Positions 1 to 64,000 of a stretch of DNA of 64,000 bases are shown here, in pieces (positions within the stretch are counted from its first letter, which is position 1; each line of letters opens with the position of its first letter). Made by a program: the position numbers and the translations under genes. The DNA comes from Bacteroidia bacterium (GTDB lineage Bacteria > Bacteroidota > Bacteroidia > NS11-12g > UBA9320), in contig CBDCFW010000006.1 in NCBI GenBank assembly GCA_965216465.1, positions 550,055-614,054 on the forward strand, read 5' to 3'. The notes under the pieces were generated by a model. It saw only the letters and a list, made by a program, of their open reading frames with translations, searched no databases and was not told the DNA's origin.

Positions 1-2286
1 ATCATCCATATTGGCTGGACCTTGCAATTGAACATTAACTTCATCGCAGTAACCCGTATCGTTTCCTAAACTGAACTCTGGCGCAGCAATTTGGGTAACG
101 GTTATGGTATCAAAAGCTGGACAATCGAAACTGTTGTAAGCCTCTAACCAATAAGTACCTCCTTCGCTAACTGTTAAGCTAGCACTTGAAGATGCTGTAT
201 CGTTCCATTTGTAGTCGCTTAATGAGGTAGGACCAAAAATAGTAATGTCTGTTCCTTCGCAGAATGAGGTATCGTTTCCAAGATCTATAGTAGATGCTGG
301 ATTCGTCAAAATCTGAATTTGATCTGAGTATTTACAACCGAATGCGTCTGTAACCTCTAGTGTATGAATTCTAGATTCGCTCGTAATCAAGAATCGGTCA
401 CCGCTATCTACCCCATTCCATTTGTAGTTAACTCCACCAAATGGGCCAAAGAGTGTGATGCTCAAGTTTTCACAAATGGTAGTGTCTTCTCCTAAATCAA
501 ACGTCGGAAGCTCTCTTATTTCAACACCAATAGTATCCGTATACAGACATGAATTAGCATCAATCATGCTTAGAACTAACGTATCTGCAATTCTCAACTT
601 AATGGACTGCGTGTTGTACAATGTTTTTCCCTGCCATGTATATGAGTTCATTCCACTTACGGCTGTAAGAATAACACTGTCTTTTTCACAAAAGAATGTA
701 TCTGCAAGAGGTGCAATAGTTTGTCGAGCATTTACTTTAACATACACCTCAGCTGAATCTGTAGTACAAGCACCGTCAGAAGAACTTACAAATAATTTGT
801 AAGTCGTCGAAGAAGTTGGAGAAACCGTTGGGTTTGCGCTTGAAGATGTCCAAGATGATCCTTCTGCGGACCATGTATACGTATATCCGCTAATGGCAGA
901 TCTACCAATTCTTAATTCGTCGTTAGTACAAATCACAAATGAATCACCTGCAACACGTGCTTCTAGTTTACAACAGAAAGTTGTGTCGTCGTTTGTATTT
1001 GAACTTCTGGTGAAAATTGCATTCCCTGTGCCTCCAACACTTCCTGAATTCATGTAAGCGTTACTAGACAAGTTTAATACTCCATTTAAAATATTGTCTT
1101 GAAGTCCAATACAAGTATTACTTAGATTATCATCCACCTTAGTCAAGAATAAGTCTTCGTTGTTGTTGCTCATCGGTGACTCACCTGAACCGAAGACAGA
1201 TAATCCAATCGAGTTCACATAGCTAACTGCAGCTTGGCTTCGTCCATCGGCTCCAAAACCACCATAGGTATTAGATGCAGTGATTCCTCCACCAGAAAAT
1301 GTCTGAACCAAAATTACATCCCGAACTGAGATTGCAGCTTGTCCAGTAAAAATCAGCGACATTGTTCCATCGCTTTGGTAGTCAACATCATAAACGCTAT
1401 CTGCACCAAAAGTTCCGAACCATTCTGCGTTGTCAATAGCTAACGTTGTGTCGAGAACTGCAAGAAATGCATCGTAGCCTGTACCGGTTCCACCTTCTGT
1501 ATTACCTGCGATAAGGTAATCGCCATCATTTGTGAAATCGATCGCCCTGGCTAAATCATTGCTTGTAGTTCCAAAGTTTTTATGCTTAAGTACTGCACCT
1601 CCTGTGTTGGTTACAATAACTTGTGCATCCATATCGCCAGTAGAGCCAATATTTACAGAATCGTAATCGGTGCTACCAACAATTACGATATTTCCTTTTT
1701 TATCTTCGCCAAGTGCGTATCCTTGTTCGTTACCTGCACCTCCATAGGTCTTAACCCATGAAAAACTTCCTGTCGAGCTTAATCGAGCTAAGAAAATATT
1801 GTTGTTGAAACTATCAAGGTCAATAGTTCCTACCATATAAATATCTCCATTACGTGCTTCAATTGCGTCATAAGCGCATTCTGTACTATCGGAGCGAATT
1901 GATTTCGTCCATTGCACGGTTCCAGAACCGTTAATTTTCATTAGAAAAGCATCAACGCCTGTGTTTCCAAAGCCTGCTGACTTTCCCGCTACAAGTGCTC
2001 CTCCATCGAATGTTGGATTGATCTTGTAGGCAATATCGTCAACACCGGTACCATAGGTGTATGACCAAGTCACATCTCCAAGACCATTGGTTCTTGTAAT
2101 TTGAACATCCAATCCACCTTGGCCAAAACTATTGGTGGTAGAAAGTAAAAAATAGTCTCCGTTTGAGGCTTGAAACATTGACCTAGCTTGGTCGGTTGAA
2201 TCATCCTTCATTACTCGTGTGAACTCAGTTTGAGCAAATGACGAAATAGCAAAAAGCAAAAGAAAAGAAAGCGATAGTTTTTTCAT
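1..2286 (-). CDS. Secreted multi-repeat cell-surface protein; C-terminus lies beyond the window edge (signal peptide, beta-propeller-like repeats, then Cys-containing Ig-like repeats)
   Basis: Absent from the ORF track because no stop lies in the window. Reverse-strand ATG at 2286-2284 opens a frame that stays open to nt 1 (762 codons). It starts MKKLSLSFLLLLFAISSFAQTEF (signal peptide). Repeats of the type GVDAFLMKINGSGTVQW follow. From about nt 1000 down to 1 there are ~75-aa repeats each holding D(T/S)xxC(E/D), e.g. DTTICENLSITLFG, DTSFCEGTDITIFG, DTGYCDEVNVQLQG, as in Bacteroidota surface adhesins/T9SS cargo. Confidence 0.75.
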   Translation of the reverse strand, partial: MKKLSLSFLLLFAISSFAQTEFTRVMKDDSTDQARSMFQASNGDYFLLSTTNSFGQGGLDVQITRTNGLGDVTWSYTYGTGVDDIAYKINPTFDGGALVAGKSAGFGNTGVDAFLMKINGSGTVQWTKSIRSDSTECAYDAIEARNGDIYMVGTIDLDSFNNNIFLARLSSTGSFSWVKTYGGAGNEQGYALGEDKKGNIVIVGSTDYDSVNIGSTGDMDAQVIVTNTGGAVLKHKNFGTTSNDLARAIDFTNDGDYLIAGNTEGGTGTGYDAFLAVLDTTLAIDNAEWFGTFGADSVYDVDYQSDGTMSLIFTGQAAISVRDVILVQTFSGGGITASNTYGGFGADGRSQAAVSYVNSIGLSVFGSGESPMSNNNEDLFLTKVDDNLSNTCIGLQDNILNGVLNLSSNAYMNSGSVGGTGNAIFTRSSNTNDDTTFCCKLEARVAGDSFVICTNDELRIGRSAISGYTYTWSAEGSSWTSSSANPTVSPTSSTTYKLFVSSSDGACTTDSAEVYVKVNARQTIAPLADTFFCEKDSVILTAVSGMNSYTWQGKTLYNTQSIKLRIADTLVLSMIDANSCLYTDTIGVEIRELPTFDLGEDTTICENLSITLFGPFGGVNYKWNGVDSGDRFLITSESRIHTLEVTDAFGCKYSDQIQILTNPASTIDLGNDTSFCEGTDITIFGPTSLSDYKWNDTASSSASLTVSEGGTYWLEAYNSFDCPAFDTITVTQIAAPEFSLGNDTGYCDEVNVQLQGPANMDD

Positions 2287-2324
2287 GTAGTAACTGATTT
2301 AAAATCGTCGCAAAATAGCCCTTT

Positions 2325-2894
2325 TTACGAACTTTGATGCCATCTTTTGGCAACTTTAACCGAATAGGCTAAAAAATCTTTGAAGCCTGAATTAAATGCT
2401 TCGTTTGATAATAGGTTTCCATCGTGGTCGATGCACTGTGAAATCTCTTGTACTTCAAAGGTCTTTGGGCTCGTAATACTATCGAGATTGAAGTAGTTAA
2501 ATATCTTATTAAAAACATAGCCAAGCTGTACCGCTGGCATTCTTCCACCTCTTCCAGAACTCACCCCAATATTTGCAACAACTAAGTTGTTAAAAATGGA
2601 TGAATATCTGTCGTTGGCCAATTGATGAACCATGTTTATAACCTCTGAAGTTGGAAACCAATTGTATTCTGGAGTAAGCACAAAAAGCAAGTCGCAATTA
2701 TCAATTGCATCAACCAATTGTTTCTGAAATGAGGTTTCTTCGCCTCTAACCAATGACCCTTCTGCAAATGAAGGAAGATCGTAGTTTTGAAAATCGACTA
2801 GCACCGAATTCTCAACCAACTTATTGATGGCCTTTGCCGCTTTCACGGTATTGTTATTCTTTCGTGCTGAACCCGATATTATCGCTACTTTCAT
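2325..2894 (-). CDS. NAD(P)H-dependent FMN reductase family oxidoreductase
   Basis: 189 aa. N-terminus MKVAIISGSARKNNNT matches the flavodoxin-like FMN_red pattern (ISGS.R). 4-nt overlap with the upstream gene. Confidence 0.75.
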   Translation of the reverse strand: MKVAIISGSARKNNNTVKAAKAINKLVENSVLVDFQNYDLPSFAEGSLVRGEETSFQKQLVDAIDNCDLLFVLTPEYNWFPTSEVINMVHQLANDRYSSIFNNLVVANIGVSSGRGGRMPAVQLGYVFNKIFNYFNLDSITSPKTFEVQEISQCIDHDGNLLSNEAFNSGFKDFLAYSVKVAKRWHQSS

Positions 2895-3421
2895 TGTTGC
2901 TTAATCATTTTTGCAATTTCTGTTACGGTCCTAAAATTTCTTCCAAAATCAATAAACCATAATGTTGTAAATGGTTGACTTTCTACAACATACACATCTC
3001 CATCATGGCTTATTGTGATGTCGTCAGGCTTCATTAAATGAACCAATTTTTTGGCTCCAATAGAGCGACTACCAACCACAATTTCTTTATATCTTTTGTT
3101 TTGTTGGAGTTTCGCTCCCAGATCTTCTAAGGAAATATCTCCTTTTATAAATACCTTTTGCTTCGACTTCATGTAATTTTCGTTCGGTGCTTTTCCTGCA
3201 AGTTCAAAACTTACAGCGTGATACATCGAAACCAAAAAACCAATCGCAAACGAGACAAATAGGGCTACGTCAATATTGTTTTGTATAAATGTAAAACCAT
3301 ACTTCCATCCATCTTCTTTAGAAATCACAATTACAAGTGCTACAGGAAGCACCAAAAGCGACACCCTTAAGATGTATGTTAAAATCACTAGAAGCTTGAA
3401 TAAAAATTGCTGAATATTCAT
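2891..3421 (-). CDS. Hypothetical membrane protein (two N-terminal TM helices plus ~100-aa soluble domain)
   Basis: 176 aa. Hydrophobic segments LLVILTYILRVSLLVLPVALVIVI and VALFVSFAIGFLVSMYHAVSF. No recognised motif. Sandwiched between two flavin reductase genes. Confidence 0.5.
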   Translation of the reverse strand: MNIQQFLFKLLVILTYILRVSLLVLPVALVIVISKEDGWKYGFTFIQNNIDVALFVSFAIGFLVSMYHAVSFELAGKAPNENYMKSKQKVFIKGDISLEDLGAKLQQNKRYKEIVVGSRSIGAKKLVHLMKPDDITISHDGDVYVVESQPFTTLWFIDFGRNFRTVTEIAKMIKQQ

Positions 3422-3424
3422 AAT

Positions 3425-4279
3425 TTATTTCATGATCTTAGCTAAAACCGCATAGGCTGCTTCGAGGTTGTAATCCGCAAGCAGCGTTTTAGCTTTATCT
3501 AAAGTTAATTCTACATTTCCTAACTTATCTATCTCTTTATCTACCATTTCCGAAGATGGTAATTCGAGCATGTTTCCTAATTTACCGAGATCATTGCCCG
3601 TAAGTTGGTCACTTAATCGTATAAACTCAGGAAGACGGTCAACACCAATTCCTTGCGTGGTTATTGGCTTATCGATTTCGAACATAGATGCACCATTTGC
3701 ACGGCTGTACCAGTTTCCTCCCATACGAGCAACCAGGTCAATTTTGGTTTGATCTATTCGGCCGTTCTCATCCAGAAGGGCTTCTCTCACATGAATGCGT
3801 TGTACTTCACAGATAACTAAATTTCCTGCGGCTCCGCCATCTCCAAGTGATTTTACCTCAAGCACCTTGCATTCAAACTGCACTGGAGATTCTTTAACTC
3901 TTAATGGCTTTATGGTTTCGGAGGCAATGCCGGTAAATCCAGCCTTTTCAAACTCATTTACTCCCTTAGGATATGGTGAACTGGCTAAGCTCATTTGGTG
4001 TACCATATCGTAGGTAACTACATTAATCACCACCTCTGGTACTTCGAGCACATTGTCTAAGGTATTTTTGGTTTCGAGTGTTCTTCCACTTCTAGCCGGT
4101 GAAAATATCATTACCGGAGGGTTTGAGCTAAACACATTAAAGAAGCTAAAAGGAGCCAAGTTGGGATTCCCATCTTTATCTATCGTACTAGCAAAAGCAA
4201 TTGGACGCGGACCGACTCCACCAAGCATATAATGATGGCGAACCGGAATGGTCAATTCTTTTGGATCAATGGATAACAT
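3425..4279 (-). CDS. Flavin reductase-like (FMN-binding split-barrel) family protein
   Basis: 284 aa. RPIAFASTIDKDGNPNLAPFSFFNVFSSNPP is the typical flavin_reduct domain start. Its start overlaps the tyrS stop (TAATG). Confidence 0.75.
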   Translation of the reverse strand: MLSIDPKELTIPVRHHYMLGGVGPRPIAFASTIDKDGNPNLAPFSFFNVFSSNPPVMIFSPARSGRTLETKNTLDNVLEVPEVVINVVTYDMVHQMSLASSPYPKGVNEFEKAGFTGIASETIKPLRVKESPVQFECKVLEVKSLGDGGAAGNLVICEVQRIHVREALLDENGRIDQTKIDLVARMGGNWYSRANGASMFEIDKPITTQGIGVDRLPEFIRLSDQLTGNDLGKLGNMLELPSSEMVDKEIDKLGNVELTLDKAKTLLADYNLEAAYAVLAKIMK

Positions 4280-5559
4280 TATTTCTTTACAACTATAAAT
4301 TTATTCTTCTTCCCTTTTTGAAGTAAGATGTATTTGTCATTAATAAGATCATCAGACGATATAGTATATTCTTCTGTAACCTTTTCACTATTAACAGCAA
4401 TCGCATTGCCTTTTAGTTCACGCTTAGCCTCACTTTTACTGCTTAAAAATCCTGAGTCAGCCAAGAGGTCCACAATATTTTGGCCTTCAACAGCCTCTAC
4501 CTCAGCTTGATTTACCCCATTAAACACTGATAAGAAATCTTTCTCCGATAGTTTTCTCAACGATTCTGATGTTCCCTTTCCGAACAAAATCTGAGTTGCT
4601 TCGAATGCTGTGTTAAAACCTTCTTCACCATGCACCCAAGTTGTAATATACTTCGCTAGTTCTTTCTGAAGTGACTTTCTATACTCTTGTCCTTTGTGCT
4701 CTGCAATTAACTCATTGATTTTAGCTTCATCGTATAACGTGAAAATCTTAATCAGTCTTTCTGCGTCTTCATCAGAAGTATTAATCCAATACTGATAAAA
4801 TTCGTATGGACTTGTTTTTTCAGCATCAAGCCACACATTTCCACCCTCACTTTTACCAAACTTACTTCCGTCTGCTTTGGTCAATAATGGAGCCGTCATG
4901 GCGTAACCTTTTCCTTCGCCTTTTCTTCTAATCAGCTCAGTTCCTGTAACGATATTTCCCCATTGGTCGCTACCTCCCATTTGGAGTTTTACGTTTCGCT
5001 TATCCCACAGGTGAAAGAAATCATAGCCCTGTACTAATTGGTAGCTAAACTCTGTGAAGCTCATGCCGTCTTCCAATCGATTTTTCACAGAATCTTTGGC
5101 CATCATGTAGTTCACAGATATGTGCTTTCCAACATCACGAATGAATTCAAGAAAATTAAAATCTTTAAACCAGTCGTGATTATTTACTACTTCAGCACTA
5201 TTGTCTCCGCAATCAAAATCAAGGAACTTTTCGAGTTGTTTCTTTTGACAAGCCAAATTGTGATTGATAACATCGATGTCAAGCAAGCTTCGTTCAGCTT
5301 TCTTGCCAGAAGGGTCTCCAACCATTCCTGTTGCTCCACCAACAAGTGCAAATGGCTTGTGGCCAGAGCGTTGCAAATGAACGAGCAGAATTATAGGAAC
5401 CATATTCCCGATGTGTAATGAATCGGCAGTGGGGTCGAACCCGATATATCCGCTTACCATTTCTTCCATCAATAATTCTTCGGTTCCGGGCATGTCTTGG
5501 TGAAACAATCCCCTCCACTTTAACTCTTCAACTAAATTGTATTTAGGTTTAAAAGACAT
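4279..5559 (-). CDS. tyrS: Tyrosine--tRNA ligase
   Basis: 426 aa. Class I HIGH variant (SLHIGNMVP), KMSKS variant (KFGKSEGG), C-terminal S4-like domain (KRELKGNAIAVN). Confidence 0.95.
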   Translation of the reverse strand: MSFKPKYNLVEELKWRGLFHQDMPGTEELLMEEMVSGYIGFDPTADSLHIGNMVPIILLVHLQRSGHKPFALVGGATGMVGDPSGKKAERSLLDIDVINHNLACQKKQLEKFLDFDCGDNSAEVVNNHDWFKDFNFLEFIRDVGKHISVNYMMAKDSVKNRLEDGMSFTEFSYQLVQGYDFFHLWDKRNVKLQMGGSDQWGNIVTGTELIRRKGEGKGYAMTAPLLTKADGSKFGKSEGGNVWLDAEKTSPYEFYQYWINTSDEDAERLIKIFTLYDEAKINELIAEHKGQEYRKSLQKELAKYITTWVHGEEGFNTAFEATQILFGKGTSESLRKLSEKDFLSVFNGVNQAEVEAVEGQNIVDLLADSGFLSSKSEAKRELKGNAIAVNSEKVTEEYTISSDDLINDKYILLQKGKKNKFIVVKK

Positions 5560-5579
5560 TTCTGTTTGATAATAAGCGG

Positions 5580-5587
5580 CAAATGTA
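5580..5587 (-). promoter_or_regulatory. Bacteroidota sigma-A -7 box (TACATTTG = TAnnTTTG) for tyrS
   Basis: Reverse complement of caaatgta. 20 nt separate it from the tyrS ATG (5559). Confidence 0.45.
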
Positions 5588-5632
5588 GCAAATGGGTGAT
5601 GGAAAGTTCTAATTAGTTATTTGAAATTCGAT

Positions 5633-5640
5633 TACATTTG
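5633..5640 (+). promoter_or_regulatory. Bacteroidota sigma-A -7 box (TACATTTG) for polA
   Basis: Exact TAnnTTTG match 12 nt upstream of the ATG at 5653. Divergent partner of the tyrS box. Confidence 0.45.
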
Positions 5641-5652
5641 ACCTCACACAAT

Positions 5653-8448
5653 ATGTCATCTGAAAAAAAGCTTTTTCTACTCGATGCCTATGCACTAATT
5701 TTTAGAGCATACTACGCATTCATTAAAAATCCGAGAATTACTTCTTACGGTTTAAATACCAATGCAATTTTTGGGTTTACTACCACGTTGCTTGAGGTCT
5801 TGGAGAAATACAAACCCACGCACATTGCAGTTTGCTTCGACCACAAATCTGAGAATATTCGAAAACAAGAATTCGAGTTTTATAAAGCCAATCGAGATGA
5901 AACCCCAGAAGACATAAAGCGCTCTGAACCTTTTATACGAAAGATTATCGATGCATTCAATATTCCTATAATTGAGAAAGAAGGCTATGAGGCTGACGAC
6001 GTAATTGTAACGCTAGCAAAACACGCAGAAAATGCGGGATTTACCACGTATATGATGACGCCGGATAAGGATTTTGGACAGGCTGTAACGGAGAAAACAC
6101 TCATGTTTAGACCTGCCAGAGGAGGTAATGCTCCTGAAGTTTGGGGGCCTGCAGAAATTTGTGCAAAGTTTGGAATAAACCGAACCGAGCAGGTTATTGA
6201 TGTTCTTGGACTCATGGGTGACGCCGTCGATAACATCCCTGGAGTTCCGGGAGTAGGAGCGAAAACAGCAGCCAAGCTTTTACAAGAATTTGATTCTATT
6301 GAAAACCTGTACGAGAACACTGATAAGCTCAAAGGAAAGCTCAAAGAGAAAATAGAAGAGAACAAAGAGTCTGCCTTTATATCTAAAAAACTAGCAACAA
6401 TAATTACCGATGTTCCCGTTGAATTTAATGAACAAGATCTTATTGTAGAAGAAGCAAATAAAGAAACGCTTAATCAACTTTTCACCGAACTAGAATTTAG
6501 GACCCTAGGCAAACGAATCTTTGGTGATCAAATGGCTGCAGGAATGGCCGTTCAAGGAGATCTTTTTGCATCTGGGCCATCAGCAGCAGCACCTTCTGCT
6601 ACACCTGAAACCACAGCCTCTGGCTTGGTTCGTTTACAAACTATTGACTCTGTTGATCACAATTATAAACTCGTTGATAATCAACAACTAAGAACGGAGT
6701 TGATTGGCAATATCATGAGTCAAAAATCGGTATGTTTCGATACAGAAACCACTTCATTAAATGAAATGGATGCCGAAATTTTAGGGCTCGCAATTGCTTA
6801 TGAATCTGGTGAGGCATTTTATGTGAACATGCCTGCTGATTTTGAAGAAACCAAATCGATTTTAAGCGAATTCAAACCCTTTTTTGAGAGCCTAAAAATT
6901 GAAAAAATAGCACAAAATCTGAAGTACGACTTGAAGGTTCTCGTCAAATATGGAATCGAAATTAAAGGACCTCAATTCGACACCATGCTGGCCCATTACT
7001 TGAACAATCCAGACGGTAGACACGGTATGGATATTTTATCTGAGAAGTATTTGAACTACAAGCCGGTTTCTATCACCGAATTGATTGGAAAAAAAGGCAA
7101 GAACCAACTGTCATTTTCTGAAGTTCCGCTAGATAAAGCTACAGAATATGCTGCTGAAGATGCAGATATTACCTTCCAACTAAAAGCTCCATTGCAAAAG
7201 GAGATGATCGACAAGCAAGTAGCACATTTGATGCAACGCATGGAAGTGCCTTTGGTATCTGTACTTGCCAAAATGGAATTGGAAGGGGTTAATGTAGATG
7301 CCGACTTCTTAAACAACTATTCGGAGGAACTTAAAATTGAATCCGATAAACTAGAACAGTCTATCTATGATTTATCAGGTTGTGATTTCAACATTGCAAG
7401 TCCAAAACAACTTGGAGAAGTGCTCTTTGACGTGATGAAACTCGATAGCAAAGCCAAAAAAACGCGAACCGGTCAGTACAAGACCGATGAAGAAACACTA
7501 CGTAAACTGGCTGAAGATCATGAGATTGTAGGTAACATATTGGAGTTTCGTCAAATTAATAAGCTAAAATCGACTTATGTAGATGCTTTACCCAAATTGA
7601 TACATCCGAGCACTGGACGCGTACACACCAGCTTCGCTCAGGCCGTTGCTGCAACAGGAAGATTGAGCAGCAACAACCCCAACCTGCAAAACATTCCGAT
7701 TAGAACGGATAAAGGGAAAGAGATTCGAAAAGCATTTGTTCCTAGAGATGAAAATCACATACTTTTAGCTGCGGACTATTCTCAGATTGAATTGAGAATT
7801 GTTGCTTCTGTTGCTGAAGATCCTGGACTGATGGAAGCTTTTCATGCCGGATTAGATATTCATACCGCAACTGCAGCCAAAGTGTTTGGAATTCCAACCG
7901 AAGAAGTTACCAAAGAGCAACGCTATCGAGCTAAGAGTGTAAACTTTGGCTTAATTTATGGACAAGGAGCATTTGGACTTTCTAAAAATATTGGGGTGTC
8001 GAGAAGTGAAGCACAAGATCTTATTGAAGCTTATTTTGAACAATTTGCTGGAGTTAAGAAATACATGGATGACTCCATTGCATTTTGTCGAGACAATGGA
8101 TATGTAAAAACCATGATGGGTAGGAGAAGATATATTCCAGACATCAACTCAGCGAACAAAACGGTGGTTGGATTTGCTGAGCGAAATGCTATTAATGCAC
8201 CGATTCAAGGATCTGCTGCTGACATGATTAAGATGGCCATGATAAACATTGATGCCCGCTTGAGTAAAATGAATATTGGCACCAAAATGATTCTACAGGT
8301 GCATGATGAATTACTTTTTGACGTTCCTAAATCTGAACTTGACGAAATTACACCCATTATTAAACAAGAAATGGAAAGAGCAATGCCGCTCAAAGTACCT
8401 GTTTTGGTTGAAGCTGGCACCGGGAATAATTGGCTTGAAGCTCACTAA
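5653..8448 (+). CDS. polA: DNA polymerase I
   Basis: 5'-nuclease N-terminus. 3'-5' exo motif CFDTETTSL. Pol motifs A (DYSQIELR), B (KSVNFGLIYG), C (QVHDEL). I prefer the ATG at 5653 over the TTG at 5638 used by the ORF track. Confidence 0.97.
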   Translation: MSSEKKLFLLDAYALIFRAYYAFIKNPRITSYGLNTNAIFGFTTTLLEVLEKYKPTHIAVCFDHKSENIRKQEFEFYKANRDETPEDIKRSEPFIRKIIDAFNIPIIEKEGYEADDVIVTLAKHAENAGFTTYMMTPDKDFGQAVTEKTLMFRPARGGNAPEVWGPAEICAKFGINRTEQVIDVLGLMGDAVDNIPGVPGVGAKTAAKLLQEFDSIENLYENTDKLKGKLKEKIEENKESAFISKKLATIITDVPVEFNEQDLIVEEANKETLNQLFTELEFRTLGKRIFGDQMAAGMAVQGDLFASGPSAAAPSATPETTASGLVRLQTIDSVDHNYKLVDNQQLRTELIGNIMSQKSVCFDTETTSLNEMDAEILGLAIAYESGEAFYVNMPADFEETKSILSEFKPFFESLKIEKIAQNLKYDLKVLVKYGIEIKGPQFDTMLAHYLNNPDGRHGMDILSEKYLNYKPVSITELIGKKGKNQLSFSEVPLDKATEYAAEDADITFQLKAPLQKEMIDKQVAHLMQRMEVPLVSVLAKMELEGVNVDADFLNNYSEELKIESDKLEQSIYDLSGCDFNIASPKQLGEVLFDVMKLDSKAKKTRTGQYKTDEETLRKLAEDHEIVGNILEFRQINKLKSTYVDALPKLIHPSTGRVHTSFAQAVAATGRLSSNNPNLQNIPIRTDKGKEIRKAFVPRDENHILLAADYSQIELRIVASVAEDPGLMEAFHAGLDIHTATAAKVFGIPTEEVTKEQRYRAKSVNFGLIYGQGAFGLSKNIGVSRSEAQDLIEAYFEQFAGVKKYMDDSIAFCRDNGYVKTMMGRRRYIPDINSANKTVVGFAERNAINAPIQGSAADMIKMAMINIDARLSKMNIGTKMILQVHDELLFDVPKSELDEITPIIKQEMERAMPLKVPVLVEAGTGNNWLEAH

Positions 8449-8469
8449 TTAATAATATTGCCCCAAAAT

Positions 8470-9213
8470 ATGTCTAAAACCTATTTTGCTTCAGATTTTC
8501 ATTTAGGAATACCTAATTATGAGGAGTCGCTCAAGCGAGAGAAAAAAGTTGTTGCTTGGCTCGATGAAATCAGTGAGGATTGTGAAAAATTGTTTTTGCT
8601 TGGAGACATATTTGATTTCTGGTACGAGTACCGTAAAGCTGTGCCTCGCTACTATACGCGATTGTTAGGGAAGCTTGCTCAAATGTCTGACAGCGGAATA
8701 GAAATCTACTTTTTTAAAGGAAACCACGATATGTGGACGTTCGATTACCTTGAGAAAGAAATTGGTGTTACCGTGGTTAATGAAGAATGGATGGGAGAAA
8801 TTAACGACAAGAATTTTTACTTGCATCATGGAGACGCCTTGTGGAAAGGTGAACGTTCTTACAAGATGATTCGCAAGTTGTTTAGAAGCCGTTGGGCGAT
8901 CTGGTTATTCCATCGTTTACACCCCAATTTTGGTATTGGACTCGCTAATTTCTTATCGCGGAAAAGCAGAAGTAAAAATGTAGCAAAAGACACGAAGGAG
9001 ATTCCTTTAGAAAGCGAATATCAATACCAGTTTGCCAAACATCATGTAAAAGATCATTCCTTCGATTTCTATATCTTTGGTCATCGACATAAGCCCATGG
9101 ATGTACTTCTAAACGAAAAATCTCGTTTAATTAACCTAGGTGATTGGGTGAATTTTTACACCTACGCAGAGTTTGACGGTAATGATTTGCAACTTAAGAC
9201 ATATAGCAATTAG
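8470..9213 (+). CDS. lpxH: UDP-2,3-diacylglucosamine diphosphatase
   Basis: Calcineurin-like metallophosphoesterase motifs SDFHLG, GDIFDFW, GNHD, HHGD, GHRH. ATG at 8470 preferred over the TTG at 8458. Confidence 0.85.
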   Translation: MSKTYFASDFHLGIPNYEESLKREKKVVAWLDEISEDCEKLFLLGDIFDFWYEYRKAVPRYYTRLLGKLAQMSDSGIEIYFFKGNHDMWTFDYLEKEIGVTVVNEEWMGEINDKNFYLHHGDALWKGERSYKMIRKLFRSRWAIWLFHRLHPNFGIGLANFLSRKSRSKNVAKDTKEIPLESEYQYQFAKHHVKDHSFDFYIFGHRHKPMDVLLNEKSRLINLGDWVNFYTYAEFDGNDLQLKTYSN

Positions 9214-9982
9214 CATCTTTGCACTTCTAATTTGTGGAGTGGGATTTGCACAAGATTCACTTGTTGTAAAGTCTGTCGATCAAATCGAAGCATTGGCTTT
9301 AGATGCTAATGGGTTTTTTTACGCCGCGGATAATAATAATACGCTTCATAAACTGGACGAAAATGGCAAAGAAATCACCAATGTAAATGTGAAAATCTAC
9401 GGTAAGATTTCAAAAATTGATTGCTCTAATCCATTTGAAATTTACACTTATCATCAAGATCAAAACGTTGTGGTTTACTATGATAACATGTTGAATATTA
9501 GAGGAGTAACTCGTTTTAACGACTTGTACCTTAGCGGTGTTTCGGCCATTGCTCGAACCTACGACAATGGGGTTTGGGCGTTTGACAATTCGAATAATAC
9601 CATTAAAAAAATATCGAAAGCAGGTGATATTGAGTTTGAAACCAATAACGTGAATATAATGCTTGGAAAAGAGCTTCATGTATTCAACATTTTGGAGTTT
9701 AATAACAATGTTTATTTGTGTGATAGTCTGATTGGATTGATTCAGTTTGATATGTACGGGACTTACGTTTCTACCCACTTTATTTCAGACGTAATTGATG
9801 CTCTTATTGATGATCAAAATTGTCTGATCAACAAAGACAATCAGATCATGACATACCATTTTTTAAGTCGTGATTTGAGACCGATAGAACCCAAAATTAC
9901 ATTGACCAATTTTATGGCAGGAAGCAATACCAAACTGGTATCATTCGAGAATAATGTGATTTTGGTCTTTACTGCCAATTAA
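9182..9982 (+). CDS. Hypothetical secreted protein
   Basis: Signal-peptide-like start MICNLRHIAISIFALLICGVGFAQ. No recognised motif. Start uncertain (TTG 9173 or ATG 9182); both overlap the lpxH end. Confidence 0.5.
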   Translation: MICNLRHIAISIFALLICGVGFAQDSLVVKSVDQIEALALDANGFFYAADNNNTLHKLDENGKEITNVNVKIYGKISKIDCSNPFEIYTYHQDQNVVVYYDNMLNIRGVTRFNDLYLSGVSAIARTYDNGVWAFDNSNNTIKKISKAGDIEFETNNVNIMLGKELHVFNILEFNNNVYLCDSLIGLIQFDMYGTYVSTHFISDVIDALIDDQNCLINKDNQIMTYHFLSRDLRPIEPKITLTNFMAGSNTKLVSFENNVILVFTAN

Positions 9983-9987
9983 AACAA

Positions 9988-9995
9988 TATTTTTG
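9988..9995 (+). promoter_or_regulatory. -7 box TATTTTTG for prfA
   Basis: TAnnTTTG match with 16 nt separating it from the ATG at 10012. Confidence 0.4.
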
Positions 9996-10011
9996 CAGCT
10001 AATTTTTACCG

Positions 10012-11082
10012 ATGTTAGACAAGCTCGAGGCCATACATGCCCGGTATAAAGAGGTTGAATTGCTGCTAAGCAGTCCTGAAATTGCTTCGGATATGAAGAA
10101 GTTCACTAAACTTAACAAGGAGTATAGTGATTTGAAGCAAATTGATGAGAAGTATTTTGAATACAAAAACCTGCTCTCTAATTTGGCTGAAGCCAAGGAG
10201 ATGCTTGAAATGAGCGATGATCCTGAAATGAAGGAGCTTGCAAAGGAAGAATTCGAGAGCTTATCAGAAAAACAAGCACCCCTAGAAGAGGAAATCAAAA
10301 TTCTATTGATTCCCAAAGATCCTGAAGATGATAAAAACGCTATTCTAGAAATTCGTGCCGGTACTGGTGGAGACGAAGCAAGTTTGTTTGCTGGAGATCT
10401 TTACCGAATGTATGCCAAATACTTCGACCAGAAAGGGTGGAGATATGAGGTAATGGACACTACCGAAGGGACTGTCGGAGGATACAAGGAAATAATCTTG
10501 AAAATCGAAGGAACCGAAATCTTCGGTAACTTAAAGTATGAAGCCGGCGTTCATCGTGTTCAGCGTGTACCAGACACTGAAACTCAAGGAAGAGTTCATA
10601 CATCAGCGGCAACAGTTGCTGTGCTTCCTGAAGTTGAAGAGGTAGATGTTCAAATCAATCCTGCTGATATTGAAATGCAAACTTCAAGATCAGGAGGTGC
10701 TGGAGGTCAAAATGTAAACAAGGTTGAAACCAAGGTTCAGCTTACGCACAAACCGACCGGTATTGTTGTAGTATGTCAAATTGAGCGTTCTCAACTTGGC
10801 AATAGAGAAAGAGCTATGGAGATGTTGCGGGCTAAGCTTTACGACATTGAATTGGTGAAACGAAATGGAGACATTGCTGCTAAAAGAAAGACTATGGTTT
10901 CTACCGGAGACCGGTCGGCAAAAATCAGAACTTACAACTACCCTCAAGGAAGGGTAACAGATCACCGTATCAATCTGACACTCTACAATTTACCTGGAGT
11001 AATGAACGGCGATATCGACGAAATAATCAGCCAATTAAAAATGGCAGAAAATGCAGAAAAACTTAAGGTCGGAGGCTTATAA
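10012..11082 (+). CDS. prfA: Peptide chain release factor 1
   Basis: GGQ loop [16 protein letters not shown]1-type segment [15 protein letters not shown]. 356 aa. Confidence 0.95.
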
Positions 11083-11149
11083 ACAACTACTGTTGGTATT
11101 TTGTTGGCACTAGAATTTACGTCCAGACCTTTTATGCATTATGTTAATT

Positions 11150-11157
11150 TACTTTTG
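11150..11157 (+). promoter_or_regulatory. -7 box TACTTTTG for glnA
   Basis: TAnnTTTG match with 21 nt separating it from the ATG at 11179. Confidence 0.4.
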
Positions 11158-11178
11158 ACCATACTATATCATTAAACA

Positions 11179-13338
11179 ATGAGATTTGACGCTATAAAAT
11201 CAGCCCAAAACAGAAAAGTCTTCAAAAACAAAACTGCAAAAACACCAATTCCTGAATTGTACGGAAGCAATGTTTTTGGCGACGAGGCAATGAAAAATGT
11301 CTTGAGTAAGGAAGCTTACAAATCTGTAAATTCTTCTATCAAAGAAGGAAAGGCAATTAATCGTGAAATGGCTGCACATGTTGCAGCTGGTTTAAAGAGA
11401 TGGGCTCTTTCAAAAGGAGCGACACATTACACTCACTGGTTTCAACCCTTAACAGGAGCAACAGCTGAGAAGCACGACTCTTTTTACGACCCAGACAACG
11501 GAGCTGCCATTGAAAAGTTCTCCGCTGAGAATTTAGTGCAGCAAGAGCCTGACGCATCAAGCTTACCGAATGGTGGATTGAGAAACACTTTTGAGGCTAG
11601 AGGTTATACGGCCTGGGATCCATCGTCTCCAGCCTTCATTTATGAAAACTCTACAGGGAAAACATTGTGTATCCCAACTGTTTTTGTTTCATACAATGGC
11701 GAAGCTCTAGATTACAAAGCACCACTTTTGAAATCATTGAATTTGGTAGACAAAGCAGCAACCGCGGTTTGTAAATACTTCGATACTAAAGTAACTAATT
11801 GTAAAGCGTCACTTGGTATTGAGCAAGAATATTTCTTAGTAGACGAAGCATTGTTTAATGCTCGACCTGACCTTGTACTATGCGAACGCACGTTGGTAGG
11901 TCATGCCCCTGCTAAAGGCCAGCAAATGGATGACCATTACTTTGGTTCTATTCCTGATCGTGTATTCAATTACATGTACGATTTTGAACTAGAAGCATTG
12001 AAGCTTGGAATTCCTTTGAAAACTCGTCACAATGAGGTTGCCCCAGGGCAGTTTGAATGTGCACCGATGTTCGAAGATGTAAATCTAGCCATCGACCACA
12101 ATCAATTGTTAATGGACTTGATGGATGAGGTAGCGAGAAGACATGGGTTTAGAGTGTTATTCCACGAAAAGCCGTTTGCAGGAGTTAATGGCTCAGGAAA
12201 ACACAACAATTGGTCTTTGATCACAAACACTGGAGTAAATCTTCTTTCTCCTGGAGACAATCCTGATTCAAATCTTCTGTTCTTAACTGCTTTCATTAAT
12301 ACAATCAAAGCGGTACATGACAACTCAGATATTATCAGAGCTAGTATCGCGTCATCGTCAAATGACCATAGATTGGGTGCAAACGAAGCACCTCCGGCTA
12401 TCATTTCGGTATTTATCGGGTCTACCCTAACCAAAGTACTTGAAGCTTTTGAAAAAGATACCAAATCAAGCAATGAATCAGGCAGAACAATTTTAATTGA
12501 TAAGATTCCAGAAATTATTGCTGATAATACGGACAGAAATAGAACTTCACCTTTCGCCTTTACTGGAAATAAATTTGAGTTAAGAGCAGTTGGGTCAAAC
12601 ACCAACTCTGCTCAACCAATGACAGTTCTAAATTCTGCCGTAGGTAACCAACTTATTGATTTTAAGAAGAAGGTTGATGCTCGAATCGAAAAAGGAACAA
12701 GCAAGAAGCAAGCTATCATTGCTGAGTTAAAAGCAACGCTAAAAGCTTCTAAGAAAATTCTTTTTGAAGGAAACAACTACAGCGATGAGTGGGCTGCTGA
12801 AGCCAAGAAAAGAGGTTTAAGCAACATCAAGAACACTCCAGAATCGTTGAAAGCGTATGTTAGTAAGCAAGCAATCAAAACCTTTGTAGACAATAACATT
12901 TTTACCAAAGAAGAACTTCATGCTCGTCTTGAAATCATGTACGAAGAGTATACGAAGAAAATTCAAATCGAGGGAAGAGTGCTGGGTGAAATGGTTTACA
13001 CTTACATACTTCCTCCTTCAATTGAGTATCTAACTACGTTGGCAAATAATGTTAAAGCTTTAAAAGATGCAGGATTAAAATCAGGCAAATCTCAAACTGA
13101 CTTGATTAAAGCGATTGCAGATCATATCGATCAGGCTAAAGCAAAGACTGATAAAATGACCGAAGAGCGTAAAAAAGCCAACAGAATGAAAGACATCGAG
13201 AAAATGGCTATTGCCTACAACAAAAAGGTGAAAGAATCATTTGATGACATTCGTAAGCATATCGACAAATTAGAGCTTCTTGTAGACGATCAACTTTGGC
13301 AATTGCCAAAATACAGAGAGTTGCTATTTATCAAGTAA
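11179..13338 (+). CDS. glnA: Glutamine synthetase, type III
   Basis: 719 aa, the length class of GSIII. N-terminal HYTHWFQPLTGATAEKHDSF and catalytic-region HNEVAPGQFE segments are typical of Bacteroidota GlnN-type enzymes. Confidence 0.93.
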   Translation: MRFDAIKSAQNRKVFKNKTAKTPIPELYGSNVFGDEAMKNVLSKEAYKSVNSSIKEGKAINREMAAHVAAGLKRWALSKGATHYTHWFQPLTGATAEKHDSFYDPDNGAAIEKFSAENLVQQEPDASSLPNGGLRNTFEARGYTAWDPSSPAFIYENSTGKTLCIPTVFVSYNGEALDYKAPLLKSLNLVDKAATAVCKYFDTKVTNCKASLGIEQEYFLVDEALFNARPDLVLCERTLVGHAPAKGQQMDDHYFGSIPDRVFNYMYDFELEALKLGIPLKTRHNEVAPGQFECAPMFEDVNLAIDHNQLLMDLMDEVARRHGFRVLFHEKPFAGVNGSGKHNNWSLITNTGVNLLSPGDNPDSNLLFLTAFINTIKAVHDNSDIIRASIASSSNDHRLGANEAPPAIISVFIGSTLTKVLEAFEKDTKSSNESGRTILIDKIPEIIADNTDRNRTSPFAFTGNKFELRAVGSNTNSAQPMTVLNSAVGNQLIDFKKKVDARIEKGTSKKQAIIAELKATLKASKKILFEGNNYSDEWAAEAKKRGLSNIKNTPESLKAYVSKQAIKTFVDNNIFTKEELHARLEIMYEEYTKKIQIEGRVLGEMVYTYILPPSIEYLTTLANNVKALKDAGLKSGKSQTDLIKAIADHIDQAKAKTDKMTEERKKANRMKDIEKMAIAYNKKVKESFDDIRKHIDKLELLVDDQLWQLPKYRELLFIK

Positions 13339-13363
13339 TTACGATTATTTAATATACAGATTA

Positions 13364-13396
13364 CCCCTTCAGTACATAATTATTGGAGGGGTTTTT
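13364..13396 (+). terminator. Rho-independent terminator after glnA
   Basis: 8-bp stem CCCCTTCA (13364-13371) / TGGAGGGG (13384-13391) with one G-U pair, 12-nt loop, then TTTTT (13392-13396). Confidence 0.75.
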
Positions 13397-13464
13397 CGTT
13401 TAATACTAACTTTTATTTGTTTTTAGGTACAGAATTTTTGATTTTTGACGTTTCTAAATTCGTA

Positions 13465-16056
13465 ATGCATTTGAAACTAAGATACTATACAAAAGCTCTT
13501 TCTCTCTTTCTTTTAGTCGGCTTGATCTCTGCGTGTGGAGGCCCAACCATGAAAAAGGCCAATGAGGCAATGGAGAAGAAGGAATATGCCAAAGCTGCTG
13601 ACATGTATGATAAGCTTGCTGGTAATCCTGATACTGAGAAGGAAGATAAGCAAACAGCATCGTTCAGGGGTGCAGAATGCTACCGCTTGGTACACAAGCC
13701 TAAATCAGCATTAAAATTATACAATAAAGCACTTAAGTATGGTGTTCAGGATCCTGTTGTATTATATCGTATTGGAGACATGCACAAGCAACATGGCGAA
13801 TACGAATTGGCGATAGAAGCCTTCAAAAAGTATCAAAAAGAAGTTCCAGAAGACGAGCGCGTAGAAGCAATGATTCAAGGATGTGAAGATGCATTAACTT
13901 GGAAAGAAGAGCCAACACGTTATACGGTTAACGAATTTAAACCCGCAAATCATAAAAGTGCCGACGACTTTTCACCCATGTGGGCAGATCGTAAGCAAAA
14001 ATCAATCATGTTTACTTCTGACCGCCCAGAAGGGGTAAGTAAGGAAGATTATACAATGACCATGAGAATGCATACCGATGTTTGGGTTGTGAAAAAAGAA
14101 GGAAGCAGAGGGAAAGTTAAGTGGGGAAATGCAGAAGTTGTTGAAGGATTAAACACCAAATACAACGACGGTGTTATTGCCTTTAACAAAAGAATGTCGA
14201 AAATGTACGTTACCCAATGTAACGGTGAAGACGGAAAAGAGCTTAACTGTAAAATATATGAAGCTCGTAAAGTTGGTAAAGGATGGGAAATGAATCCTGA
14301 ACCACTTGATTTTTGTAAAGGACCAGGAAATGAAAAATGGAACTACGGTCATCCTGTTTTAGCAAATGGTGACAAAACCATGTATTTCGCTTCGGATAGA
14401 CCGGGTGGATATGGAGATACATTAGGTTTAGAGAAAACTAAGGATATCTGGATGGTAACCTATGTGAGAAGAGGTAGAACGTGGAGTGAACCAGTTAACT
14501 TGGGTCCAATGATTAATACGGAAGGAAATGAAATGTTCCCTTATGTACATACCGATGGAACACTTTACTTCTCATCTGACGGTCATCCTGGTTTAGGTGC
14601 ACTTGACATTTTTGAAACGAGAAAATCTGGTGATGGTCCTACCGATTGGGACGTTCCGAAAAATATGAAGAACCCAATTAACTCTAAAGGTGACGACTTT
14701 GGTATTATCATGGACGCAACCAAAGAGCATGGATTCTTTACCTCGAATAGAAAGAAAAATCAAGACGACATTTATGAGTTCTTTATGGAGCCTATCGAGT
14801 GTACACTTAAAGGACAAGTAACCGATTGCGACAGTGGAACTGCTATTGCAGATGCCTTAGTTTTAATCAGCAATAATGTTGATTCTTCTAAAATCAGACT
14901 GAGAACAGATAGCAAAGGTTATTACGAAACTTCATTAGGTATTAATAAAGAATATACCATCGAAGTTTCTAAGCGTTCTGATTACTATTATGATGCTAAA
15001 CCGCAATACGTTTCGACCATGGGAGTTCAAACCTCTCTTGATTGCCAGCACGTTAAAGACTTCTGCTTGAAAAACACTTGTAACGATGTTTTCGTTCTTC
15101 CAATCTATTACGATTTGGATAAGGCATTCATCCGTGAAGATGCTAAACCGATTCTTGACGACTTAATTAAAACCTTGAAAAAGTACCCAAGAATGGCTGT
15201 TGAGCTTGGATCTCATACAGACTGTAGAGCGGATTATGAATACAACAGAGCACTTTCACAAAGAAGAGCTGATTCAGCAATCGCATACTTAATCGATAAT
15301 GGAGGTTTGAATCCGTTCAGACTAGAAGCTCACGGTTACGGCGAATCTCAATTGGTAAACCATTGTGAGTGTGAAGGAACAAATGTTACTCCATGTTCTG
15401 ATGAAGAACACCAAGAAAACAGACGTACGACTGTGAAAGTTGTGAACTGTAACTTTGATGTGCTATCAATTGGCGTTGACTACAAAGAAAGAAATGATGA
15501 AGCTCTAGCAGGCAAAGGATCTATCTACAGCCCTTACTTGCTTGAAAAACAAAGAGAATACCTAACTAAAACAAAGGGTAATATCGATAGTTTCTTGAAT
15601 GCACGTGCAGTTGAAGATAGCTTGAAACTTGTTAAGCAAGAAGAAGAAGAGTTAATGGCTAAATATGATTTCATTAACTTAACGAAGTCTCGTGATAAAC
15701 TCACTTTATATGGATACATAGGAAGAAAGAAAGTGAAGTTTGTTTTCAACGGTGAAGAGAGAAGAACGTTAATTCCTCAAACTATGGTTGAGCAGTTGTT
15801 AGACAACAAAACCATTACTGTTGATGATTTCAGAAACTCAAACGACAAGATCAAATTGTCCAATGGAATGAAGGTGTTTGGTACATCATTTACCATCCCT
15901 GAATTGAAAATTGGAGATAAGGTATATACCAAAGTAAAATGTAAAATGGTTACTACCATCAAACAACCGGTTCTTGGTTTCAATGTATTTGACAAAGAAT
16001 ATGTTGACTTCGAAATCAAAGACAACAAGATCTGGCTGCTTAAAGATTTAGAATAA
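13465..16056 (+). CDS. OmpA-family multidomain lipoprotein (TPR-like, TolB-like propeller repeats, OmpA_C domain, C-terminal retropepsin-like domain lacking the catalytic Asp)
   Basis: ATG at 13465 gives MHLKLRYYTKALSLFLLVGLISAC (lipobox). WD40-like repeats FTSDRPEG, YFASDRPGGYG, YFSSDGHPGLGALDIF. OmpA_C core ELGSHTDCRADYEYNRALSQRRADSAIAYL. See the finding for the last 118 aa. Confidence 0.85.
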   Translation: MHLKLRYYTKALSLFLLVGLISACGGPTMKKANEAMEKKEYAKAADMYDKLAGNPDTEKEDKQTASFRGAECYRLVHKPKSALKLYNKALKYGVQDPVVLYRIGDMHKQHGEYELAIEAFKKYQKEVPEDERVEAMIQGCEDALTWKEEPTRYTVNEFKPANHKSADDFSPMWADRKQKSIMFTSDRPEGVSKEDYTMTMRMHTDVWVVKKEGSRGKVKWGNAEVVEGLNTKYNDGVIAFNKRMSKMYVTQCNGEDGKELNCKIYEARKVGKGWEMNPEPLDFCKGPGNEKWNYGHPVLANGDKTMYFASDRPGGYGDTLGLEKTKDIWMVTYVRRGRTWSEPVNLGPMINTEGNEMFPYVHTDGTLYFSSDGHPGLGALDIFETRKSGDGPTDWDVPKNMKNPINSKGDDFGIIMDATKEHGFFTSNRKKNQDDIYEFFMEPIECTLKGQVTDCDSGTAIADALVLISNNVDSSKIRLRTDSKGYYETSLGINKEYTIEVSKRSDYYYDAKPQYVSTMGVQTSLDCQHVKDFCLKNTCNDVFVLPIYYDLDKAFIREDAKPILDDLIKTLKKYPRMAVELGSHTDCRADYEYNRALSQRRADSAIAYLIDNGGLNPFRLEAHGYGESQLVNHCECEGTNVTPCSDEEHQENRRTTVKVVNCNFDVLSIGVDYKERNDEALAGKGSIYSPYLLEKQREYLTKTKGNIDSFLNARAVEDSLKLVKQEEEELMAKYDFINLTKSRDKLTLYGYIGRKKVKFVFNGEERRTLIPQTMVEQLLDNKTITVDDFRNSNDKIKLSNGMKVFGTSFTIPELKIGDKVYTKVKCKMVTTIKQPVLGFNVFDKEYVDFEIKDNKIWLLKDLE

Positions 16057-16070
16057 AGTTATCGTCAAAA

Positions 16071-17225
16071 TTGAGTAGATACGAAAAAAGAGGAGTTTCC
16101 TCTCAAAAAGAAGATGTCCATAAGGCTATCTCAAATGTAGATAAGGGACTGTTTCCAAATGCTTTTTGTAAGATAGTTGAAGATGTTATTGGAGGTGATG
16201 ACGCATTCTGTAACATTGTTCACGCTGATGGGGCCGGAACTAAATCGTCTCTTGCCTATCTCTATTGGAAGGAAACCGGAGATCTTTCAGTTTGGAAAGG
16301 TATAGCACAAGATGCGTTGGTAATGAATACCGACGACATCATTTGCACAGGAGCAACCGGACCATTTTTACTTTCGAATACGATAGGAAGAAACAAACAC
16401 TTGGTGCCAGGGGAGGTAATCAAAGCTATTATTGACGGATTTGAAGAATGCATCGACAATCTCAATGATTTTGGTGTTAGCATTAAGTTTACTGGGGGTG
16501 AAACTGCAGACGTTGGGGACTTGGTTAAAACGTTAATCGTAGATAGCACAGTAGCATGTCGACCAAAACGCTCCGAAATAATGGAAGTTGATATTCAAGA
16601 TGGTGATGTTATTGTTGGATTCTCGTCTTCGGGTCAAGCATCGTATGAGCATCAATACAATTCAGGAATTGGTTCGAATGGACTCACTTCTGGTCGACAC
16701 GATTTGATTGACCACTCCTATTATGCTAAATATCCGGAAACTTTTGATATCAATACTGACGAAGAGTATATCTACTCTGGCCAGTTTAAGCTAACCGACA
16801 AGTTAGAAGGTACACCGTTGGATATTGGCAAAGCATTATTGTCTCCTACTCGTACCTACGCACCTATTATAAAAAAGATGCTTTCTAGTGCTGAAATGAA
16901 GAATGAAATTCACGGAATGATTCATTGTACAGGAGGTGCACAAACCAAGGTTATGAAGTTTCTTGACAAGCCTTTGCACATTAATAAGTCATCTTTACTT
17001 GAAATTCCACCATTATTCAAGACCATACACGAAACCACAGGTACTCCTCTGAAAGAAATGTATGAAGTATTCAATATGGGGCATCGATTAGAAGTATATT
17101 GTTCTAAATCTATTGCTAATGAACTAGTTAGCCTTGCGTCTGACTTCAATATAGACGCGAAAGTAATTGGAGAATGCAGCCAAAGCGATAAGCCACAATT
17201 GACAATTAATGGTATAGATTACTAG
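16071..17225 (+). CDS. AIR synthase-related protein (PurM-like fold)
   Basis: 384 aa. N-terminus RGVSSQKEDVHKAISNVDKGLFPNAFCKIV matches the conserved Bacteroidota AIR-synthase-related family as I remember it. TTG start. Confidence 0.75.
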   Translation: MSRYEKRGVSSQKEDVHKAISNVDKGLFPNAFCKIVEDVIGGDDAFCNIVHADGAGTKSSLAYLYWKETGDLSVWKGIAQDALVMNTDDIICTGATGPFLLSNTIGRNKHLVPGEVIKAIIDGFEECIDNLNDFGVSIKFTGGETADVGDLVKTLIVDSTVACRPKRSEIMEVDIQDGDVIVGFSSSGQASYEHQYNSGIGSNGLTSGRHDLIDHSYYAKYPETFDINTDEEYIYSGQFKLTDKLEGTPLDIGKALLSPTRTYAPIIKKMLSSAEMKNEIHGMIHCTGGAQTKVMKFLDKPLHINKSSLLEIPPLFKTIHETTGTPLKEMYEVFNMGHRLEVYCSKSIANELVSLASDFNIDAKVIGECSQSDKPQLTINGIDY

Positions 17226-17282
17226 GAATTATAAGCCCTATGTCATTTTTTAAATACTGGATTTTTAATCCATGATATTGAC

Positions 17283-17290
17283 TATATTTG
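17283..17290 (+). promoter_or_regulatory. -7 box TATATTTG for the Omp28-like gene
   Basis: TAnnTTTG match 29 nt upstream of the ATG at 17320. Confidence 0.4.
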
Positions 17291-17319
17291 ACGACCTTAA
17301 ATTATATTAAATAATAGAA

Positions 17320-18234
17320 ATGAAAAAATTACTTTTACTAGCATTTATCTCTGCATTCGTATTTGTAGGATGTGGTGACAAGACTGATGATCCTTCAGGA
17401 GGTGGTGATAAAGCACCAACAACTTATACTTCTAAGGCATTATTAGAGTATTTCAGTGGAACTTGGTGTCCATACTGCCCAGACGGGAAAAAATTATCAC
17501 TAGAAGTTAAAGATAGAGTTCCTGCGGGATCTTATACTTCAGTTGTATACCACAACAACGACCAAATGGATAACATCTACGACGATGCTATTGACAGTAA
17601 GTTTGCTGCTGGTTACCCAACTGGTATGATTAACAGAATTGGTGGTGAAGCAGGTAGCAGATACACTCCTGAAATCAACCAAATTCAATCTTGGGCTCAA
17701 TACGATCCAGATTTACATAACAAATGGTTAAAGCAAGCTAAAGCGGTTCAAGCTGAAGCAGCTAAATGTGGTCTTGCTATTGACGCTTCTGATAAAGTTG
17801 GAAGTACTGTAAACATCGAAGTAAAATTAGGTGTTGGTGCTGAAGCTCTTCCAGAAGGAAACTACTTCCTAACTGTTCTTGTTGTTGAAGATGCAATGAC
17901 TGGATCAGGTCAAGGATGGGATCAAAGAAACGGATATAACAACGCTCAAGGTCACGCTTACCAAGGTAAAGGTGATCCATGGACTGGATATGTACACGAC
18001 AATGTTGTAAGAAACGTATTAACTGCTCCTTTAGGAGATGAAATTCCTACTGAAAATGTAGCAGCTGGTGCAATTTCTACTTACAACTTCACTACTGACA
18101 TCCAAGGATTAGGTGATGACCTAACAATAGTAGCATTCATCAGTGAGTACACTGAAACTCTTACTGCTGGAACTACTTCTTTTGTTTACAACATGCAAAC
18201 TGCTGCTGTTGGAAGCAACCAAGCTTGGGACTAA
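17320..18234 (+). CDS. Omp28-related outer-membrane lipoprotein with thioredoxin-like CxxC
   Basis: Lipoprotein signal MKKLLLLAFISAFVFVGC. FSGTWCPYCPDG (CPYC redox-type motif). 304 aa. Confidence 0.65.
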   Translation: MKKLLLLAFISAFVFVGCGDKTDDPSGGGDKAPTTYTSKALLEYFSGTWCPYCPDGKKLSLEVKDRVPAGSYTSVVYHNNDQMDNIYDDAIDSKFAAGYPTGMINRIGGEAGSRYTPEINQIQSWAQYDPDLHNKWLKQAKAVQAEAAKCGLAIDASDKVGSTVNIEVKLGVGAEALPEGNYFLTVLVVEDAMTGSGQGWDQRNGYNNAQGHAYQGKGDPWTGYVHDNVVRNVLTAPLGDEIPTENVAAGAISTYNFTTDIQGLGDDLTIVAFISEYTETLTAGTTSFVYNMQTAAVGSNQAWD

Positions 18235-18254
18235 TTTATATACTATATTAAAAT

Positions 18255-18282
18255 GCCTCGCCTTCGGGCGGGGCTTTTTTTT
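18255..18282 (+). terminator. Strong rho-independent terminator
   Basis: GCCTCGCC (18255-18262), TTCG tetraloop, GGCGGGGC (18267-18274): 8 bp with one G-U pair. Followed by T8 (18275-18282). Confidence 0.9.
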
Positions 18283-18288
18283 GACCTC

Positions 18289-19320
18289 ATGCAAGATATT
18301 CGACAATTATCAAAAGAAGAACTTCAAGAAGTTTGCATAGCTCTAGGAGAAAAAAAGTTTAGAGCAAAACAACTCTGGGAGTGGCTATGGCAAAAGGGTG
18401 TAACTTCTTTTGACGACATGAGTAATCTTTCGAAATCTTTTCGTGAGAGTCTTAAGGCTGAGTATACCATTAATGGCGTTCAAATTGCCAATTCTCAGCA
18501 AAGCAACGATGGTACCATCAAGTATGCATTCAAGCTCAATGACGGCTTCTTAGTTGAAGGAGTACTAATACCATCAAAAGATAGAGTTACAGCCTGCATA
18601 TCTTCTCAGGTAGGATGCAGTTTAAGCTGCACATTCTGTGCAACTGGCTTCCTAAAGCGTGAACGCAACTTACGATCAGATGAAATATTTGATCAAGTTG
18701 TTTTACTTAAAAGAGAAGCTGAAAAAGCTTATAATCTTAACCTAAGCAACATTGTACTTATGGGCATGGGTGAACCTTTACTCAACTACGCAAACGTAAA
18801 TTCGGGTATTGAAAAAATCACTTCACCAGATGGCTTAGGAATGTCACCTCAACGAATTACCCTATCAACCGCAGGCATCGCTAAGATGATTAAAAAGCTC
18901 GGGGACGACGGAGTTCGATACAACCTGGCTCTCTCATTGCATGCCGCAAATAATGAAAAGAGAAGTTCTATTATGCCAATCAATGACAGCAATTCACTTG
19001 AAGATTTAATTGAAGCTTTGAACTACTTCTACGATAAAACTGGTACTCGGGTGACCTTAGAGTACTGTGTAATTAATGACATTAATGACGACAACCAAGA
19101 AGCTCAAGAACTTGTAGATTTTGCTCGTCAAATAAGATGTAAGATTAATTTAATCGAGTATAACCCAATAGATTTGGCTGAATTCGAGGCCAGTTCAATT
19201 GAAAAGGTAGAACGATTCGCTGCCTACCTCGAAAAAAATAAATTGATTGTAAACGTGCGCAGAAGCCGTGGTAAAGATATTGATGCAGCATGCGGACAAC
19301 TGGCTAATAAACTAGCTTAA
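18289..19320 (+). CDS. rlmN: 23S rRNA/tRNA (adenine-C2)-methyltransferase, radical SAM
   Basis: CX3CX2C cluster motif CSLSCTFCATG. Family-typical FRAKQLWEWLW start. ATG at 18289 chosen because the ORF-track start (18253) runs through the terminator hairpin. Confidence 0.93.
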   Translation: MQDIRQLSKEELQEVCIALGEKKFRAKQLWEWLWQKGVTSFDDMSNLSKSFRESLKAEYTINGVQIANSQQSNDGTIKYAFKLNDGFLVEGVLIPSKDRVTACISSQVGCSLSCTFCATGFLKRERNLRSDEIFDQVVLLKREAEKAYNLNLSNIVLMGMGEPLLNYANVNSGIEKITSPDGLGMSPQRITLSTAGIAKMIKKLGDDGVRYNLALSLHAANNEKRSSIMPINDSNSLEDLIEALNYFYDKTGTRVTLEYCVINDINDDNQEAQELVDFARQIRCKINLIEYNPIDLAEFEASSIEKVERFAAYLEKNKLIVNVRRSRGKDIDAACGQLANKLA

Positions 19321-19707
19321 AAAACGCGAACGTTCTTCTTCTGAAGGCAATCTACATACCGCTCTCTTTCCAAACCACTTGTATCGATTTCGAGCAACCC
19401 AACGATAAAACCAATTGCGAATGGGTCTAGGAAAAATCCAGAATATTCTTAAAAATTGAAATGGCCACTTTAAGAATGCCACCAGTTTTAAAGCTGCATC
19501 TGATTCAACCCATGCATTTCTCCCATCGAAGTAAACTATACTGTCTTTCTCGGCCAGAAAAGGGAACTCTGATATCAACTTTGCTCCATGATCCGATTGA
19601 AGTGATGAAAATTTAAGCCTGCTTCCATTCTCGTACTTCATCAAAAAATTCACCGAGGAGTTACATAAATTGCAAACACCATCAAAATATACCACACGAT
19701 CGCTCAT
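19312..19707 (-). CDS. Thiol-disulfide oxidoreductase DCC family protein (DUF393)
   Basis: VYFDGVCNLCN motif near the N-terminus. ATG at 19707 preferred over TTG at 19722. Its 3' end overlaps the rlmN 3' end by 9 nt (convergent). Confidence 0.8.
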   Translation of the reverse strand: MSDRVVYFDGVCNLCNSSVNFLMKYENGSRLKFSSLQSDHGAKLISEFPFLAEKDSIVYFDGRNAWVESDAALKLVAFLKWPFQFLRIFWIFPRPIRNWFYRWVARNRYKWFGKRAVCRLPSEEERSRFLS

Positions 19708-19764
19708 TACACTGATTACCAAACAAATTTAAGTTTCAATCCTTAATTGAACACATAGAATAAA

Positions 19765-19772
19765 TACCTTTG
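19765..19772 (+). promoter_or_regulatory. -7 box TACCTTTG immediately upstream of the Hsp70 gene
   Basis: TAnnTTTG match ending only 4 nt before the ATG at 19777. This implies a leaderless or near-leaderless transcript if functional. Confidence 0.4.
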
Positions 19773-19776
19773 CGCA

Positions 19777-21636
19777 ATGGCTAAAATTTCGATTGATCTC
19801 AGCACCGGAACTGTAGAATCATCCAAAGCAGTAATTGGAATAGACCTAGGTACCACAAATAGTCTAATCGCTTCAATTAATTCAAATGATGGCCATCCCT
19901 ATTGTCTTTCAAAAGATGAGCACAATATTGTACCCAGCGCGATTTATTTTGGGTCTGATGGCGAGGGGGTGAAAGTAGGACGCTCAGCTATTGATATGCT
20001 GGTTAAAGAACCCGAAAACACCATTTACTCTGTAAAACGACTCATGGGGAAAAGTTATGCCGATATTGTAGCGAACGAACACGGTTATAATTTTGAAATC
20101 ATTGATGAGGAAGATCGACTCGTTAAGGTAAAAATTAATGATAAACTCTACACCCCTATTGAGTTATCATCATACATTTTAAAAGAACTTAAGCAAGTTG
20201 CTGAATTACAACTAAATCAGAAAATAAACAAGGTTGTAATTACCGTTCCGGCCTATTTTAATGATGCACAAAGACAGGCCACTCGTGATGCTGGAAAACT
20301 TGCAGGCTTGGATGTTCTCCGAATTATTAATGAGCCCACTGCAGCAAGTCTTGCCTATGGAATAGGAACTAATCAAGAAGAGCCTAAAACAGTTGCAGTT
20401 TATGATTTAGGAGGAGGTACTTTTGATATTTCAATCCTTAACATCCACAATGGAATTTTTGAGGTACTTTCAACTAATGGAGACACCTATTTAGGCGGAG
20501 ATGATATTGACAATGGAATTGTACAATTTTGGTCTAAATCGTTGAATTTGAACGATTTGTCTAAAACCGATAGGCAATCAATTCGATTGCTTGCAGAGCG
20601 AGCTAAAAAAGCTCTAAGTACTTCAGAAAACTTTAGTGAATCTTGTTCAATTGGAGGGAACACGCATCAATTCATTCTTGACCGAAAGCAACTTTTAGAT
20701 ATAATTCAGCCTCTTATTAATAAGACCATGGAGTGCTGTTCAAACGCATTACAAGACGCAGAGTTGAGCCAATCAGATATTGATGAAGTTGTGCTGGTTG
20801 GAGGCAGTACTAGAACTTTAGCAATTAAGGAAGCTGTATCAACATACTTTAGCTCATCGAAGATAAATGACCAACTTAACCCTGATGAAGTGGTTGCTCT
20901 CGGAGCTGCAATTGAAGCAGACATTCTTGCTGGAAACAGAAAAGACATGTTACTTTTAGATGTAACACCTCTGTCTTTAGGAATAGAAACTTTGGGTGGT
21001 TTAATGGATGTGTTAATTCCAAGAAATAACAAAATTCCTGCTAAACTTAAAAAGCAATACACAACTTCTGTAGATGGTCAAGTTAATCTCTTGATTAATG
21101 TTTTTCAAGGTGAACGAGAGATGGTCGCCGACAACCGTAAGCTCGGTGAGTTTATTCTAGAAGGCATTCCTGCCATGCCTGCAGGACTGCCAAAAGTTGA
21201 AGTTAGTTTTATGTTGAATGCCGACGGAATTCTTCAAGTCAGCGCAGAAGAATTAAGATCTGGAGTTAAGCAAAATGTTCAGATGAAACCTCAATATGGC
21301 ATTACCGATGCCGAGATTCAGACTATGCTAACAGATAGCATTAAATTCGCTCAAGAAGATATGGATCGTAGATCATGGGCAGAAACTGAAACAGAGGCTA
21401 ACCAGCTTATTTATGCGACCAATAAGTTTCTAACCGAAAATAAATCGCTGATTGAAAAAGATGATGAAGCCCGAATCTTAGACCACATATCAAGTTTAAA
21501 ATCTGCAATTGATGCTAAAAACCAAGATTTGGTCGTTAAAGAGACGGATGCCTTAAACAACACCACTAGGAAATATGCCGAAATGGTGATGGATGCTTCG
21601 ATTGCTAAGGCATTGCAAGGCAAGAAAATAGAATGA
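19777..21636 (+). CDS. Hsp70-family chaperone, HscA-like
   Basis: IGIDLGTTNSLIAS, VITVPAYFNDAQRQATRDAG, DLGGGTFDIS, VLVGGSTR. 619 aa. The NSL variant of the phosphate-1 motif resembles HscA rather than DnaK. Confidence 0.85.
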   Translation: MAKISIDLSTGTVESSKAVIGIDLGTTNSLIASINSNDGHPYCLSKDEHNIVPSAIYFGSDGEGVKVGRSAIDMLVKEPENTIYSVKRLMGKSYADIVANEHGYNFEIIDEEDRLVKVKINDKLYTPIELSSYILKELKQVAELQLNQKINKVVITVPAYFNDAQRQATRDAGKLAGLDVLRIINEPTAASLAYGIGTNQEEPKTVAVYDLGGGTFDISILNIHNGIFEVLSTNGDTYLGGDDIDNGIVQFWSKSLNLNDLSKTDRQSIRLLAERAKKALSTSENFSESCSIGGNTHQFILDRKQLLDIIQPLINKTMECCSNALQDAELSQSDIDEVVLVGGSTRTLAIKEAVSTYFSSSKINDQLNPDEVVALGAAIEADILAGNRKDMLLLDVTPLSLGIETLGGLMDVLIPRNNKIPAKLKKQYTTSVDGQVNLLINVFQGEREMVADNRKLGEFILEGIPAMPAGLPKVEVSFMLNADGILQVSAEELRSGVKQNVQMKPQYGITDAEIQTMLTDSIKFAQEDMDRRSWAETETEANQLIYATNKFLTENKSLIEKDDEARILDHISSLKSAIDAKNQDLVVKETDALNNTTRKYAEMVMDASIAKALQGKKIE

Positions 21637-22247
21637 AGAAAACTGCATTATTCATATTACTCGTACTAAGTGGATTGGTTCAAGCGCAAAATGAATCGGA
21701 TGTACATAAAATTGGCATAAAGACAAGCATCAATCTATCGCAGCTTAGAGGTAGTGAATTGCAGAACCCTTCGATTAAATTTGGTTATACCGCAGGAGCA
21801 TATTACCAATTTACGATTAACGAGAACTTGTTTCTTCATTCTGAATTCCTGGGTAATTTTCAAGGCTCGAATTTTGATAATGCAGACGACGAATATTCTC
21901 GAATTTCATTATTCTATCTAGATTTTCCGGTTTTATTGGGTTTTAATCTCGATGAAGATAAGAAGCATCAAGTCTATCTTGGACCTTACGGCTCGTACCT
22001 AGGTCTATCTTCTATGTTTATTGGCGGAAAGCGCAAGGCAGAGCAGAACGACCTTGATCTCTTGCCATTTGATTACGGAGGGGCACTGTACTATCAATTG
22101 AACGGAAAGTTCATGGCTTTTCAAATTGGTGTAAAAGCTGGCATGCTTGACATCAATAACGGGATTAACTTTGCAAATATTAATCCTCCAACAGGCAATA
22201 ACGGCTCGATTCAAAATATTAGTCTAGAGCTCGGGATGCTTTTCTAA
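21633..22247 (+). CDS. Outer-membrane beta-barrel (porin-family) protein
   Basis: Signal peptide MKKTALFILLVLSGLVQAQ. Alternating hydrophobic beta-strand pattern. C-terminal ...LELGMLF (aromatic last residue). ATGA overlap with the Hsp70 stop. Confidence 0.6.
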   Translation: MKKTALFILLVLSGLVQAQNESDVHKIGIKTSINLSQLRGSELQNPSIKFGYTAGAYYQFTINENLFLHSEFLGNFQGSNFDNADDEYSRISLFYLDFPVLLGFNLDEDKKHQVYLGPYGSYLGLSSMFIGGKRKAEQNDLDLLPFDYGGALYYQLNGKFMAFQIGVKAGMLDINNGINFANINPPTGNNGSIQNISLELGMLF

Positions 22248-22248
22248 T

Positions 22249-23139
22249 TTGAAAAAAGTTTTTCTATATCTCGTGGCAGCAATACCTCTGATTATTGTTG
22301 CAGGTAGCTACACTGAGTTTAGCCAACAAGAAGAAAAGCTTAACAAGTCTTATCAGGTTCATCCAGTACCCATTCCAGAACAACTGGCATTCGCTGGAGA
22401 AGAAGTTCCCATAGAAAAATTTGAGGTTAAAGAACGCTTAGATCGTGAGTTATTAGTAAACACCTATTGGCAAAGCAATACCATGCTCATTTTAAAGCGT
22501 ACCCGAAAATACTTCACCATAATTGAGCCCATACTAAAAGAAAACAACATTCCAGACGACTTTAAGTACTTAGCCGTAGTTGAAAGTGGATTGCAGCATC
22601 TAACCTCACCAGCTGGGGCAAAAGGAATTTGGCAATTCATGCCGGCAACGGGAAAATCATATGGTTTAGAGATAAACCAAGATGTAGACGAACGTTATCA
22701 TCTTGAAAAAAGCACAGAAGCGGCGTGTAAATACTTCAAAAAGGCATACAATCAATTTGGGAATTGGACCCTTGTTGCAGCTTCTTTCAATAGAGGAATG
22801 AATGGCATTAATTATGATTTATCAAAGCAATCAGTTAACAACTACTACGACCTTCATTTAAACTCAGAGACTTCTCGATACATGCTTCGAATTCTGGCGT
22901 TTAAAACGATCGTTGAGCACCCTGAGTCATACGGCTTCCATTTAGAGGAGAAAGACTATTACAGAAGCCCGAAAACGGTTTTAACAACAATTGAGAAGGA
23001 TGTGCCCAACATCTCAAACTATGCCAAGTCAATTGGCTCAAATTACCATGTGATTAAAAGTTTGAATCCATGGATTAAAGGCAACCGTTTGCTGGTTCGT
23101 TCAAAAACGTATCAAATAAAAACCCCGCTAAGAAATTAG
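22249..23139 (+). CDS. Lytic transglycosylase (SLT) domain protein
   Basis: SLT catalytic region VVESGLQHLTSPAGAKGIWQFMPATG. N-terminal membrane anchor. TTG start 1 nt after the upstream stop. Confidence 0.8.
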   Translation: MKKVFLYLVAAIPLIIVAGSYTEFSQQEEKLNKSYQVHPVPIPEQLAFAGEEVPIEKFEVKERLDRELLVNTYWQSNTMLILKRTRKYFTIIEPILKENNIPDDFKYLAVVESGLQHLTSPAGAKGIWQFMPATGKSYGLEINQDVDERYHLEKSTEAACKYFKKAYNQFGNWTLVAASFNRGMNGINYDLSKQSVNNYYDLHLNSETSRYMLRILAFKTIVEHPESYGFHLEEKDYYRSPKTVLTTIEKDVPNISNYAKSIGSNYHVIKSLNPWIKGNRLLVRSKTYQIKTPLRN

Positions 23140-23144
23140 CAGGG
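23114..23144 (-). terminator. Rho-independent terminator for the DUF2795 gene (reads best on minus strand)
   Basis: Minus-strand RNA CCCUGCU (23144-23138) / AGCGGGG (23129-23123): 7 bp with one G-U pair. Followed by UUUUUAUUU. Overlaps the last codons of the plus-strand SLT gene. Confidence 0.6.
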
Positions 23145-23169
23145 CTCTATAAAAGTATCTTGATAAAGA

Positions 23170-23391
23170 TTACAGTTCGTCTTGATTGAAAAAGTAATCG
23201 TCTGTTGATGGGTATTCAGACCATATCTCTTCGATAGTCTCGAATGGCTCTCCATCATCTTCTAACTCCTGAAGGTTTTCAACAACTTCAAGTGGTGCTC
23301 CAGTTCTAATGGCGAAATCTATTAATTCGTCTTTTGTAGCTGGCCAAGGTGCGTCATCTAAGTAAGATGCTAATTCTAATGTCCAATACAT
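23170..23391 (-). CDS. DUF2795 domain protein
   Basis: 73 aa, acidic. YLDDAPWPATKDELIDFAIRTGAPLEVVENLQEL matches the DUF2795 pattern. Confidence 0.8.
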   Translation of the reverse strand: MYWTLELASYLDDAPWPATKDELIDFAIRTGAPLEVVENLQELEDDGEPFETIEEIWSEYPSTDDYFFNQDEL

Positions 23392-23532
23392 ATTATCGCT
23401 GTTTAATTTTGTTTTATCCGGTTAGTAACTTCCCAACAATTCAAACCCCGCTTAGTTAGCGCGAAAATAGAATTTTAAATCATTTATGCAACTTCCTTGA
23501 CTAAATAAATTTACATGGCTCTAAAAAGCTGA

Positions 23533-24267
23533 TTACCTGCTAGATAGGGCATATAGTAGCACTCCAGCTGCCACCGAAACGTTCAGCGAATCGATGTTTG
23601 AGCTCATTGGTATCCTCACAGTTTGATCCATAAGAGCCAATCTCTCTCTCGATAAGCCTTTATCTTCATTGCCCATCCACAGTACCCAAGAGTCCTGGTC
23701 GGCAAATGAAGCTTTATTCAAATCGAGCTCTGATTTTTCGGTTGCTGCTATTTGAGTAAGTCCCCAACTCTTCAAATAATTGAGGGTATTAGCTAAGCTA
23801 CTAACACGTGCAACGGGCAGTTTTAGCAGAGCTCCTGCTGATGACTTTACAGCACCCTCTCCTATTTCCGCATTGGCTTTCACACCAACTATAAGCAAGT
23901 CGACATCGAATGCTAAACAGCTCCTAGAAATCGCACCAATATTGCGAACATCTTGAATTCCATCAGCAACCACAATTTTAGGAGGTTTGCCTTCTTCATA
24001 AAAACGAGTTATGGTCTCTTCAAGAGGAACAAACTCAATGGGAGACTTTATTGCAATTACTCCTTGATGATTAGCTCGCGTGATACGGTTGAGCTTTTCA
24101 ACCGGAACCATTTGAAATGGAGTTTCCTTCTTTTTAGCTAGCTGTCTAAGTATTCCAACTTTCTGCTTGTCTGCAGACTTGTTGATATAAACTTTGGCCA
24201 CGGTTATATCACTTTCAAGCAGTTCTTCAACTGCATGAAATCCTATAACCAATCCTGACTTTCCCAC
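23533..24267 (-). CDS. rlmB: 23S rRNA (guanosine-2'-O)-methyltransferase, SpoU/TrmH family
   Basis: 244 aa. SpoU motifs VRNIGAISRS, WMGNEDKGLS, IPMSSNIDSLNVSVAAGV. GTG start. Confidence 0.85.
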   Translation of the reverse strand: MGKSGLVIGFHAVEELLESDITVAKVYINKSADKQKVGILRQLAKKKETPFQMVPVEKLNRITRANHQGVIAIKSPIEFVPLEETITRFYEEGKPPKIVVADGIQDVRNIGAISRSCLAFDVDLLIVGVKANAEIGEGAVKSSAGALLKLPVARVSSLANTLNYLKSWGLTQIAATEKSELDLNKASFADQDSWVLWMGNEDKGLSRERLALMDQTVRIPMSSNIDSLNVSVAAGVLLYALSSR

Positions 24268-24273
24268 TTAGAT

Positions 24274-27200
24274 TTAAATTCCGGTACTCAGTTGATTGAA
24301 GAGTGCTTCGTACTCTTTCGCAATATCTTCACGTTTGTACTGTCTTGCGAGCGGTGCAACGTTTCTAAGAATCTCTAAGTTTTCTCTCAGTTCCGCATCA
24401 ACAACAGAACCAGGAATACCACTTCTCTTGAAACGCTTGAAGTAACGAATCAAATCCGCTGCTTCATCCGCAACTTCAGTAATCATCTGATCACCTTTTT
24501 CAGTTTGTTCCGCTTTATAGTAAACATCCGCACTTGCTGCTTTTAGTCTCAAGTTCATTGGAAGAATTGATTCAGGCATCGCTCTGAAACATTCGTCAAC
24601 TAAAGCAACTGCTGTATCAGACTCTCCATTTCTTGAGTAGAAGTCAGCAATCTGAACAAACAATGATCTTAGATTTTGAGGAACCAATTTGGCTTTGTCA
24701 TCTAAGAACAACTCCCCTTTCTCCATTCCTCCCCACTCATAATCTTCCATTAAACGCTTGTAAAGCAATTCCATATCATCCATTCCACGGAATCTTCTGT
24801 TTGCTTCTATTGGAAGTAATTGGTAGGTTAATCCGTTATTTCTTAAGTACTTGTCAAGATTTAGGTACACTGACGAACCGGTTGTGGTAGTCCAATAAAT
24901 AGGTCTTTTCCAACCTTGCTTAGCATTGGTAGCAATAATATCTAAAACAACAATGTCTCCTTTGCTTAGTCCATTCTTTCCGATGTTCCATTCTAATCTA
25001 TCAACAATTTTACCGGTATCTTTTGCAGGAACAAATCCAGAGGCAATTACCGCTTCTTTGTCTACATTTACTCTGAAGTTTTTAACTGGGAAGTAGTTGC
25101 TAGGGCCATTTCTTCCAGCTACCATTTTAGACGGCTCATCTGAAGTCATGTAATCTAAAACTTCATCTAAATTATAGTGTCTCGACAAATCGAACTTCTT
25201 GGTATCGTAATACCTGATGTAGTCACGCTTACCTGCAACCAGCTTTTCAGCAGGAATGCTCATTGGAAGTGGTTCTGATTCGAACACCTGCTTACGCAAC
25301 GCACTTGAATACCACTCGGTAGGCAATAGACTTAAGTTAATAATTCTAACATCTGACCTATAGCCTTCTACGTTTTGAGCATACCACAACGGATAAGTAT
25401 CATTATCACCATTGGTAAAGAGAATGGCATTTTCTTCACAGCTATTTAAATAGTTCTTGGCAAATGAAATTGCCAATTGTCTATCTGAACGATCGTGATC
25501 GTCCCAGTTTTGAGAACCCATCAACACAGGTGCTGCAAGTAGGGCCAAGATGGTGGCACCAACTGCTGCGGTTGATTTGTTAATATACCTTTTCACCATG
25601 TCAACGATGGCAAGTACACTCAATCCAATCCAAATACAGAATGTCTGGAAAGATCCCGCAAACGTGTAATCACGTTCTCTTGGTTCCATAGGAGGCTGAT
25701 TTAAATAAACAATAACCAACAGACCAGTAAAGATGAACATTACCAATACGCTGTAGAAATCCATTTTTCCTTTTTTATACTGGATAAATATTCCTAAGAG
25801 GCCTAAAATAAATGGCAAGAAATAATATGTGTTTCTAGCTTTATTGTGCATCAATGATGCAGGTATATTATCTTGAGGTCCAAGTCGGGATTGATCTATA
25901 AATGAAATTCCACTTAACCAGTTGCCCTCAAGTGGGTTTCCGTTAACATTTTGCAGGTCATTTTGTCTTCCCACAAAATTCCACATGAAGTAACGCATAT
26001 ACATCCACCCTATTTGGTAATTCCAGAAGAACTTCATGTTGTTTTTGAACGACGGTTTGGTCATCCGAGCTTGTGCCAATTGTCGTTGTAACTCTTGGTC
26101 ACCAGGGTTAGCTTTGGTTTGTTGTTCCAACACATTAATTCTTCGGTACATGTCTTCCATTCCACTCCAAATTGGATAGAATTGGGCTTTCTCTGTCATA
26201 TCTCCCATACGCGGGAATACGGTTGAGTATTTTTCATCCCATTTGTAAGACAATTTATTTCCTATTTCTTCATATCCATCTTCGCCTCTTCTATATTGCA
26301 TTCTACCCTCATCTATGGTAAGACCTTGACCCGTAAAATTGTAGTAATCTTGAACGGTCCAATATGGACCATAGAACAATGGTCTTTCTCCATATTGCTC
26401 ACGATTGATATAGCTCATTAAGCTTTGAGCATCTTGAGGATCGTTCATGTTAATTGCAGGTTCTGCAGATGAACGAATTACTACCATAGAATAAGAAGAG
26501 AAACCTAGCATAATAAATGCAAAGCATAATAATGTAAGGTTTAAGATTGGCTTATGCATCTTCTTAGTGTAATACAATCCGAAGGCAATTAAACCTCCTA
26601 AGAGTACCATAAAGAACAATACTCCGGAGTTGTAAGGTAGGCCAAGACCATTTACAAATATCTTGTCGAAAAATGCAGCTACTGCTGGTGTCTTTGGTAT
26701 AACAATAAACTGCAATAATCCAATAGATCCAAGTCCAATGGCAGCAGCTTTGATAACATTCATTCGGTTAACCTCATACTTGTTTAAGAAGTAGTATAAG
26801 AAGACTGCTGGAACCACAAGTAAGTTCAATAAGTGAAGTCCAATACCTAATCCGACAACGTATGCCACAAAAACAATCCAACGATCTGAAGTTGGTTCAT
26901 CTTTAACACACTCCCATTTCAAAATAGCCCAAAATGCAAGTGCCATGAAACAAGATGAAGCGGCATAAACCTCTGCCTCAACAGCACTAAACCAGAATGT
27001 ATCCATGAAAGTTACAGATAATGCTGCAACTAAACCAGAACCGATAATCGCAATTGAATTTCCAAAATCAACACTAGTAGCATTTAAGTCAATGTTTAAA
27101 ATCTTCTTAGCGAAGTGAGTGGTAATCCAAAACGTAAACATCACCGTAGCAGCACTTGCCACTACAGAAACCATATTCACTGCAATTGCAACTTCGTTCG

Positions 27201-27414
27201 TTCCTGCTTCAGCAAAAATCGCAAAAAATCGCCCGATCATCAAGAAAAGTGGAGCCCCGGGAGGGTGTACAATTTGAAGCTTATCGGATGCCGAGATAAA
27301 CTCTCCACAATCCCATAAACTAACAGACTCTTCAATAGTAAAGATATATACAACTAATGCGATCAGAAATGAAATCCAACCGAAGATGATATTAGTTCTC
27401 TTGAAATTATTCAT
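24274..27414 (-). CDS. DUF2723 domain membrane protein (GT-C-like glycosyltransferase fold)
   Basis: 1046 aa. Polytopic N-terminal half with the conserved start SLWDCGEFI. Large C-terminal soluble/TPR-like half. Confidence 0.8.
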   Translation of the reverse strand: MNNFKRTNIIFGWISFLIALVVYIFTIEESVSLWDCGEFISASDKLQIVHPPGAPLFLMIGRFFAIFAEAGTNEVAIAVNMVSVVASAATVMFTFWITTHFAKKILNIDLNATSVDFGNSIAIIGSGLVAALSVTFMDTFWFSAVEAEVYAASSCFMALAFWAILKWECVKDEPTSDRWIVFVAYVVGLGIGLHLLNLLVVPAVFLYYFLNKYEVNRMNVIKAAAIGLGSIGLLQFIVIPKTPAVAAFFDKIFVNGLGLPYNSGVLFFMVLLGGLIAFGLYYTKKMHKPILNLTLLCFAFIMLGFSSYSMVVIRSSAEPAINMNDPQDAQSLMSYINREQYGERPLFYGPYWTVQDYYNFTGQGLTIDEGRMQYRRGEDGYEEIGNKLSYKWDEKYSTVFPRMGDMTEKAQFYPIWSGMEDMYRRINVLEQQTKANPGDQELQRQLAQARMTKPSFKNNMKFFWNYQIGWMYMRYFMWNFVGRQNDLQNVNGNPLEGNWLSGISFIDQSRLGPQDNIPASLMHNKARNTYYFLPFILGLLGIFIQYKKGKMDFYSVLVMFIFTGLLVIVYLNQPPMEPRERDYTFAGSFQTFCIWIGLSVLAIVDMVKRYINKSTAAVGATILALLAAPVLMGSQNWDDHDRSDRQLAISFAKNYLNSCEENAILFTNGDNDTYPLWYAQNVEGYRSDVRIINLSLLPTEWYSSALRKQVFESEPLPMSIPAEKLVAGKRDYIRYYDTKKFDLSRHYNLDEVLDYMTSDEPSKMVAGRNGPSNYFPVKNFRVNVDKEAVIASGFVPAKDTGKIVDRLEWNIGKNGLSKGDIVVLDIIATNAKQGWKRPIYWTTTTGSSVYLNLDKYLRNNGLTYQLLPIEANRRFRGMDDMELLYKRLMEDYEWGGMEKGELFLDDKAKLVPQNLRSLFVQIADFYSRNGESDTAVALVDECFRAMPESILPMNLRLKAASADVYYKAEQTEKGDQMITEVADEAADLIRYFKRFKRSGIPGSVVDAELRENLEILRNVAPLARQYKREDIAKEYEALFNQLSTGI

Positions 27415-27591
27415 TCGTAAGTTAAAATTTAGGTGGCGAAAATAAATATTTAGTTCATAATCTCCCTATTCTAGGGATATGAATGTAGACGAATTCAACA
27501 GAGAAAAAGTTCGTTGATTCGACGACGATAAATTAAATTCGACCAGCAAATGGTTTAGAAATTCTTTATTTGCACTGAATATTTACTGTAA

Positions 27592-28488
27592 TTGACTACT
27601 TCATTTAACATTAAAGCTTGTCCTGTTTGTGATAACACATCGTTTAACAAACACCTCGATGTTCCTGATTGGCTTGTTTCTAAAAAAAGCTTCAAACTCA
27701 ATGCCTGTGGGGCTTGCGGCTTTGTTTTTACCGCAGATGCTCCTAGTCCTGAAGAAATAGGACCATATTACAACAGTGAAGAATATGTAGAGCATAGTGA
27801 CACTAAAAAAGGCTTGATTTATGGCATCTACCATTATGCTAGAAAGTTAATGTTGAACTACAAGCTTCGAATAATACGTAAGCTTGGAACAGGAAATAAA
27901 ATTCTTGATGTGGGCTCAGGATCCGGATACTTCTTAAACCACATGAAGAAAAACGGCTATGATGTAACAGGAGTGGAGATCAGCGACAAAGCAATTCAGC
28001 TTTGTTCAGCTAATTTTGGAATTCAGGCCTTTAAACCAGAATATATGCTCGAAGGCAAGCTTGATAATGACTATGACCTAATCACACTATGGCATGTATT
28101 TGAGCACGTATACAGCTACAACGAATATTTCGATATTTTCAATAATTCACTTAGTAAAAATGGTAAATTGGTAATTGCTATGCCTAACCATGACAGCTTT
28201 GATAGCCAATTTTACAGAACCCATTGGGCGGCATATGATACCCCACGACATATTTGGCATTTCACACCTAAAACCTTTGAGCAATTTGCGTCAAAGAGAG
28301 GCTTTAAAATGATTCAGAAATATCGACTGCCACTTGATCCATTCTTCAATTCAATGGTAAGTGCTTCTTACAAAGAGAAGTTCACTTTTCTTCCATTTAC
28401 AGTATTGGTAGGATTTTGGTCTTATCTCAAATCGCTTGTTAATAAAAACAAGTCGAGCTCATTAATTTACATCCTCGAGAAAAAGTAA
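27592..28488 (+). CDS. Class I SAM-dependent methyltransferase with N-terminal Cys4 zinc ribbon
   Basis: CPVCDN...CGACGF, then motif I ILDVGSGSGYF. TTG start. Confidence 0.8.
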   Translation: MTTSFNIKACPVCDNTSFNKHLDVPDWLVSKKSFKLNACGACGFVFTADAPSPEEIGPYYNSEEYVEHSDTKKGLIYGIYHYARKLMLNYKLRIIRKLGTGNKILDVGSGSGYFLNHMKKNGYDVTGVEISDKAIQLCSANFGIQAFKPEYMLEGKLDNDYDLITLWHVFEHVYSYNEYFDIFNNSLSKNGKLVIAMPNHDSFDSQFYRTHWAAYDTPRHIWHFTPKTFEQFASKRGFKMIQKYRLPLDPFFNSMVSASYKEKFTFLPFTVLVGFWSYLKSLVNKNKSSSLIYILEKK

Positions 28489-29274
28489 TTACAGTTTCAC
28501 AAAAACTGTTGAAGACTGAGTGTGATGATCGTCTATTACAACGTGATACATTCCCGAAGGTAATTCTGCAATATTCACAACCGGACTGAAGGCTTGGTTG
28601 AGTACGATTTTACCAAATGGGTCGATGAACTTAATATGGGCTCGTTCTGAGAACTTTCCAGCGATAAACAGTTGATTTTCAGACGGATTTGGAAACACCT
28701 TAACCGATACTCTTTCAAACTTAGGTGTGCTTGCTGTAAGATTTTCTACAATATCGAGTGTATCTACAAGAACAATATCTCCACCCGTTGTTTGGTTGTT
28801 GTTGGCAGCCAAAACAGCAATGTAGAGTTTCAGGGTGCCTGTACCTGCGGCTGGGGCTGTCCAATCGGTTTCCCAAGTTATTCCATCGCTTCCGAAACTG
28901 CTCGCAAATTTGTGAGTAGCTCTTACCCCATGGGCAGTAACGGCAGTATCTCCAACAAAGTTTCCTACTCCGGTACCACTCGAATCTTCTGCCATCATTT
29001 CAAAGCCAAAAACATCACGAGCACCTTGGGAGGCATTAATAGTTATACGATACGTTGAATCAGGGCTATAGCCTTTAGTAGGCACATTAATTGACAGCAT
29101 TTCTTTTGATGTAGGGGGATTACCATTGTTATGACAACCTCCATTCGTTCCACATGTGCTGGCATCTGTTGAAGACCCCGACCTTCCTAATGGTGAGCCT
29201 CCTCGGTTACTCATTAAAACAACTGATAAAATCATTAAGCCAAGAGTGGATAGTAGTTTAAATTTCTTTTGCAT
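28489..29274 (-). CDS. Secreted protein with T9SS type A C-terminal sorting domain
   Basis: Signal peptide. C-terminal VKVFPNPSENQLFI...LPSGMYHVVI...VFVKL is the Por secretion tail pattern. Its stop abuts the methyltransferase stop (TAATTA). Confidence 0.8.
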   Translation of the reverse strand: MQKKFKLLSTLGLMILSVVLMSNRGGSPLGRSGSSTDASTCGTNGGCHNNGNPPTSKEMLSINVPTKGYSPDSTYRITINASQGARDVFGFEMMAEDSSGTGVGNFVGDTAVTAHGVRATHKFASSFGSDGITWETDWTAPAAGTGTLKLYIAVLAANNNQTTGGDIVLVDTLDIVENLTASTPKFERVSVKVFPNPSENQLFIAGKFSERAHIKFIDPFGKIVLNQAFSPVVNIAELPSGMYHVVIDDHHTQSSTVFVKL

Positions 29275-29290
29275 GGTAGTGTAAGAGTTT

Positions 29291-29298
29291 CAAATTTA
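29291..29298 (-). promoter_or_regulatory. -7 box TAAATTTG for the T9SS-cargo gene
   Basis: Reverse complement of caaattta. 16 nt from the ATG at 29274. Confidence 0.4.
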
Positions 29299-29327
29299 AG
29301 GTCTCTTTCCATATTCCTGAAGTTTCT

Positions 29328-29359
29328 TTTGCGAGATATCAACAATTAGCTTAGATTTG
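29328..29359 (+). promoter_or_regulatory. Full Bacteroidota-type promoter (-33 TTTG / -7 TAGATTTG) for rimP-nusA-infB
   Basis: TTTG at 29328-29331 and TAGATTTG at 29352-29359, separated by 20 nt, which is close to the consensus spacing. Confidence 0.6.
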
Positions 29360-29379
29360 CACTGAAATATAGAAGTGAG

Positions 29380-29403
29380 AAAGGGGTTAAAAGCCCCTTT
29401 TTT
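29380..29403 (+). terminator. Intrinsic terminator-like hairpin in the rimP-nusA-infB leader (candidate attenuator)
   Basis: AAAGGGG (29380-29386), 7-nt loop, CCCCTTT (29394-29400) running into T6 in total. It lies about 20 nt after the -7 box and 14 nt before the likely rimP start. Confidence 0.65.
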
Positions 29404-29416
29404 CTTACCTAAAAAT

Positions 29417-29881
29417 TTGGATTTAAAAGCGTTCATAACAGAAATTATCGAATCGGAACTAACCGGCTCTGATCACTTTTTGGTAAGTGTTGTAAGCAAC
29501 GAGGCTGAAACCAGCTTTAAATTTTTCATTGATGGAAAAAATGGAGTCGACATTCAGCTTTGTGGCCGACTAAGCAGAAAGGTGTCGAGGTTGTTAGACG
29601 AAGAGGAGTACGACGATACTCCAATTCGATTTGAGATTTCTTCACCAGGTGCTGATCGACCTCTGATTGACAATCGTCAGTATAATCAGCATATAGGTCG
29701 CGACTTGGCCGTTGTGATGAACGATGAAAGTGAATTGGAAGGTGAACTTCTAGAAGTAAATGAAGAAGGTATAGTATTAGAGACTATGGCTTCAAAACAT
29801 AAAAAAGAAACAAATAATATTTTGTTTAACGACATTAATAATAGTACCGTAAAAATATCCTTTAAACGTAAAAAGAAATGA
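29417..29881 (+). CDS. rimP: Ribosome maturation factor RimP
   Basis: Family pattern HFLVSVV...FKFFIDG..GVDIQLCGRLSRKVSRLLD...FEISSPGADRPL. TTG at 29417 (154 aa) preferred over GTG at 29375 because the longer frame runs through the hairpin. Confidence 0.8.
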   Translation: MDLKAFITEIIESELTGSDHFLVSVVSNEAETSFKFFIDGKNGVDIQLCGRLSRKVSRLLDEEEYDDTPIRFEISSPGADRPLIDNRQYNQHIGRDLAVVMNDESELEGELLEVNEEGIVLETMASKHKKETNNILFNDINNSTVKISFKRKKK

Positions 29882-31113
29882 GCTTACAACTAGTAGAATC
29901 TTTCTCGGAATTCAAAGAATTTAAGAACATCGATAGAGCAACTATGATGCGTGTTCTTGAAGACGTATTCAGAACCATGATTAGAAGAAAATATGGGTCT
30001 GATGACAACTTTGATGTAATTGTTAACACTGATAACGGAGACCTTGAGATTTATCGCAACAGAGAAATCGTTGACGAAGGTGAAGTTGAAGATCCAAACA
30101 AAGAAATTTCATTATCTGAAGCAAGAAAATTGGAAGACGATTATGAAATTGGTGAAGAGGCTATTGAAGAAATCAATATGGCTGACTTCGGAAGAAGAAC
30201 GATTCTTACAGCTCGTCAAACCTTATTATCTAAGGTTCTTGAGCTTGAAAAAGACGAATTCTACAAAAAATACAAAGACCGTGTTGGAGAAATTGTTGTT
30301 GGAGAGGTTTATCAGATTTGGAAAAACGAGATCATGATTCTTGACGACGAAGGAAATGAATTGATTCTTCCAAAACGAGAAATGATCCCGCGTGACTTTT
30401 TCAAAAAAGGTGATGCAGTTCGAGCGGTTGTTTTAAGAGTTGAAATGTACAACTCAAACCCTAAGATTATTCTTTCAAGAACCGCTCCAGAATTCTTAGA
30501 GCGCTTGTTCGAATTGGAAGTTCCAGAAATCTTAGACGGATTAATTACGGTTAAGAAAATTGTTCGTGAACCCGGAGAAAGAGCTAAGGTTGCGGTAGAA
30601 AGCTACGACGATCGAATTGATCCTGTCGGAGCTTGTGTGGGAATGAAAGGAAGTCGTATTCACGGTATTGTTCGTGAATTGAAAAATGAGAATATTGATG
30701 TGATTAACTTCACTGCCAATACACAATTATTGATTCAAAGAAGTTTGAGTCCTGCTAAAATCTCTTCTATCACATTGGATGATGAGAATGGAAAAGCGGA
30801 TGTATTCCTTCCGGCGGATCAAGTATCACTTGCTATTGGTAAAGGAGGGCACAATATTAAACTTGCTGGTAAATTGGTTGGATACAGCATTGATGTTTAT
30901 CGTGAGTCAAATGAGGACGAAGAAATGGATGTTGATTTGGACGAGTTTGCAGATGAAATTGATGAGTGGATCTTGGACGAATTGAAAGGTATCGGTCTAG
31001 ATACAGCAAAAAGTGTATTAGACATGACTGACGATGATTTAGTTTCAAGAACCGAATTAGAGCAAGAAACTATAGAAGAAATTAAAAAAATATTAGAAGC
31101 GGAGTTTGAATAG
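29878..31113 (+). CDS. nusA: Transcription termination/antitermination factor NusA
   Basis: S1 domain (GEIVVGEVYQ). KH domains (GACVGMKGSRIHGIV; AIGKGGHNIKLA). ATGA overlap with rimP. Confidence 0.95.
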   Translation: MSLQLVESFSEFKEFKNIDRATMMRVLEDVFRTMIRRKYGSDDNFDVIVNTDNGDLEIYRNREIVDEGEVEDPNKEISLSEARKLEDDYEIGEEAIEEINMADFGRRTILTARQTLLSKVLELEKDEFYKKYKDRVGEIVVGEVYQIWKNEIMILDDEGNELILPKREMIPRDFFKKGDAVRAVVLRVEMYNSNPKIILSRTAPEFLERLFELEVPEILDGLITVKKIVREPGERAKVAVESYDDRIDPVGACVGMKGSRIHGIVRELKNENIDVINFTANTQLLIQRSLSPAKISSITLDDENGKADVFLPADQVSLAIGKGGHNIKLAGKLVGYSIDVYRESNEDEEMDVDLDEFADEIDEWILDELKGIGLDTAKSVLDMTDDDLVSRTELEQETIEEIKKILEAEFE

Positions 31114-31162
31114 TAAATACAATATGGATTAATGTATTATTTTCGAACGCTGTGTAGCATAG

Positions 31163-33898
31163 ATGGCTGACAAGGGAAAGACATATAGAATTAATAAGGT
31201 AGCAACTGAGTTTAATGTTAGTTGGAAAACAATCGTTGAACATTTGCAAGAAAAGGGCTTTGAAGTAGAGTCTAAAATCACTGCAAAGATCAATGATGAG
31301 ATGTACCAAGACTTAGTAGGTTTTTATCAAAAAGATAAGCAAGCTAAGGAAGAAGCGGAGCAGCTCGAAATTAACATTAGAAAAGATGCTCGTACTCAAG
31401 AAATTAAAGAGGTTAAGAAATCAACTCCTGTAACTGAAGAATTTCCTAAGGTTGAAACTATTTTAGTTAAAGACACCACACTTTCTACCAAAAAGGAAGA
31501 TGAGGAAGAGAAACCAGAAGAAGTTGTAGCTGAGAAACCAGAAGTTGTTGAAGAGGAGAAGCCTGAAGAACCCAAAGAGGAAGAAAAACCGGAAACTGAA
31601 GAGGGGAAACTCAGTGGACCAAAAGTTCTTGGTACTATCGATATTAAACCTTCGAAGCCAGCTAAAAAAGAAGAAAAACCAGTTGAAGAAAAGCCTGAAG
31701 TAAAGGAAGAAAAACCGGTTGAAGCCAAAAAAGAAGATAGCCCAGAACCAAGTGAAGAGGATAAGTTCAAACAAACTGAATACACCAAGCTTCAAGGTAC
31801 TAAGGTTCTAGGAAATATAAAAATCACTAAGCCTGTTAAGAAGGAACGTCCAAAAGACCGAGCTTCTGACGAACCTAAAAAGAAAAGAAAGCGTATTCGA
31901 GGCGAAAAGGTAACTGCCGAAAAGCTACGAAATGAGCGCATGAAGGATCGTAAAAAAGGCGAAGAAAAGTCTGAAGTTTCTGAGAAAGAAATTCAAGACA
32001 AAATCAAAAAGACGCTTGCAAAAATGTCTTCATCAAACAAAGCACCATCGCATGGTGGTAAAGTTAGAAAGAAGGCTAGAAAGTTCAGAAGACAAGAGCA
32101 CAAGAAGAAGTGGGAAGAACAACAACTGCAAGAGCAAATTGAAAGCAAAATCTTAGATGTAACCGAGTTTGTTACGGCAAACGAGCTTGCAAATATGATG
32201 GACGTTAGTGTTAATGAAATTATCAGTGCTTGTTTTACACTTGGAATGATGGTTTCGATCAACCAACGTCTGGATGCTGAAACTATTCAAATTGTAGCTG
32301 AAGAATTTGGATATGAAATCAACTTCGTAGATGCCGGTGAAACCATCGAAATTGAGGAAGAAGAAGACGATCCAGAAAACCTATTGCCTCGTCACCCAAT
32401 TGTTACCGTAATGGGACACGTTGACCACGGTAAAACTTCATTGCTAGATTATATCAGAAATGCGAATGTAATTGCTGGTGAGGCCGGTGGTATTACCCAG
32501 CACGTTGCTGCGTATGAGGTGGAGCTAAAAGATGGAAATCACATGACTTTCATTGATACTCCAGGTCACGAAGCCTTTACAGCAATGAGAGCAAGGGGTG
32601 CACAGGTTACTGATATCGCGATTATTGTGATTGCTGCTGACGACGCCGTGATGCCTCAAACAAAAGAAGCAATTAGTCACGCTCAAGCGGCAGAAGTACC
32701 TATTGTATTTGCATTCAACAAAATTGATAAGGAAGGAGCTAACCCAGATAAAGTAAAAGAACAACTTTCAACCATGAATATTTTGGTTGAAGATTGGGGA
32801 GGTAAATATCAAAGCCAAGCAATCTCGGCAAAAACTGGATTGAACATTGAAGAATTGCTTGAAAAAGTTCTTCTTGAGGCTGAATTACTAGAATTAAAAG
32901 CGAACCCAAATAGAAATGCCAAAGGAGCTGTTCTCGAATCTAAGCTTGAAAAAGGACGAGGTGTTGTAACCTCTATGCTTGTTCAAGAAGGTACACTTCG
33001 AATTGGTGACGCCATAGTTGCAGGTCAACATTTTGCAAGAGTAAAAGCGATGTTCAACGAGCGTGGTGTTGCGGTTCAAGAAGCAGGACCAGCATCTCCA
33101 GTATCTATACTTGGATTCTCAGGAACTCCAGCTGCAGGTGAAACCTTCCAGGTAATGACCGATGAGGCAACTGCTAAAGATATTGCCAATAAACGTGAGC
33201 AACTTCAAAGGGAGCAAGGTATTAGAGCGACTAAGCACCTAACGTTGAAAGAAATCGGAAGACGTTTAGCTGTAGGAAACTTTAAAGAGCTTAACCTGAT
33301 TATTAAGGCTGATGTGGATGGCTCTGCTGAAGCGCTTTCAGATTCATTGATTAAACTTTCTACCGAAGAAATTCAAATCAATGTAATTCATAAATCTGTT
33401 GGTCCAATTACAGATAATGACATCCTACTGGCAACAGCATCAGATGCCATTGTAATTGGTTTCCAAGTTAGACCGATGCCAAGTGCTAAGAAATTGGCAG
33501 AATCTGAAGAAATCGAAATTCGCTTGTACAGTGTAATCTATCAAGCCATTGAAGAAATTAAATCGGCAATGGAAGGACTTCTTGATCCTGATCTTGAAGA
33601 ACAAATCACGGGTACTGCTGAAATTAGAGAAACATTTAAAATCACTAAAGTGGGTACAATCGCTGGTTGTATGCAGATTGAAGGTAAGATGTACCGCGAT
33701 AACAAGGTACGCTTAATTCGTGAAGGTGTAGTTGTATATACTGGAGAACTTGAGTCTCTTAAACGTTTCAAAGACGACGTTAAAGAAGTGAACAAAGGTT
33801 ACGAATGTGGTATGCAGATTAAAAACTACAACGATATTCAAATTGGTGATTTGATTGAAGGATTTAGAGAAGTTGAGGTTAAACGAAAACTGAAATAA
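31163..33898 (+). CDS. infB: Translation initiation factor IF-2
   Basis: G domain [24 protein letters not shown]. 911 aa with a K/E/P-rich N-terminal linker. Confidence 0.97.
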
Positions 33899-33960
33899 GT
33901 TTGACCGACAACCTTAACTAATTTTCCTCTTCCCCATTTTTTTCCTGTAAATTGCACGAT

Positions 33961-34965
33961 ATGAATAAGGCAATTATCAAAGGCTTAGGATTTTATGTGC
34001 CAGATCACGTGGTGACTAACAATGATCTATCTAAAATGATGGATACCAATGATGCGTGGATTCAAGAAAGAACAGGCATTAAAGAAAGACGTTGGATCAA
34101 AGACAATAGTGATTCAACTACTTCAATGGGGGTTAAAGCTGCAATCAACGCAATTAACGACGCTCAAATCGATAAGACCGACATCGACTTTATCATTTTT
34201 GCCACACTGAGCCCTGATTATTATTTCCCTGGGCCTGGTGTTTCAGTACAAAAAGAGTTAGGTCTCGACACTGTCGGAGCATTAGATGTCAGAAACCAAT
34301 GCAGTGGTTTTGTGTACGGCCTTTCAGTTGCTGACCAATACATCAAGTCTGGAATGTATAAGAACATCTTAGTCATCGGTTCAGAATTTCATAGCGGCGG
34401 TTTAGACAAAACAACTCGAGGTAGAGGTGTGACTGTAATTTTTGGTGATGGAGCTGGTGCTGCAGTAGTGTCAGCCACTTCTGATGAAAATAGAGGCGTA
34501 CTTTCGACTCATCTACACTCAGACGGACAGCATGCTGAGGAATTAGCTTTGCTTGGTCCGAGCACGGCCCGCTGGGTTCCCGAAATTATTAAAAAAGCGG
34601 ATGATGAAGACACCAGTTACTATCCTTATATGAATGGTAATTTTGTTTTTAAACATGCAGTTACCCGATTCCCTCAGGTAATTAACGAAGCTCTTGAACT
34701 TAATGGCTATAAAGCTGAAGATATTGACCTGCTCGTTCCACATCAGGCCAATTTGCGAATCGCTCAATTTATTCAGCGGTCGATGAAGCTAACCAATGAT
34801 CAGGTGTATAACAACATTCAACGCTACGGTAATACCACAGCAGCCTCTATACCTATAGCTTTAGCAGAAGCCAAGCAAGAAGGTAGAATCAAAGAGGGTG
34901 ATTTGGTGTGTTTAGCTGCCTTTGGAAGCGGTTTTACATGGGCGAGTGCACTAATTCGTTGGTAA
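33961..34965 (+). CDS. fabH: Beta-ketoacyl-ACP synthase III
   Basis: Active-site Cys context NQCSGFVYGL. HQANLRI. GNTTAASIP. ATG at 33961 preferred over TTG at 33952. Confidence 0.93.
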   Translation: MNKAIIKGLGFYVPDHVVTNNDLSKMMDTNDAWIQERTGIKERRWIKDNSDSTTSMGVKAAINAINDAQIDKTDIDFIIFATLSPDYYFPGPGVSVQKELGLDTVGALDVRNQCSGFVYGLSVADQYIKSGMYKNILVIGSEFHSGGLDKTTRGRGVTVIFGDGAGAAVVSATSDENRGVLSTHLHSDGQHAEELALLGPSTARWVPEIIKKADDEDTSYYPYMNGNFVFKHAVTRFPQVINEALELNGYKAEDIDLLVPHQANLRIAQFIQRSMKLTNDQVYNNIQRYGNTTAASIPIALAEAKQEGRIKEGDLVCLAAFGSGFTWASALIRW

Positions 34966-35420
34966 TGGCAAAAAAGACTCTAGCGAAAAAACAAACAATA
35001 GGACTTAGTGACCAGCTAGATATTCCTAGTGCCAAGCTCATTAATGTTCCATGTAAAATAGATACAGGGGCATACAATTGTTCCATCGATTGTTCTAAAT
35101 TTAGATTGGTTAAGATTCACGGGGTACCTACCCTTTTCTTTACACTTCTCGGAAAAGAATACAAGCAATTTTCAGGAGTCGAACTACAAACCACCCAGTT
35201 TGTCCAAAAAAAGGTAAAAAGCTCATCAGGACATAGCCAGTACCGTTATCAAATCATGTTAGAAATTGAGTTATTTGGAGAAATACACGAAGCTGCCTTT
35301 AATTTAAGTCGAAGACACAATATGAAATACCCGATTCTGCTGGGTCGAAAATTTCTGTCTAAAAGATTTGTCGTAGATGTTTCAAAGAAAAACCTAAGTC
35401 TAAAACTCAAATCGAAGTAG
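34965..35420 (+). CDS. Retropepsin-like protease family protein (DUF785 / RimK-associated type)
   Basis: KIDTGAYNCSID (D-T-G-A) and ILLGRKFL motifs. The ATG overlaps the fabH stop (TAATG). The ORF-track start at 34908 lies inside fabH. Confidence 0.65.
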   Translation: MAKKTLAKKQTIGLSDQLDIPSAKLINVPCKIDTGAYNCSIDCSKFRLVKIHGVPTLFFTLLGKEYKQFSGVELQTTQFVQKKVKSSSGHSQYRYQIMLEIELFGEIHEAAFNLSRRHNMKYPILLGRKFLSKRFVVDVSKKNLSLKLKSK

Positions 35421-36266
35421 AGCTTCTATCATTAATTCAGGTTTTGAAAATGGAATAAAGTGGTCTTCTTCTGGATACCTGAATACTTCTACACTCTTTG
35501 CATTTACTAGCATTTTTTCAGCATAATCTTCGTTTCCAGCCGGAACCAAATTGTCTTTCATTCCTTGAATGATTTTAACATCTTGAGTTATTCCTGACCA
35601 AAGAGGAGTCATCTTGTCAAGCTCTTCTTTAGCCGGCATAATCTCCTGATTACTAACAACAAAGCTTCTTGGCATGAGCCATCTTATCGGTCTGCGATTC
35701 AAGAACTTTCTCCATTTTTCTTGCGGCTCCAACTCAGGAGAAACAGAGCCCGCGACAATAAGTAGCGATTGAGCAATCGTAGAATCATTCATTACCATTC
35801 TACAGATTAACGGACCACCTAATGAATGTCCAACCAATACTATTTGCTTAAAGTTGAATTGACGCACAACTGCATTCATGAGATCGGCCTGTTTTTCCAT
35901 ACTGGGTTCAGAATTTCCAAAATCTGAGTAGCCGAACCCTGGACGATCAATTAACAAAACATTGTAACGCGAAAGAAGCAACGAGTCCTTTGCAAACTGT
36001 AAAAAGTTACTTGAAGAGCCTGGAGATCCATGAATAAACACTGCAAGTGGCTTAGTTGTATCGTGACCCACCAAGGTATAATGAAGTTGTCGTTCGCCAC
36101 CATTCTTAAGACCCAATTCAACCGGATATTGTAAGCTAATTTCTTTGAGTTCTTCGAGTTGCTTTTTGTCAGATTGCCTAAATTGGAAGCAACTTCCTAC
36201 CAACATCCATAATCCAATAATTATAAAGGAGAATTTAAATCTTTTCCGTTTCCACCAGTTTTTCAT
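35400..36266 (-). CDS. Alpha/beta hydrolase
   Basis: Nucleophile elbow GHSLGG. HGSPGSS oxyanion region. N-terminal TM/signal anchor. The start could instead be the internal Met near 36206. Confidence 0.8.
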   Translation of the reverse strand: MKNWWKRKRFKFSFIIIGLWMLVGSCFQFRQSDKKQLEELKEISLQYPVELGLKNGGERQLHYTLVGHDTTKPLAVFIHGSPGSSSNFLQFAKDSLLLSRYNVLLIDRPGFGYSDFGNSEPSMEKQADLMNAVVRQFNFKQIVLVGHSLGGPLICRMVMNDSTIAQSLLIVAGSVSPELEPQEKWRKFLNRRPIRWLMPRSFVVSNQEIMPAKEELDKMTPLWSGITQDVKIIQGMKDNLVPAGNEDYAEKMLVNAKSVEVFRYPEEDHFIPFSKPELMIEALLRFEF

Positions 36267-37983
36267 TTGCTAATGCATATACTTTATTGCACATCTTGAG
36301 CTCGTCATTTTTATGGGTAATAAAAACTGCAGTTTTACCTGCTTCTTTTAGCTTATTGATGGCTTCCAGTGTTTGTTGAACTGATTTAGTGTCCAAATTG
36401 TTTGTTGCCTCATCGAAAATAAACAGCTCTGCATCTTTATACAATGCCCGAGCTAAGGCAATTCGCTGACGTTGTCCGCCCGATATTTGGTTGCCCAATT
36501 CACCAACCGAAGTATCCAATCCTGATTCTAAGCCATCAACCCAATCCCAAAGATTTACTTGTTTCAAACACTCTTTAATTTTTTCGTGATCGATTTTATT
36601 TGGGTCTTGTAAAAAGGCAACATTTTCTAATATTGACCGATTAAGCATAAAAACATCTTGCTTAACATACGAAAACAAATATCTATAGCCCTCAATATTC
36701 TCGTCAATAAGCTGACCGTCAATCTTAATCTCTCCTTTGTCTGGTTTAATCAGCGAAGCAATAACATTGACTAAGGTTGACTTTCCAGAACCACTCGGGC
36801 CAACAATACCGATAAAATCTCCTTTATTAATATCTACGCTGACCTCGTTCAGAATGGGTTCTTCTTCATGGTACGAAAAGCTCACATTTCTTAAGCTTAT
36901 TTTCTCCTTAAATGGAATGTTGGTTATTGACTCACTGCTCGAATCATAAGAGCTATTGTCGCTTGGTGTAAAGTAATCGAGAGCATAAGAGTTGGTTGCT
37001 AAGTTGTTTGATGACCCTAAAATTCGATTTACACTTGGAAGAAGTCGAAATGCCACACCAGCATATATTGAAATATACGTGATTAGGTTGTCGTTTCCTT
37101 TATTATAAATCAATGCAAAAAGCACTACGCATAAAATACCAGAAATCGCCACCACCTCATAGATTCTCATCGGTATAAACTGCGAGCTAACATAAATAGA
37201 CTGCTTCAAGTTAAATGACTCTTTCTTATTCTTATCGTACTCGTTAATGAAATATTGAGTGCCATTCCATAGCTTGATATTAGCTATTCCATTGGTAAGT
37301 TGACTGATGTTTTCATAAATAACCGGATTGATTAAGTGCACCTTTTTGCCCTTCTTACCTAATCTACTTTTATTAAAATAAATCAATATCCCCGCTGTTG
37401 GTAAAATAGTAATGAAGGTAAAGAGAAATAAGAACGGTTTGTAAATCAAAATTGCCCCTAGCATAAGCACTACGATTGCCAGTTCTGAAAGCAAAAGAAT
37501 GCTCGGGATGATAACCATCTCCGGTAAAAATAGTGCAGCTCCAAACAGCTCATTTATGATCTCCGAAGACTTTCTCTTTTTAAAATACAACAAGTCATTA
37601 TGAGCAATCTCATGGTATCGTTTCGCCGAAATTTTATCGGTGGTTTCATAAGCAAACTTTACTTGAGCCTTATTAATTTGAACGATGATTATGTTCTTGA
37701 ATACATATACTAAAAAGAGTAAACCTGTTATAATAGCCACAAATTGAATCTGGCTTTCTACTCCAAAAAGATTGGAAAGGTAGGCTGTAAATATGTTGTG
37801 TTGAATGAAGTTTGGTCGCAGAATAGAAAGTACCGTATGAAGTAAAACTGAAATTCCGACAATCTCAAACAGGGCATTAAATACTCCCCAAAGCACCATA
37901 GTATAATAGCGGCGGCGTTGTTTAGGAGTGAATATGGCTAATAGATTAACCCATATTTCGTTGATGCCTTTAAATCTGCTCAT
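36235..37983 (-). CDS. ABC transporter, fused permease/ATP-binding exporter
   Basis: Six-helix N-terminal half. Walker A GPSGSGKST. Signature ISGGQRQRIALARAL. Walker B LFIFDEAT. Confidence 0.9.
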   Translation of the reverse strand: MSRFKGINEIWVNLLAIFTPKQRRRYYTMVLWGVFNALFEIVGISVLLHTVLSILRPNFIQHNIFTAYLSNLFGVESQIQFVAIITGLLFLVYVFKNIIIVQINKAQVKFAYETTDKISAKRYHEIAHNDLLYFKKRKSSEIINELFGAALFLPEMVIIPSILLLSELAIVVLMLGAILIYKPFLFLFTFITILPTAGILIYFNKSRLGKKGKKVHLINPVIYENISQLTNGIANIKLWNGTQYFINEYDKNKKESFNLKQSIYVSSQFIPMRIYEVVAISGILCVVLFALIYNKGNDNLITYISIYAGVAFRLLPSVNRILGSSNNLATNSYALDYFTPSDNSSYDSSSESITNIPFKEKISLRNVSFSYHEEEPILNEVSVDINKGDFIGIVGPSGSGKSTLVNVIASLIKPDKGEIKIDGQLIDENIEGYRYLFSYVKQDVFMLNRSILENVAFLQDPNKIDHEKIKECLKQVNLWDWVDGLESGLDTSVGELGNQISGGQRQRIALARALYKDAELFIFDEATNNLDTKSVQQTLEAINKLKEAGKTAVFITHKNDELKMCNKVYALANEKLVETEKI

Positions 37984-38792
37984 TCAATAATTTTTAGCAT
38001 TTTTAGTTCGACAAGAATAGGTGTATATCCAGCAACTTTACTATTGCCTTCAGGACCAAAGGCTTGGCTTGAAGGTACAACGGCTCTTATGCTCTCCCCT
38101 TCAGTTAACTGACTGACTAAAAATCGAATACCCGGTAGAATTGATTGGTCATCAACATCAAATATTAAGGGGTCCCCCTCTTTGCTAAACGCTATTAAAT
38201 CTCTATTGATAGAAGTAATAGAGTATTCTATTTCAGCTTTCTGATAATCTGTTTCTGTATCCTTAAAATCGTTTAGATACTCATAATAGATTCCAGTTGT
38301 AGAGTCTAAGCTACCATTCCATCTGTTTTGCTCAATAAACCTTTTAATAGCTCCATCTTCATACGCTCGCTTATGTGCTAAATATTCGAAGGGATTCAAT
38401 ACATCTCTAACCCAAATTTTGACGGTTATTAATTCTTCTTTTTCCAATGTCAATGGCACCACTCCTCCTAATGAGGTATAAAATTCATTCGCTGAAAGTT
38501 TAAGTTCAACAAAATCTTCGATACACGTTTGGCTAATAAGTTTAAAAACATTGGATGCAGTATCTATTAAGCTTTTACTTAATTCTACCTTACGATTTAA
38601 GTCGTTGGTGTTGAGATAAACAGAGTCATTGGCATCTGTTGAGGTAATATCAATCAACCAATATTTCTTGTTCACATAATTGCAGGTATCGCCGCCTCGG
38701 TTGTATGATATTTCTCCTAGCTTCTGATCACCTTGCTCTTTACACGAAGCAATGGTCAATGCACAACAAAGTATAAACAGTAGTTTTTTCAT
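37980..38792 (-). CDS. Lipoprotein with C-terminal FKBP-type peptidyl-prolyl isomerase-like domain
   Basis: Lipobox LTIASC. C-terminal ILPGIRFLVSQLTEGESIRAVVPSSQAFGPEG...LVELKMLKI resembles FKBP_C. Confidence 0.55.
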   Translation of the reverse strand: MKKLLFILCCALTIASCKEQGDQKLGEISYNRGGDTCNYVNKKYWLIDITSTDANDSVYLNTNDLNRKVELSKSLIDTASNVFKLISQTCIEDFVELKLSANEFYTSLGGVVPLTLEKEELITVKIWVRDVLNPFEYLAHKRAYEDGAIKRFIEQNRWNGSLDSTTGIYYEYLNDFKDTETDYQKAEIEYSITSINRDLIAFSKEGDPLIFDVDDQSILPGIRFLVSQLTEGESIRAVVPSSQAFGPEGNSKVAGYTPILVELKMLKIIE

Positions 38793-39799
38793 TTTAAATA
38801 TCTATCGTAGGATTTGATTGCATTTCTAAATTTATCAAGAGTCTTATCAAGACTTTCAGTGCTAGCTCCTCCAGCTGCATTCTTGTGCCCTCCACCATTA
38901 AAATATTCAGCAGAAAACTCATTGCATGGAAACACGTCTCTACTTCTAAAACTCATTTTCACCAGTGGTCCTCTATCAATTATCAAAGCACTCATTTGTA
39001 CTCCTTTTATACCAAGGCCGTAATTAACGAATCCTTCTGTGTCACCAGTTTTTACATGAAACCTTTCCAATTCTTCTAAAGTCATGTGTGCAAGTGCCAC
39101 TTTACCATCTTCAATAACTTCAATTTTATTACCCAAGAAATATCCAAGCAATTGCAATCTTTCTAATCGATTTTGATCAAACAAGCTTTCATAGATGTGC
39201 GATGGTTGAACTCCCAAATCCATCAGATCTGCAGCAGTTCTTATGGTTTCACTGGTGGTGCTCCCATAACGAAATGAACCGGTATCGGTAATCAAACCTG
39301 TATAAATGCATTCACCAGCTTCCTTGGTTAGCAATTCTTTGTTTAAATGAGTAGTTATGTATCGATAAATTAGCTCACAAGTTGAACTCGCACCAATGTC
39401 TACCATTCGTTCGTTATCAAAATCTTGAGGATCTCGATGGTGATCAATTAATACAACATTTGCTTGGCACTCTGCAATTTTCTCACCCATCTCATTAATT
39501 CGGCTGAGCGCATTAAAGTCGAGGCAATAAACAACCCCCGCCTCAGCAATTAATTGATTTGCTTCATCTTCGTTTCCATGGTAGATGAGCACCTCGTTGT
39601 TGCCTGGTAGCCACCACAAAAAATCTGCATAATCTGTAGGAGTTATTACCTTCGATTCGATGCCTGCAGCTCGCAAATAGTTCATCAAGCCTAAACTCGA
39701 ACCCATGGCATCACCATCGGGTTTATGATGAGTAGTTATAACTATGTTGCCTGAATGTTTTCTTAAGTCTTCTAAGTTATGGTTTATCGTATTTTGCAC
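38789..39799 (-). CDS. DHH/DHHA1 phosphoesterase (NrnA-like oligoribonuclease/pAp phosphatase)
   Basis: HHKPDGDAMGS, VLIDHHRDP, GGGHKNAAGG motifs. Confidence 0.85.
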   Translation of the reverse strand: MQNTINHNLEDLRKHSGNIVITTHHKPDGDAMGSSLGLMNYLRAAGIESKVITPTDYADFLWWLPGNNEVLIYHGNEDEANQLIAEAGVVYCLDFNALSRINEMGEKIAECQANVVLIDHHRDPQDFDNERMVDIGASSTCELIYRYITTHLNKELLTKEAGECIYTGLITDTGSFRYGSTTSETIRTAADLMDLGVQPSHIYESLFDQNRLERLQLLGYFLGNKIEVIEDGKVALAHMTLEELERFHVKTGDTEGFVNYGLGIKGVQMSALIIDRGPLVKMSFRSRDVFPCNEFSAEYFNGGGHKNAAGGASTESLDKTLDKFRNAIKSYDRYLK

Positions 39800-39843
39800 C
39801 TATAAAATTTGAAGCAAAACTCGTAAAAAGAAAGAGATAATTC

Positions 39844-39851
39844 TATTTTTG
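39844..39851 (+). promoter_or_regulatory. -7 box TATTTTTG for ndk
   Basis: TAnnTTTG match with 21 nt separating it from the ATG at 39873. Confidence 0.4.
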
Positions 39852-39872
39852 CCGCCTTAATTCGAAAAAACA

Positions 39873-40289
39873 ATGTCAAACATCACATTTACAATGATTA
39901 AGCCGGATGCAGTGTCAAAAGGCTACACAGGAAAAATCATCAACGATATTATTGAAGGAGGTTTTTCTATCAAAGCGATGAAGTATCTTCACCTTTCAAA
40001 AGATAAGGCTGAAGCGTTTTATGGTATCCACAGAGAAAGACCATTTTTCAATGACCTTGTTGAATACATGACATCTGGACCAATCGTTGCAGCTGTTCTT
40101 GGAAAAGATAATGCAGTTGCTGATTACAGAACTTTAATTGGAGCTACAAACCCAGCTGAAGCAGCTGAAGGAACAATCAGAAACAAGTACGCTGAGTCAA
40201 TTGAAGCAAATGCGGTTCACGGTTCTGACAGCGATGAGAACGCTAAAGGAGAAGCATCTTTCTTCTTCTCGGAATTTGAAATGTACTAA
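39873..40289 (+). CDS. ndk: Nucleoside-diphosphate kinase
   Basis: 138 aa. [10 protein letters not shown] start. Catalytic-His context NAVHGSDS. Confidence 0.97.
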
Positions 40290-40310
40290 GAGATTTTTTA
40301 ACTAAATATG

Positions 40311-40349
40311 AATGGGCTATTGACGTTTGTCGTTTTTAGCCCATTTTTT
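40311..40349 (+). terminator. Rho-independent terminator after ndk
   Basis: 9-bp perfect stem AATGGGCTA (40311-40319) / TAGCCCATT (40337-40345), then a T-run to 40349. Confidence 0.8.
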
Positions 40350-40403
40350 ATGGTTATTTATGTAGGCTCAACACAATTTTTCGTAATTTGAACCTTTATA
40401 TAT

Positions 40404-42488
40404 ATGATGATGTTCAGAAACAAACTATTTATACTATTACCTTTCGTTTTTATTGCTTTTGGATTTTACCTCAAGGCTCAAGACGAAGGCGAAGATATTT
40501 TACTCCGGGCGGTTAATGTTAGCCTTCAAAATGCACACTACGATCCCGTAAAAATAGATGACAATTTCTCTGAAAAAGGTTTCGACTTATATCTCGATAA
40601 CGTTGACCCTAATAAACGATTGTTTTTGAAATCAGATATTGAGGAGATGACCAAACACAAGTACCTTCTCGATGAACAAACGCGAAATGGCACCTATGAG
40701 TTTTTTGATCTTTCGTTAAACATCATCAATCAAAGAACTGCACAAACTGAAAAATTCTTCAATGAAATTTTAGCTCAGCCATTTGATTTTACACAAAATG
40801 AATCGGTTGATTTCAACGATAGTATGCCCTACGCTGCTTCAGAAGACGAATTGTTCAATAGATGGCACAAATATTTGAAATACAATGTGCTAACTCGTTT
40901 GCATTCTGACATCCTCGCACAAGAAAAAGCAGTTGAAAATAACGACTCTGGTTTTGTAGCTCAATCATTCGATTCACTTGAACGCAAGGCACGTAAAGGA
41001 GTGCTTAAAACTCATGTAGATTGGTACAAGCGTCTAAATCGTTTGGAGCGTAAAGATAGACTTGCCGTGTACATCAACAGTTTAACCACTGTTTACGATC
41101 CACATACGAACTACTTCCCTCCTGCAGATAAAGATAATTTCGATATTCAAATGTCAGGAAGGCTGGAAGGAATTGGAGCTCAACTTCAAGATAAAGATGG
41201 CTATATTAGAATTACACGAATTATTCCTGGTGGACCTTCATCATTGCAAGGAGATCTTAAAGCCAATGATTTAATATTGGCTGTTGCACAAGAAGACGAA
41301 GATCCTGTTGATATAGTAGATTGGCGAATTGATGATGCCGTTAAATTGATTCGAGGGAAAAAAGGAACTAAGGTTACACTAACCGTACGTAAGCCTGACG
41401 GGGCAGAACAAGATGTCACTATTACCAGAGACATTGTTGTACTTGAAGAAACCTACGCAAAATCGTTGATTATCAACGATGTAGATAATTTAAAGTCTGG
41501 ATATATCTTCCTTCCTAGCTTCTATGCAGACTTTAGAAATCCTGCAGGAAGATTTAGTTGGAAAGATGTTAAAGCAGAGGTTGAAAAACTAAAAGCTGCT
41601 GGAGTACAAGGCATTATTCTAGACTTAAGAAACAATGGGGGCGGTTCACTCGATGATGTAGTGAAAATGGCCGGATTGTTTATCGACGAAGGACCAATTG
41701 TACAAGTAAAAGAAAAAGGTAGAAAAGCTCATGTGCTCGAAGATCGTAGATCTGGAGCTGAATGGGAAGGAGCACTGGTAATCATGGTTAATGAATTTAG
41801 TGCTTCTGCTTCTGAGATTATGGCTGCTGCAATGCAAGACTATAATCGAGCAGTAATCATTGGATCGTCTTCTACACATGGTAAAGGCACCGTTCAACGC
41901 TTTTTACCTCTTAATCAGACGCTGAGAAGTAAAAACATCCCAGATTTAGGAAGTGTAAAATTAACTATCCAAAAGTTCTATAGAATTAATGGCGATGCCA
42001 CCCAACTTAAAGGTGTAAGCTCAGATGTTCTGTTGCCTGACAACTACATGTACTTGGAAACAGGTGAAAAAGAGCACGATTACCCCATGGAGTGGGATCA
42101 AATCTCAAGCTCAAGCTACGATAGTAGAGGCTATAGCGTACCAAACAGAGTAATTAAAAAGAGTAAGGCAAGAGTTTCTGCAAATGAAACATTCAAGCTC
42201 ATAGAAGAAAATGCTCAACGTTGGGAAGCTCAAAGAGAATCAACTTCTTACTCACTTAACTTCGAAGAGTATAAGTCTAATGAAGCAAAAGAAAAGGAAG
42301 AAGGAGAAAAATATAAGGCCATAGGAAAAGAACCTATTCCTGATTTCACTGTGGTTAATGTTCCTAGTGATGAAGAAGAGATCAACAAAGAAGAATCTCG
42401 TAAAAAAAGAAATGAAGAATGGATTAAAGGAGTACAAAAAGATCCTTACATCTATGAGGCTCTTCAAATCATTGAAGACTGGAATTAA
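40404..42488 (+). CDS. S41 family carboxy-terminal processing peptidase
   Basis: 694 aa. Signal anchor, PDZ-like region (ITRIIPGGPSSLQG). S41 catalytic motifs NNGGGSL, SASASEI, HGKGTVQ. Confidence 0.88.
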   Translation: MMMFRNKLFILLPFVFIAFGFYLKAQDEGEDILLRAVNVSLQNAHYDPVKIDDNFSEKGFDLYLDNVDPNKRLFLKSDIEEMTKHKYLLDEQTRNGTYEFFDLSLNIINQRTAQTEKFFNEILAQPFDFTQNESVDFNDSMPYAASEDELFNRWHKYLKYNVLTRLHSDILAQEKAVENNDSGFVAQSFDSLERKARKGVLKTHVDWYKRLNRLERKDRLAVYINSLTTVYDPHTNYFPPADKDNFDIQMSGRLEGIGAQLQDKDGYIRITRIIPGGPSSLQGDLKANDLILAVAQEDEDPVDIVDWRIDDAVKLIRGKKGTKVTLTVRKPDGAEQDVTITRDIVVLEETYAKSLIINDVDNLKSGYIFLPSFYADFRNPAGRFSWKDVKAEVEKLKAAGVQGIILDLRNNGGGSLDDVVKMAGLFIDEGPIVQVKEKGRKAHVLEDRRSGAEWEGALVIMVNEFSASASEIMAAAMQDYNRAVIIGSSSTHGKGTVQRFLPLNQTLRSKNIPDLGSVKLTIQKFYRINGDATQLKGVSSDVLLPDNYMYLETGEKEHDYPMEWDQISSSSYDSRGYSVPNRVIKKSKARVSANETFKLIEENAQRWEAQRESTSYSLNFEEYKSNEAKEKEEGEKYKAIGKEPIPDFTVVNVPSDEEEINKEESRKKRNEEWIKGVQKDPYIYEALQIIEDWN

Positions 42489-42512
42489 TTCTCAACTAAA
42501 ATATTGAAGCCC

Positions 42513-42544
42513 CCCCAAAGCTTTGGGGATGGGAGGACCTTTTT
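42513..42544 (+). terminator. Hairpin/terminator after the S41 peptidase gene
   Basis: Perfect 16-nt palindrome CCCCAAAGCTTTGGGG (42513-42528) preceded by extra Cs. The T5 run (42540-42544) is 11 nt downstream, so the geometry is imperfect. Confidence 0.5.
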
Positions 42545-42621
42545 GTATCTGGTCATTTCAGTTATAACGATTATAAATTCACTTTTCTCGTTTGCATCAC
42601 GTGAATTTTCAAGGGTTTGAT

Positions 42622-42629
42622 TAAATTTG
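42622..42629 (+). promoter_or_regulatory. -7 box TAAATTTG for the uncharacterised AAA+ operon
   Basis: Exact TAnnTTTG match with 25 nt separating it from the ATG at 42655. No good -33 TTTG at consensus spacing. The palindrome TCACGTGA sits at 42597-42604. Confidence 0.45.
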
Positions 42630-42654
42630 GGCAACTAATATTTTAAAACAAACT

Positions 42655-44019
42655 ATGTCAGATTCCTTTGATTTACTTGACCAACTAGGGGACCAAGAAA
42701 AAGTAGAAGCTCTAAAAGCAAAAATTGAAAAAAAGACCAGCACAGATATCTCGTCTAAGCTGGACAAAATTGAACAAGAAATAGAAAAAGCAGTTGAAGA
42801 AAATCGCTCAACTGAAGATATCGTTTCGGGCATTATCAATGCCAATTTTGAAACATTAAATGGAGATGTAAATGCTACTGAAGCTGATCTTCAAGAATTG
42901 ATGCTCCACCTGAGATCGATGCTCGATAGTTGTGGGGGTGAATTTGCCAACTTACAAGAGTTGAATGATTCAGAATTAAAACTTATTGATAAGGCGACTA
43001 AAGCTCGTGAAGTTGCTGAAAAAGAAGCTAGCGATGCAGAGTCGATGTCAAATGCATGGAATATCCTGTTTGGGTACAAGAACCGCAAGGTAAAAGCCAC
43101 AAAAACCGATCTTACTAAAAAAATTGAGTTGTTAAAAGCTGCTGAAGCAGAGGCCCAAAGAAGATATCGTGAGCGTTTAAAAAATGCGGATATTGGTGAA
43201 AGTTTAAATCGAATCATTAGCCAAGTTCAAGGCATGGTTGGCATCGTAGAAAACATGATTGTTGATGTTGATGGCCAAATCGGTGCGTTGAAAAATCGTA
43301 AAGAGCTTGCATTCGATACCAAAGAGAAAGCAGCTCGAATAATGGAAGAGCGTAAAACAGACCTGGATGATGTTGAAGTTAAACTCAAAAGTGCTGAAGC
43401 CGAGTTAACAGAGTTAGCCAATAACAGCCCTGAGTACACCGAGCAAGAAAAGAAGATTGCAGATCTTAAAGAGATGCGTGCGAACCTTAAAGGTAAATTC
43501 AATATTGCTTTGGGTATTTTCCAGTCTAAAGAAAGATTCGTTGATCAAATTGTGGTTCACTTAGAAGCACAAACTACAACTAAGAATAACCTGAAACAAT
43601 TAATTGGACAACTGAAGAGTGACACCGAAGAAAGGGTTACAACTTACGAATCAGGCTTACAGCTTATCCAATCAGCAACTGCACAAGAAGCCGCTTCAAT
43701 GTATGAAGAAGCAGGGGTTAAAACCGATCAGAAGATTACTGAAATTGCGGCTAAAGTTCTTGTTGGTTCTGAAAAAGATAGAATTGAGCGTGTGAAGAAA
43801 CATCCTCAAAGAATGACTGAATTGCATAAGGTTCTTGTTGCCATGGCTGAAGCTACCGCAAAATATAAGGAAGAGGATGCAAAGCTAATGGAGGAACACA
43901 GCAAAAAATTTGGAATTAATGTAACTGAAACATTCTCTTCAAGCTACGAAGGCAAGGCAGATACGCCAACTGAAGAGTCAAAAGGAAATGACAACTCTGT
44001 AGATAATTTAATGGATTAA
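42655..44019 (+). CDS. Hypothetical soluble all-helical/coiled-coil protein (operon gene A)
   Basis: 454 aa. K/E/A/L-rich heptad-like stretches (EKVEALKAKIEKK; KIELLKAAEAEAQRRYRERLK; VEVKLKSAEAELTELAN). No TM, signal peptide or catalytic motif. Its length and helical layout are vaguely TelA/YaaN-like, but I cannot verify this. Confidence 0.6.
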   Translation: MSDSFDLLDQLGDQEKVEALKAKIEKKTSTDISSKLDKIEQEIEKAVEENRSTEDIVSGIINANFETLNGDVNATEADLQELMLHLRSMLDSCGGEFANLQELNDSELKLIDKATKAREVAEKEASDAESMSNAWNILFGYKNRKVKATKTDLTKKIELLKAAEAEAQRRYRERLKNADIGESLNRIISQVQGMVGIVENMIVDVDGQIGALKNRKELAFDTKEKAARIMEERKTDLDDVEVKLKSAEAELTELANNSPEYTEQEKKIADLKEMRANLKGKFNIALGIFQSKERFVDQIVVHLEAQTTTKNNLKQLIGQLKSDTEERVTTYESGLQLIQSATAQEAASMYEEAGVKTDQKITEIAAKVLVGSEKDRIERVKKHPQRMTELHKVLVAMAEATAKYKEEDAKLMEEHSKKFGINVTETFSSSYEGKADTPTEESKGNDNSVDNLMD

Positions 44020-44033
44020 CGCAGAGCATATAG

Positions 44034-45131
44034 GTGAAACCAATTGACATAAATAATCATTTTACGTCCTTAGACCGAAGTGTCTTGGACGGAGAAAATG
44101 CCTATACTGCCTATTTCGGATATGTAAAAAATGCCTTAGATATTCTCTTAAGCTCATTTAACAGAATTCCAAGTCATAATCCTTTAGAGGTGGTTATGCT
44201 TAAGAAGTTTGCTCAAAAATTCTTGCATACCATTGAAGCCTTTCGGTTGAAGTATAACTTCGACGAGAATCAATCGATGTTGGTTGATTTAACGGAAAGT
44301 AGTTTTCCTAATTTCTTAGAATTTAAACGGTTACAAGATGACTTGCACAAACGTGAGGCTCAGCTGAAGTCACTTCCGAACAAGGACACATTAAAGCAGA
44401 ATATTTTAGATGCACTAATTCGAAATCATAAAGATCCGAATCGACTGCTTCAGCAGCTGAGTAAACGCAACTATTATTCGAGTTTAGAAATACATAAACT
44501 GTTTTTTGAGTTTACTCCTGGTAAAATTGAGTTAATCAAACAGCACGATGATAAAGAAGAAACAAGAACCTACTTTTATTCTTGGGCTTCTTTTGACAGT
44601 GTTACCAACAAACCTTATGTATACACAATGGTGTTTGACAATCCAACCAACACCAAGCATAGCGGTGGCGACATCAAGCGAGACCATGACTTTATCGAGG
44701 TCATAAAACGATGTACACACAACAGCGCACCGCTAAAAGTGGTTGCATCAGATATTGATAATTCATACGAGAATATCTACCCAAAAGTGCTTAAACGAAT
44801 TGAGTTGGGTCCAATTTATGGGAAGTATAGCCAAGACAAACATCCCTTTACGCTTATGCTTCGAAATCATTTTTCGGAAGAAGATTTCATTTTAACCTAT
44901 CAAACCGAAATTGTTTTCTCGGTAGGTCAAAAGCGAACTTCCTCATTTCTATCGAAGGGTGAATTGAGACAAGTATTTCATGTTGACGAGTCAAATAAAG
45001 ACTGCATGGAAAAAATGATATCTCAACTCGACAAATATATGATTACCTCGCATCGCGTACTGCAATACATTAACGATACTCAGCCAGAGGCATTAAAAGA
45101 ACTTACTGTTCCTGCCTACGTATATAATTGA
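44034..45131 (+). CDS. Hypothetical protein (operon gene B)
   Basis: 365 aa. GTG start 14 nt after the gene A stop. Soluble. No recognised motif. Confidence 0.55.
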   Translation: MKPIDINNHFTSLDRSVLDGENAYTAYFGYVKNALDILLSSFNRIPSHNPLEVVMLKKFAQKFLHTIEAFRLKYNFDENQSMLVDLTESSFPNFLEFKRLQDDLHKREAQLKSLPNKDTLKQNILDALIRNHKDPNRLLQQLSKRNYYSSLEIHKLFFEFTPGKIELIKQHDDKEETRTYFYSWASFDSVTNKPYVYTMVFDNPTNTKHSGGDIKRDHDFIEVIKRCTHNSAPLKVVASDIDNSYENIYPKVLKRIELGPIYGKYSQDKHPFTLMLRNHFSEEDFILTYQTEIVFSVGQKRTSSFLSKGELRQVFHVDESNKDCMEKMISQLDKYMITSHRVLQYINDTQPEALKELTVPAYVYN

Positions 45132-45132
45132 T

Positions 45133-47094
45133 ATGGAAAAACAAGAATCATCATTACTCAAAATAAAAGAAGAAGACTTATTAGAATATAAGGATGAAGT
45201 AACGGGATACCTCAAAACGGTAAGCTGGAAACCCGATCATAAAAACTCGAATCAAAGTATTGATTTGAATTTTTTAAGTGATGTAACAAAGGCTCTCGAT
45301 ATTCAGAAAGAAGATGAGATTTCGATTATGAAAGCCGCAATTCGCATTAGCAATGACCGGGTAATCCTTTCAAACCAATCGAACCACGTACTTAATGCCA
45401 TTCGAACGGGGTTTTGTATTGGTAAATATGTTGCCTCGCTCTATTCTGATACCAGCGGATTAGAATTGCTGCATCAAAAGAATGTAAGTGGTTCGCTCCA
45501 CCAATCTGAATTGCCTGAATTTCATGATAAGAGTCAAACACAGTCGGCTATTTTACTGTATAGTGCTGCCTCTTATATCAAATTTACATTGCAGGACTAT
45601 CTGGCAGATGAAGTGTCGTCTATTCAAATCGACTTCGGGGGAATTCCTCAAGTAAGTTTAACACGACCAACAAAGGCCATCAAGTGTGCTTTGTATTACT
45701 ATGCGGCATACCTTGAAAAGTCAGGAATTGTAAAAACTGATCTACACTTCATAAAAATGACCTTGCTCTATTTCGAGCGGTTAATGGAAGAGATTCAGCT
45801 TCGTAAGAATGCGTTAAAATACACGACCGTATTTTCTGATAATCACTACAAACTTGAGAATTCTGAGTTTGTAATTCAAGGGTTTGAACAAGCCTCTTTA
45901 GCAAGTGTTAAAGGAATGCAATTCAATCCAATCAGAATGGAGCAAATTGTATCGAACAAACAAGCTAAGCACATGTTTAAGCGCTATGCGGATCGATTAA
46001 TGTGCTTTGACTTTGAGGCGAAGAAAAATCCGATGAATGAATTGGGAGGACTTCCTTCAATCACTATGGCAGATGGTAAGCCAGGTACAGGAAAAAGTAT
46101 GCTTATCGCGGCAACAGCAACCTTACTGCAGGAACGATGCGATCAGCTTGGTCACAACTTTTTATTTTGGCCTCTTCCTGAAAATATTGTTTCTACTTTT
46201 CAAGGTGGAACTGCAGAAAGAGCCATGGAATGGTTTAAACCCATGCAGGACACCAACAAAATTGTATTTGCACCTATCGACGACGCCGAAAACAATCTTG
46301 AAGAAAGAACCAGACAAGGAGTTTCGGCTGGTGTTAGGGAATTTATCGGAGTGTTTTTAAGGAATACAGAAGGGGCTTACGCAGTAAACAATGGAAACCG
46401 ATTAATCAGCTTGTTCACTAACATCCCAGACCAAATTGATAAAGCTGTACTCTCCAGAATCCAAATGAGAATCTCGATGGAAGGTGCATCAGATAAGTAC
46501 GACTTTATTGACCAAGACTACCTCTGGTGGAATAAATATGCTCAACTCGATCAGAATTTCATTGACAATACCGATCCTTCGAGTTATACCTACATGGAAG
46601 CTCAAAAATCTGTTAATTCAATTAACGATTTACTCAGCGACAAGTACAAATTCACCAATGATAAGGTAAAAGACATTTACAAGGATTGCTTAGATGATGT
46701 AGATATCAATTCGCATGAATTTTTTGGTGTTTTTTACAGTGAGATTTTAAAGCAATATCCATTTTTCTCTTCTCGTGACCTTCGAAACATTCAGAAGGCT
46801 GTTGATGCTCGATTGATCGATTTTGATTTGCCAGAAGTGTGGTGGGAGAATCACGATGATTTCTTTAACAAAAATTATGACGACAAGTTGGTCATTCTTA
46901 AAGAACTGATGAAGGAAAACATGAAAGGAGCATCGTTTAGTCAAGTTCGCGTATTTGAAGCATTGAACTACATCGAAAATGCCATACGAATTAATGAAAC
47001 TGGCATAAATAGAGACATCAAAGAGCGTGCGAAACAGATGTATATTCAAGAACAAGCAAGTAAAAAGTTAAGAAGCGGAGAGATACATGATTAA
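45133..47094 (+). CDS. Classical-clade AAA+ ATPase with ~300-aa unknown N-terminal domain (operon gene C)
   Basis: ATG 1 nt after the gene B stop. Walker A GKPGTGKS (46075-46098). Walker B-like IVFAPIDDAE (46261-46290). Sensor-1/second-region-of-homology LFTNIPDQIDKAVLSRIQMRI (46411-46473), which parallels the TNxPxxLDxAxxRRF pattern of FtsH/Vps4/katanin-type AAA. Confidence 0.85.
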   Translation: MEKQESSLLKIKEEDLLEYKDEVTGYLKTVSWKPDHKNSNQSIDLNFLSDVTKALDIQKEDEISIMKAAIRISNDRVILSNQSNHVLNAIRTGFCIGKYVASLYSDTSGLELLHQKNVSGSLHQSELPEFHDKSQTQSAILLYSAASYIKFTLQDYLADEVSSIQIDFGGIPQVSLTRPTKAIKCALYYYAAYLEKSGIVKTDLHFIKMTLLYFERLMEEIQLRKNALKYTTVFSDNHYKLENSEFVIQGFEQASLASVKGMQFNPIRMEQIVSNKQAKHMFKRYADRLMCFDFEAKKNPMNELGGLPSITMADGKPGTGKSMLIAATATLLQERCDQLGHNFLFWPLPENIVSTFQGGTAERAMEWFKPMQDTNKIVFAPIDDAENNLEERTRQGVSAGVREFIGVFLRNTEGAYAVNNGNRLISLFTNIPDQIDKAVLSRIQMRISMEGASDKYDFIDQDYLWWNKYAQLDQNFIDNTDPSSYTYMEAQKSVNSINDLLSDKYKFTNDKVKDIYKDCLDDVDINSHEFFGVFYSEILKQYPFFSSRDLRNIQKAVDARLIDFDLPEVWWENHDDFFNKNYDDKLVILKELMKENMKGASFSQVRVFEALNYIENAIRINETGINRDIKERAKQMYIQEQASKKLRSGEIHD

Positions 47095-48193
47095 GCTTGT
47101 ACAAAACGGACTTTTTGGTAACAACCTGTATTCGGTTGATAGTCCTCCTATGGTTAAACGATACAATGAATGCTTGGAGGATATTGGTTTACAAAAAACG
47201 AAGCTTAAAAAGTTTCATATTGATGGCTGGGGATGGAGCCCAGAAATAGCTGAAGAGCAAAAAAATCGATTCTATTTGTCACATGGCTTAGCCAATCCAT
47301 TTGGGGTCATAATTTCACCTAAGCAGCAAAACGCTCCAATCTACATGCCGTTTCATAGCTTCGACCGAGAAATTCATAAATACATTTTTAAAACATATAG
47401 TCAACAGATTGAAGATATCACAGCCACTTGTGGATTGTGGTTCGAATTGGATCAAGAAATCTCAGCCTACCGTTCACCTCAAGATTTGTTAATGGTAGAT
47501 TATATCAATGTCAATTTCTATTCGGTAGATCGAATCATGACTGCGGCAAGAGAACAAAGAGCATTGATTAGAGAGTTTCATGATGTGCCTCAAGCTTGGT
47601 CAAACGATGAATTGAGATTGAAGATTATAGAAAGCAGTCAAAAATATGGGGATCTTAGGTTCCGAAAATTTGAAATCCCAAAGGTTCCGTTTAGTGCGGT
47701 AGAAAATTATTATACCCTAGGATTTAACGGGTTATACATTCTCAAAGGAAAGGGAAATGAGAAACCACTTTTAATCTTTAAAGATAACAGCTCAAAAGTT
47801 TCAGGTCAATTGGATAATTCGCACATTGAATTTAACATAGACGACCCTGGACTTTTAAGTTATTTATACAATAAATCGTTGATTTCCAACGATATTGACT
47901 TGTTTACAGATCACCCTAGCTTGATTGAAATCATGAAAGATTTCTTTCTCGTTAAGGCGGCTGTTGAACATAACGAAAAGGTTGAATTTAAAGACTTAAA
48001 TACAGTACAAAAGAAGGGTTTGGTTAACAGAATGTTACAAGAAGAACTACTGTCTGATGTTTACTTCGAATTGGAACGCTTGCTAAGTGCGTTGCAAAAG
48101 CAAGAGCAATTGGACCGATACATAACAAGCGAAACATTGCAACCTTATTTGTTGCATCCTCACCCTAGTTTATCAACCCAAGAAAGCGGGTAA
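47087..48193 (+). CDS. Hypothetical protein (operon gene D), possibly frameshifted near its 3' end
   Basis: 368 aa. Its ATG overlaps the ATPase stop (ATGATTAA). No recognised motif. A protein-like frame continues in the -1 frame from 48190 to 48360. Confidence 0.55.
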   Translation: MIKLVQNGLFGNNLYSVDSPPMVKRYNECLEDIGLQKTKLKKFHIDGWGWSPEIAEEQKNRFYLSHGLANPFGVIISPKQQNAPIYMPFHSFDREIHKYIFKTYSQQIEDITATCGLWFELDQEISAYRSPQDLLMVDYINVNFYSVDRIMTAAREQRALIREFHDVPQAWSNDELRLKIIESSQKYGDLRFRKFEIPKVPFSAVENYYTLGFNGLYILKGKGNEKPLLIFKDNSSKVSGQLDNSHIEFNIDDPGLLSYLYNKSLISNDIDLFTDHPSLIEIMKDFFLVKAAVEHNEKVEFKDLNTVQKKGLVNRMLQEELLSDVYFELERLLSALQKQEQLDRYITSETLQPYLLHPHPSLSTQESG

Positions 48194-48231
48194 TTTGGCA
48201 CTTGTTGTGTAACATCAATGCACATTCACCA

Positions 48232-48360
48232 ATGCTTACGTACTTGTTCGACAAACCTTCTTTCTACACCGCATATACTTCATGGCCGAAACAAGTACAG
48301 GTTTGGATCATTGAAAATATACTTCGACACAAAGAAATTTATAACGACTTAATGAACTAA
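48232..48360 (+). CDS. Unannotated 42-codon ORF, or the displaced C-terminal 56 codons (from 48190) of gene D
   Basis: Below the ORF-track cutoff. The frame is open from 48169 to 48360 and reads ...VIWHLLCNINAHSPMLTYLFDKPSFYTAYTSWPKQVQVWIIENILRHKEIYNDLMN. The stop TAA (48358-48360) is 2 nt before the next ATG (48363). Confidence 0.35.
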   Translation: MLTYLFDKPSFYTAYTSWPKQVQVWIIENILRHKEIYNDLMN

Positions 48361-48362
48361 TC

Positions 48363-48770
48363 ATGGATATTTTAATTTCACTCTTAATTGGATTTGCACT
48401 TGGTATTGTTTTCTTCATCTGGGATAACAAGAAAGGTAAAAAATGGCATCGTAGGTGGTATGACCTAAGTCACAAAACACCTTTGGCTGAAGATTCAGAG
48501 GATAGCTTTATTGTTAATCAGCCCTTCTCTAAGAAATTGATTCCGGCAGTGATTATTACCATTCTGTTTAGTTACGTGACATGGTCATTTGGTGACATCA
48601 ATCCAATTCTGGCGATAATTTCTTCCTTAATTATGCTGGTAGCTGTACTGATTGGGTTTTATGTTGGTCCATTCATGAGCAGAACTGTACCTAAAGGTTT
48701 AAATGAAGCAAACAAAACATTAAAAAAAGCTGGATGCGTTGGAGCAAGATATACTTCAAGACCAACCTGA
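48363..48770 (+). CDS. Small 3-TM membrane protein (operon gene E); the frame probably continues to 48864 across an A7 run
   Basis: TM segments ILISLLIGFALGIVFFIW, LIPAVIITILFSYVTWSF, ILAIISSLIMLVAVLIGFYVGPF. The +1 frame opens exactly inside A7 (48722-48728) and encodes a 46-aa charged tail ending 3 nt before the next ATG. Confidence 0.6.
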   Translation: MDILISLLIGFALGIVFFIWDNKKGKKWHRRWYDLSHKTPLAEDSEDSFIVNQPFSKKLIPAVIITILFSYVTWSFGDINPILAIISSLIMLVAVLIGFYVGPFMSRTVPKGLNEANKTLKKAGCVGARYTSRPT

Positions 48771-48867
48771 AAAAGAGGTCATTGAAATTAAGCCTAAGGA
48801 CGAAAATGAGCCCAAAAAAGATGATGATTGGAGAAAAGGAGTTAAAGACTTTTTAGATAAGTAAACT

Positions 48868-50457
48868 ATGGAACAAGCAGAAGAGTCAAGAAGCAGGATT
48901 TATTGGGTCCTTCATAACCTCCGCAAACGACTTGGGGGATTTATAAAACGTGCATTTAAGAATAGACCAATACTTAGCATCATTATATCCTTGGTTTTAG
49001 TTTATATGGTGTTTGTAAGCAGGGGCAGTTTTCAACCAGGCTTTCTATTCCTAAGAAAATATTACTTGCTTGTTTTAGTCATTCTTTTGATCTTTTATTG
49101 GTTTGTTAAAACATGGGAAAGGCGAGAAACTAGAGGTAAAATCATAACAACGGTTCTCATGCTGTTGGTAGCAACTGGCAGCTATTTTTATGGTGCTGGA
49201 GTATATCGTTATGTTAGCTTGTACTTTCATTACTCTCAAATTAATAAGGTCGAGCTAGATGAATTTCCCGAGACAGCTTTTGAGCGCATTCAGCCCATTA
49301 ACTCTGTTCGAACATTAATCAATCAGGAAGGTCTTTCGGAAACAGAAGATGCTACTTTGCCTCGATTTGTGAGAGGTAGCGACAATGAATATTATTTCAC
49401 CTGCGCGGTTGGACCTTCTCAGGAATACAAAGTACAACAGATGACCAAAAACATGTATGAGGTCATTCATATTCCAGCTGATTTGCCCGCTCCGGTGTTT
49501 TCAAAAAAATATCGAGAAGAAGTCAATTTTGATGTTGGAGAACTCTTACTTTTCAGCAAGAAAACTAAGTATGCAGTGGTAAAGAAATTTAACCTTCTGC
49601 AGTACTTTAATTATGAGATTGGATCTCCTATTTATGTGCCCAGCCAAGACAAAGGATGGTTGCAAGTTGTTCCACTTATTCGATGGAAGGGAGTTCTATT
49701 TCCTCGTCCTGTGTTTGGCGGGGTGATGGTAATCGATGAAACGACATCAGAAGACAACTTTATGATGCGTATTCTATTTGGTGAAGGTCAATACTATACT
49801 CCTACTGAAATTCATAACATAGATGGCCTGCATGGGCAAAATTTGATCCCTGAAAAAGTGGCCAAGTTCACAGCGGAGAGCTTCCGCTTTACAAATGGTT
49901 TTTTTGCTCCTTTACCTATGTATCACGAAGGTGATATACGTATTCCATCGCTGCCTAATGACGTTGATCCTCAACCATTTACAGCATTTTTTAATATTAA
50001 AAATGATGAGAAGCTGTATAACTTCTTTGGACTAGAACCCTATCAAGAAAACAAGAAAGGATTGAGTTTAAGTCTCTTTATTCCTGGAGATGATGACAGC
50101 AAAGTATATTTTATAGACCACCGAAAATCGAACTTGTCTTACATCGGAAGCAGTGCAATTTCTGCTAAGATTATTGAAAGTAAAAAGAACTACGACTGGA
50201 CTAAAAACTACCCAGCTGAAAGCAGACCATTTATTCGAAATGTGGAAGGAAAATCACGGTTATTCTGGTTAAGCACAATTGTTACCAAGGCAGGTGAAAA
50301 TACTGGTGATTACATTGGAGGTAGTATCCCAGAAATTACCTTAACCGATGCCGTGCACGGTAAAGTTGTCTGGATCAACTCTGATTCGCTAATTCAAAAT
50401 GATTCATGGATCAGACAAGCCCAAAGTGAATTACACAATTATTGGGAAAATGAATAA
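48868..50457 (+). CDS. Membrane-anchored protein, 3 N-terminal TM helices plus ~400-aa domain (operon gene F)
   Basis: 529 aa. Basic N-terminus (RKRLGGFIKRAFKNR), then PILSIIISLVLVYMVFV, YYLLVLVILLIFYWFV, IITTVLMLLVATGSYFYGAGVY. The rest is soluble with no recognised motif. Positive-inside topology predicts a periplasmic domain. Confidence 0.6.
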   Translation: MEQAEESRSRIYWVLHNLRKRLGGFIKRAFKNRPILSIIISLVLVYMVFVSRGSFQPGFLFLRKYYLLVLVILLIFYWFVKTWERRETRGKIITTVLMLLVATGSYFYGAGVYRYVSLYFHYSQINKVELDEFPETAFERIQPINSVRTLINQEGLSETEDATLPRFVRGSDNEYYFTCAVGPSQEYKVQQMTKNMYEVIHIPADLPAPVFSKKYREEVNFDVGELLLFSKKTKYAVVKKFNLLQYFNYEIGSPIYVPSQDKGWLQVVPLIRWKGVLFPRPVFGGVMVIDETTSEDNFMMRILFGEGQYYTPTEIHNIDGLHGQNLIPEKVAKFTAESFRFTNGFFAPLPMYHEGDIRIPSLPNDVDPQPFTAFFNIKNDEKLYNFFGLEPYQENKKGLSLSLFIPGDDDSKVYFIDHRKSNLSYIGSSAISAKIIESKKNYDWTKNYPAESRPFIRNVEGKSRLFWLSTIVTKAGENTGDYIGGSIPEITLTDAVHGKVVWINSDSLIQNDSWIRQAQSELHNYWENE

Positions 50458-51132
50458 TTAGGCAGGTTCGCAGCATTCCATCTGCTCTTTTTCTGCATTG
50501 AAATCTGGGCTGATATAAGGAATACCTAAGCCTGCTGATCTTACTACTAGCATCAACCCTACAAAAAGTAGAAGTTTGGGTGTATGCTTGTTAAGCTTTT
50601 GCATTATGCCTGCTTTACCAAATTGCGGCAAGTACGATATGGCCAACAAAATAGGTAAGGTTCCCAAACCAAAAAGAATCATGTACAGTGACACATTGAG
50701 TGCACTTCCTGCATTGACTGAAAGAATTGCAGCACCAAAGGATAAGCCACATGGTAAAAGGCCGTTCAGTACCCCTAAAAATAAACTTCCCGTTCTGCCA
50801 GGATTGGTTTTTAGCATTCTGTTTGAAACCACTTTAGTTATCTTTTCAATTAGGCGATTAACCGGTTTGATGTAACCTTTTAAGGCATAGAGAATCAGCA
50901 ATACTCCACTGGCTAAGCCGACATATTGTTGCATTTCAAAAACTTGAAGCGGAGATACTAAAAAATAGAAGAATATGGCCAAGGCTATGTATCCAATCCA
51001 TCTACCAAGATGGTGAACCAGCAATGAAAACAGTGAATATTGTCGTGCCCCTAATCCTAACATAAATGGACCACACATCGCAGCGCAATGCAAGCTTCCT
51101 AATAGACCAAGTATGAAGGCTGACCACATCAT
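50458..51132 (-). CDS. TauE/SafE-like (DsbD_2-like) membrane protein, last gene of the cco cluster
   Basis: 224 aa, polytopic. N-terminal GSLHCAAMCGPF motif. 4-nt overlap with the fixH-like gene. Its stop abuts the stop of gene F (TAATTA). Confidence 0.6.
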   Translation of the reverse strand: MMWSAFILGLLGSLHCAAMCGPFMLGLGARQYSLFSLLVHHLGRWIGYIALAIFFYFLVSPLQVFEMQQYVGLASGVLLILYALKGYIKPVNRLIEKITKVVSNRMLKTNPGRTGSLFLGVLNGLLPCGLSFGAAILSVNAGSALNVSLYMILFGLGTLPILLAISYLPQFGKAGIMQKLNKHTPKLLLFVGLMLVVRSAGLGIPYISPDFNAEKEQMECCEPA

Positions 51133-51554
51133 AATGCTAATTGTTGCTTTTTAAAGAATGGTTTTCCGTTTACCTCACCTTGCACTTCCATAATCCAATT
51201 TCCTTCTTCCAATTCTCCAAGTGCTATTTTAACATTTGAACTAGGACTTGTATCGGTGAAAATAAGATCTCGATCCTGACTTTTATCTGCCAGATGTACC
51301 AGCTTAAAACTTGAAATCAGACCGATTGAATCAAACTGAAATAAAAACTGATTATGATTTCTAATCAACTCGTAGCTCACATATTTCGCTTGAACTTCCA
51401 TGTTCATTCGAGAGGCGTGTTCTTCACCTAATTCATAATAGTCTTCTTCATACAACTCTTGAGAAGATGTAGCCATTTTAATGCCCATTCCTACTATTAA
51501 TAGAATGAAGCACACCATTGTGACTATCAATATTTTGGACCAATCAAATTTCAT
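51129..51554 (-). CDS. FixH family protein
   Basis: 141 aa. Single N-terminal TM, then YYELGEEH...; position directly after ccoG. 4-nt overlaps on both sides. Confidence 0.7.
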   Translation of the reverse strand: MKFDWSKILIVTMVCFILLIVGMGIKMATSSQELYEEDYYELGEEHASRMNMEVQAKYVSYELIRNHNQFLFQFDSIGLISSFKLVHLADKSQDRDLIFTDTSPSSNVKIALGELEEGNWIMEVQGEVNGKPFFKKQQLAL

Positions 51555-52951
51555 TTTCGTACTGGAGCTAAGAATGTAGTTTCAAAACTACGTAGAAGCT
51601 CACCATCTACAAACAGGTCGAGGTGCATTTTATGCTCGTTTTGCGAAATATCTTTCGCTTGCATCTCAATGATAAAGACTTTTTTCTCTTCACTATTTGC
51701 TTCTAGCACTGAGTCTTGCTCGGCACGAGTCATTGTAGCATTATCATCTTTCAACACAATTTTAAACTCAACATCATCGAAAGTTTTGTTCACCATCGAA
51801 AGGTTATATACGTTGGTAATTGTTCCGTCATCAGCTTCAGCATAGGTCATTCCAACTGCTCTAAGCACCTTTGCTTCTACACTTTTTCTATTGGCTAAAA
51901 TGCCTACAGAAGCACCTAGAAGCAATACCATAACCAAGCTATAGGCAATAATTCTTGGCGTAAACTTGAAACCAACTTTGTTCTCGATGTTATTGGTTGA
52001 ATCAATACGAATTAGTCCTCTCGGCTTTTTGATCTTGTCCATTACCGAATCACACGCATCCATGCATGCTGTACAGTTTACACATTCGAGTTGAGTGCCA
52101 TTTCGGATATCAATTCCTGTAGGACAAACATCTACACAAATACCGCAGTCAACACAATCGCCCTTGTCTGCTTGACTTTCATTTTTTCTGATTTTGCCTC
52201 GTGGCTCCCCCCGAACATGATCGTAATTCACTACCATGCTATTGGGATCAAGCATTACACCTTGTAAGCGACCGTAAGGGCAAATCATAATACACACCAA
52301 CTCTCGAAGGCGTGCAAAAACGAGATAAAAGACAATTGTGAAAATAACCAAGCCAATTAAGGTGACATAGTTTTCAGAGAATGGCCCAGTAATTTTAGCC
52401 CATAATTCTTCATAACCAATGAGGTACACTAAGAATGTATGAGCGATTACAAATGATATTAAAAAGAAGATGCTATGCTTTGCTCCTTTCTTCAGGATTT
52501 TTTCCCGATTCCAAGGCATAGCATCTAATTTTCGTTGTTTGTTTGCGTTACCTTCAATCCAGTTTTCGACCTTTCTAAACACCATTTCCATGAATATGGT
52601 TTGTGGACAAGCCCATCCACACCATACTCTACCGAAAATTACGGTGAATAGAATAATGAAAACCAGAAGGGTGAGAGCGAGAAACACAAAAACGTGAAAG
52701 TCTTGTGGCCAAAATGGCTGTCCGAAAACTACAAACTTTCTTTCGAAAACATTGAGCAGTAAAAGTGGATATCCCCCAATTTTAACAAAAGGTGCTAGGA
52801 AAAAGAATGCTAAAAGAAACCAACTTAAATATGTTCTATACCTATAAAATGCTCCTTTTATTATCTTGGGATATATCCATATCCTTTTACCGCTCTCGGT
52901 CACATTAGCTAAATGCTCCCTAAAGTTCTCTGTATTTTTATGATCGCTCAT
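51551..52951 (-). CDS. ccoG: Cytochrome c oxidase accessory protein CcoG (4Fe-4S ferredoxin-type membrane protein)
   Basis: 466 aa. TM helices. Two Cys clusters CVDCGICVDVCPTG and CVNCTACMDACD. Also CGWACPQ. Confidence 0.88.
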   Translation of the reverse strand: MSDHKNTENFREHLANVTESGKRIWIYPKIIKGAFYRYRTYLSWFLLAFFFLAPFVKIGGYPLLLLNVFERKFVVFGQPFWPQDFHVFVFLALTLLVFIILFTVIFGRVWCGWACPQTIFMEMVFRKVENWIEGNANKQRKLDAMPWNREKILKKGAKHSIFFLISFVIAHTFLVYLIGYEELWAKITGPFSENYVTLIGLVIFTIVFYLVFARLRELVCIMICPYGRLQGVMLDPNSMVVNYDHVRGEPRGKIRKNESQADKGDCVDCGICVDVCPTGIDIRNGTQLECVNCTACMDACDSVMDKIKKPRGLIRIDSTNNIENKVGFKFTPRIIAYSLVMVLLLGASVGILANRKSVEAKVLRAVGMTYAEADDGTITNVYNLSMVNKTFDDVEFKIVLKDDNATMTRAEQDSVLEANSEEKKVFIIEMQAKDISQNEHKMHLDLFVDGELLRSFETTFLAPVRK

Positions 52952-52966
52952 TGAGTAGGCTCAAAT

Positions 52967-53866
52967 TTAGCCTTCTACTTCTTCAGTTTCTGTAACTTCA
53001 GTTGCTTCTTCAGCAGCTTCCGTTTCAGGTTCTTCTTCAGGTGTCCAAATTTGACCTTCAGGTTCTTTCGCACCATCTGGGTTTGAACCTTCCAAGCTAA
53101 TAATATAGCTTGTTACCTCTTGAATTTTCTGCGGACTTAGTTGATCTTGCCAAGCAGTCATCCCTTTATCGATTATACCATACTTTATCGATTTAAAGAT
53201 GTTCTTAGCTCCACCACCGTGTTTCCAGTATTCATCTGTAAGGTTAGGCCCAACATTTCCTTTACCTCCTTTATCGTGACATACTTTACAGTTTTGAATG
53301 TAGATCTTTCTTCCGGCATCAATAGCTGCTGCATCGGTTAATGCTACAACAGTATTCTCGTCTACAAAAGATGCTTCTTCTTCAAGATTCTCTGTTTTCT
53401 TTTCTGTTGCTGCTTCAATCTCAGCCGCGTATTCTTGTTCTTGGGTCATTCCAGAATCTGTAACACTGTATCTTACAAAATAGATAACAGCAAAAAGGAT
53501 TGTACCGTAGAATAAGAACATAAACCAAGGTGGAGGAGGGTTATCTAACTCATAAATTCCATCGTGTGGTTCATTGATACGCGTATCTTGATCTGTTCCA
53601 ACCGGCTTAAGCTGAAATAGCTTCTCCCAGGTTGTACGTTGATCGTACATTTTTTGTTCTTCTGATTCGTATTCACCGCGTACGTACTTTTTCAAGCTAA
53701 TCGTAACTCTATACAGTAAATAGGTTACCAAAAGTAGAAGACCAACAATTATATATATGATCCATAACAAAGGCTCAGATAAGCCGCCTTGTGCCTCCCC
53801 TGACTGTGCAAACAGATTAAAGGAAGTTAAACTCGCTATTAGTGTTAGGGCAATTTTATTCTTCAT
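52967..53866 (-). CDS. ccoP: cbb3-type cytochrome c oxidase subunit III-like, mono-haem (CcoP)
   Basis: One CxxCH (CKVCHD). N-terminal CcoP-type TM region (PPPWFMFLFYGTILFAV). Acidic C-terminal tail. ATG at 53866 preferred over TTG at 53875. Confidence 0.8.
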   Translation of the reverse strand: MKNKIALTLIASLTSFNLFAQSGEAQGGLSEPLLWIIYIIVGLLLLVTYLLYRVTISLKKYVRGEYESEEQKMYDQRTTWEKLFQLKPVGTDQDTRINEPHDGIYELDNPPPPWFMFLFYGTILFAVIYFVRYSVTDSGMTQEQEYAAEIEAATEKKTENLEEEASFVDENTVVALTDAAAIDAGRKIYIQNCKVCHDKGGKGNVGPNLTDEYWKHGGGAKNIFKSIKYGIIDKGMTAWQDQLSPQKIQEVTSYIISLEGSNPDGAKEPEGQIWTPEEEPETEAAEEATEVTETEEVEG

Positions 53867-54035
53867 GATTTTCAATTTTTGATGGTTTTAAGGGTAAATT
53901 AGATAACTCTGTTACTTGTTCTTTATTGAGTGAAAACATGTACACCGCAGCAAGAACAAATACCATTATAAAAATTAGAAGAGCGATAATCAAATAGACA
54001 TCTGCACCTTCAACGTATCCTATCATTTTTCCCAT
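53856..54035 (-). CDS. CcoQ-like small membrane subunit (59 aa), below the ORF-track cutoff
   Basis: Hand translation: MGKMIGYVEGADVYLIIALLIFIMVFVLAAVYMFSLNKEQVTELSNLPLKPSKIENHEE. Single TM. Lies between ccoNO and ccoP and overlaps the ccoP start by 11 nt. Confidence 0.65.
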   Translation of the reverse strand: MGKMIGYVEGADVYLIIALLIFIMVFVLAAVYMFSLNKEQVTELSNLPLKPSKIENHEE

Positions 54036-54043
54036 AATTCTAA

Positions 54044-56191
54044 TTATTTAGTTGCTTCCTCCTTATTATTAATATCTCGTCCTAATTTATGCAGATAAGC
54101 TATCAAAGCAATAATTTCTTTGTTCTTATCTACCTGGATTCCTTTCTCGTTTGATAAGAAATCAGCAATTTTTTGTGCTTGCTTATCAAGATCTTGCTGA
54201 GCGATTTGCTCGTAACCTTCAGGATAAGGTACTCCGAGTTTACGCATCGCAGAAATCTTTCCTGCCAAATCTGAATAATCGCCATCTTCATCAATTAACC
54301 AAGGATAAGCTGGCATAATTGAACCATCTGAAGTTGATCGAGGATCTTTCATATGGCGATAATGCCAATCTGCAGTCTTGTAAACTTTAGAAGAGGTATT
54401 ACCTGTTCTTGCCAAATCCGGACCGGTACGCTTACTACCCCATAAGAATGGATGGTCGTAAACATTCTCTCCAGATTTTGAATATTCACCATAACGAACA
54501 GTTTCAGATCTAAATGGTCTTACCTGTTGAGAGTGACAGTTGTTACATCCTTCTCTGATGTAAATATCACGTCCTTCTAACTCAAGTGGAGTATAAGGCT
54601 GAACATTCGGAATGGTCTGAACATTCGACTCAACTAAGAACGAAGGAACAAACTCTACTATAGTTCCAATACCAACAGCAAATAATGAGAAAACGAGCAG
54701 TTGAACTGGACGTTTTTCAATCCATCTGTGCCAGTAAGCATGTTCTACCTTGCCCGGCTCGTCTTTAACCAATGGGTAAGCTTCTGCTGGCTCATCAGCA
54801 ACAAGACTACCTTGGCCAATTGTTTTAGCTAAGTTCCAAACCATAATAATGGCTCCAGATAAGTAAAGTAAACCACCAAAAGCTCTAATCATGTGCATTG
54901 GAAGAATCTCTAAAGTTGTATCTAAGAAGTTACCATATTTCAAGTATCCGTCAGCAGTAAATTGGTTCCACATTTGACCTTGAGTAAATCCAGCAAAGTA
55001 CATAGGAATTGCATAGAACAAGATTCCTAAAGTAGCGATCCAGAAGTGAGATGAAATCGCCTTCTTCGAGTAGATCTTAGTATTGTAGATTTTAGGGATG
55101 ATGTAGTAAAGGATAGCAAAAGTTAGCAATCCATTCCATCCTAATGCTCCAACGTGAACGTGGGCTACAATCCAGTCTGTAAAGTGGGCAATGGCATTTA
55201 CATTTTTAAGTGAAAGCATAGGTCCTTCAAAGGTTGCCATACCGTAAGCAGTAATACCAACAACCATAAATTTAAGAACCGCATCATCACGTACTTTATC
55301 CCATGCACCTCTTAAGGTCAACAGACCGTTTAACATACCTCCCCATGATGGAGCGATAAGCATAATACTAAAGATTACACCTAATGTTTGTGCCCAACCT
55401 GGTAATGAAGTATACAACAAATGGTGAGGACCAGCCCAGATATACAAGAATATCAATGACCAGAAGTGAAGAATAGACAACTTGTAGGAGTAAATTGGTC
55501 TATTCGCCATCTTAGGCATGAAGTAGTACATCAATCCCAGGAATGGTGTTGTAAGGAAGAATGCTACTGCATTGTGACCATACCACCATTGCACCAAGGC
55601 ATCTTGCACCCCTGCATACCAAGAGTAAGACTTAAGGAAGGTTACTGGCATCTCAAAGCTATTTACGATGTGTAATAGTGCTACCGTAACAAACGTTGCG
55701 ATGTAGAACCAAATAGCCACATAAAGATGCTTTTCTCTTCTTTTGATAATGGTACCTAACATATTCCAACCAAACACTACCCATATAACTGCAATGGCAA
55801 TATCAATTGGCCATTCAAGCTCGGCATACTCCTTTGAAGTAGTAATACCAAATGGAAGGGTAAGTGCGGCTGCAACAATGATCAGTTGCCACCCCCAAAA
55901 GTGAATTTTACTTAAGGTGTCGCTAAACATTCTCGTTTTCAACAAACGTTGCAATGAATAGTAAACACCCATAAACACAGCGTTACCCACAAAGGCAAAA
56001 ATGATTGCGTTGGTGTGCAGTGGTCTCAAACGACCAAAGGTGATGTACCGTGTGTTAAAATTAAAATAGGGGTCAAACAATTGCGTTGCAATTATTACCC
56101 CAACTAGCATACCAACCAGGCCCCAGACCATGGTGGCGATTGCAAAATTTTTGACAATCCGATTGTCGTAATTAAAGGTCTCTTTTTGCAT
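54044..56191 (-). CDS. ccoN: cbb3-type cytochrome c oxidase, fused subunits I and II (CcoN-CcoO)
   Basis: 715 aa. Haem-copper oxidase helices with conserved His (HFWSLIF, VAHVHVGALGW). The C-terminal CcoO part has CNNCHSQQVRP haem c site. Confidence 0.93.
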   Translation of the reverse strand: MQKETFNYDNRIVKNFAIATMVWGLVGMLVGVIIATQLFDPYFNFNTRYITFGRLRPLHTNAIIFAFVGNAVFMGVYYSLQRLLKTRMFSDTLSKIHFWGWQLIIVAAALTLPFGITTSKEYAELEWPIDIAIAVIWVVFGWNMLGTIIKRREKHLYVAIWFYIATFVTVALLHIVNSFEMPVTFLKSYSWYAGVQDALVQWWYGHNAVAFFLTTPFLGLMYYFMPKMANRPIYSYKLSILHFWSLIFLYIWAGPHHLLYTSLPGWAQTLGVIFSIMLIAPSWGGMLNGLLTLRGAWDKVRDDAVLKFMVVGITAYGMATFEGPMLSLKNVNAIAHFTDWIVAHVHVGALGWNGLLTFAILYYIIPKIYNTKIYSKKAISSHFWIATLGILFYAIPMYFAGFTQGQMWNQFTADGYLKYGNFLDTTLEILPMHMIRAFGGLLYLSGAIIMVWNLAKTIGQGSLVADEPAEAYPLVKDEPGKVEHAYWHRWIEKRPVQLLVFSLFAVGIGTIVEFVPSFLVESNVQTIPNVQPYTPLELEGRDIYIREGCNNCHSQQVRPFRSETVRYGEYSKSGENVYDHPFLWGSKRTGPDLARTGNTSSKVYKTADWHYRHMKDPRSTSDGSIMPAYPWLIDEDGDYSDLAGKISAMRKLGVPYPEGYEQIAQQDLDKQAQKIADFLSNEKGIQVDKNKEIIALIAYLHKLGRDINNKEEATK

Positions 56192-56192
56192 A

Positions 56193-56354
56193 TTAGTTTT
56201 GATTTAATTGATTTGAATTTTTTTTATCTAGTACCCTCATTGAAGGTGATTCTAAGTCGTCGAATTGGCCTTTCTTCACGGCCAGATAGAAAGCATATAA
56301 AAAGCCGATGGCTAGCATCAAACTTACAGATATGAGTATGGCTATTACTTTCAT
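56193..56354 (-). CDS. ccoS: cbb3 oxidase maturation protein CcoS/FixS (53 aa), below the ORF-track cutoff
   Basis: Hand translation: MKVIAILISVSLMLAIGFLYAFYLAVKKGQFDDLESPSMRVLDKKNSNQLNQN. The KKGQFDD...P..R.L motif is CcoS-typical. ATGA overlap with the ccoI stop. Its stop is 1 nt before the ccoNO ATG. Confidence 0.8.
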   Translation of the reverse strand: MKVIAILISVSLMLAIGFLYAFYLAVKKGQFDDLESPSMRVLDKKNSNQLNQN

Positions 56355-58696
56355 ATTAGATTTAATTTTTTAGCTTTTCTTCTTATTAATAGGGTATCCA
56401 ATAGCACAACCGAAACTGAGCTAATTGGCATTAAAATCGCAGCAATTATTGGCGTTAACAGTCCCATTACAGCAAATGCAACTCCAGTGATATTATACAT
56501 CAAAGAGAACACTAAACTGATTTGCAACACTATTTTTGAGTAGCGTGTTAAATCCATGAAACTTGGTAGACTGGTAAAGCTTTCTGAAAGAATTACGGCA
56601 TCTGCACCTGGATAAAATCCATTTAGATTGTCAGTAACTGCAATACCAATATCCCCTTCTTGTATTGCTGAACTGTCGTTAAGTCCATCGCCAATCATCA
56701 TAACAGGTTGATCCGAACTGATAGCTTTAATTTCTTTTGCTTTTTGATTCGGTTTCAATCCAAAAATCATGCGTTCAAATCCACTAAACATGGCTTGCAA
56801 TCTGCCTTTTTCAGAAGCGTTGTCTCCGCTCAGAACAGATATTGAATATTTTTGACCCAGCTGTTCTAGAACTCGTGCCAAGCCTGAACGATATGCTGCA
56901 GTTATCAAATAGTGCCCAATTACCTCATCGTTGATTGAAATGTAAACAGCAGAACCCTTCTGCGATTTTTCAAAGTTGCTTACCCATTCTGATGAGCCAA
57001 TTTTAATGAAATATTTTCCGGCAAATCCAGATATTCCCTTTCCGGTTTCTTCCTCAAAATCATCAATTTCAATGGTTTTCTCATTAGCTAAGTGTTTAGC
57101 AAGAATCTGGCTCAACGGATGTGAACTTTGCGAAGCAAGAGATGCTATGGCTTGTTTGAAGTATTCTGATAGTTCATTTCCGTTGTAGGTAATGTTCAAT
57201 GCCTCTTTTTCAGTCAAGGTTCCTGTTTTGTCAAAAACAATATGCTGAATTCTATTTAAAGTAGAAACAGCATTCGACGATTTCAAGAAGAAGTTATTGC
57301 TTGAAAAAACACGTAAAATATTTCCGTAAGTAAATGGAGCACTCAATGCAAGTGCACATGGGCACGCCACAATAAGCACAGAGCTGAATACAAATGCAGC
57401 TGTACTTGGATCTATAAATAACCAGTAAAGCCCTGAAATAAGGGCTATTGAGATTACGCTAATTGTAAAGTACTTACTGATATGGTCCGTCCAATGGGTT
57501 TCAAATTCTTTCTGTTCAGATTTAGAATTCCAAGTTTCCCAAAGTTTGTCGATACTTGGTTTTTCATTGAGTTTAATCACCAAATCTCCTAGCTGCTGAC
57601 ATCCTCCAGCAAAAACCTTTTGGCCTTTGCTTGCCTTTTCTGGTATCGTTTCGCCAGTGATAAAAGCATAGTCGATTAAACCCTTGCCTCGAACGAGACT
57701 GCCATTAACTGGAATAATTTCTCCGTGTTTAACTAAAACTTGATCACCTGCATTTAGGCTATCTATACGTTGCCAGTTGATTTCATTTTCACCATTTACT
57801 TGACGAACAACAAGTGGAATGAAGTCTTGAATATTTCTGTGATAGGAAACCTGGTCGTACACTTTGTGTTGAAACCACTTTCCAATCAAAAGGAAAAAGA
57901 TGAGTCCTGCTAACGAATCAAGATAGCCAACGCCAACTCCGCTAAAAATTTCATACAAACTCCAACCGAATAAACTTAATATTCCAATACTGATTGGAAT
58001 ATTCAAGTGTGATTTACCTGCGGCCAATGCTCGATAAGCTGAAGTAAGGTAATCTTTCCCAGAATAAAGAAGAACCGGTAAACTCAAAACGATAGAAAGT
58101 CCACTAAATAAAGTAGAGAAGAACTGATCTTCGGCCACGTGCAAGCCAAAGTAATGTGGCATGCTAAATAGCATAATGTTCCCAAAACAGAATCCAGCGA
58201 CAGCTAGTTTTAGCAAATTAGACTTTGAGGTTTTCTTGTCGAGTTCTTTTGCCTTTTGGCTGATGCTAATTTGTGGTGGATAGCCAATATCGTCAAGTAA
58301 CTGAGCTACAAACGAAAGCGGCGTGCTTTTTTGCGCGGTAACTGTACATCTTCGTTGTTCAAAATTTACACGAGCTGAAAGAATACCCTCTTGAAATGAA
58401 GGAAGGTCTTCTAGAAGTTCTATACACGAAGAACAGTGAATTGCTGGCAATGAGATACTGATTCTATAAACATCACTATTCTCATAATCAACAAGTTGGC
58501 TAAAATTTTCTTCAAGGTCAAACTGCTTATACTTTAGGCTTACATCTGTTGTTCGATTCTGAATCTTAGCAACAACATCATCTAAGGTTGCACACCCATA
58601 GCAGCAATACACCTGATTGTTAATCTTAATCAGATCATTGTCGCATTCCGTTCCACAATAGGAGCAAGATAAATCTATGGATGCGTGGTTTGTCAA
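56351..58696 (-). CDS. ccoI: Heavy-metal (Cu) translocating P-type ATPase, CcoI/FixI type
   Basis: 781 aa. N-terminal Cys-rich region and HMA-like HCSSC. CPC motif (ACPCALALS). DKTGTLT. GDGLNDS. TTG start. Confidence 0.9.
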   Translation of the reverse strand: MTNHASIDLSCSYCGTECDNDLIKINNQVYCCYGCATLDDVVAKIQNRTTDVSLKYKQFDLEENFSQLVDYENSDVYRISISLPAIHCSSCIELLEDLPSFQEGILSARVNFEQRRCTVTAQKSTPLSFVAQLLDDIGYPPQISISQKAKELDKKTSKSNLLKLAVAGFCFGNIMLFSMPHYFGLHVAEDQFFSTLFSGLSIVLSLPVLLYSGKDYLTSAYRALAAGKSHLNIPISIGILSLFGWSLYEIFSGVGVGYLDSLAGLIFFLLIGKWFQHKVYDQVSYHRNIQDFIPLVVRQVNGENEINWQRIDSLNAGDQVLVKHGEIIPVNGSLVRGKGLIDYAFITGETIPEKASKGQKVFAGGCQQLGDLVIKLNEKPSIDKLWETWNSKSEQKEFETHWTDHISKYFTISVISIALISGLYWLFIDPSTAAFVFSSVLIVACPCALALSAPFTYGNILRVFSSNNFFLKSSNAVSTLNRIQHIVFDKTGTLTEKEALNITYNGNELSEYFKQAIASLASQSSHPLSQILAKHLANEKTIEIDDFEEETGKGISGFAGKYFIKIGSSEWVSNFEKSQKGSAVYISINDEVIGHYLITAAYRSGLARVLEQLGQKYSISVLSGDNASEKGRLQAMFSGFERMIFGLKPNQKAKEIKAISSDQPVMMIGDGLNDSSAIQEGDIGIAVTDNLNGFYPGADAVILSESFTSLPSFMDLTRYSKIVLQISLVFSLMYNITGVAFAVMGLLTPIIAAILMPISSVSVVLLDTLLIRRKAKKLNLI

Positions 58697-58743
58697 AAGT
58701 TTAAATTAAAGTTCAAATTTCTTGGTGTTTGGGGCTATTCATT

Positions 58744-58757
58744 TTGAGCAATATCAG
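58744..58757. promoter_or_regulatory. Candidate Crp/Fnr-family box upstream of the cco operon
   Basis: TTGAG-CAAT-ATCAG matches the TTGAT-N4-ATCAA consensus at 8 of 10 half-site positions. It is centred about 54 nt upstream of the ccoI start codon. Confidence 0.35.
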
Positions 58758-58772
58758 GACTACCTATGATAT

Positions 58773-59567
58773 TTAACCTTTTGCAGGAATCACCAGTAAA
58801 GGTTGCTTGCATTTACCACAAATTGTGCGGGTTATGCTTCGATTAAACAGATAATCGAGACGCGAATTATGTGAGTGGTATAAACCGAGAATATCGATCT
58901 CATTTTCATTTAAAAAATCGTTAATTCCATCAACTACTGAATCATTTTCTCGCAGCTCAACACCAAATTGATATCCCTTCAATGGAATGCTTTTCGGAAA
59001 GCCTCCTTCATGATTTTTTCGGATAATCGTCAAAACATCAATATGTGGATTAGACAATTTTAGGCTGTCGATAAACTGCTCTACAAAGTCTTGATTTTCA
59101 AGCACTTTTTTGTCAGTAGCTAGCACAAATCGATGAATGGGTCGGTCAACTTTGAGTTCAGGAATTGCCAAAATTGGAACCTTTGAAGTTCGAATAAGCG
59201 ATTCGGTTACTGAGCCCATAATCTTTGACGAGACGTTGGTTGCTCCTTTCGTTCCCATAACAATAAGATCTATATCCATGCTTTCTGCATAGTTCTCGAC
59301 CCAATTTTTGAGATGACCATATTTCAGTAAGTAATCCAACCGATTTCCATAAACTTCTTCAATCTTGTCGACCAATTGGAGCATCTCCTTTTGGGCGTCT
59401 TTCATCATTAATTGATCAAGACGAATGAGCACACCTGAAGTACTATGTGGCTCTTTTATGGTGTGTATTAACTTGATATTCAACTTGCTTACATCAAAAT
59501 GCTTGTGCACATAATTGATAGCATGTTTAGAATATTCAGAAAAATCGGTTGGAATTAATATGTTCAT
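58773..59567 (-). CDS. Universal stress protein, tandem Usp domains
   Basis: 264 aa. MNILIPTDFSEYS start. VMGTKGATN...GSVTE ATP-binding-type motif. Confidence 0.8.
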   Translation of the reverse strand: MNILIPTDFSEYSKHAINYVHKHFDVSKLNIKLIHTIKEPHSTSGVLIRLDQLMMKDAQKEMLQLVDKIEEVYGNRLDYLLKYGHLKNWVENYAESMDIDLIVMGTKGATNVSSKIMGSVTESLIRTSKVPILAIPELKVDRPIHRFVLATDKKVLENQDFVEQFIDSLKLSNPHIDVLTIIRKNHEGGFPKSIPLKGYQFGVELRENDSVVDGINDFLNENEIDILGLYHSHNSRLDYLFNRSITRTICGKCKQPLLVIPAKG

Positions 59568-59570
59568 ATA

Positions 59571-59939
59571 CTAGTGTCTTTTCAGGCTCTCCTCAGACAT
59601 TTTCATTTGTTCTTTTAACGAATAGTGATCTGTTCGGGTTGTCTCTATCCAGATATGACCCATTTTTCGAAACACCTGAACATGCAAGCCCAGTTGATCT
59701 TCAAATGCAGATTCCAATTCTGAAACTTTCATGCCCGGAGTTATATGAAGTTCGTCGTTATGAATATCGGGATTTAACTTGGATAAAACAATTTCATCCA
59801 TTACCATATCCTTTTTGGGAGACCCTTCGTTCTCTTCATGAGCTTTATAAAAAAACTCAAGTTTGAGTCCTTTGTATTTGGTCGCAAATGCGGCCTTTAC
59901 ATCCGTTGTTGTATTCTCTTTTAATACTTTTAAGTCCAT
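59571..59939 (-). CDS. Hypothetical protein (122 aa)
   Basis: Soluble. No recognised motif. 3-nt spacer to the downstream Usp gene. Confidence 0.5.
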   Translation of the reverse strand: MDLKVLKENTTTDVKAAFATKYKGLKLEFFYKAHEENEGSPKKDMVMDEIVLSKLNPDIHNDELHITPGMKVSELESAFEDQLGLHVQVFRKMGHIWIETTRTDHYSLKEQMKMSEESLKRH

Positions 59940-59950
59940 GATTATTGGGT

Positions 59951-60331
59951 TTATAATACTTCACTGAGGTAGGTAGTAAACTCCTGCTTCAGCTCCGCAT
60001 AAATTTTATCAAACATTTTCATTCTATCAACTAAGGCTGGATTCTCATCTGCCTTACGATGGTCTGTTGCCACATTATTTTCTTTGGCATTCACAACAAT
60101 TTTATGCTCCTCAGCATTCACATCGTGGCGAAGTTCATCGATTACTTCATTGTGCCGGATAAACTGATTTTGGAAGTGCTCAGCCATGGCTAGAACTTCT
60201 GTTTTAGAATTTTTAGATACTACTTCTGCTAGTCTATTCTTAAATGTCTTAATCTCGTCTTTTACAAAGTCTAGATCTTTTAACCACTCTAAATGCTCTT
60301 GGTGTAACTCGCTTAAATACTTCTTTTCCAT
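59951..60331 (-). CDS. Hypothetical helical His/Glu-rich protein (126 aa)
   Basis: Predicted helical. Repeated H/E positions (HQEHLEW, EHFQNQFIRHNE, ELRHD, EEH) are suggestive of a di-metal/hemerythrin-like bundle, but this is unverified. Confidence 0.5.
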   Translation of the reverse strand: MEKKYLSELHQEHLEWLKDLDFVKDEIKTFKNRLAEVVSKNSKTEVLAMAEHFQNQFIRHNEVIDELRHDVNAEEHKIVVNAKENNVATDHRKADENPALVDRMKMFDKIYAELKQEFTTYLSEVL

Positions 60332-60352
60332 GATTATTTTTCTTTTAGTTTT

Positions 60353-61150
60353 TTAATTAAATATTAATACCGGTATTGCTGATTTATTCAATACCTCTTT
60401 TGTCGTACTGTGGTGGAATAGATTTTCAAAGAAGGTTCTGTGATGTCTCTTTACAGCCAAAACTTCAATTTGATGCCGTTTAACATACTCTTCAATTCCA
60501 TTTTCTACTTCGTCTGACCATACGCATACCTCTTTCACTCCTCCTTCATCACACACGCATTCTTCTTCATACTGGTTGTGTTCTCTGCCGGCTTCAACTG
60601 ATATAATGTCAATTTTTGTTGAACCTTGTTCAGTGATATTGTATATGAAATCTAGTTGGGTAGAAATATTCTCTTGATGATCATTTGCAAAGGCAATATG
60701 GTTGAGTCCTTTAAACTCACTTCCATTTGGCACTACTAAAACAGGCACCGCACTTCGTTTCACAACTCCGTAGCTTACCGTACCTAATAATTCATCAATC
60801 ATATTAGAAGCACCATTGGTTCCCATAATAATCATGTTTGCACCTAATTTTTCGGCGGTGTTGCCAATTACATCAACGGCCAACCCGAAATCAGAATCAA
60901 ATGTTGCTTCTAGTCCTGTGGTTTCTAGAATTGTTTCACACGCAGCTTCGAGCTTGTTTCGTGACGCTATGCGTTGTGTTTCCATCAAGGTGTCTAGCAC
61001 ATTTGCTGCACTGTTCACATCAATCGCAGGAACATGCATCACATGAAGTAACATGAGCTTTGCATCAATCTCTTTTGCGATACGAGCTGCATAGATATTT
61101 GCATTTAGAGCTGTTTCAGAAAAATCGGTTGGGCTAATTATTAAACTCAT
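60353..61150 (-). CDS. Universal stress protein, tandem Usp domains
   Basis: 265 aa. MSLIISPTDFSE start. IMGTNGASN...GTVSYG motif. Confidence 0.8.
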   Translation of the reverse strand: MSLIISPTDFSETALNANIYAARIAKEIDAKLMLLHVMHVPAIDVNSAANVLDTLMETQRIASRNKLEAACETILETTGLEATFDSDFGLAVDVIGNTAEKLGANMIIMGTNGASNMIDELLGTVSYGVVKRSAVPVLVVPNGSEFKGLNHIAFANDHQENISTQLDFIYNITEQGSTKIDIISVEAGREHNQYEEECVCDEGGVKEVCVWSDEVENGIEEYVKRHQIEVLAVKRHHRTFFENLFHHSTTKEVLNKSAIPVLIFN

Positions 61151-61266
61151 GACTGATCTATTTTATACTCCAAAGATGAAAGAAGAACACGCTCTGATTG
61201 CTGCCGAATCTCATTGCCCAGTATGATTTGTAGCAGACGAAGAACTGATATAGATTTTAGGATGCC

Positions 61267-61572
61267 CTAAAGGGTTTGTTTGAAGAGGTAGTAATTTTCT
61301 TCAAAGAATTTTTTACAATCCTCACACTCAAGTTTTTTGTAGTAGTCCCACAAAGAAATTTTGTTCAACCGTTCATTGCAATGGCCACAATTTGTTGCGT
61401 GCGTACACCATTCAAAGAAATGTGCGTCACAGGTATAAATGCTATCCTGAACAAGTGATAAAGAGTCAAAAGAGCTGGGATTAACCTGTGCACTTACTTC
61501 TTGGCTTAAAACTAAAGTCAAGCAAACTGTAATCGATTTAATCAATGTCTTTAGTAAACTACCGAATCCCAT
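61267..61572 (-). CDS. Small secreted Cys/His-rich protein
   Basis: Signal peptide, then YTCDAHFFEWCTHATNCGHCNERL. The spacing loosely resembles the YxCPMHP...CPxCGMxL heavy-metal-binding domain. A second pair is CEDC. Overlaps the rhodanese gene end by 22 nt. Confidence 0.5.
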   Translation of the reverse strand: MGFGSLLKTLIKSITVCLTLVLSQEVSAQVNPSSFDSLSLVQDSIYTCDAHFFEWCTHATNCGHCNERLNKISLWDYYKKLECEDCKKFFEENYYLFKQTL

Positions 61573-61883
61573 GTTGCAATTCCTCTGTCGATCATGAAAA
61601 GATTGTTAAATTCCAATTCCTTGAGCAATCGAACAGCAATTTTGCTTCGTGTTCCATCCTCGCAGTAAATTAGAATGGGAATGTTCTTATTCAGTTCAGA
61701 GAAGTATTCAATGAAATTATCTGCCATAAGGTCTAGTTGAATAGCCTTTGGCAAACTTCCATTCGACCGAGAGGTTTGATTTCGAATATCGATAATTAAG
61801 CCAGTTTCATGATCGAAACTGTTCAATAATTCTTCCTCATTATGAATAATTACAAAACTTTCCACACCAATGTATAGGTGCAA
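61551..61883 (-). CDS. Rhodanese-like single-domain protein
   Basis: 110 aa. Active-site loop ILIYCEDGTRS. TTG start. Confidence 0.8.
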   Translation of the reverse strand: MHLYIGVESFVIIHNEEELLNSFDHETGLIIDIRNQTSRSNGSLPKAIQLDLMADNFIEYFSELNKNIPILIYCEDGTRSKIAVRLLKELEFNNLFMIDRGIATWDSVVY

Positions 61884-61942
61884 GTTTCAGGCTTAATTCA
61901 CTCAACACGGGTGATTTAAATTATGTTCAAATATGATTTTGT

Positions 61943-62953
61943 TCAGAAAGGAGAGTTTTTCAACTTTTCGTAGTCTAGAATGACAATTTCACTCGAATTG
62001 ATGGAAATTAATTTGTCGTTTTTAAACTCCGATAACATACGTATGGCCGTTTCTACGGAAGTTCCGGCCATTGAGGCAATTAGCTCTCTGGGAATCTTCA
62101 TTTTCAGCTGATTCTCTTTGCCATAGGTATTGCACATTTCAATGAGTGCATTTGCAATTCGCTTGCGAACAGATTCGTAGGCCATTTCCAAGATTTTATG
62201 CTCTTTAATAAGCAAGTTTTTCGAGAGGAGTTTTAGAAACGTTGTCGCAACCTCAGAATTATCTTCTACTTGCTTCCTGAAATCGTCGATTGGTATTAGC
62301 CACATTTCAGTATCTTCAATGGTTTCGGCTGTGTCACTTTGGTTTCCAGTTTCGAGCACACTCCAATAACCGAAGAAATCACCGGTATTGCATAGTTCAA
62401 AAATGACTTCTTTGCCATCACGGTTCATTTTCTGAATTTTCACCTTACCAGAATGGATATAATATACATAAGAAGGTGTATCTCCTTCGCGATACACAAT
62501 ACTCTTTGCTCCATAATTTCGAACGAGTTTGTTCTCAAACATTGAATTGAAATCTCCTTTTTTGATGGCAGGCACCATCTGGTTCTGCGATTTCTTAAGG
62601 CGATTCTCAATAGCCGTTAGCAAGTCTGACTCGTCGTACGGTTTTGTGATATAGTCATCCGCCCCGAGTGTCATTCCCTTTCTTACATCCAGCTTATCCG
62701 TTTTAGCAGTGAGGTAAATAAATGGAATGCGCAACGTCTCATCATGGCGACTCAGAATATGAAGAACGCCATAACCATCCAGCTTAGGCATCATAATATC
62801 ACAAAGAATTAAGTCGGGCAAATGTTCTAACGCCAGTTTAACTCCTTCGTTTCCATCCTCTGCTTCGATGGTCTCATAGCCAGAGAGATTTAGCAGTTCT
62901 GCTATATTCTCGCGGATGTCTTGGTTGTCTTCAATTACTAGTATTGTGCTCAC
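61943..62953 (-). CDS. Hybrid response regulator: REC domain fused to Crp/Fnr-type cNMP-binding and HTH domains
   Basis: REC (ILVIEDN, phospho-acceptor context LILCDIMMPKLDG, conserved K in ITKPY). Then beta-roll (REGDTPSYVYYIHSGKVKI). C-terminal HTH (RELIASMAGTSVETAIRMLSEF). Confidence 0.85.
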   Translation of the reverse strand: MSTILVIEDNQDIRENIAELLNLSGYETIEAEDGNEGVKLALEHLPDLILCDIMMPKLDGYGVLHILSRHDETLRIPFIYLTAKTDKLDVRKGMTLGADDYITKPYDESDLLTAIENRLKKSQNQMVPAIKKGDFNSMFENKLVRNYGAKSIVYREGDTPSYVYYIHSGKVKIQKMNRDGKEVIFELCNTGDFFGYWSVLETGNQSDTAETIEDTEMWLIPIDDFRKQVEDNSEVATTFLKLLSKNLLIKEHKILEMAYESVRKRIANALIEMCNTYGKENQLKMKIPRELIASMAGTSVETAIRMLSEFKNDKLISINSSEIVILDYEKLKNSPF

Positions 62954-64000
62954 GGTAAATTAAATTTTATTGAAAAGCTACTTCCTTCACCTAATTGGCT
63001 GTCAAAAATAACCTCTGCATTCATTATTTTGGCATATCGCCTTACTATATTCAGGCCTAGACCTGTTCCTGGAATATTCCCTGCATTCGAAGCCCTAAAA
63101 AATCGATTAAATAAATTGGCTTGATCTTCTTCAGATATTCCTATTCCGCTGTCTTTCACAGTGATAAGCAGCGAATTGTTCTCTTCCTTGGTAAGCACCT
63201 CTACATCTTTTTTGCTGTATTTTGTTGCATTCGACAACAAGTTGTTCAGCGTGTTTCTGAGCAAAAATGGGTCAAGCAAGTAGGATTCTTTACGGTGTAA
63301 GTAAGTGCTCACTATTTTTTGGTTCTCCTTTAGTAGTGCAGAAGATTCCTCGTTCAACTCGTCTAAGAATTGGCTTAGCTTTACTTCTTCTGGATTGTTT
63401 TTGATTAAACCTACTTCCATCTTTTCTAACGAGAGAAAATCGTTTAGAATCATGTTTAAGTTCTGTACATTCTTCTTAATTTTTTGAACGTGCTTTAGCC
63501 TATTTGTCTGTTGCTCTTCTTTTGTATACTTTTCAATCAATCCAGCTGAACTGAGAATTCCACTTAATGGAGTTCTAAATTCATGCGAAGCCATTGAAAC
63601 AAATCGCGTCTTTAGCTCATTGAGGTGTTTTTCCTTTTGCAAGGCATTGTAGATTTCATCTTCAGCTTGCTTCTCTTTGGTGATATTGGTCTCAACGAGC
63701 AACACTTGATCTATCTCCCCGTTGTGGTTGTACAAGGGAACACATCGAGCGCCGTACTTTCTGTTTTCTTGAGTAAAATCAAATGTTTGATCTACTCCGT
63801 TGAACACCTCTTCTACCTTCTCCTTAACCAAGTCTTGCACATCATTAGGAAGAATAGAAATGTAGTTTTCACCCAACAACTGGTCTGTACCATAACCTAA
63901 CTTCTTCAGCTCACTACCTTCAATAAATACAATGTTAAGATTTCGGTCTAATACACTGATAGTTCCATTTGGGAAGTTGATTGCTATTGCTTCATAAAGC
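62950..64000 (-). CDS. PAS-domain sensor histidine kinase; N-terminus lies beyond the window edge
   Basis: H-box MASHEFRTPL. N-box LLSNATKYS. G-boxes DSGIGI and GTGLGLNIV. The frame stays open upstream of the ORF-track TTG (63879) to the window edge (...LYEAIAINFPNGTISVLDRNLNIVFIEGSELKKLGYGTDQLLGENY, PAS-like). 4-nt overlap with the regulator gene. Confidence 0.88.
   Translation of the reverse strand, partial: LYEAIAINFPNGTISVLDRNLNIVFIEGSELKKLGYGTDQLLGENYISILPNDVQDLVKEKVEEVFNGVDQTFDFTQENRKYGARCVPLYNHNGEIDQVLLVETNITKEKQAEDEIYNALQKEKHLNELKTRFVSMASHEFRTPLSGILSSAGLIEKYTKEEQQTNRLKHVQKIKKNVQNLNMILNDFLSLEKMEVGLIKNNPEEVKLSQFLDELNEESSALLKENQKIVSTYLHRKESYLLDPFLLRNTLNNLLSNATKYSKKDVEVLTKEENNSLLITVKDSGIGISEEDQANLFNRFFRASNAGNIPGTGLGLNIVRRYAKIMNAEVIFDSQLGEGSSFSIKFNLP

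Follow-up and report, generated by a model that had tools for sequence, protein, structure and literature searches.

A conserved operon built around a divergent classical AAA+ ATPase: a candidate protein-remodelling machine of Bacteroidota and other phyla

Introduction

What might a bacterium do with a compact run of six genes in which an AAA+ ATPase of the classical clade is joined by a helical protein, two further soluble proteins and two membrane proteins? The question is raised by a locus within a 64,000-nucleotide stretch of DNA from a Bacteroidia bacterium, referred to here as the window. To our knowledge only a handful of bacterial classical-clade AAA+ machines are known, for example FtsH, Cdc48-like, Mpa/ARC and rare Vps4-like proteins, and every one of them stands for a major process. 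One more classical AAA+ family would hint at a process that has been overlooked, probably one on the cytoplasmic side of the inner membrane. A literature search found no paper describing the module, whose genes we call A to F.

Results

Layout of the locus

Six open reading frames lie on one strand, and their coordinates and lengths, when re-derived, were identical to those of the first-pass annotation. The features of the locus are as follows.

42510..42544, + strand: GC-rich stem CCCCAAAG/CTTTGGGG and T-run, 3' of the S41 peptidase gene
42622..42629, + strand: candidate Bacteroidota-type -7 promoter box TAAATTTG, about 25 nt 5' of the A ATG
42655..44019, + strand: A, ORF of 454 aa
44034..45131, + strand: B, ORF of 365 aa, with a GTG start
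45133..47094, + strand: C, ORF of 653 aa
47087..48193, + strand: D, main part, 368 aa as read in the window
48181..48360, + strand: D, frame-shifted C-terminal ~58 residues; single-base indel at ~48181-48187, in GAAAGCGGG
48363..48770, + strand: E, main part, ORF of 135 aa
48724..48864, + strand: E, frame-shifted C-terminal tail; the indel lies within the A7 run 48721-48727, and the tail ends DDDWRKGVKDFLDK
48868..50457, + strand: F, ORF of 529 aa

The spacing reported earlier also held, with 14 nt between A and B, 1 nt between B and C and an 8-nt overlap of C and D. Once two frame breaks are bridged, the D stop lies 2 nt 5' of the E ATG and the E stop 3 nt 5' of the F ATG. As had been noted, the F stop (50457) directly abuts the stop of a convergent minus-strand gene (50458-51132), which is the first of the cco accessory cluster. 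The -7 box TAAATTTG was read directly at the position given for it, and a TAnnTTTG box occurs at the matching position upstream of A in most of 10 related loci. The short junctions and the conserved box mark A-F as a predicted operon.

The hairpin that had been taken to close the S41 peptidase gene fared less well. Its stem and T-run are present, but it is weak as a terminator: the minimum free energy of 42510-42533 (-12.9 kcal/mol) is no better than that of shuffled sequence (z = 0.10), and the hairpin was not among the calls of a terminator scan. The element is a boundary of the unit, but a weak terminator. GC content is flat over the region (0.36-0.40), a tRNA search found no tRNA at the locus and a repeat search no meaningful flanking repeat, all in line with the earlier description.

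Two frame breaks in D and E

Both of the frame breaks proposed for D and E were borne out by alignment with intact homologues from a related locus, L004, whose synteny with the window extends over about 21 kb. In L004 the D homologue is intact (423 aa); it follows window frame +3 to 48187 and then another frame over 48181-48354, and its residues 366-423 match the shifted-frame segment at 48% identity (tblastn, E 3e-17). The shifted D ORF itself occupies 48202-48360, ending with the stop just before the E ATG. The intact E homologue (171 aa) aligns with 48363-48728 and then with 48724-48861.

These one-base breaks at homopolymers reflect either assembly error or early decay of this copy. If the operon is decaying in this genome, the breaks are real mutations and the copy is non-functional or partly functional, which we consider somewhat unlikely. 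Conserved C-terminal segments are lost by the breaks, namely the W/Y/K/F-rich last ~55 residues of D and the end-peptide of E, and among the 16 genes common to the window and L004 only D and E are broken. However, both breaks are single-base indels in homopolymer runs, a typical error of long-read assembly, in a source contig of 1.3 Mb, and conservation of the shifted D and E fragments is still good (48-50% identity to L004), with no further stops in them. Two indels in about 21 kb are, moreover, too few to tell decay from assembly error.

A soluble core with a frequent membrane pair

Eighty-three loci were fetched via C, and all of their ORFs were clustered. Six families, and no others, recur in these loci in the fixed order A-B-C-D-E-F (C in 83, D in 80, B in 78, A in 72, E in 68 and F in 66, with the next real family in 21), bearing out the expectation that A-F would co-occur across genomes. 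Where there was room upstream, A and B were both found in 67 of 69 loci; where there was room downstream, D was found in 69 of 70 and F, with E, in 63 of 70. Gene order is constant while the flanks vary and are unrelated between loci. At least 535 species genomes encode a relative of C, and C identity is about 44% between Bacteroidota and Desulfobacterota or Deinococcota loci.

A-B-C-D is inherited as a unit, in fixed order, in at least five phyla and hundreds of species. This soluble core occurs in Sinorhizobium meliloti, Rhizobium leguminosarum, Vibrio vulnificus, Desulfonema and Trueperaceae, and it is followed by E and F in, among others, Bacteroidota, Desulfuromonadales and Opitutaceae. 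No membrane protein is adjacent to the core in R. leguminosarum, Vibrio, Desulfonema or one genome of the Trueperaceae, so membrane tethering is not intrinsic to it. The first-pass view of A-F as one functional unit is supported, with a refinement: the six genes do co-occur, but the invariant part is the soluble A-B-C-D, reaching Proteobacteria, and E/F is a frequent but dispensable add-on. Nor is tight translational coupling universal, since Flavobacteriaceae carry unrelated genes between C and D.

Protein C is a divergent classical AAA+ ATPase

The assignment of C to the classical AAA+ proteins was upheld by a match to PF00004 (E 1e-8, 36.1 bits against a cutoff of 21.2, residues 315-448), which is also matched by its homologues from S. 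meliloti (41.8 bits) and Vibrio (50.1 bits). C has an N-domain of about 300 aa of no recognised family, an AAA core at ~308-450 and a C-terminal extension, with a single AAA module, and more than 100 full-length homologues were found. Across 12 diverse homologues, G315 and P317-S322 of the Walker A motif GKPGTGKS (315-322) are invariant, as are the sensor-1 TN (429-430), R442, R446 and the aromatic pore loop TFQGG (355-359), which aligns with KYIG of Rpt4. In Walker B, an equally invariant D383-D384 stands where Rpt4 has DE, with an invariant E386 two residues on (PIDDAENN); with DD in place of DE, hydrolysis may be slow or may rely on E386.

At the level of sequence, C keeps the residues for nucleotide binding and for inter-subunit arginine sensing, and an aromatic pore loop, and by the same measure it is a very divergent classical AAA+ ATPase. 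Its nearest PDB sequences are Rpt4, Vps4, CdvC-like, Cdc48-D2, VAT, Yme1 and spastin, at E 0.005-1.6, and the family profile of C had no PDB match at E<=0.001. A sequence-only Pfam search gave no MIT or other N-domain match for C at E<=1.

Protein A and the question of an ESCRT-like polymer

Composition and a heptad scan describe A as soluble, helical and Glu/Lys-rich. It has an N-terminal motif MSDSFDLL, an internal signature LKSDTEERV-TY and an acidic, low-complexity C-terminal tail that ends in DNLMD, and the terminal peptide motifs are conserved on disordered linkers and tails. The description of A as a long coiled coil is apt for its helical, heptad-like stretches, but it leaves aside the conserved polar motifs and terminal peptide motifs. 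Proteobacterial homologues of A were matched at E 1e-18 and 2e-15. A matched nothing in Pfam, NCBIfam, PADLOC or PHROGs, and a profile search against the PDB returned coiled-coil noise only.

Together, C and A bring to mind membrane remodelling of the ESCRT-III/PspA-Vps4 type, in which A would make a cryptic polymer of this kind at the inner membrane, to be taken apart by C as a Vps4-like disassemblase, with the terminal peptides of A acting as MIM motifs and E/F nucleating or anchoring the polymer. Vps4 and archaeal CdvC-like proteins are among the nearest solved AAA modules to C, the helical A has heptad-like stretches and bears short conserved peptides at its two ends, on disordered tails, and most lineages have membrane partners. 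Other bacterial associations of PspA/Snf7 with AAA+ proteins are known (PMC11237479) and count in its favour. However, Pfam searches found no Snf7 or PspA_IM30 match in A or in 31 members of its family, and C is likewise without PspA_IM30, Snf7 or MIT matches; the A profile aligned with E. coli PspA at an hhalign probability of 1.5%, and Rpt4 outscores Vps4 against C. The operons catalogued in PMC11237479 and PMC10936438 have other partners, B and D are without counterpart in ESCRT or PSP, and several lineages have the core without membrane proteins. We therefore judge an ESCRT-like system to be unlikely.

Proteins B and D and the question of enzymatic function

B is predicted to be soluble, with a helical N-terminal region and a C-terminal antiparallel beta-sheet domain. 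Its 66 homologues are all named 'hypothetical' and none has a Pfam assignment, and B itself fell in no family in Pfam, NCBIfam, PADLOC, PHROGs or PDB sequences. It is clearly related to the neighbour proteins in S. meliloti and Vibrio (hhalign probability 99.8%). The AlphaFold2 model of B (pLDDT 87.4, pTM 0.86) had no Foldseek match (best E 0.23 in the PDB and 0.011 in BFVD, probability <= 0.16), and its invariant polar residues are E52, K73, D85, S89, D103, N192, D242, K254, R255, E292 and H340.

The first-pass annotation had recognised no family outside C. This holds for A, B, E and F, but D belongs to Pfam PF20343 (DUF6638), with E 2.4e-32 and 112.8 bits against a cutoff of 27. D covers positions 2-328 of the 439 in this family, its frame-shifted tail covers the remainder, and the D proteins of S. 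meliloti and Vibrio bear the name 'DUF6638 family protein'. The family comprises 495 clusters in 1.84 billion representatives. A family model (P0121, 430 aa) was predicted with high confidence (AlphaFold2 pLDDT 94.7, pTM 0.90) and had no neighbour in the PDB by Foldseek (best E 0.67); R25, Y26, N27, D46, S51, Y63, Q80 and D189 are the invariant polar residues of D. The searchable literature yielded no mention of DUF6638 or PF20343, and the obligatory linkage of D to A, B and C was in no paper found by the literature searches. The models predict that B and D have folds without a solved relative in the PDB. Neither the profile searches with A, B, D, E and F nor the structure searches with the B and D models led to a characterised family, an outcome that speaks for the first-pass reading.

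The many invariant polar residues of B and D fit enzymes as well as adaptors, and an enzyme pathway served by an AAA+ activase has to be weighed. CbbX and MoxR-type ATPases mature or reactivate their clients, and by analogy B and/or D, perhaps with the periplasmic domain of F, would be new-fold enzymes that C matures or reactivates on a scaffold of A. It is consistent with this that B and D are each rich in invariant polar residues and are predicted to be compact, globular and confidently folded, and that about 12 Flavobacteriaceae loci have a NUDIX gene inserted after C and before D. Yet profile searches and Foldseek of the B and D models found no catalytic motif or known enzyme fold, the clustering of the 83 loci linked no transporter, substrate-binding or other metabolic gene consistently, and the aromatic pore loop of C is typical of threading unfoldases. 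An enzyme pathway is, in our estimation, improbable.

Membrane proteins E and F

Topology prediction reproduced the three transmembrane segments proposed for each of E and F, and placed a 419-residue extracytoplasmic domain in F where about 400 aa had been claimed. E is predicted to be a small inner-membrane protein (segments 1-19, 59-77 and 82-100), with its loop 20-58 and its tail cytoplasmic by the positive-inside rule. The tail carries a conserved motif, DWRKGVxDFLDK, after a variable Pro/Glu/Lys linker. No family in Pfam, NCBIfam or PHROGs matched E above noise, and PDB sequences gave no match to it. F, also predicted to lie in the inner membrane, has a cytoplasmic N-terminus and segments 35-53, 58-76 and 92-110, and its extracytoplasmic domain is rich in invariant Pro, Gly and Trp. 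Among 25 members of the F family there was no consistent Pfam match, and no PDB profile matched F at E<=1.

Mobility and defence

The module had been read as a resident of the chromosome, and the synteny with L004, the housekeeping flanks and the absence of phage and viral matches all agree with this. It was not found in phages, IMG/VR viral contigs or mobilizable plasmids. C and D match the same 10 of 72,556 plasmid-database records, which are non-mobilizable replicons of 0.88-4.6 Mb only. The D protein of S. meliloti is found on more than 500 contigs and so behaves like a core gene there. The judgement that this is not a named defence system was supported by a search of PADLOC-DB v2, in which only C matched, to IetA (E 0.0027) over the generic AAA region, and the other five proteins matched nothing.

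An anti-phage or conflict system outside the defence catalogues, with the AAA+ protein as sensor or effector motor and the membrane proteins as abortive-infection effectors, would fit the patchy occurrence of the module across distant phyla, its restriction in Vibrio to large accessory replicons, the IS elements inside the cluster in two genomes and the weak IetA match. Nevertheless, no PADLOC model was matched beyond generic AAA similarity, the housekeeping flanks are syntenic between relatives, D is core-like in S. meliloti and the module is absent from the mobile elements searched. The sequences are highly conserved and include no nuclease, protease or toxin domain. A defence role is accordingly very unlikely.

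Discussion

The best explanation of these observations is, in our view, that the operon resides in the chromosome and encodes an AAA+ machine not described before, a proposal that, together with its mechanism, we hold with evenly balanced confidence. In our model, C would assemble into a hexameric ring that spends ATP on unfolding, extracting or disassembling a protein substrate. The conserved peptide motifs at either end of A, carried on disordered linkers, suggest that A may be the substrate or scaffold, or a substrate-recruiting arm. B and D would be dedicated cofactors or adaptors, and may instead be enzymatic. The conserved cytoplasmic end-peptide of E could dock the soluble complex at the inner membrane, and F could couple the complex to something in the periplasm or envelope. 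We infer an ATP-driven protein-remodelling machine that E/F would tether to the inner membrane in most lineages. The data are compatible with the working hypothesis of the first-pass annotation, that of a remodelling or stress machine associated with the membrane.

In a broader context, we lean slightly towards regarding A-B-C-D as the founding example of an ancient, widely dispersed AAA+ machine with obligatory partners, wired to the envelope through E/F in Bacteroidota and several other phyla. If true, this would be new bacterial cell biology and not a variant of ESCRT, PSP, proteasome or defence systems. The C family has three soluble partners that are obligatory and often a membrane pair as well, and its conservation spans marine Flavobacteriia, rhizobia and Vibrio. 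The module is present in the tractable S. meliloti, R. leguminosarum and Vibrio and in cultured Kordia, Tenacibaculum, Polaribacter and Lacinutrix, and its parts include small soluble proteins with confident models. Pfam DUF6638 gains a defined genomic partnership, and the module contributes two or more protein families (B and F, with A and E as probable others) that were unmatched in Pfam, NCBIfam, PADLOC and PHROGs.

Comparison with known systems helps to place the module. D is a clear member of PF20343 (DUF6638), an entry that is a catalogue only, with no function attached. The PspA-PspBC-PspF and LiaI-LiaH systems likewise bring a small membrane anchor, a soluble helical protein and an AAA+ protein together in one locus. 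However, PspF is a sigma-54 enhancer-binding AAA+ protein whereas C is a classical AAA, A is not detectably PspA and E is without a PspB, PspC or LiaI match. The earlier exclusion of Psp was sound, as Pfam and NCBIfam gave no match to PspA, PspB/PspC or PspF in A, C or E, and the PSP contexts set out in PMC11237479 do not include the A-F gene set. TelA/Ter operons were also rightly set aside: neither TelA (PF05816) nor TerD matched A (E<=1) or 31 family members (E<=0.01), and the similarity of E to the XpaC family (PF10112; E 0.052) is below significance. The same is true of T9SS/gliding, with no GldL/GldM (PorL-PorM) match for E or F in Pfam and NCBIfam, or for 25 members of the F family.

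The best sequence matches of the C core are to Rpt subunits, PAN, VAT/Cdc48 and Mpa/ARC (Rpt4 at E 0.005, with Cdc48-D2 and VAT weaker). C and these proteasomal or Cdc48-type unfoldases have in common an aromatic pore loop, SRH arginines and, as proposed here for C, a reliance on dedicated cofactors. The module differs in that Pfam found no protease, Pup/ubiquitin-like, Dop/PafA or double-psi-barrel N-domain signature; C has a single AAA module, and the similarity is marginal.

From Vps4/CdvC with ESCRT-III (CdvB, Snf7) the module is set apart by sequence searches that found no MIT domain and no Snf7/PspA signature, by the unassigned N-domain of ~300 aa and the DD Walker B of C, by an obligatory B and D without ESCRT counterpart and by E/F that are unrelated to CdvA or ESCRT-I/II. 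What the two share is a single-module classical AAA+ protein beside a helical partner with terminal peptides, an association with the membrane and, in Vps4, one of the nearest solved AAA modules to C.

The cluster as a unit

The six genes A–F, arranged around the AAA+ ATPase C, are co-inherited as a set of fixed order. The first-pass annotation had described them as six reading frames on one strand, and its coordinates proved exact in our ORF check, as did the junctions of 14 nt (A/B) and 1 nt (B/C) and the 8-nt overlap of C and D.

Genes A–F in the window, all on the same strand, and the shifted frames that continue D and E
42655-44019: A, helical protein, 454 aa
44034-45131: B, 365 aa
45133-47094: C, AAA+ ATPase, 653 aa
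47087-48193: D, DUF6638 protein, 368 aa as read in the window
48202-48360: shifted ORF, D tail, ending 2 nt before the E ATG
48363-48770: E, membrane protein, 135 aa as read in the window
48739-48864: shifted ORF, E tail, ending 3 nt before the F ATG
48868-50457: F, membrane protein, 529 aa

Full-length homologues of C number more than 100 (about 653 aa, 43-79% identity), all named only 'AAA family ATPase' or 'hypothetical', and when one genome per GTDB species was scanned, at least 535 species proved to encode a relative. The best 80 of these species' loci were taken for comparison and mapped with BLAST and profiles, and all ORFs of a set of 83 loci were clustered without supervision. Exactly six recurrent families emerged (C in 83 loci, D in 80, B in 78, A in 72, E in 68 and F in 66), the next real family reaching only 21 of the 83. 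Where a locus had enough room, A and B were present in 67 of 69, D in 69 of 70 and F in 63 of 70, and the order was invariably A-B-C-D-E-F, so the co-occurrence that the first-pass annotation proposed to look for is borne out. Spacing is 30 nt or less in about half of the loci; in Flavobacteriaceae, unrelated genes (amidohydrolase, S26 peptidase, AraC/TPR regulator, NUDIX) lie between C and D. The cluster can be split, since two Flavobacteriales MAGs (L028, L029) carry C-D-E-F with neither A nor B upstream within 10 kb and about 4.4 kb, respectively.

Flanking genes vary by lineage (esterase/DUF349; TLC translocase; GH2; and the NDK, S41 peptidase and cco genes of the window). We therefore rejected a functional tie to the adjoining cco cluster or S41 peptidase. 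In the window, the stop of F abuts that of a convergent gene (50458-51132), the first of a cco accessory cluster with CcoG-, FixH- and CcoP-like ORFs. Upstream, at 39873-42488, lie a nucleoside-diphosphate kinase and a 694-aa S41-family peptidase, neighbours that are syntenic in three related loci (L004, L014, L037) and not in more distant lineages.

Insertion sequences separate C from D in two unrelated genomes. A Chitinophagales MAG (L003/L020, ~10160-10980) has an IS200-type Y1 transposase there, and S. meliloti Ak57 (L085, 10920-12665) has ISRm16 together with an endonuclease-domain gene. Insertions at the C-D junction may simply be tolerated, or the site may be a preferred target. Inside A and C, long antisense 'shadow' ORFs of 74-108 aa (42621-43502 and 46747-47055, minus strand) are seen again in homologous loci (clusters 6 and 8-11 of the ORF clustering); they most likely reflect codon composition and are not genes.

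Reading frames and upstream signals

The frame breaks previously seen in D and E are real. Intact proteins of L004, the closest relative, change window frame in tblastn at ~48181-48187 (GAAAGCGGG) for D (423 aa) and at 48724-48728, an A7 run, for E (171 aa). Each protein continues in another frame, and both breaks are therefore single-base indels in homopolymers. Only D and E are broken among 16 genes syntenic with L004 over about 21 kb. Programmed frameshifting was rejected because the relatives' genes are in frame. Two events are insufficient to choose between long-read assembly error and genuine decay of D and E; that the window's copy of the module is truly decaying is conceivable, if doubtful.

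A -7 box noted in the first pass, TAAATTTG at 42622-42629, is a candidate promoter, and a TAnnTTTG box occupies the equivalent place in most related loci. The hairpin reported upstream is present, but shuffled sequence folds just as well (z = 0.10), and we accordingly give it little weight.

A soluble core across phyla

The cluster occurs in Bacteroidota MAGs, cultured Flavobacteriaceae, Desulfonema magnum, Desulfuromonadales, Trueperaceae and Opitutaceae; cultured genera include Kordia, Lacinutrix, Tenacibaculum, Polaribacter, Winogradskyella and Algibacter. Separate tblastn searches with C and D across 72,556 plasmid-database records converged on one set of 10, every one a non-mobilizable replicon of 0.88-4.6 Mb; they belong to Vibrio, Sinorhizobium, Shinella and Rhizobium.

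Annotation of two proteobacterial loci (protein lengths in brackets)
Vibrio vulnificus: hypothetical (359) - hypothetical (371) - ATP-binding (634) - 'DUF6638 family protein' (412)
S. meliloti: hypothetical (362) - hypothetical (382) - ATP-binding (638) - IS insertion - hypothetical (429) - DUF2333 (407)

The 429-aa protein of S. meliloti is PF20343 (E 8e-76), and the 382-aa (S. meliloti) and 371-aa (Vibrio) proteins match the B profile with 99.8% probability. The 362-aa and 359-aa proteins match the A profile (E 2e-15 and 1e-18, respectively) and keep its internal signature, LKSDTEERV-TY, as LTIDTEQRIVLY and LTTDTEHRTVLY. A-B-C-D is thus a core shared by several phyla. E and F are not next to this core in Vibrio, Desulfonema, Trueperaceae, Sinorhizobium or R. 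leguminosarum.

In S. meliloti a 2-TM DUF2333 protein follows D; it was rejected as an F homologue (probability 1.6%), and the DUF2333 literature yielded one mention, irrelevant here. A NUDIX hydrolase gene lies between C and D at L055:11922-12524 and in about 11 other Flavobacteriaceae loci (about 12 in total), and DUF2333 is reported to adjoin a NUDIX gene in Pseudomonas fluorescens (PMC5256989). The two observations may be linked only by chance, or they may hint at a ligand derived from a nucleotide. Two lineages lacking E and F have a sigma-70-type gene directly after the A-D core: a full RpoD-like protein on R. leguminosarum pRlX5 (L089:8503-10539), and a 346-aa ORF with a region-4 match in Desulfonema magnum (L043:13692-14732).

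Of the candidate S. meliloti locus tags, only SMc02733 turned up in the literature, where a ChvI-bound DNA fragment, F9, lies inside it (PMC3687685). Going by a tentative ordering of locus tags, SMc02733 may belong to genes A-C, in which case the module might be under the envelope-stress regulator ExoS/ChvI; we do not count this as evidence.

The patchy distribution could suit a defence system, a reading that we consider very unlikely given the housekeeping contexts, the lack of a PADLOC match and a module that is not on mobile elements. D was not found in 50,697 phage genomes or in IMG/VR viral contigs, and in S. meliloti, where its sequence is on more than 500 contigs, it behaves as a core gene; the D protein of S. 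meliloti 1021 is UniProt Q92N41. GC content is flat and there are no tRNAs or meaningful repeats, in agreement with the first-pass annotation; together with the lack of phage or viral D and the non-mobilizable replicons, this led us to reject mobile-element cargo.

The 3.7-Mb CP090106.1 of S. meliloti Ak57 (L085) is labelled 'plasmid pSymB', yet its content, with tdk, fhs, a choline ABC transporter and a heme receptor, resembles that of the chromosome, and the record was probably mislabelled on deposit. Contigs binned as Saccharospirillaceae (Gammaproteobacteria; L019) and Candidatus Saccharibacteria (L049), whose C is 63% and 43% identical to the Bacteroidota protein, are probably mis-binned; L019 has no D, E or F downstream despite room. 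In a Logan metagenome contig, a TLC-family ATP/ADP translocase (L002:13615-15243) adjoins the cluster, which suggests that a host-associated, energy-parasitic bacterium also keeps the module.

The proteins and a proposed mechanism

C matches Pfam AAA (PF00004) at 36.1 bits (cutoff 21.2). Judged by its motifs, it keeps the nucleotide-binding, pore-loop and arginine residues (Walker A GKPGTGKS, aromatic pore loop TFQGG, sensor-1 TN, invariant R442 and R446), except for an atypical Walker B site, with invariant DD plus E386 (PIDDAENN) in place of the DE of classical AAA proteins. Its nearest solved relatives (Rpt4, Vps4/CdvC-like, Cdc48-D2/VAT, Yme1, spastin) are reached only weakly (E 0.005-1.6), so C is a very divergent branch of the classical AAA clade. 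A PDB sequence-profile search with C gave nothing significant, and no match was found for its ~300-residue N-domain or C-terminal extension.

A Pfam scan identifies D as DUF6638. Its profile reached only 495 clusters among 1.84 billion representative proteins, the 150 best-scoring being mostly stand-alone proteins of ~400-450 aa. The D family model (pLDDT 94.7, pTM 0.90) has an alpha/beta N-half and a helical C-half, and that of B (pLDDT 87.4, pTM 0.86) a helical N-region and an antiparallel beta-sheet C-domain. Foldseek returned no match for D (best E 0.67) or B (best E 0.23 in PDB and 0.011 in BFVD, at low probability), with TM-scores of ~0.1; both models are confident, and the predicted folds are without a PDB match. 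Hidden paralogy was rejected, as B and D, C (including its N-domain) and B, and C and D are unrelated. The many invariant polar residues of B and D could point to an enzyme pathway with C as its activase; we find this improbable, as neither protein has a catalytic motif or known fold.

A, B, E and F had no significant match in Pfam, NCBIfam, PADLOC, PHROGs or PDB sequence profiles. PDB sequence-profile searches gave keratin/coiled-coil noise only for A and nothing significant for B, D and F, and scanning the A, B and F families against Pfam member by member brought up only isolated DUF4199, CofC, HBL and SipB hits below threshold. A is rich in Glu and Lys, contains three prolines and shows several heptad-like stretches. 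Its Bacteroidota members share the N-terminal peptide M-[SA]-D-[SD]-F-D-L-L and end in ...[DN][DN]L[LM]x after a variable acidic tail. Repaired E is predicted to have three TM segments with loop and tail cytoplasmic, the tail ending in a conserved DWRKGVxDFLDK after a variable Pro/Glu/Lys linker. In both A and E the conserved terminal peptides are attached through disordered linkers. For F, the prediction is a basic N-terminus in the cytoplasm, followed by three TM segments and an extracytoplasmic domain of 419 residues in which many Pro, Gly and Trp are invariant.

The first-pass finding and its interpretation were real and supported, and are extended here; the mechanism is what we infer. We propose a model where C assembles as a ring that would thread or remodel a protein, with A as substrate/scaffold or recruiting arm and B and D as dedicated cofactors. 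The tail of E would recruit the complex to the inner membrane and F would join it to the periplasm or envelope. For the general picture, a C ring remodeller working with A, B and D and tethered by E/F, we see the case as evenly balanced; the specific roles are much less certain.

Relation to known systems

A conserved operon without an assigned function is no rarity as such. This module has only two catalogue entries, PF00004 for the core of C and the function-less PF20343 for D, and full-text literature searches returned no paper on DUF6638 or PF20343. An ESCRT-III/PspA-Vps4-like remodeller seems unlikely: Snf7, PspA and MIT signatures were not found, the A profile matches E. coli PspA with a probability of 1.5%, and the bacterial PspA/Snf7-AAA+ contexts of PMC11237479 and PMC10936438 do not include this gene set. 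Among known systems, the nearest are classical-AAA machines that work with partners of their own, namely Vps4/ESCRT-III and the proteasomal and Cdc48-type unfoldases, while PSP/Lia modules resemble A–F in architecture only. None of the defining partner features of these systems was found among those testable. Given the literature result, we take the A–F system to be undescribed so far; A, E, F and the N-domain of C were compared by sequence, and a remote link to a known family is conceivable. The module is a well-defined AAA+ unit of unknown function, broadly conserved and open to experiment.
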